NCBI GenBank assembly: GCA_014905635.1
Contig: JABVCE010000005.1
Location: 992,001-1,056,000 of the forward strand
From: Scenedesmus sp. PABB004
Lineage: Eukaryota
DNA: 64,000 bases
Direction: 5' to 3'
Part shown: piece by piece, positions 1-64,000 of the stretch
Layout of the letters: each line of letters opens with the position of its first letter
Numbering within the stretch: position 1 is the first letter of the stretch
Translations under genes and position numbers: made by a program
The notes under the pieces: model-generated
Told to the model about the DNA's origin: nothing
Seen by the model: only the letters and a program-made list of their open reading frames with translations
The model's database searches: none

Positions 1-2568
1 GCGGTGAGCGGCAGCCAGCCAGCCACGCGCACGCGCCGACCGCCCCTGCCCGCCCTGCCCGCCCTGCCCGGCTGCCTGCCCCAGAGCTGCCCGCGGACGC
101 CGACTGGGGCTGCGCCGCCCTGCGCGAGCTGACTCTGAACGCGCCCAGGCTGCGCGAGCTGCCCGAGGGCATGCTGGAGCGGCTGGCCAAGCTGCGCAGC
201 CTGCAGCTGATCGAGTGCGGCCAGCTGCAGGGCCTGCCTGAAAGCCTGGGCGCCTGCACCGCGCTGGAGCGGCTGGACCTGCACTTTGCAAGTTATGGCT
301 ACCGCCCCGCCGGCTTCCGGGGCCTGCCGTCCAGCGTCACGCGCCTCGGCGCGCTCCAAGAGCTCAGCGTGCGCGGCGGCACCGGCCCCGCGCTGCTGCC
401 GGCCGACTTTGGCGCCGCCGGCGGGCTGGGCGCGCTCACGCGCCTGGCCGTGGAGGGCAGCGGGGTGGTGTCCCTCCCGGCGGACCTGTCGGGGCTGGTG
501 TCGCTTCGGAGTCTCGTCGTGAAGGAGTGCAGAGCCCTTGCCCACGCGGCGGGGCTGTCCACGCTCACCGCCGTCACAGAGCTGTACATCCACGAGTCCT
601 CCCAGCTCCGCTCCCAAGTCGACACGCGCGCGATGGCAGACCTGCAGCTGCTCACCATCAGCAACTCGCCAAATCTGCCGGCGCTGCCGCCGGGCGCGCT
701 GGCGGGCAAGCCCCAGCTGTCGTCTGTCTTCGTCCAGGCCGCCGGCGCCTGCCTGGACAGCCTGGGGGCCGACGCTTGGAGCGCGGGCGGCGCGCTCACC
801 AGCCTGTGAGCGCGCGACCAGGCGGGGCGCGCGCTCCATGCCCCGCACGCGCCTGCCGGGGTGGGCGCGGCGGCGCTGCTCGCTCCCTCACGGTCGCCGC
901 TGCTGCCGCCGCCGCCGTCACTCCAGGTACCTGCACGGCGGCAACGCCCCCGAACACTACTGGCTTTACCGTGTGCAGGGGCGGCCGACCAAGCTGGCCC
1001 AGCTGCCGGCGGCCGCGGCGCCGCTCACGGCGCTGGTGTCGCTGGAGCTGTGCGCGTTCAGCGGCCTGCAGTCCCTGGACGGCCTGGGGCTCGGGCCACA
1101 CTGCGGCGCGCTCACGTCGATTGCCATCAGGGTGCGGCGCTCGCGGGCTGGCGCCGGGCGGAGCAGCCCGCCTCCGCCCCTTGGCTGCGTTGCGCGGGCC
1201 GCCTGCCGCCCGCGCCCACTGCGCCCGACGCACCCGCTGCGCTGTGCTGCCCTCCCGCAGAACTGCCAGGCGCTCACGCACCTGCCGGCGGGCGTCGGCC
1301 AGCTGCCGCGCCTGGTCAGCCTGGTCGTGGACAGCTGCGCCATCAACGGGCTGCCCGACCTCCACCAGCTCGGCGCGCTCACGCTCCTGGAGCTCTCCAA
1401 CTGCCAGAAGATTGAGGCACTGCCCCACCTCGGCGGCGGCTTCTGCGACGGCCTCACCGCGCTGCGCGAGCTCACCATCGACGACTGCCGCCGGCTGCGC
1501 ACCATCTCGGGTCTCGGCGCCGCGACAGCGCTGCGCGTCCTCAAGCTCTCCCGCCTGACCAAGCTGCAGGGCGTGTACGGCAACTGCGACCAGGTGCCAT
1601 GCGTGTCCTTGGAGCTGACCAAGCGCGTCCTGGTGCTGCCCAACGCCCTGCGCGCGCTCCTGCCCCAGACAGAGCGCTGGGCGGAGTGCGTCGAGATGGA
1701 GGAGCCCCCAGCCAGCGAGGCGCCCGCGCCACCGCCGTCGGAGCCCGTGCCTGACGTGGACGATGAGGACGTGCCGGGGCGCGGCCCCACGCGTGAGCGG
1801 CGGCGGGGGCCGGCGGCTCGCGAGCGCCGGCGCGGCGGCGGCGGCGGCGGCGCTCGCAGCGCTGAGAGCTAGCGGCTCCGCGGCCGCCCGCCGGGCCGCG
1901 CTGCCGCCCACTGACCCGGCTGCGGCCGCGCGCGGCGCCGCGCAGGGCGTGCGTACCCGCTGAAGGTGCTGCGCCGCAAGGACGACGCTGACGAGCTGAG
2001 CGACGCCGCGTGGGAGGAGCTGGTGGAGTCTGGCTTTGAGGACCGCACGCCGCAGGCGGTGGTGGACCACGTCTCTCAGAAGCCCGCCAGCGGCAACGGC
2101 GCGGACGAGTGGCACGTGCTGGTCAAGTGGCGGGTGCGGCTGCCGCGCGGGGCTGGGCGCATGCCGCTGCAGGATCGGCCGGCCGCGCGCGCGGCGGCAG
2201 CGCCCGCTGCGTGGCCGCCCGCGGGCCAGGCGCGAGGGGGGCTCAACGCCCGCACCGCCCGCCCGCCGCCCCGCGCGCAGGGCTTTGCGGTCAACCCGAC
2301 GCGCGACTGGCTGCCGCTGGAGGTGCTGCTGCGCCGGTCGGAGCGCGTGTGGGAGAGCTGGGTGAGCCGCACCAAGCCCCCCTACTTCACCGCGGTCAGC
2401 CTGGAGAGGGCCGAGGCAGAGTTCAAGGCGCACCGGGAGCGAGAGGCCGCCGCCGCCACGCAGGCGGCACCCGCGGCGCAGCTGGCGGCGGGCGGGCGCG
2501 GCGGCCGGGGCGGGCGCGGCCGAGGCGGGCGCGGGCGGGGTCGCGGGGCGCGGCGCAGCGGCGCGTGA
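1..2568 (+). CDS. LRR protein with C-terminal chromodomain-like domain and RGG tail (5'-truncated by window edge; paralogue of 38339-42038)
   Basis: Exons encode LxxLxxLxLxxCxxLxxLP repeats (LRSLQLIECGQLQGLPESLGACTALERLDL). Spliced C-terminus VVDHVSQK...WHVLVKWR|GFAVNPTRDWLPLEVL, then GGRGGRGGRGRGG. GT-AG introns; stop TGA ends at 2568. Confidence 0.8.
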
Positions 2569-2994
2569 GCTGCGGGGCTGCGGCACGAGGCGGTGTTCAG
2601 GTCATGGCTGGGATCGCAGCTTGCAGCGTGCAGGCGTCGGTGTCGCGCCGCCGTACCGGCCCAGCAGGCTGTCGGCCGCCTCTCGCCGCGCGTGCAACGT
2701 TTAGTTGAGCTGTCCGCTGCCGTTTGCCAGCATGCGCCTGCGCTCGCTTGCCGTGCGCAGCATCAAGGTGTGCTGCGAGTCGGCAGCCGGGGCAGCAAAC
2801 GGCCCAGTCCCGAGTTGCACACTTGGTCAGGCAGCCGCCAGACCGGGCCCACGCCGCCCGCGCGCCGCCCGCGCGTAAAGGAAGCCGCCTGCCCCGCGCA
2901 TGCGCATGTCACACACCATGGTCGTTGGTCAGAGCACGCAAGCTGCCGTCACAGAGTCCTCGCAAAAGAACCAGAGTTGTCAACACAGAGCTCT

Positions 2995-3020
2995 GTCAGC
3001 TCATCTCGAGATGAGCTGAC
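2995..3020. other. Perfect 26-bp palindrome between convergent genes
   Basis: GTCAGCTCATCTCGAGATGAGCTGAC is its own reverse complement; an overlapping 12-bp palindrome ACAGAGCTCTGT lies at 2985-2996. Confidence 0.9.
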
Positions 3021-3100
3021 GGTGGCACCAGCCCTCGCCCGCGCCTAGCCCGCCGATGAATTGGGATCAAACAACACGGAGCAGCTAGCTGCCGGCGCCG

Positions 3101-4964
3101 CTACGGCGCGAGGCTGCGCTTGTACGCGTCCGCCTTGCCCACGTAGCTGAACTCCCAGACCATGCGGTGCGTGTAGGTCTGGCCCGGGCGGAGGATGGGG
3201 CTGGGGAAGGCGGGCGTGTTGATGGCGTTGGGGAAGGCCTGCGACTCGAGGCAGAAGCCGGCGTGCTGGGGGTACGCGCCGCCGCTCTTCGCCGGCCCTG
3301 CCTGCCCCGTCACATAGTTGCCGGTCAGGTAGTTGCCAGTGTAGACCTGCAGAGCGGCAAGCGGGGGCGATGAAGGGCCATGGTACACCTATATGCACGC
3401 CGAGCGTGCTAGCGCGGTCGAGGCGAGCGCGCGCCGAGACCAGAGCGCGTGCGCACGCCCAGGCGGCACCCGCGCGCCGCCGCCGCTGCCGCGCCGCGCG
3501 CGCACCTGCAGCCCCGGCGCGTCCGTGCGCAGCGTGATCGTGCGGCCGCTCTCGGGGTCGGTCACGCGCGCGGCGGCCGTGAGCGGCGCGGCCGCGTTGG
3601 CGGGGTCGGTCTGCGGGTTGACGCCGGGCAGCCACCACACCGGCCACTGCCCCGTGCCGCCGAGCACGCGCGCGCCCGTCGGCGCGGGGCGGGGGCGCGG
3701 GACCACAAAGTTGGTGTCCAGACCCTTGTAGTCGCCGCCGTTGGTGACAGGGATGACCGGCGCAAGCAGGCGCGGCGCGGTGAGGTCGTACGGCGTGCCC
3801 TTGACGGGCGAGGTCTGGCCCGTGGGCACGCCGGCGCCCTCGGGCGAGGGCGTGAAGAACTCGGACGCGAGCTCCGTCACGTGGTCCAGCACCGTGCCGA
3901 CGCCGGCGCCCTTGAGGTTCTGCGCGCGCGGGCGGGCACGGGCGGGCGGGCACGGCGGCGGGCGCGTCGGCGCCGGGCCCGCCGGGCGGGGCCCGCCGCG
4001 GGGCGCGCCGCGCGCGCGCGGCCTGCGGGGCGCCCGGGCCGCGCAGCAGCAGCGCTGCTGGTAGCGCTGAGCTCACAAAGTAGGTGTGCTGCACCAGGTT
4101 GATGGGCGTCGCCTTGGTGGTGGTCGCGGTCATCGTCACGGACACCTCGCTGCGCGCCGCGGCAAGGAAGTAGGTCACCGTTGCCGTGACCGCGCCCGGG
4201 AAGCTGCGGGGGGCGGGCAGGGGAGGGATGGGGGGAGGGGGCGGAGGGGAGGCAAGGGGCGTCGGCGCGGCAGCAAGAGGCGGCGGCGGCGGGCGCAGCC
4301 GCCGAGGGCGCGCCGCCCCTGCGCGCCGCCGGCAGGGGCCAGCCGGGCGGCGCGGCGCGCTCACCCCGACTCGCCGTCCTTGGAGACGTGGGTGAACACC
4401 AGCGCGTCGCCGTCGGGACGCGACTCGCTGCGGTGCGCCCAGAGCGCCTTGCTGAAGCGCACCGCGCCGCCGTGGATGCTGGAGGTGCCCTCGTTGGCGA
4501 GCAGGCGGTGCGTCTGGCCGTCGAGCGTGAAGGTGGCTTTGGATATGCGGTTGGCAACCTGCGCGGCGCGCGCGGGGGCCGGGCGTGGGCGGGGCGGCGT
4601 GCGTGAGCAGCCCGCCGGGGTGCGACCAGGCGGAACCAGGCGGCGGCACCCCGCCGGCGCCCAGCGGCCTGCGCGCCCTCACCCGGCCGACGATGGCGCC
4701 GAAGGAGGGGTGCGGGTCGCGCGTGTAGTCGCTGAGGTTGGCGTAGCCGAGCACCACGTCGACGGCGGGGCCCTTGGTACCGGGGCGCGGCGGCACGTCG
4801 ATCCCCAGCACGGTCGCCCCGATGGGGCTCAGCCGCACGCGCATGCCCAGCTTGTTGGATAGCGTCAGCACGGGAGGCTGGTCCGCTGCTGCCGCGCTGG
4901 CCAGCAGCAGCGCCGCCAGGAGCGGCGCCGCGGCCAGACGCGCGGTGAGACTGTGGCGGCGCAT
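3101..4964 (-). CDS. Aldose 1-epimerase (galactose mutarotase) with predicted signal peptide
   Basis: Motifs DVVLGY, FGAIVGR|VANRI, IHGG, TPINLVQHTYF|NL, TDAPGLQ|VYTGNYL, GFCLESQAFPNAIN, LRPGQTY. Hydrophobic N-terminus MRRHSLTARLAAAPLLAALLLASAAAA. Confidence 0.93.
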
Positions 4965-5394
4965 GGCGTCGCGCGCGAGCGGGTTGTGGACGCAGACGGA
5001 GCGTGGATCTGGGGGGCGCGCGGCTGTGGGCTTGTTAAGCGGCGGGCCAGGGTTGTTCTTCTGCAAGAGTTCTTCCCTGGTCACACGTTCGTCGCCCGGC
5101 CGACCTGCCGACCGGAAGTTCACCTCCCTCGCCGCGCGGCGAGCGCTCGCGCAGCTGCTGGGCGGCGAATGCACGCGCCGGCGTGGCCGCCGGCAGGAGC
5201 GAGCGGCGCCGCCCGCGACTGCGCCCTGCGCGGCGCGGTGGCCCAGGCAACTCCGCCGTTTCAACCAGCACACAACGTCAGGCACAGCCCCCGGACGACG
5301 AGCCGCGCGCCAACTCCGCCTCGCCCGCGCGTGCCCCGCGCGGCCGAGCCGCCCCTCAGTCCGCAGTCCGCAGTCCGCATCACTCGCACCCGCC

Positions 5395-7537
5395 TCACGG
5401 CGACTCGCGCGCCGCCGCTGCCGCCGCCGCCAGCGCGCGGCACACCGGCTTGTGCGCGCGCCACGCAGCCCTCTGGCAATCCAGGCTGCAGAAGCGCGCA
5501 GGCGCCGCCGACTTGATGCACCCCACGCACGTGCGGCCGCGCACGGCCGACAGCTCGCTGTGCGCGCCGGACAGCGCCACGCAGCACGGGTTGTTGCAGC
5601 ACGCGCGCAGCGGCAGCGCGGTGCACACCGCGCTGCACAGCTCCTCCGCCTGCATAACCAGCGCGGCGCCGCGCTCCTGCGCCGCAGCGAGGGCGGCCGC
5701 GCCGTCGGCCACGGCAGCGTCCAGCCGCGCGGCCAGCTCCGCCCACGCCGTGTGCAGCTGCTCCTGCTGCACCAGCAGGCGCTCCAGGCCCGCACGCGAG
5801 GCGTCCGCCGGCAGCGACCCCAGCGTGCGCAGGCGCGCCCCCAGCAGCGCCACCGCGTCGCGCAGGTTCGCCACCATGGGGGCAGTAGCCAGCAGCAGCA
5901 CCCTCTGCACACCAGACACACCCTGCAGCGCCGCCAGCGCCTGGCCCAGCACCTGTGCCTGCACTGCCAGGCCACGTGCGGCCAGCACCGCCCACAGCGC
6001 GGGCGGCTCGTACGAGAGCTGGCCGCCGCCTGCCGCCACGGCTGCCGGCTGCGCGCGCGCCACCGCATCGCCGACAGCACAGCCGGCGCGCACCACCGCC
6101 AGGCATTCGTCCGCGAGCACCTGCAGCTCCTCAATCGACTGAAGCGGGCTGGCCTCAGCCGCTGCAAGCGGGGCGCCAACCGCCGCACATTTGAGCGCCG
6201 TGAGCAGGCAGGCAAACACCTCGCGCTGCAGCAGCAGGCCCGTGCCGCCGTGGGCCGTCGCCAGCGCCGGCGCGGCTGCCAGGCTGGGGCCGAGCCTGCA
6301 GACCGCGTCACACAGCGTCTGCGCTGCGTCCAGGGCGTCTTCTGGGCTGCCACTGCCTGCCCAGTCTCTGGCTGACGCCTCCAGCAGCCGGCACAGCGTG
6401 GACGGGTCCTGCCGCGCAAACTCGGCCAGCACCGCGTCGGCTGCGCGGCGGCGGCAGTGCAAGTGGTGGCGGAGGCAGCGTGATTGAGCGCGTGAGAAGG
6501 CAGGCCGCGAGTGCGCGCGCTCAGCCGCCAGACTTAAGCTGCCGCCGGCGTGCCGCGCACCCTCCGCTCCAAAGCTCAGCGTCAGGACTTGGCCACAGCC
6601 CGTCAGACAGCTCAAAGCATTTTGTCGCCGGGCAGCCGCCACGTCGCCCACGAGCACTGCACGCGCCGGCACCTCCATGAGGGGCGCATCGCCCGCCTCT
6701 GGCTCCAGCAGCGCGGCGGCGGGCCGGGCGAGCGGCAGGAACGCGCGCACCACCGCCGCCGCCGCCGCCTCCGCCGCCTGATCGCCCTGCGCCCCACTCT
6801 CAGAGGCTCGCGATAGGCAGCGCATGGCAGCGCCAGCGCACACAACGCCAGTCCCCACCGCGCCTGGCGTTGACTGCAGCGCAGCCAGCTCCAGCGCCGT
6901 TTCCGCCGCTGCGGCCGCCAGCCACGCGCCGTCGACCGCTGGCTGGAAGAGATCAGACAGGCAGGAAACTGCAGAGATGCTGGACATCACCAGCGCCTCG
7001 TTGTGCTTGCCCGGTGGCACCGCGCCGGCGTCCAGCGCCAGCGCGCGCAGCAGCGTGGCGTGCCGCGCCGGCATGACGGGCCCGCCACCGCTGCCGGAGC
7101 CGGCGCGGCCGTCGGCGGCAGCCGGCCGGCCGTGCTGCACCGCGTGCCGGTGCGCCGCGCGCAGCGCGACCTCCGCCAGCAGCAGCTGCTGCACCGCGCC
7201 GTCTGACAGCAGAGCGCTCGGTGCCGACTCGGCCACGCGGCCACAGTGGCGGGCTGCCATGACACTCTGGACTGCCGACCAGGCCTCGACGCGCGCCTGG
7301 CCAAGCGCCAACGCCACATCAAACACCGGGGAGCTGCCGCCGTCCGCGCGCCAGAGGCCGGCGCTGCGGAGCACGGCGATCGCCAGCCGCGCGGCCGGCT
7401 GCGCCAGCTGCAGCAGTGGGCCCTCCAGTTGGCCGTCAGGCGGCCAGCCGGCGCGCGCGGCGCGTATCGCCAGCAGCAGTGCAGGCGCTGCCGCGCTCGT
7501 TGCCGTCAGCTCAGCGCTGGGCCCCTGCCGCCGCCGC

Positions 7538-7586
<49 letters not shown>

Positions 7587-7990
7587 GCTCTGCGGCGAGG
7601 GCGGCGCACGCCGCGGCCAGCGGTGGCAGCACGCCTGCGGGGCGGGCGCAGCGGCCGCCACGTGTCAGTCAGGGGTGGGCACAGCTCGCTTGGGGCGCGG
7701 ACCGCCGCCAGCTCGCGGCGCCGCTCACCCGCGCGCTCCACCTCGGCCGCAAGCTCGGCCTTTGGCGCGCCAAAGGCGGCGCGGATGCCAAAGCTGTTCT
7801 GAATCACGTGGCACAGGCCGACCAGCGCCGTGCTGAAGCCCTCGCTGCCCGCCGCCGGGCGCGTCGCCGGCGCCGCCGCGAGCTCAAGCGCGCGGGCCAC
7901 GGCCTGCGCCGCTGCTGGACGCCGGCGGCACTGCTCGCGCGCGCGCAGCGACCCAGCCAGCCCGCCAGGACCGCGGTCTCAGGCCACATG
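5395..7990 (-). CDS. Ala-rich protein with C-terminal MYND-type zinc finger (5' end uncertain)
   Basis: Last exon ends CCNNPCC...CVGC...[19 protein letters not shown], a typical chlorophyte MYND finger; polyQ tract; start codon not resolved. Confidence 0.75.
7540..7587 (-). repeat. (CAG)n tract encoding polyglutamine
   Basis: Run of TGC repeats on + strand, read as polyQ in the MYND gene frame. Confidence 0.85.
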
Positions 7991-8415
7991 CTGGCACGAG
8001 CTCGGCCCGACGGGGGGTGGGGCGGCCGCGGCGGTGGGGCGCGCGCCTCGCGCCTCTGCCGCTGCTGCTGCCGCCGCCGCCGCTGCTGCCGCTGCCCGGG
8101 CCGGCCGGGCTGCCCTGGGGGTGCGGGGGTGCCCAGGCCGACTCGCACGGGCCACGCCGACAAGCGAGCTGTGGTGGCGGCTGCAGCGCGTCGCGACGAC
8201 CTGTCCAGCTGCTCGCCGCCCGCCCGCCGAGCTGCCTGAAGGCGCGTGAGCTCCGGCGCGCAGCCTGGCGTGGCGTGCTCGTCAGTGTCCCACTTCAAGT
8301 GCGCTCGGGCCTCCGCTCTCTCGTCGCAGGCGAGCGACAGGCGAGCAGCACCGGAAGGACAGCACGCCGCCGGCGCGCCTCCATGCGGCGGCACGCCCCA
8401 GCCGCTCGGCCGGCG

Positions 8416-10157
8416 ATGCGGCGAGGCGTTGGCCTGGCCCTCGCGGCGCTGCTGGCGTGCGCGGCGACGGCGGCGGCGACGGCAGCGGCGGACGACTTTG
8501 GCGCGCAGCTGGTGGAGGAGGCCGTCGACCTCGCGGCGGCGCACGGCGAGCAGCAGGCGCCGGACGCGCGTGAGCTGGAGAGCATGCTGCACTGGGCCAT
8601 CGAACACAGCGACCCGGACGCGCTGCGCGAGCGGGCAGAGGCGGCGCAGCGCGACGGCGCGGTGGCAGACCTGGCGGAGCGCAAGCGCCGCGCCGCCGAG
8701 GTGCGCCCGCCGGGGGCGGGCGTCGCCGCCGCGGGGGGCTCGCCGCTGACGCCGACGCCGCCGCCACCGACGCACGGCCGCTGCTGACGCCGCCGCCGCC
8801 GCGTGCCGCAGCTGACTGACATCGTTTCGCAGCAGCCGACTGAGGCGCAGCTGATGATTGTGCGTGGGGCCAGCGGGGCAGCGGGGCAACGCCTCGCAGC
8901 AGGCGCCGCGCGCGCCGGGGGCCCGCGCGACGGCGCCGCCGCCGCTCCGCGCCGCAGGACCACATCGCGCTGCTGGGCGACGCCGCGGCGAGCGCCGCGG
9001 CCAAGGCGGCGGCGCTCGCGGAGCTGCAGGAGCTGGTGGAGCCGATCGACAACGCCAACGGTGCGCACGGCGGGGCAGTGGACGGGGCGGGGGCGCCGGG
9101 CGCCCCAGGGCGGCGCAGCGGGGCGCGCCGCGCACCGCCCCGCCTCACGCCGCCCCGCCGCGCGCCCGCGCCGGGGCAGACCTGCGCGTGCTGGGCGGGC
9201 TGCGGCCGCTCGTCGCGCTGCTCGCGGAGGGCCAGCCGGCCGCGCTGCGCGAGGGCGCGGCGTACGTGCTCGGCACCGCGGCGTCCAACAACGATCGCCT
9301 GGTCGAAGCGCTCGTCGCGCAGCACCCCGACCTGCTGGACCTGCTGCTGCAGGCGCGCGGCGCGCGGCGGGCTCGCGGCGCGGCGCGCCGGCCGGCGGCG
9401 GGCGGCGGGCGGCCTCGCGGCGCGGCGCCCACGCGCGGCGCCGCCGCTGCCGCGCAGGCCGCGGCCGGCCCCGGCGACGGCCAGGCCGCCAAGGCGATGT
9501 TCGCGCTGGGCGCCGTCGTGCGCAGCCCCGTGCCCGCCGCGCGGGCCGCGTTCTACGGCCCCGCGCGCGGCCTGGCGCGCCTCAGCGCCCTCCTGCGCCC
9601 GCGCGCGGCCACGCCCCAACGGTGCGGCCGCGCGCGCGCGCGCGCGCGCACGCCGCCGCCGCGCGACCGGTCGCCCCGCAGGGCCGCCGCTGCGACCCGG
9701 CGCGCGCGCCGCCCGCCATCCGCCGCCGCGCGCCGCGCTGCCGTGCAGGGCGCGGGCCAAGGCGGTCGCGCTGCTGGCCGACCTGATCGAGATGACCGCC
9801 AACGGCGACGACGACAGCGTGGACGCGTGGGGCGCGGACGACATGGCGGCCTTTGCCGCCGCCGCGCTGCAGCTCGCGGGGTCGGGGAAGAGCCTCGCCG
9901 GCCGGGAGCAGGCGCTGCTCGCGCTGCGCACGCTGCTGCTGCGCCGCGGCGCCGCGGGGCGCGCTGCGCTCGAGGACGAGGGCGCCGAGCCGGTGCTGCG
10001 CGAGGTGCTGACCGAGCTCGACCTGCAGGCCGAGGCGCTCGGCGGCGAGGGCGGCGACGGCGGCGGCGAGGGCGACGGGCGCGCGTTCGCGGCGTACGTC
10101 GGCTCCCTCGCCGCCGACGTGCTGCACCGGCTGAGCATCGCCCACGCCGAGCTTTGA
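8416..10157 (+). CDS. Hsp70 nucleotide exchange factor, Fes1/SIL1/HspBP1 family, ER-type
   Basis: Signal peptide MRRGVGLALAALLACAA; MLHWAIEHSDP; LQELVEPIDNAN|DL; AAYVLGTAASNN; AKAMFALGAVVR; ARM repeats; C-terminal HAEL*. Confidence 0.88.
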
Positions 10158-10845
10158 ACGCACCGCCGTGCTTTGAACGCACCGCCACATGAACCCAGGG
10201 TGCAGCGCGCCCCAAACCGCCCGCGGCCCGCGCAGCGCGCGGGCGCAGCGGGGCGAGGCCCACCAGCCCCCAGACTCAGCGGCGGCAGCCCTCCCCGCGC
10301 ACCGGACGCGCCGATCGCGACAGCGCCCGCCTCACTGCTGACGCCAGCTCGCGCGCGCCGCGCCCACGCGCGCCCGCGTGGCGTGCACCCCGCACGTCGG
10401 ATCCGAGGCCCACGCCGCTCGCGCCGCGCGCCCACGCCGTGCGGCCCTGGGACACGCAGGGCGGAGGTCGCGGAGTGCGCACGCGGCAAGGTGCGTCGCG
10501 CGGCGCCCTGGGCGCCCTGGGCGACCGCTGCCCCCCCCCCCCCGGCTGGCGTCTCGTCCCCGCTGAGCGCCACGATGCGGCGCCGGCCCTCGGGGCGGCC
10601 TGGCGGCGCGGGGGCGCGCCCATCTCGGCCAGCTGCTGCCGACACCGTCCCTCGACCGGGCAGCGCGCGCCGCGGGAGCGCACCGGGCGCATCTGTCCCG
10701 GGCAGCGCCGCGCGACCGCTGCGCTCGCGGGCACTGCGCTTGCGCCGCCGCTCCGCTGACGCGCGCCGCTGCCGCGCGTCGCCGCTTCCGCCGCCCGCCC
10801 GCCCGCGCGCCACCGCCGCCCTGCCGCCGCCCCGCCCCTCCCCAG

Positions 10846-19202
<8,357 letters not shown>

Positions 19203-19831
19203 GCGCGGCGCGCGGCGCGGGACGCGCGCGAGGCGCGGGACGCGCGGGCGGGGCACGGGGCGCGGGGCGCGCGGGCAGGGCGCGGGGCGCAGCGCGGCCG
19301 GCCGGCCGCCGACCGCGGGCGAGGGGGCGGCGGGGCTCAGCCTTGTACAGCAGCGACAGCAGGGGGCGGCGCTTGGGGGCGGCAGCCGCGCCAGCGCCGT
19401 GCGGCAGGATGGCGGCGGGGGCGAGCGGGGGCGGTGCGCGCGCGTTTTGGAGCAGGGCAGCAACTGCGGCGGGCGGCGGTCATCCCTTGCGTGCCTCGTG
19501 TGACGGCGCGGCGGCCTGCGACACGGCTGGCGGTGTTTGCGGCGGACGTCTGCTGATAATGCATGCGCGTTTTGGCCGGTCCCGGACGGAGGGGATGGGT
19601 TCAGTCGCGGGGACCGCCTGCGTGCGACCCGGCGCGTGCGACGGCCGTCGCCTCCGCGGATAAAGATAAAGATAAAGATAGTTACACCACAGGCTCGCGC
19701 CCATTGGTCCCGCGCCCCTTAAGGACCGCGGGCGCGCGTGACGAGTGTTGCTGCTGACGCTTCGCACGGTAACGACGCGACGACGACGCCGAGCCGCTCG
19801 CCAAAAACACTCGCGCAGCAGGCGCAGCGCT

Positions 19832-20330
19832 GGTGAAACACGGTGGAAACACGGTGAAAGCACGGTGAAAACACGGTGAAAACACGGTGAAAACACGGTG
19901 CAAACACGGTGGAAACACGGTCAACATGAAACACGGTGAAAACTCGGTGGAAACACGGTCAACATGAAACACGGTGAAACACGGTGAAACACGGTGAAAC
20001 ACGGTGAAAACACGGTGAAAACACGGTCAACATGAAACACGGTGAAAACACGGTCAACATGAAACACGGTGAAAACACGGTGGAAACACGGTCAACATGA
20101 AACACGGTGAAACACGGTGAAACACGGTGAAACACGGTGAAAACACGGTGAAAACACGGTCAACATGAAACACGGTGAAAACACGGTGAAAACACGGTCA
20201 ACATGAAACACGGTGAAAACACGGTGAAAACACGGTGAAAACACGGTGAAAACACGGTGAAAACACGGTGAAAACACGGTGAAAACACGGTGAAAACACG
20301 GTCAACATGAAACACGGTGCAAACATGGTC
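19832..20330 (+). repeat. A-rich minisatellite of (A)AAACACGGTG units with AAACACGGTCAACATG variants
   Basis: Dozens of tandem 10-11-bp units with interspersed 16-17-bp variants; no unique spacers. Confidence 0.95.
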
Positions 20331-20581
20331 ACCGTACGGTAAAACGTATGGTGCACCGTGATGGTGACCGTACCACGGTCGCGCTGCGACCGCTGCTAAA
20401 ACACCGCGGTCAGCCCGCGCGCAGCAGCGGCCGCCCCAACCGCCGCAACCGCTGCTGCTGCCGGCAGTCGCCCGTGCCGCAGCCTGGCCGCCCGTCAGCG
20501 AGGTCGTAAGCTGCATTTCGAGCGCATCGAGTGGCGCCCCGGGGAGCAGCGGCGGCGGCGGCGGCGGCGCGGGCAGGAGCA

Positions 20582-22761
20582 ATGGCGGCTGCCGCTGCCG
20601 CGCTGGCCTGGCTCTCCCGCGCCGCGCCCGGCCTGACCCCCGCTTGGGCCGCTGCTTCGGCACTTGCGCTGCTTCTGGGCGCGGTGCTGTGGCTGCTGCG
20701 ATCGCACGCGGGCCGCGCGGTGGGGTCGCACAGGCGCGGCCTCCGCTGCTGCCGCTGCTGCCGCGTCCGGCGCCGCCGGCCGCTGCTGCCACCCCACCAC
20801 CTCGCCGCCCGCACTGCAGGCCCACCAACGTGCCGGCGCTGCCGGGCGGCGCGGCGCTGCTGGGGCACGCGGCCGCGCTCGCGGCGGTGCCGCCCGGCGG
20901 GCTGGCCGCCTGGCTCGCCGCGTCGGCGGGCGCGATGCAGAGCCGGACCTTCGCCTTCACCCTGCCGGCCTGCCCCACGTTCCACGTGGTGCGGGGGCGC
21001 GCCAGAAGCCGCGCAGCGCGGCTGGGGCTGCCGCGGCGCGCCCAGCGCGCGCACCGGCGCCGCGCGCCAGGGCGGTCGCGGACGCCGGCCGCCGCAGGTC
21101 ACCGACGCCGCGTGCGCGGAGTTCGTTCTGCGCATAGAGCGTCAGAGCTTTGCGCGCACGCAGCACGCGGCGCACCCGACCAGCGCGGTGCCGGAGCGGC
21201 CGCGCGGGCGCGCCGCGGCGGCGCGCGCGGCGGCGGCGTGGATGCTGCAGCGGCAGCACCTCGCCGACGCGCTCGGCGCGCCCAGGTGGGCGCGGCGCGG
21301 CGCGGCGCGGCGCGGCGCGGCCGCCCCACGCGCAGCGCGCGCTGGAGCGCCGCTTGTGATCCCACCGCCGCCGCCGCCGATCCCGCCGCCGGCAGCTTCC
21401 CGCGCTGCGTCGACGCGGGCTTTGCCGCCGCGCTGCCGGGCCTGGAGGCGCGCCTCGCGGCCGCGGCGGCGGCGGGCGGGTGCGTGGACCTGCACGACCT
21501 GATGCACCGCTTCACGCTCGACTCGTTCGGCACGATCGGCTTCGGCGTCAACCCCGGCTGCCTCGCCGCCGAGGGCAGGGTGCCCTTTGCCGCCGCGCTC
21601 GACGACGCCGGCGCCGCCGCGGCGTCGCGCGGCGCCGACCCCTGGTGGCAGCTGCGCGAGCGCCTGGGCGGGCGGCGCGCCGCGCGGGCGCGCTGCTGGG
21701 CGGCGATGCGCGCCTGGGGGCGCGACGCGCTCGGCGCGGCGGCGGCCCGGCGGCCGCCGCCGGCGACCGAGCCGGGCGCGCCGCCGGACCTGGCGGCGGC
21801 GCTGCAGGACGCGTGCGGCAGCGAGGCGCAGCTGGTGGACGCGGTGCTGAACTTCATCATCGCCGGCCGCGACACCACGGCGCAGGTGTGTGCGTGGCGC
21901 GCAGAGTCGCGCGCGGCGCGCGCCGGGGGCCTCGCGCGCGGGCGCAGCGCCGCAGCGCTCACGCCGCCGCCGCGACCGCGGCCGCCTCTGCTCTCTGCGT
22001 GTCGTGGCCAGGCGCTGTCGTGGACGTTTTACGAGCTCATGCGGCACCCCGCGGCCGAGGCGGCGCTCGTGGCCGAGGTGCGCGCCGCGCTGGGCGACGG
22101 CGGCGCGCGGCCGAGCTACGAGCAGGTGCGGGGCCTCCGCTTCACGCGCGCCTGCTTCCTCGAGGCACTGCGCCTGCACCCCCCGGTGCCGCAGGTGAGC
22201 CGCGCGCGGCGTCGCGCGGCCCGCGCGGCCCCGCGCGGCCCGGCGGCGCCGCCCGCCCGCGCGCAAGAGGGCCCGGCTGGCGCCGCGCCCGCAGACGTTC
22301 CGCGTGGCCTCTGAGCGCGTGACGCTGCCCGACGGCTCGGTCGTGCCGCGCGGCGGCGTGCTGCTGCTGTCGCCGTACGTCATCAACCGCCTGCCGGGCT
22401 TCTGGGGCACCGACGCCGACGACTTCAGGCGCGCACCGCGGCGGCGGCAGCGGCGGCGGCGGTGTGCGCCGGGCGCAGCGGCGAGACCCCGCCGCGGCCC
22501 ACGCGCCCCGCGCGGCGCCTGCGCAGGCCGGAGCGCTGGCTGGAGCTGGAGGGCGAGGAGCCCAGCGCCTACAGCCACCTGACCTGGGGCGCGGGGCCGC
22601 GCGCGTGCCCGGCGCGGCGCGCGGTCGAGGGCCCATGCGTCGCGACGGTCGCGGCCATCGCGGCGCGCTTCACGCTGACGCCGGCGCGGCGCGCCGCTGA
22701 CGGTGGCGGCGGGGAGACGCCAGCGGGCGAGCTGGTGGCTCCGGCGGCGCGGCGGCGGTGA
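20582..22761 (+). CDS. Cytochrome P450, CYP86-clan-like, divergent copy
   Basis: TM N-terminus, LPGGAALLGH, RFTLDSFGTIGFG, NFIIAGRDTTA, EALRLHPPVP, PERW, atypical heme motif TWGAGPRACPA. Confidence 0.8.
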
Positions 22762-23082
22762 CCGCTCCGCGCCGCGTGCTGCGCGCCGCCCGCGGCGTCC
22801 CGCGGTGCAGCGCGCCGCTGAGCCCCGTCGGTCGCGCCGCCGCAACGCCAAGCCGCCCCTTTCCGGGCGTCCCGCCAGATCACCAGCTCCTCGAAACCAC
22901 GGTCACGGCGCGCCCTCCGCGAGCACGAGACGCGAACATCCGCGTAGGCGCCCGCCCGCGGGCACGCGCTGCGGCCGCTCCTGCCCCGGTGAGCTGCCGG
23001 GGAGGTTCCAGGGGCCTAGGAGTCACCGACCGACGCGCTGCGGACGCGCCACGGGCCGGGAGCGCGCAGCAGCACTGGCCAC

Positions 23083-25448
23083 ATGGGCGCCGCCGCGGTC
23101 GTGGAGGAGCTGCTGGCCCATGCCGGCCGGCTGGGCCTGGCCAGCACCATGCGCGGCCTGGCCAGCACCACGTCTGCGCAGCTCGTGCTGGCTGCGGCCG
23201 CGATCGCCCTGATCGCGTGGGTGCTCAGCGGCAGCGGCGCCGCGGCGCGGCACGGGCGCGTGCCCGAGCTCCCGGGCGGCCTCCCGCTGCTGGGCCACGC
23301 CCTGGAGGTGCTGCACAACCTGCCCCGCATCCACGACTGGCTGCTCGAGAGCACGCGCGCGATGGGGCACCGCACCTTCTCGTTCGCCGTGCCGACGCTG
23401 CCCCGCTTCTTCATGGTGCGCCGCAGCGTGGCCGCAGCGCCCGGCCGCGCCGCCGCGCGCGCCGCGCCGCGCCGCACCTGACACGCGCGCGCGCCGCCAG
23501 GTCACTGACCCCGCGAGCCTCGAGTACGTGCTCAAGACCCACAACGACTCGTTCGTCAAAGGCAAGGTCTTTGAGCGCAACTTTGGCGAGCTGCTCGGGC
23601 ACGGCATCTTCACCCAGGACGGCGCGTCCTGGCTCTGGCAGCGCAAGCTCGCGACACACATCTTCAGCGTGCGCGGGTGCGCCGCGGCGGCGCGCCATGG
23701 CGGCGCCGCCGCGCGCCCGCGCGCGCCGCGGTGGTGCTGGCACCCCGCCCCAGGCTGTCGCGCCGCCCGCTGATGTTCAACATTGAACGTTGAACCCCGT
23801 GTGATGCCGGCAGGTTCAAGCAGTACATCAACGAGGTCTTTGGCGCCAAGATGGAGCAGCTCACCGCCAAGCTCGCGGACGCGGCGGCGGCGGGCGGGTG
23901 CGTGGACCTGCACGACCTGATGCACCGCTTCACGCTCGACTCGTTCGGCACGATCGGCTTTGGCGTCAACCCCGGCTGCCTCGCCGCCGAGGGCAGGGTG
24001 CCCTTTGCCGCCGCGTTCGACGAGGCCCAGGTGGTGAGTGGCCGCGGCGCGGCGGCGCGCCGGGCGGCGCGCGGGGTGTCCGCGGCCCCGCCTCGCGGGC
24101 CCTGCTCAGGCCCAGCGTGCGGCGGCGGCGCGCAGATCGTGAACGCGCGGTTCTGGGTGCCGCTGTGGCCGCTGGTCGAGCTACTCAACGGCAGCCGCGC
24201 CCGCCTCGCGCGCGACTCCACGGCGGTGCGACGCTTCGCCGCCGACATCATTGCCACGCGGCGCGCGCGGCTCGCCGCCGCCGCGGCGGCGCCCGCGGCG
24301 GCCGGCGACGGCGCGGGCGAGGAGGCGCCGCCGCCGAGCGACCTGCTCTCCCTGTTCCTGGACGCGACCGGGCCGGACGGCCGCCCGCTGAGCGAGGCGC
24401 AGCTGGTGGACGCGGTGCTGAACTTCATCATCGCCGGCCGCGACACCACGGCGCAGGTGGGTGCAGGGCGCGCGGAGGCGCGCGCGGCGCGCCCCGGGGG
24501 CCCCGCGGGTGGGCGCAGCGCCGCAGCGCTCACGCCGCCGCGCCTCGGCCGCCTCTGCTCTCTGCGTGTCGTGGCCAGGCGCTGTCGTGGACGTTTTACG
24601 AGCTCATGCGGCACCCCGCGGCCGAGGCGGCGCTCGTGGCCGAGGTGCGCGCCGCGCTGGGCGACGGCGGCGCGCGGCCGAGCTACGAGCAGGTGCGGGG
24701 CCTCCGCTTCACGCGCGCCTGCTTCCTCGAGGCACTGCGCCTGCACCCCTCCGTCCCCGAGGTGCGCCGCAGCGGCCGCCGCCGCCCCCGCCGCGCGCGC
24801 GCCGCCGGCCCCGCCGCCGCCGCCCCCGCCGCACCTCACGCGCCGCCGCTCACACGCGCCGCCGCGCGCCGCCACCCACGCGCCGCCGCCTCCCCCGCGC
24901 GCCCCCGCCCCTCTCACGCGCGCAGGACGTGCGCTACGCGTCGCGACGGCACGTGCTGCCGGACGGCAGTGTCATCCCGCGCGGGGGGCAAGTCGTGTAC
25001 AGCCCCTACGTGGTCAACCGCCTCACCAGCTTCTGGGGCGACGACGCAGACGACTTCAGGCGCGCCCGCCCGGCTGCGGCAGCAGCAGCCAGCCCCGCCG
25101 CGCCGCGAATGCAGCTCGCCCGGCGCCGCCCACCCCCTGTCGGCCCGGGCGCCGCGGCCGCGCCGCGCGCGTCGTGCGCGCCACCCACGCAGGCCGGAGC
25201 GGTGGCTGTCGCTGGAGGCGATGCCCAGCCCCTACAGCTACCTCACCTTCAACGCTGGGCCCCGCCTCTGCCTCGGGCAGCGCCTCGCCGAGCTGGAGGG
25301 CGTGTACGTGCTGGCGGGGCTCGCCGGGCGCTTTGCGTTTGCGCGCGCCGGCCCCAACCCGCCCGGGCCGCGCTACACCGTGGCGTCGACGCTGCCCATG
25401 GCCGGCGGGCTGCGCGTGGCCGTCGCGGAGCGCGGCCGCGCCGACTGA
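23083..25448 (+). CDS. Cytochrome P450, CYP86-clan-like (CYP704/86/94-type)
   Basis: PGGLPLLGH, LLGHGIFTQDGASWLWQRK, DLLSLF, NFIIAGRDTTA, EALRLHPSVP, PERW, FNAGPRLCLGQRLA. Confidence 0.92.
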
Positions 25449-26159
25449 GCGCGGCCGCGGCGGCGGCGCGCGCGGGCCATCGGGCGGGAGGGGAACGCAC
25501 GCGCGAGGGCGCGGGAGAGCGGGGCTCGCGGCTCACGCGCCGCACAGGCGGGGAGCGCGACTGCACCAGACTGCACAGGGGAACTGGCGAGGACTGCAGA
25601 TACATCCGCTTGGCGGCGGCTGGGCGGCTGCCTCGGCGCGAGGGGGGGGGGGGGGGAGAACGACTGGGCGGGGCGAACTGTCTAGAGGGCGACGACGTTG
25701 GGGCACGAGCCCGCGGCCGCCTGCGATGACGGCGGCACGCTGCGGCCGGGCGCGTCTGGGCAACCCGGGGGCGGCGCGGCTGGGGCTGGGGCGAGGCCGC
25801 GACTCTCGACTGCACCAGGGGGCGCTGCCGCGGCCGCCTCCACTCACGACACCGCACTCCACAACGTTCGGCATCCGGAGGGAGGGAATCAGGCCGGTGT
25901 GGGGGCTGGTTAAATGAAGCGGCGGCCGGGCGGGGCTGGGGCCTGTGAGGAGGGGGGCCGGCGTCTGCCGGCTACGCACGCGCGCGGCGGCGGCCTGTCG
26001 CCGCCTGTAGCCGGTTGAGCTCGCTCTTGTTGCACTGCATTGCGTGGCCTGCGCTGCTTACAAACTGCCGCTCACGCTCCTGCCGCCGCGGGGCGAGGTT
26101 GACGTTGACCTGGCTGGCCCGCTGCTCGCGCGCCGAGCCTCCTGCAGCAGCAACGCAGC

Positions 26160-27937
26160 TCAGCGGGCGCTGCGGCCAAACTGCACAAAGTAGGCCTCGT
26201 CCACGCGCCCCGCCGCGCGCGCGGCGTCGCGCGCCGCCGCGTCGCGCGCCGCCTTGGCGGCCATCTGCTCGCGCAGCGCGGCCGCGCCCTTGGCCGCCTC
26301 CGCACGCCTGATCGCGTCCGCCGCCTGCGCCTGGGAGTAGGGCGACCCCGTTTGCGGTCAGGCCGCCAGCCGGGCTGCTCTGCTCTGCGCAGCGCGCGCG
26401 GCGCGCGCAGTCTCCCGCGCACCTGCTGCAACACGGCGCGCTGGACGTCGCGCTGCGCCGCCGCGCGCGCGGCCTCGGCTGCGGCAGCGGCCGCGACCGC
26501 TGCGTGGCGCGCCTCCACCTGCGCGAGCTGCTCCTGCTGGATCGCGCTGCGCTGGCTCGGGCTCATGCCCTTCCAGTGGTCCCTGCGCACCTGGCGGCGG
26601 GCGGGCGCCGGCGGGCGGCGGGGAGCCGTGGAGGGACGCCCCGTCGCTGGTCGGCCGCGCACGCGTGCGACGCAGGCGGCGCGCGCGCTCGTGCGGCCGC
26701 GCACCCGCGCGGGCGACAGCGCCGACGCGGCCTGGCCCGGGTCCTCGCGCAGCCAGGGGTCGGCCGTGGCAGCCGCGAGCTCGTCCAGCTTGGCCGCCAG
26801 CTCCGCCTGGCGCGCGGCGTCGCGCTTGGCGGCCTGCAGAGCGCGCAGCTCCTGGTTGGCGTCGGCCACCTGGCGCGCGAGCTCGGCGCGCGCCGCCGCC
26901 TCCTGGCCGGCCACGGTGCACTGCAGCGAGTCCAGGCCCCTGCGCTCGCGGCGGGGCCAGCAGCGCGCTCGGCGCCCGCCGCACGCGCGCCGAGGGCTGA
27001 GCGAAAGCGCGCCGCGCGGCGCACCTGATCGCCGCCCCCAGCGCCTGCTTGTCCTCCGCCTCGCGTGCCGCAGCCGCCGCCTTGGCCGCCGCCTGGCCCT
27101 CCCACCACGCCTTGCACTGCTCGCGCTGCGCCGCCGTGCGCTCGCCGATCTGGGGCGGCCGCGGCGCGAGCGTCGGCGGGCGGCGTTGCGGCGCGGCCCG
27201 CCCCGCCCTGCCCCCAGCGGCGGCCCACCTCCAGGTCCTCGCCGTCAAAGCGCTGCAGCGAGGCGGGGCCGCAGCGCGGGTCGGCGTCGCCCAGGCGCGC
27301 GGGCGCCTCGCGCGCGCGCGCGTCCGGGCGGTTCAGGTCCCACTCCCGCGTCGTCGCCTTGCCCTGCGGCGCGCGGGGCGCGCGGGTCGCGCCGCGCCGC
27401 CGCGGGAGGGGAGCGGCCGGCGCCCCCAAGGGAGAGGGTGTGTGTGCGCGCCTGGGCGGTCGCGCGGAAGGCCGCCACCTCGCGGTCCCAGTCCTTGCGC
27501 AGCTCCGCCGCGCCCTGCTGGCCCGCGGCGAGCGCGCCGGCTACGGAGCTGGTGGCCTCGGCGTACGAGCTGCGTGGCGGGCGGCGCTGCGGTCGGCGCG
27601 CGAGCGACGGCCGCCGCCCGAGCAGCGAGCGGCGCAGCGCGGCGCGCGCTCCCGAGCGCACCGCTCCGCCGCGCGCTCCGCAGCCTTGCGGGCGGCCTTC
27701 TCAGCGACTTGCGCGTCCAGGGCCGCGACGTCGACCTGCGCGCGCGGCGCCGGCGGCGGCCGGTCGGCGGCGACCGGGGCGGCGCGGCTCAGCGGCTCCG
27801 CCGGCCTGCGGCTCGGCGCGTGAGACCGTGAGCGCTGCGTCCGGGCGCGCGCTCACGCCGATGAGCCGCTGCTTGGCGTTGAGCACCCGCTCCAGCCGGC
27901 CCGGGTCGGCGGTGTTGCCGGCTGCGCAGCGCCCCAT
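26160..27937 (-). CDS. RIB43A: RIB43A-family ciliary microtubule inner protein
   Basis: RLERVLNAKQRLIG, TREWDLNRPD...PARLGDADPRCGPASLQRFDGEDL, DHWKGMS, C-terminal DEAYFVQFGRSAR*. Confidence 0.88.
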
Positions 27938-28582
27938 GGCGCTGTGGCGCTCGCGAATAACTGCGGCGGCAGCGCGCAGGCGCGGCGCGGCGGCCGGGCG
28001 GTCAGCAGCGCGCGCGCGGTCAGCAGCACGCGCGCGCGGCGCGGGGCAGCGCCGCGGCCGTGCGGCGGCGAGCTCAGCAGGCAACCTCGCCCGAGCTGCC
28101 GGGCGGGCGGCGCGGGGCCGGCGGCGCGCCTGGGGCTCGCGGCCGGCTCGCGGGCGGCGCTTGGCGGCGCGCGCGGTGGCGGCGCGCGCGGTGGCGGCGC
28201 GCGCGGTGGCGGCGGGACTCGCCGCGGGGGCTCGGCTGCTGCACCGGGATGGACGACGCACTGCTCCGAGCTCGGAGCGGCGCGGCCACGGGGGCCGGGG
28301 GACAAGCGCTGAGCCTCGAGGTCGTCATTCATTGCGCCCCACTCTTAGCCGCCCCCGCGGCGCACACACGCCCCACACACTCGCGAACGCGCGCCACGAC
28401 CGTCTCAGCGACCGCCCCGCGCACCGACGCGCGCCTGCTGCCTCGCGCCCCGCTCGCCCGCGGGCTCTCGCCGCTGCCGCCCGGGGGTTCGTTGCCGTGC
28501 CCGAGCAGCCAGCCTCGGCGCTAGCGGCGCCGCCGGCGCGCCGCGCCGGGGGGCCGGCAGCAGCAGCGGCCGGGGAGGCGGA

Positions 28583-30705
28583 ATGAAGAGCATTAAGCAG
28601 CTCTTTGGCCGCACCTCCGAGGCCAAGGGCGGCGAGGGCGGCGGCCATGGCACCTCAGAGGCGGGCGAGCCCGGCGGCGCCGGCGCGGGCGCGGGGTGAG
28701 CCTCGAGCGCTCGCCCCATGCCGTCGGGGCCGCGCCGCGCTGGGCTGGGGCCTCCGCCGCCCGCGCCTGGGGTCTCAGCGCCGCGCCTGCCCCGCAGGCC
28801 GTCCGGGGAGGAGCGCGCGGCGGCGCCGCAGGGCCCCGCCAGCTTCTACTGCCCCGTCTCCATGGAGCTCATGAGCGACCCGGTCATGGTGGCCACCGGC
28901 CACACCTACGACCGCAGCTGCATCGCCAAGTGGCTGGCCCAGGGCAACCGCACCTGCCCGGTGACGGGCATGCGGCTGCGGCACCTGGAGCTCGTGCCAA
29001 ACCACGCGCTGCGGAACGCGATACAGGCGCGCGCGCGCGAGCAGCGGCGGCGCGCGCGGGAGCAGCGGCGGCGCGCGCGGGAGCAGCGGCGGCGACGGCG
29101 GCGGGCGCGCGGCGGCGGTGGCGGTGTGGCGCGGAGCGCGGTGCTGACTGAGAACCTGCCGCGTTTGCGCTGGGCTCGCGCGCAGGAGTGGGCGACCGCG
29201 CACGGCATCAGCCTGCCAAACCACTACGACACGAGCAACCAGCCGACGTTCAAGCTGGACGACCACCACCCAAAGAACATCCTGCAGGTGCGCCGCGCGG
29301 CCCCACGCCGGCGGCACGGCCGGGGCGGCGGCAGCGGGAGGGGCGGCCGGAGGGACGGCGCAGCGGCGGCGAGGCGCGGCGGCGGCAGCGGCGGCAGCGG
29401 CGGGCAGCGGCGGGCAGCAGTGGCTGCTGGGAGTGGCTGCGGGGAGCGGTGACAGCGACGGCTGCAGCAGCGGCGGGGGCAGCAGCGCGGGGCGGCAGCT
29501 CCTGCGGGGAGCGCCGGCGGCGGCAGGGAGCGGGCGCGGCGGCGGCGCTCGCGCGCCCGTGCTCACGCGCCCACGCCGCGCGCCGCCCGCGCCACGCGCC
29601 GCAGGGCCACGAGGAGATTGTGTGGGCGGTCGAGGTGTACGGCTCGCGCCTGTTCAGCGCGTCGGCGGACAAGACCATCCGCGTGTGGGACATTGACTCG
29701 CGGCGCTGCGAGCACGTGCTCGAGGACCACACGCGCCCGGTGCTGTCGCTGGCCATCAGCGGCACGCGCCTCTACAGCGGCAGCTACGACTTCACCATCA
29801 AGGTGAGCAGCAGCAGGCGCACAGCGCACACAGCGCGCGGCGCGCGGGCGCGCGGCGCCGCGCGCGGGGCGGGCCGCGCCCCGCGCGCCGCCGCCCGGGC
29901 GTGGGGCCTGACGCCGCCGCCGCTGCGCCGCCGCCCCGGCGCGTGCGGTCAGGTGTGGGACCTGACCACGCTCACGCGCGTCAAGACGCTCACCGGGCAC
30001 ACCGACGCGGTGCGCGCGCTGTGCGTGAGCGAGGGGCGCCTCTTCAGCGGCAGCTACGACGGCACCGTGCGCGTGTGGGACGAGGGCAGCCTGCAGTGCC
30101 TCGAGGTGCTCAAGGGCCACACCGGCCCCGTGCGCACGCTCGTGCACGCGGCGGGCTGCATGTTCAGTGGCAGCTACGACAAGACCGTGCGCGCGTGGGA
30201 CGTGTCGACGCTCGAGTGCCGCGCGTCGCTCACGGGGCACACCGGCGCGGTGCGCGCGCTCGTGGCGTCGCCCGACTTTGTGTTTAGCGGCAGCGACGAC
30301 ACCACGATCCGGGTGTGGGACGCGCGGAGCATGAAGTGCGTGCGCACGCTCGAGGGCCACGAGGACAACGTCCGCGTGCTCGCCGTCGGCGCGAGCCACA
30401 TGTTCAGCGGCAGCTGGGACAAGACCATCCGCGTGTGGGACCTGGCCACGCTCGAGTGCGTCAAGGTGCTCGAGGGCCACACCGAGGCGGTGCTCGCGCT
30501 CGCGGTCGGCGAGGGCGTGCCGACGCCGTCGTCGCGCGTGCTCGTGTCGGGCAGCTACGACACGACCGTGCGCTTCTGGGACCTCTCCACCTTCCGCTGC
30601 GTGCGCAAGTGCGACGGCCACTTTGACGCGGTGCGCGTGCTCGCCGCGGCGGGGGGCCACGTCTTCAGCGGCTCCTACGACGGCACGATCGGCGTCTGGG
30701 CCTGA
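28583..30705 (+). CDS. U-box domain + WD40-repeat protein (E3 ligase)
   Basis: U-box PASFYCPVSMELMSDPVMVATGHTYDRSCIAKW...CPVTG...LVPNHALRNAIQ|EW; multiple GH...SGSYDxTxRVWD repeats. Confidence 0.93.
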
Positions 30706-31582
30706 GCGGGCCCGAGGCTCTGCCGAGGCGCCCTGCCGCCGGGGCGCGCCGGCGCTGCGCCCGCGTGCCCGGCGCCGCGCGGCGGCGGCCCCCTGGGCGC
30801 GCGCGCCCCCGGGCTCGCAGCACGCCGGTGGCGCGGCATGCGTTCGCGCGCGCGTGCGCGCGCGCGTGTGTGCGAGGGGGAACGGCAGCAGCTGCGGCGG
30901 GCGCGGCGGGCCGCGCGCGCGCTCGGCGGGCTGAGACGCCCCCGCGGCGTGCCGCGCCGGCCCCCGCCCCGCCCGCGCGCCTGCCGGGGTGGGGGCCGCT
31001 GGGTGGCAAGCCTGTGTTTGCAGCGCGGGGGGCATGTGCATGTGCATTTGCGGCGCGCCTCGTCGGCGGCGCGTCGGTGGCGGCGCGCTGAGCGTCCGCG
31101 CAGGTTGGCGGGCGGCGTGTGGTGGTGGTGCTGTTGTCGCGAGAGAGGGCGCTGTGTGTGAGCCATCTGTGTGTGCGGCGTCTTCATGCGCGGGGCAGGG
31201 CCCCCGCGGCGCGGTGCGCCACGCGGCGCAGCGGCCCGCGTGGCAGCCGCGCTGCGAGGGGGCGCCCGCCAGCCTCCTAGGTGTGCCTCCTCCTTCGCCT
31301 GCAGGCGCGCACGGGCATTCCCGGCGCGCGCCCAGCTCTGTGTTGCGGGCGCGGGCACGGCGGCGCACGCGCTGTTAAATCTGCGGCGGCGCAGCGCCCA
31401 GGCCCCGCCCCGCTCTGCGTCGCTCCCTCAGCTCCGCAGCCGCGCGACGCACAGCGCGTGACCAGCGTCAGCGGACGGGCAGGGCGCTGCTGCGCGCTCC
31501 GCAAGTGCACGTCGCCAGCCCGAATTCCGCGGCCGCTTGTCCGAATTGACCATGCGTGAGCCTCTATCGTGACACAGGCCTC

Positions 31583-34500
31583 ATGGGGCGGCCGGCGCCG
31601 CTGCTGCTCCTGCTGCTGGCAGCGGCGGCGAGCCGCGCCGCTGCTGCTGCCGCGCCGAGGAGCGGCTCGCTGGTGGACGTGCCGCAAGACGTGGAGCAGG
31701 TGCGGTCATGTCGCAGACGCAGCGCCGGCTGGGGGCGGCGCCAGCATCAGCGCCGGCGGCGGCACACCCGCTGCCAGCGGGCCGCGGCTGCCAGCGGGCC
31801 GCGACCTCCCCCTGCAACTCCGCGCCGCGCCTCGCCGCGCAGCCGGTCATCCTGCAGGCGATGCTCAACGCCAGCGTGTCCGGCGTGCTGTTCACGGCAC
31901 CGGCGTTCGACCTCGTCGAGGAGGCGTGGCAGTTCATCACGCCATCCACGCCGCTGTACCTCGAGTGCGGCGCGCGCCGCCGCGCGCCGCGCGCCGCGCG
32001 CCGCCGCCCCGCCGCCGCCCCGCGCCGCCGCCGGCCGACGCGCCCCGGCGCCGCCCCGGGCGCAGCCGCAACTTCAGCGTCACGTCGGCCGCGTCGCCGC
32101 CGACGGTCATCGACTTCCACAACCTCGCGCGCCGCGTCGTGCTGGAGCAGGGCGTGGAGTTCACGTTTGCCGACGTCGTCCTGCGCAACATTGGGTGCGC
32201 CGACGCGGCGCGGCACCGGCGCCGGCGGCGCGCACGAGCTGCTGCCCGCGCTGCGCGCCGCCCGCGCGCCGTCCGCGCGCCGCGCGCCCCCGCGGGCTCA
32301 CACCGCGCGCGGCCGCGGCGCCGCCCCGCCCGCCGAGGCCAGGGGCGAGGGCGTGCTGGATGCCGGCTTCTTCCTGCCGGCGCAGTCGGCGGGCGGCGCG
32401 GTCGTGCTGCGCAACGTGACGCTGCTCAACGCGCTGTGCACGACCCCGCCCGACGCCGCGCTCGCGGCGGCGCGCGCCGCGCCGCGGCCGCGCGGCGCGC
32501 CGCCCAACGCCGTGCGCCGCGAGCCGCGCGGCTGCGTCGCGCTGCCGGGCGGCGGGGGCGAGCGCTGCGTCGCCGACGCGCTGGTGTTCGAGCGCTTCGC
32601 CGCGCTGGGCCCCCTGGGCGGCAGCGGCGGCGGGCCGGGCTATGCGCTGCGCGCCGACAACGTCACGAGCCTGTGCGAGTCGTACGTCGACCCGGAGTGC
32701 CTGCGCACCCGCAGCGAGGGCGACTGCTGGGCGGAGGGCCTCGCGGCGCTGGCCGCGCGCGGCGCGGCGCCGCGGCGCCTCGGCGCCGGCGCGGCCGCCG
32801 GCGTCGCGGTCGGCGGCGCGGCCGCGCTCGCCGCGGCGGCGGGCGGGTGCGCGCTGTGCGCGCGGCGGAGGCGCCGGCGGCGGCGCCAGGCGGTCGCAGC
32901 GGCGGAGCTGGCGGGCACCAAGGGCGGGCCCGACTCCTCCCACAGCGGCAAGCGCTCGTCGTTCGACTCGGCCAGCCTGCCCTACTCGGGGCCGCGCCTG
33001 TCATCCGTCACCCACCGCGGCGCCGCGCCCTCCAACATCCGCCTCGGTGCGCGGCGTCCGCCGCCGCGCCGGCCCCACGCCGCCGCGGCCGGCGCCGACC
33101 GCACCGCCACGCCGCCGCGCCGCCGCCGCCGAGCAGGCGTGCTCATCGGTGCGGGCTCGTTCGGGCGCGTGCTGAGGGGGCGTTTCTACAACCACGAGGC
33201 TGCCATAAAGATCATCAACTGCAGCCGCAGGGAGCTGCCGAGGGTGCTGCGGTGCGGCACGCGCGCGCCCGCCGCCGCGCGCCGCCCGCGTTGGGGGCGC
33301 GCCGCCGCGCGCGCCGGTGGCGCCCAGCCCAGCCCGCCCCGTGCGCCGCGCCGCGGCAGGGAGGCCGAGATTATGATGAAGCTGCAGCACCCCCACGTGC
33401 TGCGCGCGCTGGCGTGCCAGGTCGTGCACGGCTCGGCGGCGCGCGTGCACGACGCGGACGCCACCAGCGGCGGCGCGGTGCGTGGGCGCGCGCGCGCGCG
33501 CGCGCGCGCGCGGCGCGGCGGGGGCAGGCGGAGCCGCGCCGCGCGGCCGGGCGGCCCGCGCGCTCACGCCGCCGCCGCCGCCGCCCGCCCGCCCGCGCGC
33601 AGCCGAAGCCTGCTGGCAGCGCCAGCAGCAGCGGGGCAGCGGGGCCGCCTGGCGGCCGCAGCACCGACAGCTCGCTGCACGCGCGGCCGCCGGCGGGGCA
33701 GCGCACGCCCGACGCGACCGGCGGCAGCAGCGGGCGGGCGCGGCTGATGCGCAGGCTGCGCGCGTCGCTCGCGGCGTGGAGGGACGAGGACGCAGGCGGG
33801 CTGCCCGGGGGCCGCGCCACCCCACCCGGCCAGCCGGCGCCGCCGCCGGCGACGCCACCGCAGCCGCCGCCGGCGACGCCGCCGCAGCCGCCGCCAGGCG
33901 CCGGCGGCGGCGACGGCTCGTGGGCGCTGCCGCAGCTGCCGCCGGACCACAGCTTTGAGCTGGACGAGGAGGCGGCGGGCGAGGGCCTCGGCAGCCTGCC
34001 GCCGCCCGACGCGTTTGCCGAGGAGCAGCTGGAGGTGCGCCGCGGGGGCGGGCCAGGCCGGGGCGGCGCCTGCGGCCTCTGGGGGCCTCCGGCCGGGCTG
34101 GCCGCGGCCGCCGGCGCTGGCGCCTGCGCCACGGCTCGCGCGGCGCTCCGCGCAGGTGTGGCTCGTGCTGGAGCTGTGCAACGGCAGCTTGCAGGACGTG
34201 GCCAAGCGGCCGGCGGACACGCTCGACCTGGTGCGCCGCCGCCGCCGCGATCGCTGCCGGCGCCGCCGCGCGCCGCGCGGCGGGCTCACCCGCGCGCCCC
34301 GCGCCACACACAACCCCTCAACCCCGGCCAGATGCGCCTGCTGCACCGGCTGCGCGAAGTCGCCGAGGGCATGGCGTTCCTGCACTCCAAAAACTGCGTG
34401 CACGGCGACCTCAAGGTGGGCCGCGGTTTCGAGAGGTCGCGACCCCCCGCGCGACATAAACCGCGTGCACGGCGACCTCGTCCGCCCCCGCCCACCCTGC

Positions 34501-35528
34501 CCGCGTCGCGCGCCCGCCCGCCCGCGCCGCCGCCACGCCCACCGCCGCCCGCCGCCGCCGCGCCGCCGCCGCGCAGGCGGCCAACGTGCTGCTGAAGAAC
34601 GACATCAACGCGCCGCACGGCCAGGCGCGCGCGCGGTGCCGCGCCGCGCTGCGCCGCGCGGCCGCCCCGCCGCCCCGCCGCCCCGCCCCGCCCCGCCGCA
34701 CCGCGCGCGCCGCGCGCGCCGACGCGGCCTGCCCGCCGCCGTGCCCCCCCCCTCCCCTCCCCCCTCCCCCCCCCCCCCCGCCGGGCCGCAGAGCGCCCGG
34801 ATCAGTGACTTTGGCCTCGCGAGCACGCTGCTCGAGGGCGCGACGCACCGCAGCACCGCGACGGTGGGCACGATCAGCCACACCGCGCCTGAGGTGCTCA
34901 CGAGCGGGCGGCAGTCGCCCGCGGCCGACGTCTACTCCTACGGCATCATGGCATGCACCCCGCACGCAGCCGCCGCGCCGCCGCGCCGCCGCGCCGCCGC
35001 GCCGCCGCGCGCCCCGCCCGCGCCGCGCCGCGCCGCGCCCGCCCCGTCCCGCCCTCTGCCCACCGTCGCGCGCGCCATGCCCCTGCCGCTCTTCGCCGCG
35101 CCCAGATGTGGGAGCTCTTTGCCGCGGCGCCGGCGTTCTCGGGGCACTACGGCAACGTCGTGCGCCGCGTCGTGTCGGGCGAGCGCCCGCCGCCGCTGCG
35201 CGACGCGCCTGACGAGTACAACCTGCTCGTCTCGCGCTGCGTCGACGCGGCGCCAGAGGCGCGGCCGTCGTTCGAGCAGGTCGCGGCGTGCCTCGACCTG
35301 CTGATCGAGGGCCTCGCCGCAAACAGCGGGGCCAACGCTGCGGCCGGCTGCGACGCGCCCGCGCCCGCGCCTGCGCCGGCGCACGGGCCGGCGCAGGGGC
35401 CGGCCGCCGCGCCGCCGGGCAGCTCGCAGCCGGGCCGCAGCGGCGTGCAGCAGGGCGCCGGCAGCGCGGGCAGCTCCTGGTCTGGCGCCTCGGGCCTGGT
35501 GCCCTCACGCCACGTCAAGGACTTGTGA
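31583..35528 (+). CDS. Single-pass receptor-like protein kinase (TKL group)
   Basis: Signal peptide MGRPAPLLLLLLAAAAS; Cys-containing ectodomain; [26 protein letters not shown] then RRRRRRR; kinase motifs IGAGSFGRV, AAIK, HGDLK|AANVLL, DFG, HTAPE, DVYSYG. Confidence 0.9.
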
Positions 35529-36376
35529 GGTCTGAGAGGCTTTGGCGGGTGCACTGCATCGACATCAATGGTACGCGCCAGGGGGCGACTCCAATTGTTT
35601 GTGTGTGTGTCCAGAATTTGAGCTTGCTGTGGCGTGTGCTTGCTTCGTGAGCCGAGCCTTCTCTGGTGCCGCCGCCACTGCGAGCGCCGCGCACGGATCT
35701 GCCGTCGATTTGGAGCGGCGCGACCTGGCTGGTCAGCTCGCGAGCTGGCCGTGTTTTGCAGCACGGTCTAGCCGCCCCTGATCCCCTGACACTGCCCGTG
35801 TACTGCCCACAAGCACAAGCACTGCCATCCGTCGGCGACGACGCTGCCCTGATTGGTGGGTCCAGGTGCGCTGGGCGCTGAACTCCACGGCGAGAGGGAG
35901 AGAGCGAGCGGGCGGGTTCGGAGGGGTCCCACACAGTATTGGCAAAAACTCGGCCGTCACCGACCGCTGCCGCACGCCAGCACGGCGCCGCCGTGCAAAG
36001 CAGAACAGGGCCAGCACAGCCAGCAGCCCACGCGTGCGGCCCACATGCACCAATAGCAAGCCCGCGCGGCACGCCGCTCGTTCGGCTGCGGCTGCTCGCA
36101 CCCTCCCCGTTACCTTGCTGAGATCGGTGCCGCACCCCCCGCGCCCGAAAGACGCAGTGTGCCCTGGCAATCAACACCGCCAGCGCCCAGAGCTGCCGCT
36201 TGGTCCCTCCCTCGGCACAGCGTTTTGAAGCGCATGAAAGTGGTGCAGGGGAGGGGAGCACCCAGCGATCACGTTTGACAACTTGATGGCGATCACGCTT
36301 GACAACAACAACCTGTTGGCAATACCTCGCTTGGGTTGGCAAGTGTCGGTCCGAGCGTGCTCAGTGCTCCAGATCA

Positions 36377-37975
36377 TCATGCGGTGATGTTGGGGCAGTT
36401 GCTCTGCACGGGGACGTTCTGTGGGTTGGAAAAGACTGGCCCCGCGGACGAGAGCACCGCGTCGGGGCTGCACGTGATGGTGATGTCGCCCGCCCCGCCG
36501 ACCACGCGGATCGCCGGCGAGCCGGGCCCCGACGTCGCGATCGTGCCGTTGATCACGACGCGGACGCCCGTGGCCTTGATCCAGAGCCCCGGCGCGTTGG
36601 CGCCCACCGTCGTCACGTCGCCGAGCAGGAACTCGTCGAGGCGCTCGCCGAGCAGGCTCACGCCCTCGGACCGCGGCCCCGCGGTGCCGATGCTGCTCCC
36701 CGGGCGCAGGCGCGCAGTGATGAACGAACCGTTGACCGACACGCCCTCGCTGTCGGGGCCGGTCGTGGTGATGCTGCCGCCAAACTCGAGCGTCGTCGCT
36801 TCGTCAGTGCCGACCCCGAAGGAGGTGACGCTGATCCCCTCGCTGTTGTTGCCCCGTGTGCGCACGGTGCCGGTGAGCTCGACCGTGCTGGCGCTGCCGG
36901 TGTGCGAGACGCCCTCGCTGTTGGGCCCGTACGTGTCGATGGCCGCGCTGATGGCGGTCGTGAACTTGGCCGGCCCGACCACGCCGGCCTTCAGGGAGAT
37001 GCTCACGCCCTCGGAGTCGGAGCCGTGCGTGGTGAGGTTGCCCGCGATGGTCGAGTCGACGCCCGCGCCCGTGATGCTAATGCCCTCGCTCTTGCGGCCA
37101 AAGCTCTCAAACGTGGAGTTGACGCTCAGGCTGCCGCCGATCGCCGTGACCGACACAATTTCAGACTGGGCGCCTGCGCGGGCGGCAGCGGGGCGGGCGC
37201 GCGTGGGCGCGGCGCGCGCGCGCGTGCTGCCGCGCGCCGCCCGCGCGCCCGGCGCGCGCACCGCGCGTGGTGTAGTTGCCGCCGTTGACCTCGGCGCGGA
37301 AGCCCAGCGCGGGGTCGCTGCTCGCGGCAGCGGCGGCGGCAGCGGCGGGCGGGCGTCGACGTCAGCGCAAGCCAGCTGGGCGCGCGCGGGCGGCGGGTCG
37401 GCGCTGCAGCGCGCTCCGCACCTGCTCTTCAGGCCAGAGATGGAAAAGATCTCAGAGTTGTCGCCGAGCGTGTCAGCCGAGGCGCTGGGCTCGGCGGTCA
37501 GCGTGCCGTCGTTGCCGCACAGGGACGCGTACTCGCCGTTGCCCGCGACGCTGTCAAACCTGGCGCGGCGGCGGCGGCGCGGCGCGGCGCGGCGTGGGCG
37601 CCCCGAGGGCGGCACCGCGCGGCCCCGACGGCGGCCGCCCCCGCGCCGCCGCGCCGCCGCGCCGCCGCACCGGCCGGTGACGGTGATCTTCCCCCGCTCG
37701 CCGACGACGTAGATGCCCTCGTTGTTGCCAAACTTGCGGCCGCCCGAGCGCGCGCGGCTCATCCCGACCACGCCCGAGAAGATGCGGCCCGCCGTCGCCA
37801 CGACTGCGTCGTCGCCGCGCACCTGGATGCCCGGCGAGTTGTTGCCGCCCATGCGCAGCTCGCCGTCGTTGGTCACGCGCGCGCCCGCGCCCTGCGACGG
37901 CGACGGCACTAACACGCCGCCGACGCGCTCGTTTGCGCGCCGTGCCGCAGCGCTGAGCTGCGGGGTCACCACCGC
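36377..37975 (-). CDS. Beta-helix-type repeat protein with TxGxxSEGxSx repeats (5' end unresolved)
   Basis: About 12 repeats, e.g. THGSDSEGVSI, TYGPNSEGVSH, TRGNNSEGISV, TTGPDSEGVSV, TAGPRSEGVSL, TVGANAPGLWI; three apparent GT-AG introns between ~37174 and 37675. Confidence 0.7.
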   Translation of the reverse strand, partial: AVVTPQLSAAARRANERVGGVLVPSPSQGAGARVTNDGELRMGGNNSPGIQVRGDDAVVATAGRIFSGVVGMSRARSGGRKFGNNEGIYVVGERGKITVTGRCGGAAARRRGGGRRRGRAVPPSGRPRRAAPRRRRRARFDSVAGNGEYASLCGNDGTLTAEPSASADTLGDNSEIFSISGLKSRCGARCSADPPPARAQLACADVDARPPLPPPLPRAATPRWASAPRSTAATTPRAVRAPGARAARGSTRARAAPTRARPAAARAGAQSEIVSVTAIGGSLSVNSTFESFGRKSEGISITGAGVDSTIAGNLTTHGSDSEGVSISLKAGVVGPAKFTTAISAAIDTYGPNSEGVSHTGSASTVELTGTVRTRGNNSEGISVTSFGVGTDEATTLEFGGSITTTGPDSEGVSVNGSFITARLRPGSSIGTAGPRSEGVSLLGERLDEFLLGDVTTVGANAPGLWIKATGVRVVINGTIATSGPGSPAIRVVGGAGDITITCSPDAVLSSAGPVFSNPQNVPVQSNCPNITA

Positions 37976-38338
37976 CAGTTGATCCGTGGCTCGCCGCCGC
38001 GGCTTGCGTCCGAGCGGCGTGCCGGCTGCCCAGCGCCGCGTGTGCCAACTCCACAGCGGAGCGGCGCGGGCGGCGGGGGCCGCACGGGCCAGCGTGCTGG
38101 CAACTCAACTGTCACACACGCACGCCGTCGCCTCGCGCCAGCACCCGACGGCGCGCCGCCGCGCAAAGCAGGGCCAGCGCACGCGCGGATGCAGCCTGCG
38201 GCCCGGCCGCTCGCTGCTTATTCCGAGCGCTCGCGCCCCTCCCGCTGCTGGGCCGAGATGGCGCCACACCGACGCCCGCCCCACGAGCATCGATCCCCCC
38301 ACCGTGACCTCACACCGCCCCGTGCGCACGCACGCAGC

Positions 38339-41300
38339 TCACGCGCCGCTGCGCCGCGCCCCGCGACCCCGCCCGCGCCCGCGCTGGCCGCGCCCGCCCC
38401 GGCCGCCGCGCCCGCCCGCCGCCGGCTGCGCCGCGGCTGCCGCCTGCGCGGCAGCGGCGGCCTCCCGCTCCCGGTGCGCCTTGAACGCTGCCTCGGCCCT
38501 CTCCAGGCTGACCGCGCTGAAGTAGGGGGGCTTGGTGCGGCTCACCCAGCTCTCCCACACGCGCTGCGACAGGCGCTGCAGCACCTCGAGCGGCAGCCAG
38601 TCGCGCGTCGGGTTGACCGCAAAGCCCTGCGCGCGGGGCGGCGGGCGGGCGGTGCGGGCGTCGAGCGCCCCGCGCGCCTGGCCCGCGGGCGGCCACGCAG
38701 CGGGCGCTGCCGCCGCGCGCGCGGCCGGCCGATCCCGCAGCGGCACGCGCCCAGCCCCGCGCGGCAGCCGCACCCGCCACTTGACCAGCACGTGCCAGTC
38801 GTCCGCCCCGTTGCCGCTGGCGGGCTTCTGAGAGACGTGGTCCACCACCGCCTGCGGCGTGCGGTCCTCAAAGCCAGACTCCACCAGCTCCTCCCACGCG
38901 GCGTCGCTCAGCTCGTCAGCGTCGCCCTCGCGGCGCAGCACCTTCAGCGGATACACGCGCCCTGCGCGGCGCCGCGCGCGGCCGCGCCGGGTCACCGGGC
39001 GGCAGCGCGGCCCGGCGGGTGCGCGCGCGCCGCGGCGCCGCGGCGCGGCTAGCTCTCAGCGCTGCGAGCGCCGCCGCCGCGGTGCCCGCGCGTGCGCGCC
39101 GCCGCCGGCCCCCGCCGCCGCTCACGCGTGGGGCCGCGCCCCGGCACGTCCTCATCGTCCTCCTCATCCAGCAGGGGCTCCGACGGCGGCGGCGCGGGCG
39201 CCTCGCTGGCCGGGGGCTCCTCCATCTCGACGCCCTCAATCCAGCGCGCCGTCTGGGGCAGGAGGGCGCGCAGGGCGTTGGGCAGCACCAGGACGGGCTT
39301 GGTCAGCTCAAAGGACACGCATGGCACCTGGTCGCAGTTGCCGTAGACGCCCTGCAGCTTGGTCAGGCGGGAGAGCTTGAGGACGCGCAGCGCTGTTGCG
39401 GCGCCGAGACCCGCGATGGTGCGCAGCCGGCGGCAGTCGTCGATGGTGAGCTCGCGCAGCGCGGTGAGGCCGTCGCAGAAGCCGCCGCCGAGGTGGGGCA
39501 GCGCCTCAATCTTCTGGCAGTTGGAGAGCTGCAGGAGCGTGAGTGCGCCGAGCTGGTGGAGGTCGGGCAGCCCGTCGATGGCGCAGCTGTCCACGACCAG
39601 GCTGACCAGGCGCGGAAGCTGGCCGACGCCCGCCGGCAGGTGCGTGAGCGCCTGGCAGTTCTGCGGGAGGGCAGCACAGCGCGGCGGGCGCGTCGGGCGC
39701 AGCGGGCGCGGGCGGCAGGCGGCCCCCACAACGCAGCCAAGGGGCGGAGGCGGGCTGCTCCGCCCGGCGCCAGCCCGCGAGCGCCGCACCCTGATGGCAA
39801 TCGACGTGAGCGCGCCGCAGTGCGGCCCGAGCCCCAGGCCGTCCAGGGACTGCAGGCCGCTGAACGCGCACAGCTCCAGCGACACCAGCGCCGTGAGCGG
39901 CGCCGCGGCCGCCGGCAGCCGGGCCAGCTTGGTCGGCCGCCCCTGCGAATGGTAGCCATAGCCGTAGTGATAGCCGTAGTGATAGCCATAGCCGTGTTGC
40001 GCAGACGAGTAGTGGTTGGTGGCGTTGCCGCCGTGCAGGTACCTGGAGCGGCGGCGGCGGCAGCGGCGGCGACCGTGAGGGAGCGAGCAGCGCCGCCGCG
40101 TCCACGCTGGCGGGCGCCTGCGGGGCACGGAGCGCCCCCCCCCCCCCCCCCCCCCCCCGCCTGGCCGCGCGCTCACAGGCTGGTGAGCGCGCCGCCCGCG
40201 CTCCAAGCGTTGGCCCCCAGGCCGTCCAGGTAGTAACCGGCGTCCTGGACGAAGACAGACGACAGCTGGGGCTTGCCCGCCAGCGCACCCGGCGGCAGCG
40301 CCGGCAGGGCCGGCGAGTTGCTGATGGTGAGCAGCTGCAGGTCTGCCATCGCGCGCGTGTCGACTTGGGAGCAGAGCTTGGTGCACTCGTGGATGTACAG
40401 CTCCGTGACGGCGGTGAGCCCGGACAGCCCCGCCGCGTTGAGGGCGCTGCACTCCTTGACGACGAGGCTCTGCAGCGATACCAGCCCCGACAGCTCCGGA
40501 AGGAACGCGACCCCGCTGCCCTTGATGGCCAGGCGCGTGAGCGAGCCCAGCCCGCCGGCGGCGCCAAAACTGGCGGGCAGCAGCATGGGGCCGGTGCCGC
40601 CTTGCACGCACAGCTCCTGCAGCGCGCCGAGGCGCGTGACGCTGGACGGCAGGCCCCGGAAGCCCGCGCCGGTGTTGTAGCCGTAGCGATAGTTTGCAAA
40701 GTGCAGGTCCAGCCGCTCCAGCGCGGTGCAGGCGCCCAGGCTTTCGGGCAGGCCCCGCAGCTCGCTGCACTCGGTCAGCCGCAGGCTGCGCAGCTGGCCC
40801 AGCTGCTCCAGCATGCCCTCGGGCAGCTCGCGCAGCCTGGGCGTGTGCAGTATCAGCTCGCGCAGGGCGGTGCAGCCCCAGTCGGCGTCCTCGGGCAGCT
40901 CTGGGGCAGGCAGCCGGGCAGGGCGGGCAGGGGTGGTCGGCGCGTGCGCGCGCGCGCTGGCTGCCGCTCACCGCCCGCCGCCTGCGTGGCCCGCTCACCG
41001 TCCTGGTGCGTCTGCAGCTCCAGCCGCGTGAGCGCGGCGAGCATGCCCACGCTGGGCATGCGGCGCGACGTGCGCTCTGCGGTAAAGTGGGCACCGAACA
41101 CGAGCAGAGCGCCACCGTACATCATCGGCAGAGCGTTGTGCCGGCCGCACAGGTCCAGCGACAGCGCCGCCAGCCTCGTCAGCTGCTCGATGCCCGCCGG
41201 CGTGGCCTCCAGTCGGGGGCAGTTCTGGGGGAGGCAGCCGGGGGACGGGAGAGATGGTGGGCGCCTGCGCGCGCCGGCCGCGGCCCCGCCGCCCGCCGCT

Positions 41301-42038
41301 GGCCGCCCGCCCCTGGCCTCTGCGCGTGCGCGTGCGCGCAGCGCGCACCGTCAGCGCCAGCTCCGTCAGCAGGCTGCAGGGCGCCAGGTCGGGCAGCTTG
41401 GCGACCTCGTTGCAGCTGTCGACCCGCAGGGACACCAGGGCGGTCAGGCGTGACACCCACGCCAGGTCCACGAGATCGTCAGACGAGCGCGGCGAGAGCA
41501 GCTCCAGCGCCTCCAGCCGCGCTGCCGCCACAGCCGCCGCACCAGCGGCCGCGGGCGGCGTCACGGCAATGCTGTACAGCGCCAGGCGCTTGAGCTGCGG
41601 CAGTGTCCACACGGCGGCGGGCAGCACGCTGCGCCGGTAGGCCTGGCCCGTCATCTTGAGCGACGTGAGCAGCGGCGCGCTCGCCGCGAGCACGCCGAGC
41701 ACGTCAGCCACGGCCTCGCTGGTGGAGAAGCTCAGCTCCAGCGCCGTGAGCCGGTCCAGGCCGACGCCGCGCTGCAGTTTGCGCCAGGCGACCGAGTCCA
41801 CGTCGACGTGGCCGCGGAACTGGACGAGCGGCAGCGGCGCCCGCGCGGCGCGCCACGCCGCGCATACCAGCTCCGCCTGCAGCGTGTCGCGCGCGCTCGG
41901 CAGCCGCGACAGCACCTGCCGCGTGACCTCGTCGTCCTGCGGCCAGCCGTCGCCGGCGGCGCGCGCCGCCTTGGGCGAGGGCGGCGCGGTCGCTGTTGCT
42001 GGCGCAGCCGCTGCTGCGGCCGCGCTGCTGCTGGCCAT
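38339..42038 (-). CDS. F-box-like + LRR + chromodomain-like + RGG protein
   Basis: N-terminal WPQDDEVTRQVLSRLPSARDTLQAELVCAAWRAA (F-box-like); LRRs; WHVLVKWR|GFAVNPTRDWLPLEVL; RGG tail; collinear exon/intron match to 1-2568. Confidence 0.82.
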
Positions 42039-42675
42039 GGCTGCCCGACGCGCGCCCGCCCTGATGCGTGTGGTGCGGTCGGCGCCCAGGCGTCGGGCGC
42101 GGCCGGATCGGCGAGCAGCGGGCGGGAGGCGGCCGCAGCGCGGCGGCGACGCGCACGTGGGCACCTGCGGCCCCGGCGCGCCAAGCTGCTGCGTCCGGCA
42201 CGCCTCAGGCGCCTCGAGCGCGCGGGTGAGAGTGTCGGGGCGCCGAAGCCTGGCTCACGGCGCGCCTGGCCGGCCGGCGACGGCACGGCGCGGCAGGGCG
42301 CGCTCGTCTGCTGCTGCGCGGCCGCGGCGGCGCGCGCCGAGCAGAGCGTGGCGGCCGCGTGCTGGCACGGTGTGGGAGACGGGAAGCGGGGGCGCCAGGG
42401 GGGCCGAGCGGCGTGGGCGCGGCGCGCTGAGCCCTGGACCGCCGCCGCGCGCAGCACGCGGCGCGGGCGTGCGCGGCATTTACGGCCCGCGCGCGTGTTC
42501 CCCAGCTGCCCTTTCAGCAGCCCGCGACATGAGTTGACCAAAATCCCTGGTGTACACGCATCAAGCATCAGCTGCCCCAAAAAAACATGCTCCGTGTGCG
42601 CTGCCCTGCCCGCTCGCTGCCCGCCGCCCGCTGCGCCGCTCGCTCGCTCGTTCGTTCACGCGCCACGCCCTGTAG

Positions 42676-44476
42676 CTACAGCTGGCGGAGGTGGGGGTAG
42701 TCGGTGATGATGTCCTCGCGCGTGTAGTAGTCGCCCGCGGCCTGCGGCGTCCACATGACCTCCACGCCGAGCACCTGGTCCGGCGGCACGCCCGCGAGCG
42801 CGCGCAGCGCGTCCTGCAGCGCCGCGACGCTGTCGATGCGGCGCGGCAGCTCCACGGGCACGCCCGTCGCGACGAGCAGGGTCACGACGACGAGCTCGTC
42901 CGGCGCGCCGCCGCCGGGCGGCGCGCGGCGCAGCGGCGCGGTGCGCGGCCCGCCGCCGGCCACGTTCACCAGGGTCTCCTGCTCAAACTTGGCGCGCTCC
43001 GCGACGCTCGCCGAGTTGAACGCCGCCTCGAGGCCGGCGACCGAGCGCGGCGCCTGCGTGCTGCCCGCGCCGTAGATGCAGTACGACGGGTTGCGCAGCA
43101 GCGAGAGCACCACCTCTGCGCGCGGCGCGGGGCACGCGTGAGCGGGCCGCGCGTGAGCGCGCGCGCGGCGGCGCGGCGTGCTGTGCGCGGGCGCCCGGAC
43201 GGCAGCTGGGGGCGCGGGGCCCGGCCGGCCGCGCTGTGGGGCGGCCCGGCGGGGGTCGCTGTCGGCACGAATACCATACCGCTGCTGCGGTGAACCGTGC
43301 GCAGCAGCGGTCTACTCGAGTGCCTCTGGCGGCCGGGCGGCTGGTCGCTGGCGGCGGGCGCCTGGCGGCTGGCGGCCGGCGGGCCCGCCCTGGCGGCGCG
43401 CACGCACCTTGCAGCAGGCGGTGGAGACCGCGCGATCCGGACGTGTCGGCACGGGCGGCGATCCTGTCCAGGTCGTCCTTCAGCTCGCGCGCGAGGCTCA
43501 CCAGGCCCACCTGCACGCGCGTGAGCTGCGGCCGGCTGCCTGCGCGGCGGCGGAGGGGCGGGGCGCGCGCGGCGCGGCGTGAGCGCGCGCGGCTGCGGCG
43601 GCGGCACGCGTGCGCGCGCGCGCGAGAGGCGCGCGCACGCGCGCGGCGCGCACCCGGCGCCAGGCCGTTGTCGTCGTCGTCGCCCCCGGCGCGCAGCGCG
43701 CCCGTCGCCGCGCTGGCGGCGACTGCCAGGAAGATGGACACGATCGCCAGGTCCACCAGGTCCGGCCCCGCCGCGACCGCCGTCGCCGCGGCGCCCGGCG
43801 CGACGAGCAGGCCGCCGGCGCCGTAGCCGCCGTAGCCGTACGTCACGGGCGGCGGCAGGAGCAGCGGCGCGCTCGGCGCGACGTAGACGCGCGGCGCGGG
43901 CGCGTAGGTCGACATGCCGCCGCCGCCGTAGCCGTAGCCGCTGCTGCTGCGGCCGCCGCCGCCGCCGCCCGAGTAGGCGCGGCTGCTCGTGGGCGGCGCG
44001 GAGAAGCCGCCCGCGCGGCCGGCGCTGCGCGCCGCGTGCGCGGCGTCGCAGCGGCCCAGGACCTGCGGGGGCGGGGCGGGGGCGCGCGGGGCGGGGCGTG
44101 GGCGCGGCGTGGGCGCGCGCGGGCGCCCGCATGGATGCGCGGCAGCAGCGGCAGCGACGCGCGGCGCGCGCGCGGGCCGTGCGCGCACCAGCGCGGCTGC
44201 GAGACCCAGCACGGCGGCCGCCTTGGCTGTGGACCGGACGGCGGCGACCAGGCGGTCGTGCAGAGCGGCCAGCGCCGCGAGGGGCGCCGGCGCGCGCCGC
44301 TGCTCGCCCGCCTGCGCCGCCGCCGCGATCGGCGCCTGCCGGCCCGCGCGCGCCGCGCTGGCCGTGATGCGGACGGGAACGCGCAGCGCCTGTGGCGGGC
44401 GCGCGGCGGCGCGGGGCCGCTGCGAGCGGGCCAGGCCGAGGCTGGCTGGCCCGCGGAGCGCGAGGGCCTGGTGCAT
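42676..44476 (-). CDS. DUF1517 / FLAP1-like chloroplast protein
   Basis: Transit-peptide-like N-terminus; AARSAGRAGG with Gly/Tyr-rich tract and TM; VQVGL, DLDRIAARADTS, SLLRNP, ERAKFEQETLVNV, VVTLLVA, VEVMWTPQ, DYPHL. Confidence 0.9.
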
Positions 44477-44909
44477 GGCTGCGTGTCTGTTGATGATTGA
44501 GGCTTGCGTGTCCGAGAAAACTGACCGCCGGACCGAGCGGGGCGCTGGCTAAATAGCGAGGTGTCAGCTGCTTCTGCGCCCTGCGCCCGAGCGGGGGCTT
44601 CCGCTCCACCTCCCCGCCCACCCAGCGCTCCCCCGCCCCACTCCGCGCCCTCTGGCGACGCTTGCAAGCCGTGGCAGGGCGCAGCGCGTCGCCACTGCTC
44701 ACCTCGCTGCTCGTGCAGCAGGCCCGGAAGCTTCCCCCGCGCGCCCGCCCGCCCGTGCCCTGCCCTCCAGCCGCCGCAGACCGGCAGCCCGCGCCCGGCG
44801 CAGCGGCAGCGGGCCGCCGCGCGCCGCCAGCAGCGGCGCCGCTGCAGCGGCAGCAGCAGCAGCGGCGCGCGCCGCTGCCGGCCCCGCACCTGCCCTGCCG
44901 AGCGCGGCG

Positions 44910-47075
44910 ATGGAGCAGTATGGCAACACGACCACGTTCAACCTGGAGAGCGTGCTGATGCAGAACATCGTGCGCGCCGACTTTTACAAGACCGACTGCG
45001 CCGCGCTGACGTCGTGGGCAGCGGTCGTGGACCAGATCTACTTCCAGGTCGACTATGTGGAGCCCTGGCTCGCCGGCAACGCGCGCGGGCCGTCGACCGC
45101 GTTCTGCCTGCTGCACCGCCTCTTCACGCTCAAGCCGACCGAGGAGGAGGTGCGCGAGACGATCGACCACGCCGACTCGCCCTACATCCGCGCGGTGCGC
45201 CGCGCGCCGCCGCGCCGGCCGCGCCCGCCGCCGCGCGGCCGGCCCCCGCCGTGCGCTACCGGCGCCCGGCCGCCGCCCGCTGCACGCCCGCGCCCGCGGC
45301 TCACGCGCCGCGGCTGCCGCAGGTGGGCTTCCTGTACCTGCGCTACGTGGCGGACCCGCGCAGCCTGTGGAGCTGGATGGGCCCGTACGTCGACGACAAG
45401 GAGGTGCGCACAACGCGGCGCACACAGCGCGGCAGTGCGCGCGCCGCGCAGCGCGGCGGCGCGGCGCGCCACGCAAGGCGCGGCAGCACGCGCTGCGCAG
45501 CCCGCGCCGCCGACGACGCGCCGCGCCGCGCCGCGCCGCGCCCGCGCGCAGGAGCTGCAGCCGAGCGGGCCCAACGGCCCCACCGTGACGATCGGCGACT
45601 TTGTGCGCGACCTGCTGCTCGAACAGGTGCGCCCTGCGCCCGGGGGCGGGGGGGGGGGGGCGGCAGGGCGGGCGGGCGGGCGCGGCGCCGGCCCGGCGGA
45701 CGTGGACGCGGCCGGCCGCGCCAGCGCGCGTGCAGGGCGCAGAGCGCGCCGCGGCGCCGCGCCGCCTGCGCCGCGCTGCGCGCCCTGCAGGTGAAAGGTC
45801 GGGCGCGGAGCGGCGCGCCCGCCTGCGCGCCCGCCTCGTCGCGCCCCCGCCCCGCCCGCCACCGGCGGCGGCGCCGCGCGGCACGCCAGTCAGTGGTGGG
45901 GACCCCTCGCCCCCGGGCGCCCGGGCGCGGCCACGCCCGCGCGCCGCGGCGCGCACGCGCCCGCGCGCCGCGCCCGTCGCTCACGCGCCGCCGCGCCCTC
46001 GCCGCCGCCCGTCCGCCCCTCGCCCCCTCGCCGCCGCGCGCCGCGCGCCGCTGCCGCGCCGCAGTACTACTTTGAGACAATCTTCCCCCGCATTCCCAAG
46101 CGGGTTGAGGACGAGATCCAGGCCGGCCTGCGCGCGCGCGGCCTGCCGACCAAGGGCGCCGGCAACGGCGGCGCGGGCGGGCCCGACCGCCGCGGCGGCG
46201 AGGCCGCCAATGCGCGCCCCGCGAGCGTCAAGGCCTCGCTCTCGGTCGCGTTTGGGCAGCGCGCGCCCAATCGCGCTGGCACCAAGGACCCGTCGCGCGC
46301 GGGCGGCAAGGCGCTCGAGGCGACGGGCGCCGGCGGTGGCGGCGGCGGCGGTGGCCGGGGCGACCGCGGCGGCGACCGCGTCGCGAGCCGCAGCCGCAGC
46401 GCGAGCCGCGACCGGCGGCACAACGGCGGCGCGGCCACGCCCGAGCGCGGCCACCAGCGCGGCGGCGGCGGTGGCCGCGGCGAGTACGGCCGCGAGCGCG
46501 AGCGCGAGCGCGTCTACGACAGCAGGTGCGCGCGGCGGCGGCGGCGCTGGGGGGAGGGCGCGCCGCGCGCCGGGGCCGGCGACCGAGCGCTGCCGCCGCC
46601 TCCGCCTCCGCCCCGCAGGCGCGGCTACGAGCGCGACCGTGGCTACGACAGCCGCGACCGCGACCGCGGCGCCGACCGCGACCGGGAGCGGGAGCGCGGC
46701 TACGACCGCGACCGGGACCGTGACCGGGAGCGGGAGCGCGGCTACGATCGCGACTGGGAGCGGGAGCGCGAGCGCGGCTACGACCGGGACCGCGAGCGGG
46801 AGCGGGAGCGCGCGCGCGGCGAGAGCCGCGGCTGGGGCGCTCGCAGCCGCAGCCGCAGCCGCAGCCGCGAGCGCAGCCGCGACCGGGGCGGCGGCGGCGG
46901 GCGCGACGCGCGCGACGTGTTCAAGGACCGGGCCTTCGCGCCCGGCGGCGCGCCCGGCGGCGACGTGCGCAGCCGCTACGGCGACGCGAGCGGGCGGCTG
47001 GAGCTGGGGCCCGACGCCGGGCGGCGGCCGGCGAGCGAGGTGTTCCGGCTCGGCGGGCGGAGCGGCGGCCGCTGA
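44910..47075 (+). CDS. PRP38: Pre-mRNA splicing factor PRP38 family (PRPF38B/SRL1-like) with RD/RE/RS tail
   Basis: GNTTTFNLESVLMQNI, VDQIYFQVDYVEPW, PSTAFCLL, DSPYIRA|VGFLYLRY, YYFETIFPRIP; (RD/RE)n and (RS)n C-terminus. Confidence 0.92.
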
Positions 47076-47268
47076 GCCCCGCGCCGTCGCCGCTGCCGCT
47101 TGTGACATTGCTTTTCTCCCGAGCGCCCAGGCGCCCCGCAGCGCGTGGCCGATCCGAGCGCGACACACGAGCGCACACGGGGCAGCAACTGCTGATCCCT
47201 GCTTGAGCAGGCGCTGCCTGATGCCCGCGGGTGCCGGCCGCCGGCTGTGAGGGCTTGGCGGAGAGGTC

Positions 47269-50200
47269 ATGGAGGACATGGACGGCGCACCGCCGCTGCT
47301 GGGCCTCGGGCACGACGCCCAGCTCGAGGATGGCCCGCAGCTGGAGGCCTCCCTGGACGAGCAGTTCGCGACGGTGCTCTACGCGCTCATGAACGACGAG
47401 ATCGGCGCCTCCTCCGCGATCACGGGCTTCGAGAAGGCCAGCGCGGGCATGATGCAGCAGTACCGGTGCGCGGCGACGCGCGCACCCGCTGCTGCCGCCG
47501 CGCGGCGGCGCCGGCGGCAGCGACGGCAGCAACGGCGGTAGCAGTGGTGGCGGCAGCGGCGGCAGCGGCGTCGGCAGCAGGCTGCAGCGCCGCAGCCGCG
47601 CCGGCGCAGCACGCCGCCGCGCGCCCACCGCCCGCCCCGCGCGCGCCGCCACGCGCCCCGCCCCTCTCCCGCGCAGCGAGGCGTCGTCGGCGCTGCTGCA
47701 TCGCGCCGCGCACTACCTGCACACGCGGCGGCTCGCGGCGGAGCTGGAGGGCCAGGCCGCGAGCTGGGCGCTGCTGGCGAGCCTGTACTGCTGCGGCGAC
47801 GCGCCCGCCGGCAGCGGCCTCGCGGGCGCGGCCGACGTGGGCGGGCAGCAGACGCTGCGCCAGCTCAGCGCCGAGGTCGTCAACGGTGACAGCATCATGC
47901 GCCGGTGAGCGCCGCCGCCGCCGGCCACGGCACGGCGCGGCGCCGGCCGCGCGCGCCGGCCGCCCACGCCGGCGCCGCCGCCGCGCGCTCTCGCAGGTGC
48001 GCGCAGGTGGTGTGCTGGCTCGAGTCGCTCGCGGCGCAGCGGCTGCAGGACGCGCCGGGCGCGCGCTTTGCGCTGCACGAGGGCCTCTGGCGCGAGACGC
48101 TGCTCACGACGGGCACCGGCACCGGCGCCGGCGGCGCGGCGGAGCTCGACCCTGACGCGCCCGGCCGAGGCAAGGTCAAGCTCGCGCTCGGCGACAGGCA
48201 GGGCGAGGAGCGGCTCGCGGCGCAGCTGTGGGCGCTCCTGCGCGCGGGTGGGTCGCGACGGGCGCCCGCACAGCGCCGCGCGGAGCGGCTGCTGCGCCGA
48301 GGCGGCGACGCGGCGCCCCGCTCGGCTCGCCGCGCCGCGGCTCAAGTGCCCGCCCGCGCGCGCAGGCAAGCTGCGCGAGGGGCGGCAGCTCTGCTGCCAG
48401 GCGGGGCAGGCCTGGCGCTGCCTGTCGCTCGCGGGCGGCGGCGAGTGGGGCCCGCTGCCCGTCGGCGCAGCCGCGCTGGAGGCGGCGGAGGGCCTGGACC
48501 AGCAGGCGCGGCCACGCGCGCTGCTGTGCCTGCCGGGGGGCACCACGCAGCGCTGTGAGCTGGCTGCGGCTCCTCACACGCAGCCCCTGCCCGCGCCGCG
48601 CAGGCCGCGGCGGAGGAGCTTGCGTGGCAGGTGGAGGGCGGGCTGGCGGCCTCGCGCGTCGCCTGGAAGTGGGCCTGCTTTGCAGCCGCAGAGGCGGCCG
48701 CCACCGCCACGCCAGGTGGGGCGGGCGGGCGCACGCGTGCAGGCCGGCGCCGCGCCGGCAGGCCGGCGGCAGCGGCGCTGAGACGCGCGGTCCGGCGCCG
48801 CCCGCAGGCAACCGCTGGGAGGCGGCGGTCTATGCCGCGCTGTGCGGCCACGTCGCGCGCATGCTGCCCGTGTGCGCCAGCTGGGAGGACGAGGCCTGGG
48901 CCTACTGCAGGTGCGCCGCGCCCGGCCGCCGCCGCTGCACGCAGGGCCGGCTGCCCGCGCAGCCCGCTGCCGCCGCACCCGGGGCGTCCTGCGGGGCCGG
49001 CCGCGCTGACGGTGGAGCTGCCGCCGCCGCCGCCGCCGTCGCCGCAGGGCGTGGCTGGACCTTCAGACGGACGCCATGCTGAGCGAGGACGTGGAGCAGG
49101 GCGTGCCAGGCGCGCACGAGGCGCTTTTTGGCGGCAGCGAGGAGGACATGGTGTGGCGCGGCGGGCCTGCCGCGCTGGGCAGCGGTTGCGGCCGCGCGGG
49201 TCCCCCCCCCCACACCCCCACCAACCCGCCACGCCCGGCGCCGCGCAGGTGTCGCCCGAGCTGCTCGCGGGCGCGGTGGCGCAGGCGGCGCGCAGCGGCT
49301 ACAGCGCCGCCACCGACGCGGCCGCGCTGCGCGAGGGCCTCGCCGCGGTCGCCGGCGCCTGGCCGCTGCAGCGGTGCGCGGCCGCCGCCGCCCGCCGCCT
49401 GGCGCCGCACGCTCGCTGCGCCGCGCTGCGCCGACGCGACGCGCCGCGCCGCGCCGGCAGCGCCGCCCGCGCCACTGCCTGCCGCCCGCGCCGCCGCCGC
49501 CACCGCCGCGCGTGCGCAGGCTGCTGGGCGAGGGCGACCGGCTGCACGTGCCGCGCAACTTTGACGACCTTCTCTCGCTGCTCACAAACAGCGCCAACGC
49601 GGCGGTGCGCGCCGACGCGCGCGGGCAGCAGCGGGGGCTGCAGCTTCTGCTCATGGCGGAGGACTGGCAGGGCCTCGCGCTGCAGCTTGCCGAGGCGGCC
49701 GTCGGCGCGGCGGAGCAGCTCGACGCGGCGGCCGGCGCCGGTGCCGGCGACGGCGAGGGCGGCGACGCGGAGATGCTGCACGAGGGCGGCGCCGACGAGG
49801 GCGCGCGCATGTCGGCCGAGTCGGCGGCGAGCGTGCTGCGCTTTGCCGCGCACTGGGCGCTGTGCCTGCGCGCGCTGGGGCTGCTGCCGGACCACACGTG
49901 GCTCGCGGACGAGGCGGAGGAGGCCGACGTCGCGAGGTGGGGCCGCCGCCGCGCGCGGGGGCTTGACGCTCTGCTCACGCCGCACGCACCACGCGTCCTG
50001 CCCCGCACGCGCCGCGCACACCGCCGCCGCCGCCGCCGCCGCCGCCGCGCGCAGGCTGCAGACGATGCTGGGCCGCGTGGTGCATGCGTACGCGCGGCAC
50101 CTCACGCGCACGCCCTCCACGCTGCGCCTGGCGCCGCTCTACCTCTGCCACCTGCGCCTCGGGCTGCGCGAGAGCCTGGCCGGCGAGCTGCTCGCGGCGG

Positions 50201-52153
50201 CGACCGATTGCGGCGACGACGACGCGTGCCAGGCGCTGTACGTGCAGCTCGCGACCACCACCGCGGCGTGGGCCGCGCGGCAGGAGCGGCTCGCGGACCT
50301 GGTGCTGAGCGGTGCGCGGCAGCCGGGGCCGTACTGGGAGGCGGAGGCCGGCGGCGACGACGGGGAGGAGGGCGGCGACGACGGGCCGCAGCCCAGCAGC
50401 TGCCTGTTTGGCGACCTCAGGTGCGCCGCACGGCGGCGGCGGCGGCGGCGGGGACGGCCGCGCGCGCCGCCGAGGCTCACGCAGCGACCGCCCGCACCGC
50501 CCCGCCCCGCCCCGTTCCCCGACCCGGCGCGGCAGGCCGGAGGAGCTGCGCCTGCTGCTGCAGCACCTCACGGCCCGCGCGTTTGCCAGCAGCGCCGAGT
50601 CGCCGCTGTCGCGCTGCCGGCAGCTGCGCTGGCAGTTTTACGCCTTCACCTCGGCGCTCGCCGAGGCGCAGGCGCCCGCGGCGCCCGGCGCGGGCGGCGA
50701 CGAGCCCGGCGGCGTGCTCTCGCGCCTCGGCTGGCAGCCCAACTGGGGCGACGCGCTGGCCGGCGCGGTCGCGCTTGCGAGCGAGCTCGCGCTCAACCCG
50801 CGGCTCGGCAGCGCGGGCCTCGCGGCGCTGCTGGGGCAGGTGGTGCCGCCGGAGTTCCTGGAGGCCGCCGGCGCGGCGCTCGGGCGCGGCGCGCTGCCGC
50901 GGGACGACCCGCCTGCCGCGCTGTGCGTGTCGCGGCAGCTCCTCGCGCTCAGCTTCTGGGCGCGCTACGCCGAGCTCGACGCGCGGTACGCCGCGTGGCG
51001 CGACGACTGGGCGGCCGCGCTGTGCGGCGCGTCCGGCGCGGCGGGCGTCGCCGCGGCCGCGGAGCAGGGCGGCGCGCTCGTCGCCGCGCTGCTGGGGCTC
51101 GCGCGCGAGGACGCGCTGCGCCTGCCCGCGCCGCCGGGGCTGGCCGCGCTGCTGGCGGGCGGCGGCGGCGACGGCGGCACCGGCGTGCAGGACGGCGAGT
51201 GGCTGTGCCTGCCCAAGCACGACGACGCCGCGGACACGCCCACGGAGCTGGTCCTCGCGCTCAGCGTCGCGCGCGGCCACGGCGGCGACGGCGAGGCGGC
51301 CGGCGCGGACGACCCCGACCAGCCGTTTCTGCAGCTCAACGTGCGGCGGCGGCGCGGCGGGGCGGGCCGGGGCACGCAGGGCGCTGCTGCTGCGGTGCAG
51401 GCGGCGCGCGCTCCCTCCCGCGGCGCGCCGACCCCCACCCCTCCCGCACCCTCCTCCCACCCTGCCGCCGCCCCGCAGGAGCGCGACGCCGCGCGCCTGG
51501 CGCAGCAGGTGTCGGCGTTCCTGGCCGCCGCCGCGCCGGGCGCGCCCGACGTGCGCGCGGAGGTGTCGCCGGCGGAGCCCGGGTCGGACGCCGGGGGCTG
51601 CGTGCTCGTGCGGCTCGCGTCGTTCGGCGGCGCCGCGGAGCCCGACGCGCCCGACGCGGAGCACGCGCGCCTCGGCCGCCGCATGACCGCGGCCTGGGCT
51701 GACATGGCCTCGCTCGCGGCGCGCCTGCTCAGCGCCGGCGGCCGCGGCGGCGCCGGCGACGATGGCGGCCTGCCGCGGCTCTCGCTCGTCAGCCTCGGCG
51801 CCAGCCTGTCCACGCGCCTCGCGCTCTGCCGGCACCGCACCACGAGCAAGCTGCTGCGGCGGAGCGCCAAGGTGCGCGCGCAGGCGGCGCCGACGCGGTG
51901 GGGCTGCGGCTGCTGCACGCGCGGCGCGCTTGACGGCGGCGGCCGCCGCGCGGCGCAGGTGCTGCTGGAGCTCGCGCGCGCGGGCCACCCGTCGCCGCAG
52001 CTCGACCGCCTCGTGCTCGCCGCCGGCGACGCCGCGGGGCGCGACGGCCCCGGCCTGCTCGCGCTGCTGTCGCCGGGCGACGCGGGCAAGCTGCTGGCGC
52101 GCCTGGAGCTGGCGATGGAGGAGGGCGGGCTGCTCGAGGAGGCGGCGGCCTGA
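47269..52153 (+). CDS. NUP107: Nuclear pore complex protein Nup107/Nup84
   Basis: SWALLASLY, VVCWLE, ELDPDAP, LWALLRA|GKLREGRQLCCQAGQAWRCLSLAG, WKWAC, EAAVYAALCG...CASWED, LRFAAH. Confidence 0.88.
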
Positions 52154-52382
52154 CGCCGCGGCCGGCTGTAACGCCGCGGTTTGGGGCGCAGCCCCCCTGC
52201 CTTCGCCCTCCACACCGGTGTTCCCTGCCCCCCCCCCCCCCCCCCCCCCGCCCCCTCCGCACCCACCAGACGCGGCCGCGCGCCGCCGCCCGCCCCGAGC
52301 GCCGCGCGACAGCGGCGCTGCGCCGCGCGCGCGGCCCCGGCGCGGCTGCCTCGTGCGCCCGGCCGTCGCGCGACCAGATCCC

Positions 52383-55300
52383 ATGGCGTCGCAGCCCCGC
52401 GGCGGCCGCCCGGCGCCCGGCAGGACCGGCGAGGTGCGCCGCCCGCGGCTGCTGCTGCTGCTGCTGCTGCGCACCGCTGCCGACGCCGCTGCGCGTGTCC
52501 AAGACGCGGCGCCGTTTCCTGCTGCTGACAGCGGCCGTGCGGGGCCCGCGCTCACGCCGCCGCCGCCGCCGCCGCGCCGCTGCTCGCGCCGCGCAGGCGG
52601 GTGACGCGCCGGCGGTGCCCAGCAGCGCGGTGGCGGCGCTCGCGCAGCCCGAGCTACTGTCCCAGGTCCTGTATGAGCTCCAGCTCACACCCCGCCTGCG
52701 CGATGCGGCGCTCGTGTCGCGTGCGTGGCGCGCCGCCGCCGCCGCGGGCACCGACTGCATCGTCACCGACCTGTACAGGGAAGACGCTTCGCCAGTCGGC
52801 CAGCCCCAGGACCAGGCGCAGCCCAGGTGGTTCCAGGGCACGATCGTGAGCGCGCTGTTCCAGGGCAGGCGGCAGCCGGGCGTGCTCGCTGTGTTGTCAC
52901 ACGCTGTCACACGCTGTGATTGTAATTACAATCGCTGTTTCCAATGCTCAGCGCCTTTCACTCGAGCGCGGCGGTGTTCACGTAAAACATGAGGTAGCCA
53001 TTCGCCTCGGCGGCCGAGGCGACCGTCCCCAGGTCGGTCTCCCTCGTGCAGTTGTCATCGTGGTGCACCCACGGCGCGCCGGCACCGGCGCCGACGGCGG
53101 CGTCGCTCACGTAGTGCCCGTTGAACGCGAGCCGGCCCTCGTGCCGCACCACGGCACGCAGGCGGTACATGGCGGCGAGCTCCTGCGCCGAGCCGCCCGC
53201 GACCGCCGCCGCCGGCGCCGCCGCGGGCGCAGGGCGCTTGGCGGGCGGCTCGCCAGGCGCGCGCGGCGCGCCGCCGCGGTTGCCGGCCGCCGCCGCGGGG
53301 TCGACCAGGGGCTCGCCCACGGGAGAAGCTGCTGTGGTGCTGTGGCCCGTGGAGCCCCTGCCAGGGGCTCCTGCCCACCGGCAGAGCTGCTGGCCGCCTG
53401 GCTGGCGCGCCCGCCCGCGGGCTCCGGCCTGAAGTGGCTGCACCTGTACTCGCGCCACCCGGCGGGCGCGCCGGCGACGCACCTGCGGCTTCCCTGGCCG
53501 CACCTGACAAAGCTGGCGGCGCTGTGCTTGATCAGGCTTCACCTGACAGACAGCGGCCCGCCGCCGCCGACCAGCCCCACTGCCAGCGCGGCGGCAGAGG
53601 CAGAGGGCAACGGCGTCGGCGCGGGCGCGGACGCAGCAGCAGGTCTGGCGGGCCTGTCTGCGCTGTCGGGCCTGCAGGACCTGCGGCTGATGGACTGCAC
53701 GGTCGAGCCGGCCGGCGTGAGCGACCTGGCGGCAGCGCTCGCGCACCTCACCAGTCTTCACAGCCTGCACCTGGACCTGGGCGTGGCAGAGGGCAGCGCC
53801 CACGGCAGCGGCAGCAAAGCAGCACGTGCGCCGCCTGCAGGCGAGGCGGCCGCGCCGGCTGCGGCGCTGGTCGCCGCGCTGGCAGGCCTGACGCGGCTGC
53901 GGCGACTGCGGCTGCTGCCTCGCTGGCCCGGCTGGAGCAGCGACCACGCCAGCGCCGCGGTCGGCAGCCTGACGGCTCTTGAGAGCCTGTCGCTGCGCTT
54001 CTGCCGCCTCCAGCCGAGCCACCTGGCGGCGCTGTCTGGGGAGCTGACATCGCTGGAGCTGGGAGAGCAGCCCGGCCCGTCGAGCGCAGCGCTGGTCCTG
54101 AGCCCCGCCGCCACGCCGCGGCTGGCTCAGCTGCGCTGGCTGCTGCGCCTGCGCCTGCACAGCGTGACCATCAACCCAAACGTGCTGACCAGCTTGACCC
54201 AGCTGTGCAATCTTGCCCTGCACCACGTCAAGGTGGCCCTGCCGCCCGGCGCGGGCCAGGCGCCGCCCGGCGCGGGCCAGGCGCTGCCGCCCGGCGAGGG
54301 GCCGCCGGCAGGGCCACCAGCTCTCTCAAACGGGGACCGGCGGCGCGACGCGGCCACGGTTGCGCTGCTGGCGGCGGTGGGCGAGATGCAGGAGCTGGCG
54401 GAGCTGGACCTGATGGGCAGCTTGCCCCACCGGCTGCGCGACCCGGAGCTCGCTCGCCACTACACGGCTCTGACCGCTTCCAGCGATCTGGTCATCCTCA
54501 ACCTGTGGGACTGCAGCCTCTCGTCGGGTACGGGCGCGGCGATGTTTGGCGGCGGCCGGTCCCTGCCCGAGCTGCGCAGCCTGCTCCTGGGCGTGTCTCT
54601 GGCCACGCTCGACGGCAAGCTGCCGCGCAACGACGACTCGTCGGACGGCAGCGACAGTGACGACACCGATTACCATGACGACTGGAGCGACGACGAGGAC
54701 GAGCTGGTGTCTGGCTGCTACCACACGACCAGTGACCCCTGCCGCTGCTGCTCCGGCGTGAGCGCGCCGCCCGACCCCTGGGACTACCGCAGCGGCGAGC
54801 CTTGGCCCGCGCCGCTGGGCCGCGGCGACCTTGCGGCCCTGGCGGCGACCTGCCCCAAGCTGGTGCGGCGCGGCGCCTTTGTGCAGCGCGCGCTGCCGCA
54901 CACAGCGCCACACCGCCGCGCCGCCGCCTGACGCCGCCGGCCGCCCGTTCTGCTGCCGCCCGCACACAGAACGCGCTCCAGCTCACTGGTGCGCTGACGT
55001 CCAAGGCCCAGTGGCGTGAGCTGTCGTCGCTCACCGCACTCACCCGCCTCACGTACCTGGTGGTCGGCGACTATGGGGCCCACGAGCCGGACATGTTTGG
55101 GGACGGCTCGTCCGACGACGAGGGCCAGTGCTCGGACGGCTACCCGCGCCCCATCCGCGACCGCACGGCGGAGCACATCGCCCTGCTCACGCGGCTGCGC
55201 TCGCTGGTGCTGTTCCATGCGGAGCCGCTCGGTGGAGCGCAGCTGCTGTGCCTGACGACGCTGGTCAAGCTGCGGCGGCTGTTTGTGCAGGGCTGCGGCG

Positions 55301-56069
55301 TCAACCGTGACCTGCACCAGCATCTGGCGGGGATCTACGACGCGGAGCGCCAGGGCGGCTATGAGCGGCACCGGCCGCCGTGTGCGCTGATGCAGGTCTG
55401 GAAGGCGCAGCGGGCCAAGCAGGGCGGCAAGCGCTCTCTGCGCGACGAAGGCCTGTTTGTGTACCGTGTGGCCAAGGTGGGGCGTGCGGGGCCTGGGAGC
55501 AGGCCTGGTGCTGCGGCGTCAGCCGCAGCAGCGCGCGCGCGCGCTTGGCCGCGCCACCGCAGCCCTCACGCGCGCCTGCTGCGCTGCCGGCCAGGCGGAC
55601 GAGTCGAGCGTGTGGCCGCGCCCGCTGGGCGAGCTGCACGAGCTGTTCATTGAGAGCGTGGAGGCCTCCGAGGGCGACATGCGCTCGCACAAGCTGGACG
55701 GTTACATCGAGGGCGCGCTGCCGTACGCGTCCGGCTGGCTCAGCAACTGGGCGCGCGGCCTGCCGGCGGCGCTGCGCGCGCAGCTGGCAGGTGCGGCGGC
55801 AGGGGTGTCAGAGACTGGCGGCGGGCGATGGCACTGGCTGCGGAACGCTGACGGGCCGTCGGGTGCTGCCGCCGTCGCCTGCAGGTGCCGAGGCGCGCGC
55901 GGCCGAGGCGGAGGGGCGCGCGGCGGCGCTGAGCGCAGCTGAGGCGCGCGCTGCTGCTGCGGAGGCGGCGCTGGGCGCGGCAGAGGCGCGCGCCGCGGCG
56001 GCAGAGACGCGCGCCGCGGCGGCAGAGGCGGCGCTGGCGGCGAGGTCGGCGGCGCCGGCGGGGCCGTGA
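52383..56069 (+). CDS. F-box-like/LRR-like protein with Ala-rich coiled-coil tail (exon structure tentative)
   Basis: PELLSQVLYELQLTPRLRDAALVSRAWRAAA (F-box-like); degenerate LRRs (LSALSGLQDLRL, LTSLHSLHL, LTALTRLTYL); AEARAAAAE repeats. Confidence 0.6.
52958..53335 (-). pseudogene. Orphan C-terminal fragment of a ubiquitin-specific protease (peptidase C19 His-box)
   Basis: YRLRAVVRHEGRLAFNGHYVSD...WVHHDD...NGYLMFYV then stop; no Cys-box exon found in the window. Confidence 0.7.
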
Positions 56070-56351
56070 GGCTGCGCACATGGGCACGTTGGCTGCCGGC
56101 CGGCGAGCTGCAGAGAGTTGGAGTTGGGCCGTAAACGTTGACAGGCTGCTGTCAACACTCGCGTGCGAGCAGCCGCGCCCAGTGCGCTAGCGTCTCCGCC
56201 GCGCCCCCTCTGACAGCTGGCCCCTCTGCACACACTCGATCAAGGAATGGACCGCCCAGCCACCGAGCGCTGGTGCGCGCTGCGGCGCGCGCTGCAGCCG
56301 CCCGCCGCGGGCCCGCGCCGCGGCAGCGCGCTCGTGCCCTGTGCGCGCTGC

Positions 56352-56714
56352 TCAGATGGCCAGCCAGTACACGGTGACGAGCACCATCATCGTCGAACTC
56401 TCCCACTGAACGCTGAGCTTTCCGTCGGTCTTGTCCGCCCAGCGCGTGCACGTCGCCGCGTGCAGGCCCGCGCCGGCCTTCTGGCTGAGGTTGGCGGTCA
56501 CCACGAACTTGAAGGGACTGTTCAGGGCCGTCAGGCGCTTGAGGCAGCCCTCCACCACGTTGGCGGCGAGGCCATCGGCCTTGGCGTGCAGGAACGGCGC
56601 GTCGCCGACCGCCGCGGCGACCGACTCGCGCACCATCGTGTCCACCTCTGCGTCATCGATGAGGTCGTCCTCCGTGAGCCCGTCCGCGAGCTGGTCGTCC
56701 TGCTGCTGGTCCAT
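56352..56714 (-). CDS. TCTEX1: Dynein light chain Tctex-1 type (intronless)
   Basis: VVEGCLKRLTALNSPFKFVVTANLSQKAGAGLHAATCTRWADKTDG...VLVTVYWLAI. Confidence 0.93.
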   Translation of the reverse strand: MDQQQDDQLADGLTEDDLIDDAEVDTMVRESVAAAVGDAPFLHAKADGLAANVVEGCLKRLTALNSPFKFVVTANLSQKAGAGLHAATCTRWADKTDGKLSVQWESSTMMVLVTVYWLAI

Positions 56715-57105
56715 CGCAGCGGCCGCGGCGCCGTGCGGCGTCGGCGCGAGCGCGGGCGGGCGCTGGCGCGAAGGACGCGAGCCGCTGTTGACCGCCGCGC
56801 CGGTGGCGACGCGGGTGCTGGGTGGGCCGGCAGCTGTGTCGGGAGAGGCGTGAGCGGTCTGGGCAAGGCTGCGGGGGGAGAGCCGGGCCCGCTGTCGCTG
56901 CAGAAGCTCGACCGCACGCCTTCTGCCGCCGCTGTTCAGCCACTTCTCGCTCCGGCGACGCCCTGCAGATCGCCGTGCAATCAATCCTGTGGACCACAAC
57001 CGCTCGCCGCCAGGCGCTCCGCGAGCCGGCGGGCAGCAGCAGCGACAGGCGCGGCGGCAGCGAGCGCCCGGGAAGCCCCCGGCCAGCCGCCGCGCAGGGC
57101 TCGCG

Positions 57106-58586
57106 ATGCTGTGCACCGGGGGACGCGGGCTCTCGGTGGCGGCCTGCCCGCGCGCCGCGGCGGCGGCCGGCGCGGCGCAGCAGCAGCTCGTCGGCGCCGG
57201 CTGGGCGCTGCTGTCGGCGGCGCGCGCGGCGCTCGCGGCGCAGCGCAGCGGCGGCGCCGCCTCCACCAGCGGCCGCCAGGCGCCCCGGGGCATCGGCGCC
57301 GGCGCGGCGCGGCAGCAGTCGGCCGGCGCTGCGCCCGCGGGCGGCGCGCCCGGCGGCGGCGGCAGAGGCGCCGGGCACCACCCGCGGCGGCAGCGCCTGG
57401 ACGACTACTGCCTCGCGCAGCACCCGGGCAGCAGCAAGAACCTGATCCAGTCCTGGATCGCGCAGGGCAAGGTGCTCGTGAACGACCAGGTGCGGCGCCG
57501 GCGCGGGGCGCGCGGCGGCGAGCTGCGACGGCCCACGCCCGCGACGCGCCCGGCCGCGCCCGCGCCGCCGGCGCAGGTGGTCACCAAGGCGGGCCACGCG
57601 GTGCCGCGGGGCGCGGCCGTGCGCATCCTCGCGAGCGAGCCCAGGTTTGTGTGCCGCGCGGGGTTCAAGCTCGAGGCCGCGCTCGACGCCTTTGGCATCG
57701 ACGTGGCCGGCCTCACCGCGCTCGACGCGGGCCTCTCCACCGGCGGCTTCACCGACTGCCTGCTGCAGCGCGGCGCGGCGCACGTGCGGCGCGCGCGCGC
57801 GCGTGCGTGAGCCGGCGCAGGCGCCCCGCGCCAGTGCTGGCGCCCTGCGCCGCCGCCCCGCGCCGCGCGCCGAGCGCTCTCCGCGCGCGGGGGCCCGCTC
57901 CGCGCAGGTGTACGGCGTGGATGTGGGGCACGGCCAGGTCATGGGCAGCATTGCGCAGCACCCGCGCGTGACGGTGATGGAGCGCACCAACCTGCGCCAC
58001 CTCGCGCCGGGCGACCTGCCGACGCAGGCGCGCCGCCGCCGCCGCCGCCGCTGCCTGCGCGCGTCGTGCGCCCGCCCCGCCCTCGAGCACTGCGTCTGAC
58101 ACCCCCCGTCCCTGTGTGTCCCTCTGTCTGTTTCACACGCAGGTGCAGCTGGTGTCGCTGGACCTGTCCTTCATCAGCGTGCTCAAAGTCATGCCCGCCG
58201 TCGCGCGCGTGCTCGCGCCGGGCGCCCAGCTGGTCGTGCTCATCAAGCCCCAGTTCGAGGCTGGCCGGGCTCAGGTCGGCGCGGGCGGGCTCGTGCGCGA
58301 CGCGGGCGTGCATGCGGCGGTCGTGGCGCGCATCACGGCCGGCGTCGAGGCGTACGGCCTCGCCTGCCGCGGCGTCGTCGAGTCGCCGCTCAAGGGCGAC
58401 AAGGCGGGCAACACCGAGTTCCTCGCGCACTTCGTGCACGACCCCGCGGCGGGGCCGATCGCGGTGCCGCCCGACGGCGCGCGCGACGAGGGCGGCGACG
58501 GCCCGCGCGGCGCGGCGGTCGCGGCGCCGCCGCAGCCGGGCGCGGGCGATGCGGGCGACGCGGGGGGCGGCAGCGGCTGGCGGTAG
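57106..58586 (+). CDS. TlyA/YqxC-family rRNA methyltransferase (S4 + FtsJ), probably organellar
   Basis: [81 protein letters not shown]...GNTEF. Confidence 0.93.
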
Positions 58587-58837
58587 AGAGAAGCTGCCTG
58601 TGGCAGAGACTGGCTGCTCTGTCTGCTGGGCCAGCCCCGGCGGCGTCGGCTGCGCCGCGCATGCGGGCGCGCGCTGAAACTCCGCGGTCTACCGCGGTCT
58701 AGCCGGCTGCGCGCGCGCGGCGGCATGCGCCGGCGACCGCGCGCCGCCGCCGCGAGCCAGACAGACGCCGAGCTCCACGCCGCCCCGCCGTCTCCGATCA
58801 CTGCGGGCAGCAGCGGCGCGGCGGCGCGGCAGCGGCC

Positions 58838-60343
58838 ATGGCGAACAACGGCCCGGTGCGCGGCGCCCCGGGGGCCACGCCGGCATCGACGCCGCGCATC
58901 GCGCCGCGCGGCCGATCATGCAGCGCTGGGCGGCGGCAGCGGGCCGTCGGCGGCGCTGAGGGCGGCGGCAGCAGCGGCAGCTCGCGCTGCGGTTGCCGCT
59001 GCTCCGCGCGGACGTCAAGCCCCGCAGCCAGCCGCCAGGCTCCAGCCCCCACCGCCAGCAGTCGGAGCCGGCCTGAGCGCGGCAGCCGGCGCCCCTCGCC
59101 GCTGGCTCACGCGGCGCGCCGCCCTCACGCTGCCTCACCGCCGGCGTGCCGCCGCCGCCGCCGCCCCACCAGGCCTCCGGCAGCGGCGTGGTCATCAAGA
59201 CCAAGCCGCGCGCCGAGCGCAACCGCGTGCTCGTCACGGGCGGCGCGGGCTTTGTGGGCAGCCACCTGTGCGAGTTCCTGGTCAAGCGCGGCGACCACGT
59301 GCGCCCGGCAGCGCCCGGCAGCGAGCCTGGCGGCGCCCGGCAGCGCTGCCCGCCCGCCGCCGCCGCAGCCCCGCCGCCGCCGCGCGCCGCTCACACCGCC
59401 GGTCGGCCGCCGGCCGGCCTTGCGGCCCGCAGGTCATCTGCGTCGACAACTTTTTCACGGGCAGCAAGGACAACGTGCTGCACCTGCTCGGCGCGACCAA
59501 CTTTGAGCTCATCCGCCACGACGTCGTCGAGCCCATCCTGCTTGAGGTCGACCAGATTTACCACCTCGCCTGCCCCGCCAGCCCCATCCACTACAAGTGC
59601 GGCGGCGGGGCCCGGCGGCGGGGCCCGGCGGCGGGGCCCGGCGGCGGGGCTGGCCCGGCAGCCACCACCGCGCCGCCGGTCAACCCCGCGCGCCGCAGGT
59701 ACAACCCGATCAAGACCATCAAGACCTCCTTCCTGGGCACCATGAACATGCTCGGCCTCGCCAAGCGCACGCGCGCGCGCTTCCTCATCACCTCCACCAG
59801 GCGCGGCGGCGCCCCAGCCCGCGCGCGCCGAGCGCGCCGCGCGCTGGTCCGTGCACCGCCCCACACGCCGCCGCCGCGCGTCTCGCGCCGCAGCGAGGTG
59901 TATGGCGACCCCATGGAGCACCCGCAGACAGAGTCGTACTGGGGCAACGTCAACCCCATCGGCGAGCGCAGCTGCTACGACGAGGGTGCGCGCACGCCGC
60001 GCGGCGGCGGGGGCGCGCGCGGGCGCGGGCGTCCGCGGGCGCAGGAGTGCGCGGGCACGGCCGCCGACGCGGCGCGGCGCCGGCCCGCAGGCAAGCGCGC
60101 GGCCGAGTGCCTGACCATGGACTACCACAGAGAGCACGGCCTCGCGGTGCGCGCGCGCCGCCGCCCCGCCTCGCGCCGGCCCGCCGGCCGCCGGCCGCTC
60201 GGCCGCCGGCCGCCGCCGCCGCCGCGAGCCGCGCGCGCGCGCGCGCGCGCCCCTCTGCCGCCGCACACGGCCGCCGCGCGCTGCCCCACACGCCCCACGC
60301 CGCCGCCGCGCGCCGCCGCGCGCCGCCTGCCCAGGTGCGCATC

Positions 60344-60376
<33 letters not shown>

Positions 60377-60938
60377 GCGCTCGACGACGGCCGCGTGGTG
60401 AGCAACTTTGTGGCCCAGGCGCTCACGGGCGCGCCGATCACGGTCTACGGCGACGGCAGCCAGACGCGGAGCTTCCAGTACATCAGTGACCTAGTCGCCG
60501 GCATGGTCGCGGTCATGGACGGCGATGAGATCGGGCCGTTCAATGTCGGCAACCCCGGCGAGTTCACGATGCTCGAGCTCGCACACGTGCGTGCGGCCGC
60601 GCGGTGCCGGCGGGCCGCGGCGGGGCGCCGGCGGGCCGGAGGTGTCGGGGGGCGGGGCGCCCGCGCGCCGTGCCGCGCGCCGCCGCGGGCGCCCCGCCTG
60701 CCCGAGTCAGCCGCCCCCGCGCCGTGCGCCGCGCCGCGCGCAGCTGGTCAAGGAGGTGGTCAACCCGGCGGCGGAGATCGTGTTCCGGGAAAACACGGCC
60801 GACGACCCGAGCCGGCGGCGGCCCGACATCAGCCGCATGCGCGCCAAGTACGGCTGGGAGCCGCAGGTGGCGCTCAAGGACGGGCTGGCGCTGATGGTCG
60901 ACGACTTCAAGCGCCGCCTCCACGTCGACGACGAGTGA
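58838..60938 (+). CDS. UXS: UDP-glucuronate decarboxylase (UDP-xylose synthase)
   Basis: [99 protein letters not shown]. Confidence 0.96.
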
Positions 60939-61269
60939 GGCCGGCGCGGCGGGGTGGGTGGGCGGGGCGGCGCGGGCCGGTGGTGTGCGGGGCGGCAGGG
61001 GCGGGTGGCGGGCGGCGGCGGGCGGCGGCGCGGGCGCTCGGGAGGAGGCGTGGCGCTGGGCGGGGCGGGGGCTGAAGCCAGGGCGGGAGGGCTGCATTCA
61101 GCCCGGCCGGGCGCGTGAAACAGCGCGCGTCACCGCACGTCCGGCAACCCGCGCCGCCGCCCGCCCGCTGCTAATGTACATCCGCCGCCGAGCCCAAGGC
61201 GGCGTCCGCGCCGCCCGCCAGAGGGGCGGGCTGGGCTGCCCGCGCCCGCCGCCGCGAGCCCCCCGCCCC

Positions 61270-62138
61270 TCAGCGCCGCCCGCGGCGCTTCTGCACCAGC
61301 TCAAAGCCGTCCGCGTCCACCACCGGCGGCGCGGGCGGCGCCTTGATCGGCACGGCGGCCGGCGCCGGCGCGGCGTCGTCCATGTCCTCGTCCATGCCGT
61401 TGCCGCTGCCATCGTCGCTGCCGCTGCCGCTGCTGCTGTCGCCGTCCAGCTCGGCGCCGTCCAGGTCCACGACCTGCCGCTTGCTCGCCGCCGCCGCGCC
61501 CGCCGCCTGCACCTGCCGCGCGCGCAGCTGCTGCAGCACGCTCGCGTCGTTGCGGCAGCACGCGGCGTGCAGCTCGACCAGCTGCTTCGCGACCTGCGTG
61601 CCGCGCGCGCGCCGGCGCGTCAGGCGCGCCCGGCGCGCCCGGCGCCGCGCCCGCTGCGGGCTGCGGCTGCTGCGCCTGCTAGGCGTCAGCGCGCTGCCGT
61701 CCGCCGCGCCTGCGCGGGGCTGCCGTCCTCCGCCTCGACGTGGAACTCCTCCAGCAGCGTGTCGGCCAGCTCCAGCTCCAGCTCGTCCGCAAAGTGCTCT
61801 GCCGGGGGCGGCGGTACGCGGCGGGGCGCGTCGGGCGTCCGAGCCGCGCCCCACGCCGCCGGCGGCGCTGCGCGCGCCGAGTTGCCGGCGCTGCGCGGTC
61901 GGGCGCCGCGCGCCGCACCCTTCTTCTTGGCGAACCACTCGAGCGTGTCTTCTATGAAATAGTCCGCCTTGGCCGCGCTGTCGGGGCCGCCCCAGCCGTT
62001 GTCGACGGCGAGCACGAGCGCGGTCCACTGGCTGAACACGAGGCCGACGCCCTCCTCGAAGCCCGCCCGCGCGGCGGGCGTGAGGACGGGCGCAGGGGCG
62101 CCCGCCGCGCCCGTGCGGGCGCCACTGCGCAGGTCCAT
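61270..62138 (-). CDS. TSR2: Pre-rRNA-processing protein TSR2
   Basis: FEEGVGLVFSQWTALVLAVDNGWGG (WGG motif), EEFHVEAEDGSP, acidic linker, VDADGFELVQKRR. Confidence 0.92.
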
Positions 62139-62533
62139 GGCGGCGCGGTGCCGGGCGGAAGCGGCGGCGGCGGCTGCTGCCGGCGGCCGCTGCTGCTGCT
62201 GGCGCGCGGGCGCGCAGGCGCTGTGCAGGAGGTCTCCGAGGGCGGCGCGCGTGAGTGCGGAGCGGGGTCGAGGGCGGCGGCGGCGGTGCGCTGCGCACCT
62301 AGGGAGCAGCGCCGAGCGGCCGCTGCTGCCTAAGCCCTCGCGCGCCCCTGTCACGCGCCGCTTGGCCCTCCCGCCCGCCGTGCGCCGTCCCCAGACCACG
62401 CTCGTACCGGTGGGAGCGCGGCACGCGGATCCAGGCGCGGCGGCGGCGGCGGCGTCAGCGGCAGCAGCGGCGCGCGCAGAACAGTCCATGCTGTGAGCCC
62501 CGCCCGGCCCGCGGGGGCCGGTTTCGGACTTCC

Positions 62534-64000
62534 ATGAGCGACAGCGACAGCGAGGGTGGGGGGCTGGGCCTGGGAGGCATCCTCTGGGGCAACCTGGGCG
62601 CCGGCGATGAGGTCGAAGCGGACTACCTGGACAGGGTGAGCCCGCAGACGCGCCCCGAGCCTGAGCCGGCGGCCCGGTCCCGCGGCACGCGTCCAGCAGC
62701 GCCGCGCAGGCCCGCGCGCCGCCGCCGGCGCTGCCGCGCTGCCGCCGCTGCTGCTGCTGCGTTGCCGGCGCCGGCATGAGCAGGGGCTGGGGGCGCCGCC
62801 GCGCGCACGGCGCTCACGGCCGCCGCTGTGTCCGCCGGTGCGGCACGGCTTTGCAGGACGCGCTCAAGGCGCTGGGCAAGGTCAAGCAGATCATCAACGC
62901 CGATGGCGGCGACCTGCTGGTGCGCGGTGCAGTGGGGGCCAGGGCTGCGCCGCCGCCCGTGCGCCACAGCGGCGCGTGGCAGCAGCAGCGCACCACAGCC
63001 TGCGCCCCGCCTCACGCAGGCCTCCGCCGCGAGCGGCGCCGCGGCGCCGGCGCCGGCGCCGCCGTCGTCGGCCGCGGCGGCCGGCGCGGGCGGCGCCGAC
63101 GCGTCCGCGCTGGACTACGCTGACGAGCCCACGCTGCCGGAGGACCTGGAGGACATCCCCGAGCTGCGCCCCGGCCGGCCCGGCGCCGCTCCCATGCCCG
63201 CGGGCCCGGGGTGAGCCAGCAGCTCGCTGCGCGCCGCGCGGCGCGGCGCCCGCGCTCGCACGAGCACCAAGCCGCCGCCGCCGGTGGCGCGCTGCGCGCA
63301 GGGGCCTCGTGGCGGGCGAAGATGACTATGACGATGACGAGCCGCCAGCAGCAGCACCAGCAGCAGCACCAGCAGCACCAGCAGCACCAGCAGCAGTGGC
63401 AGCACGGCCAGAGGTGATCGCCGCGGCGGCCGCGGCGGCGGCGGCGGTCCGGCGCGGCGCCGTGGCCCTGCCCTCGGGCGCGGCCGGCTCGTACGACGCG
63501 GCAGCGGCAGCGGCGGCGACGGCGGTGGCGTCCACGCCCCCGGCGCGCTCGCGCTGGCGGGGCTCGGCGCTGGCGCGCTCGCCGCGTCACCGTCGCAGCA
63601 GGCGCTGCTGGCGGGCCCCAGCGGCGCGGCGCTCATCTCGCCCGGCAGCTACCTCGCCGCGCTGCAGGGCCACCAGGCGCTCGCGGCGCCCGGCGGTTTC
63701 GCCGCGGCACCCGGTGCGCCGGCGCCCGCACCGGCGGCGCCGGCGCTGACGCCCGCGCAGGCGGCGGCGGGCGCGGCGCGGCTCGCGCTCGTGCGCGCGA
63801 CGCCGGCGCAGGAGGCGCGGCAGGGGGAGCTGGCGTTTGTTTACCTGGACATCCAGGACGGCGGCGAGGACGTGGTGCACTTCAGCGAGCTCTTTGCGCC
63901 CTCCGAGACGGCGCTGCGGGTGCGTGCGGCGCAGCGTGGGAGGGAGGGGCCGCCCGCCGCGGCCGCGCGCGGCGCGTGCGCCACCGTGGACGGCGGCCCA
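62534..64000 (+). CDS. TAF1: TFIID subunit 1, 5' part (runs off window)
   Basis: TAND-like GILWGNLGAGDEVEADYLD, ALDYADE, and later EDVVHFSELF matching TAF1 N-terminal motifs. Confidence 0.72.

Follow-up and report, generated by a model that had tools for sequence, protein, structure and literature searches.

The 64 000-nucleotide stretch of DNA from the green alga Scenedesmus sp. PABB004 analysed here (‘the window’) carries two copies of one LRR gene, whose products differ at Tyr-rich loops set into the repeat array. The question raised by this locus is what these loops are, and what has made them differ: a first-pass annotation of the sequence had likened them to the ligand-binding inserts of LRR immune receptors, and had proposed either diversifying selection or slippage-driven variation as the cause.

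Two inverted copies of one LRR gene

Comparison of the window with itself (BLASTN) aligns positions 1–2667 with 40974–38245, in inverted orientation and at 89.2% identity over 2760 columns, bearing out the earlier report of LRR gene copies. The two copies, A on the forward strand and B on the reverse, are convergent, with ~35.7 kb between them. Copy B is present as a whole gene (38339–42038, reverse strand), for which we predict a seven-exon GT-AG model encoding 967 amino acids (exons 42038–41349, 41224–40999, 40900–40177, 40042–39790, 39660–39126, 38961–38774 and 38626–38339); all six introns, of 98–164 nt, run from GT to AG and the reading frame is uninterrupted. These exons are based on prediction together with the NCBI model P0001, residues 430–1328 of which share the same junctions. 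As a separate observation, this public gene model of the locus is a fusion of three genes. Copy A (1–2568, forward strand) is partial, the start of the window falling inside its intron 2; exons 3–7 lie at 85–805, 927–1131, 1261–1792, 1946–2133 and 2281–2568, and their frame is intact for 644 codons, ending at the same stop codon as in copy B.

Domain organisation and predicted structure

The product of copy B consists of an F-box-like motif, ~24 LRRs and a predicted chromodomain-like tail. The F-box-like motif, at residues 32–64 (41847–41945, reverse strand), scores 21.8 bits against PF12937 (E 1.6e-4), falling short of the cutoff of 24.3; it aligns in register with the motif of a remote relative, P0207, which passes that cutoff at 24.8 bits. 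The repeats themselves are recognised by LRR profiles: in exon 3 the profiles LRR_8 (34.6 bits), LRR_R13L1-DRL21 (29.2) and LRR_4 (27.2) all exceed their cutoffs of 27, P0001 scores 60.8 bits for LRR_14 (cutoff 40), and 16 tandem repeats of the form LxxLxLxx(C/N)xxL can be placed in register. Scanning each exon and P0001 at E up to 1 gave no match to NB-ARC or NACHT, and the same profile scans found no TIR, kinase or transmembrane part in the gene; the encoded protein is probably intracellular.

An AF2 model of the 899-aa protein shows a curved solenoid with one short strand per repeat, predicted with pLDDT 85–98 over model residues 80–460 and 590–725, and with pLDDT <50 for the F-box, residues 463–586 (loop 2 included) and the C-terminus. 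All Foldseek matches to the model are LRR solenoids, headed by SHOC2 (E 7.9e-11, target-normalised TM-score 0.54–0.66), a likeness that is generic to the solenoid at 16–19% identity, SHOC2 having neither an F-box nor loop-outs of the kind described below.

The C-terminal region, encoded by exons 6–7 (38342–38959, reverse strand; intron 6, 38627–38773), contains a chromodomain-like stretch and, after it, an RGG-rich tail. An ESM Atlas feature search with this region places 28 of 30 matches in chromodomain clusters (top 0.93), which we take as a lead only; neither P0001, which includes the spliced region, nor the read-through translation matches the Chromo profile PF00385 at E up to 1, no chromodomain occurs among the PDB matches (the 2 listed for the read-through translation, and the best 60 of 132 for P0001), and AF2 models the read-through region at pLDDT 40.

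Three Tyr-rich loops at one site within irregular repeats

Three loops interrupt the array in copy B (all reverse strand). Loop 1, FANYRYGYNTGAGF (40659–40700), lies in the irregular repeat LRR11 and is 9 nt longer than its counterpart in copy A, FASYGYRPAGF, which translation and the A/B alignment place at 285–317 (forward strand). Loop 2, GNATNHYSSAQHGYGYHYGYHYGYGYHSQG (39940–40029), is a Gly/Tyr/His-rich segment of 30 amino acids in the irregular repeat LRR18, and is 48 nt longer than GNAPEHYWLYRVQG of copy A (940–981, forward strand), which has no tandem repeat. Loop 3, RHNALPMMYGGALLVFGAHF (41084–41143), lies in the irregular repeat LRR7, and its copy A counterpart falls outside the window. 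Translation reproduces the loop peptides as first annotated, including that of copy A loop 1, whose coordinates had been given as 284–316, one base out of frame.

The three loops are coding, and in frame both in our GT-AG model and in P0001; by these models they are not spliced out. Their GC content (57–64%) is below that of the CDS (73%) and of the introns (87%), extending to all three loops the lower GC noted earlier; it also sets them apart from the gene’s introns, and we rejected the idea that they represent missed ones. For loop 2 the lone GT..AG pair that we could find by eye around the repeat encloses 64 nt, a frame-shifting span of half the length of the gene’s real introns.

With the repeats aligned, the inserts of LRR7, LRR11 and LRR18 share a single site, directly after the LxxLxL beta-strand and at the point where regular repeats show CxxLxxLP. 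LRR11 and LRR18 are thereby lengthened to 33 and 55 amino acids, against 22–28 in the other 14 of the 16 registered repeats; these are, in other words, irregular repeats with a non-LRR insert inside an otherwise regular array, and the description of the loops as inserts holds. Many library matches respect the same boundaries, the best stretch of some ending at model residues 371–373, just before loop 1, and others starting at ~583–586, just after loop 2. In the AF2 model, loop 1 follows immediately on the strand at E368–372 (pLDDT ~77–82), whilst loop 2 falls below 50 and loop 3 is at ~51. The aromatic, Tyr-rich character of the loops is kept in both copies.

A 12-nt tandem unit accounts for the growth of loop 2

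The 12-bp tandem unit first reported in copy B loop 2 is recovered by Tandem Repeats Finder at 39958–39991 (reverse strand), where 2.8 copies (95% matches, score 61) encode GYHY; a 6-nt period, repeated 6.8 times, is found at 39953–39993. This is the sole (G/H)Y run of at least three in the six frames of the window. Copy A has a 48-nt gap at the site and no repeat there, and the extra 48 nt of copy B loop 2 are thus due to the 2.8-fold repetition of the unit within coding sequence. Since the gain corresponds to a tandem unit, either slippage during replication or unequal exchange produced it, in agreement with slippage-driven variation as originally suggested.

Relatives of the gene

A search of 5.8 billion clustered proteins yielded no close paralogue, returning only P0001 and then matches at 28–40% identity; a HMMER scan of 1.84 billion representatives likewise gave no close paralogue, and added P0068 and the remote P0207. 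The product of copy A is not among the matches of these protein-library searches. In metagenome DNA, a scan found four loci at 28–38% identity and no close relative, and in three metagenome DNA runs only short, low-depth contigs fitted, with no listed piece crossing loop 2 and one X1 contig crossing loop 1 unchanged. We regard the gene as lineage-restricted.

P0068 lacks loop 1, has a loop 3 that is 15 amino acids shorter, and carries its own 13-aa insert in LRR14; P0207, at ~35% identity, has a shorter homologue of loop 1 in register, followed by LPSSV. Both proteins have indels at the repeat positions that carry the loops.

Divergence between the copies is a mosaic

The differences between the copies within the loops consist of in-frame indels of 9 nt (loop 1) and 48 nt (loop 2), together with substitutions: 16 of 75 aligned sites are mismatched, with a further 57 gap columns, a figure to be read knowing that loop boundaries were picked after inspection and that alignment next to indels inflates mismatches. 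The loop value exceeds both that of the other coding sites in the same block (63/695; Fisher p=0.002) and that of the four shared introns (33/543; p=6e-5). All five exon indels are multiples of three, against five of ten in introns and flanks.

The background against which the loops stand out is itself uneven. From exon 3 to loop 2 (A 85–984) the copies differ at 89 of 891 sites (~10%), whereas the adjoining tract (39321–39936, reverse strand; A 985–1600), which spans the remainder of exon 4, intron 4 and most of exon 5, has 15 mismatches in 616 (2.4%; Fisher p=2.8e-9). Divergence along the genes is therefore not uniform; uniform divergence had been named as an outcome that would refute the original proposal. 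The tract probably reflects gene conversion between the inverted copies. The low divergence after loop 2 could also owe something to stronger purifying selection; intron 4 and synonymous sites are low in the tract too, counting against purifying selection alone.

Seen in this light, two elements of the original description need qualifying. The copies had been called near-identical outside the loops, with nearly identical introns; since exon 3 differs by 9.8%, the first statement does not hold, and the second is true of introns 4 and 6 (124/129 and 142/147 identical sites) but not of introns 3 and 5, which diverge by 8.5% and 8.7% and contain indels. That the loops change faster than the introns is correct as a count, but the intron used as yardstick sits in the 2.4% tract, where the exons are equally alike, and the contrast is therefore in part a product of the gene-conversion mosaic.

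Selection and the case for drift

Pairwise estimates (NG86) give a dN/dS of 0.98 in the variable block (dN 0.114, dS 0.116) and of 0.26 after it, dS standing at 0.045 in the low-divergence tract against 0.116; for these two sequences, dN/dS is nowhere significantly >1. For concave x sites omega amounts to 0.59, and for ascending-loop sites to 1.10; neither these values nor that of the block differ significantly from 1 in the pairwise comparison, and the x positions of the concave face are not enriched for change (11/80, as against 38/329 elsewhere; p=0.57). Within the loops pN/pS is 0.274/0.182, which is not significant (p=0.53); set against the remainder of the block, a pN of 0.274 versus 0.086 (p=9e-5) represents an approximately three-fold excess of replacements. 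All of these rate estimates are pairwise and weak, since they draw on just two full copies and two partial relatives. Diversifying selection, as first proposed, is not shown by them, and a dN/dS of ~1 fits a plain absence of constraint just as well.

It is quite possible that the loops are low-complexity spacers free of constraint, in which slippage and substitution are both tolerated, that the A/B differences in them mean nothing for function, and that constraint on the N-terminal LRR block has simply been relaxed since the duplication. The similarity of dN and dS in the block to the divergence of introns 3 and 5 points this way, as do the loop pN/pS, the absence of enrichment on the concave face, the predicted disorder of loop 2 and the lack of loop 1 in P0068. 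Other features are harder to reconcile with neutral drift. Hydrophobic core positions 1, 4 and 6 are changed in only 1 of 48 cases, so the LRR fold has been kept; the exon indels are all in frame; with P0068 as outgroup we find no inequality of rates between the copies (8 A-specific and 8 B-specific replacements); a homologue of loop 1 persists in P0207 despite ~35% identity; and the loops remain aromatic and Tyr-rich in A and B alike.

Discussion

Taking the above together, the reading that we favour, tentatively and at a little under an even chance, is that of intra-repeat loop-outs on a probable LRR adaptor of the SCF type, where slippage acts under weak constraint to vary them. By this account, an SCF-type ubiquitin ligase would have the protein as its substrate receptor; the loops, placed along the flank of the LRR arc, would contribute to the surface that binds targets, by analogy with those of TIR1/COI1; and weak constraint combined with slippage may let the paralogues drift apart in the targets they bind.

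The TIR1/COI1 proteins, as characterised in PMC4030839, have an N-terminal F-box and then a solenoid of LRRs that includes irregular ones; their ligand/substrate pocket is built from three long intra-repeat loops. The algal protein resembles them in combining an F-box-like motif with three loop-bearing irregular LRRs. It differs in that no sequence kinship is detectable beyond the LRRs, in that its F-box motif lies below the Pfam cutoff, in its repeats, which are of the CxxLxxLP type and closest to those of NLR and ROCO proteins, and in possessing a chromodomain-like region and an RGG tail, both absent from TIR1/COI1. A second point of reference is the LRR@IR proteins (BRI1, PSKR, Cf-9), in which, again according to PMC4030839, non-LRR inserts interrupt a regular array. 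The same can be said of the inserts here, but LRR@IR islands are usually single, 40–70 amino acids long, placed between repeats and found in extracellular receptors, unlike the three short (11–30 aa) intra-repeat loops of this probably intracellular protein. As in coding microsatellites and contingency repeats, an in-frame unit alters the length of an exposed segment; unlike them, the array is short, and the length difference is one known between copies A and B.

That the gene belongs instead to an immune-receptor-like LRR family, with ligand-binding inserts diversifying as in plant NLRs or RLPs, we consider unlikely. In its favour, the best matches in a PDB sequence search, among the best 60 of 132, are the LRRs of the TIR-NLRs Roq1 (7jlv, E 1.5e-11) and RPP1 (7crb, E 2.1e-11), and 12 scanned library relatives include six with NB-ARC, four with TIR and two with Roc; the three-fold concentration of replacements in the loops would also be in keeping with it. 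The combination of gene conversion with a divergent LRR block, moreover, is typical of R-gene clusters. (For this pattern see also PMC4030839.) Roq1 and RPP1 do share with our gene both the LRR class and a variable LRR block with conversion-like mosaicism, but the algal protein has no TIR, NB-ARC or post-LRR domain, nor any NACHT, kinase or transmembrane part, and begins with an F-box-like motif instead; the gene forms a pair of copies, not a large cluster, with no close paralogue in either protein library; and omega is not significantly above 1, nor are changes enriched on the concave face. Because the domains are absent and only two copies were found, the ‘immune receptor’ likeness comes down to a resemblance of LRR type; the loop pattern is real but fairly ordinary, and immune-receptor-like selection is unproven.

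Least probable of all is that the loop differences are noise, the inverted duplicate being an assembly error in which haplotypes were collapsed or misjoined, or one of the copies being a pseudogene: copy B intron 3 does hold a 24-nt homopolymer (40135–40158) and reads seem to be cut at 40039–40172, marking a hard-to-assemble stretch, but both frames are open over 644 codons with every exon indel in frame, A/B similarity stops ~100 nt beyond the stop codon in both copies within one contiguous sequence, and freshwater metagenome contigs carry B-type sequence, X1 record 5 covering 322 nt over loop 1 with 0 differences, as well as A-type bases at 15 of 22 listed variants.

Returning to the SCF-type adaptor, a bolder version of it, which we regard as a long shot, would make the Gly/Tyr/His loop, encoded by a 12-nt microsatellite, a tunable specificity element, akin to an antibody CDR, on an algal SCF receptor brought to chromatin by the chromodomain-like module. 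If true, slippage would give paralogues, and perhaps strains, novel target specificities, and the protein would be a eukaryotic ‘contingency’ receptor; a literature search found no description of the combination of F-box, LRR and chromodomain. More generally, if the loops set specificity, the two copies would amount to a natural experiment, in which a shared scaffold is partly homogenised by conversion and the loops differ.

To our knowledge, LRR receptor biology has been little studied in green algae. As it stands, the locus documents well three processes that are familiar elsewhere: LRR loop-outs prone to indels, expansion of a coding microsatellite, and conversion between duplicates in inverted orientation. 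Were the loops to set binding specificity, it could show how green-algal LRR adaptors gain targets via slippage.

The loops are coding parts of a duplicated LRR gene

G+C lies between 72 and 83% across the whole window, and short GT–AG introns are typical of its genes. Matching the window against itself (BLASTN), we see an inverted pair, 1–2667 (+) against 40974–38245 (−), with 89.2% identity over 2760 columns. The two LRR genes it carries—copy A (1–2568 (+), truncated by the window start) and copy B (38339–42038 (−))—are convergent, with ~35.7 kb between them, and their similarity stops ~100 nt beyond the common stop codon. The same self-match shows other repeats in the intervening region (14870–15373, 19832–20331, and 21454–22262 against 23872–24829), namely two internally repetitive arrays with units 78–95% identical and one direct duplication, in which identity is 85% over 592 columns and 97% over 156.

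Our predicted model of copy B comprises seven exons (42038–41349, 41224–40999, 40900–40177, 40042–39790, 39660–39126, 38961–38774 and 38626–38339 (−)), separated by introns at 41225–41348, 40901–40998, 40043–40176, 39661–39789, 38962–39125 and 38627–38773 (−); all six are GT..AG, of 98–164 nt, and the model forms an open frame of 967 codons. Copy A, cut at the window start, retains an intact frame of 644 codons. Exon 3 of copy B is 100% identical to P0001, a 1753-aa NCBI protein of Scenedesmus sp. PABB004 (source label ‘popC’), residues 430–1328 of which have exactly the exon junctions of our model and include all three loops. P0001 is longer than the LRR gene model, with a DUF1517 protein joined upstream (Pfam E 3.6e-52) and a repeat protein downstream; it appears to be a three-gene fusion (36377–44548 (−)) of the DUF1517 protein (residues 237–422), then the F-box-like/LRR gene, then a protein whose repeats end in ‘NSEGISV’ (ORF 36377–38104 (−)). 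That the duplicated unit halts just past the stop codon (at 38339 in B, 2568 in A), and that P0207, a relative from the protein library, starts 26 residues ahead of its F-box motif as in our model of copy B, suggests that the LRR gene stands alone, separate from its P0001 neighbours.

The loops are in frame in both copies, and their G+C (57–64%) is unlike that of the introns (87%), with 73% for the CDS; we therefore reject, on the predicted model, the possibility that they are spliced out. Reading the sequence around the loop 2 repeat by eye, the sole GT..AG pair found nearby spans 64 nt, and its removal would disrupt the downstream LRR frame.

Two introns merit comment. Intron 6 (38627–38773 (−), 2134–2280 (+)) keeps the frame over its 147 nt and is free of stops in either copy, such that read-through is also open; four of its five A–B differences would change an amino acid, which fits non-coding sequence. 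Intron 3 of B contains a 24-nt C homopolymer (40135–40158; G on the gene strand), present in A as a short run, which explains a 16-nt intron indel between the copies; according to a read-mapping remark, reads seem cut around it, at 40039–40172.

The loops interrupt the repeats at one position

The encoded protein contains ~24 repeats of the LxxLxLxxCxxLxxLP kind (sequence laid out; 16 tabulated). LRR families score above their Pfam cutoffs; an F-box-like motif at residues 36–64 falls below its own (21.8 against 24.3 bits), and aligns in register with that of P0207, which is itself above cutoff. The AF2 model resembles SHOC2-type solenoids, with pLDDT of 85–98 over residues 80–460 and 590–725. 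The C-terminal 90 residues may be chromodomain-like, an assignment as yet unconfirmed: 28 of 30 matches in a language-model feature search fall in a set of chromodomain clusters, no Chromo profile match was returned by Pfam in P0001, and the AF2 model of this part is unusable (pLDDT 40). After this stretch, A and B alike finish with a tail rich in Arg and Gly (RGG-like; 38342–38430 (−), 2480–2565 (+)).

All loop peptides quoted in the first-pass annotation are present, although loop 1 of A lies one base from where it had been placed, at 285–317 (+). In copy B, loops 1, 2 and 3 occupy 40659–40700, 39940–40029 and 41084–41143 (−). They are in-frame loop-outs at a fixed position, directly after the LxxLxL beta-strand of irregular repeats LRR11, LRR18 and LRR7 respectively, where they replace the usual CxxL. 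With loops 1 and 2, their repeats reach 33 and 55 residues, compared with 22–28 in the 14 others tabulated. In a library scan, the best-matching stretch of many LRR matches stops at model residue 371–373, just ahead of loop 1, and that of others starts at ~583–586, just past loop 2. AF2 places loop 1 immediately after strand 368–372 (pLDDT ~77–82); loops 3 and 2 have pLDDT of ~51 and below 50.

Loop 2 of B (copy A equivalent, 940–981 (+)) has varied by slippage of a 12-nt unit, as had been proposed: Tandem Repeats Finder reports 2.8 copies at 39958–39991, with a 6-nt period across 39953–39993. No other run of at least three (G/H)Y dipeptides turned up when the full 64 kb were scanned in six frames.

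Divergence is mosaic, and highest in the loops

Substitution divergence between A and B is 9.8, 5.4, 4.3, 3.7 and 4.9% in exons 3–7 and 8.5, 3.9, 8.7 and 3.4% in introns 3–6. In 100-nt windows we see a conversion-like mosaic, with 89/891 mismatches over A 85–984 against 15/616 over A 985–1600 (Fisher p=2.8e-9). The low-divergence block begins right behind loop 2 and includes intron 4, the yardstick intron of the first-pass annotation; as that intron and synonymous divergence (dS 0.045, against 0.116 before loop 2) are low there too, the pattern speaks for conversion between the two inverted genes, not for selection alone.

The loops stand out even within the divergent block, with changes at 16 of 75 aligned sites and another 57 columns gapped, and replacement in them is faster: they exceed other coding sites (63/695, p=0.002) and the four introns (33/543, p=6e-5), and their non-synonymous difference is 0.274 against 0.086 in the remainder of the block (p=9e-5), figures for which loop limits were set post hoc and alignment beside indels is uncertain. 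The original observation of variable loops, diverging faster than introns, is real and statistically supported.

Diversifying selection, offered as one cause, may have acted but does not follow from these data. Pairwise Nei–Gojobori dN/dS is 0.98 from exon 3 to loop 2 (23 synonymous, 59 non-synonymous differences), 0.26 in the LRRs after loop 2 (6 and 4) and 0.60 in the C-terminal part (13.7 and 23.3); no site class significantly exceeds 1 between A and B (ascending-loop positions 1.10, concave x positions 0.59), and pN/pS inside the loops is ~1.5 (p=0.53). Amino-acid changes affect 1/48 core positions (1, 4, 6), 11/80 concave x positions and 37/281 others, with no enrichment found at concave positions (p=0.57). 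Exposed positions of LRR8–18 evolve at an approximately neutral rate. Fold and frame, by contrast, are to judge from these comparisons under selection in both copies: the core is rarely changed, exon indels (9, 48, 3, 3 and 3 nt) keep frame in 5/5 cases against 5/10 in introns and flanks, and private replacements are equal, at eight each for A and B with library relative P0068 as outgroup.

Relatives vary at the same position

P0068 (309 aa, 41% identity over exons 2–3) is without loop 1, has a loop 3 shorter by 15 aa, and carries its own 13-aa insert in LRR14 at the same in-repeat position. P0207, an F-box-like/LRR protein of 35% identity, has a shorter loop 1 in register, followed by the same LPSSV, and an LRR14 insert too; LRR14 of A and B differs by a 3-nt indel. 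Judged from these alignments, indels have arisen repeatedly in this small family just behind the strand of certain repeats, in both relatives and between A and B. No further close paralogue came up in word-index searches or when all 1.84 billion representatives were scanned with HMMER, and a DNA scan of metagenomes gave no close relatives (matches only 28–38%).

In two freshwater metagenome runs there are short contigs that fit the locus, with no usable cover of loop 2; one of them runs for 322 nt across loop 1 of B with 0 differences. At 15 of 22 listed variants checked within the duplicated part (38245–40974) the base is that of copy A, so A-type sequence is also present. A contig from one freshwater run (X1; 40312–40548) is B-like, with two other letters, yet at 40479 and 40494 it has the bases of A, along with the A-type 3-nt insertion behind 40438; recombination or conversion may have produced such an allele in a wild relative.

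Discussion

The gene belongs to an already known kind and is itself without a description that we could find: literature on F-box, chromodomain and LRR in green algae yielded none, nor did we find work on F-box proteins with a C-terminal chromodomain or on coding microsatellites in algal LRR genes, and none of nine papers mentioning strain PABB004 concerns it by title or start of abstract. The likeness to immune receptors first proposed, whose one basis is LRR type (best sequence matches among solved structures, in the best 60 of 132, being the LRR domains of Roq1 and RPP1, two TIR-NLRs of plants), is not implied by our data, Pfam finding no NB-ARC, NACHT, TIR or kinase domain in the exons or P0001.

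We favour instead an LRR protein that would act as an SCF-type substrate receptor; neutral drift of unconstrained loops, the main rival explanation, accounts for the observed rates equally well. In TIR1 and COI1, three intra-repeat loops are reported to contribute to the binding surface (PMC4030839); three LRRs bear loops here and, by analogy, these would add to a binding surface, in which case copies A and B may be drifting apart in specificity.
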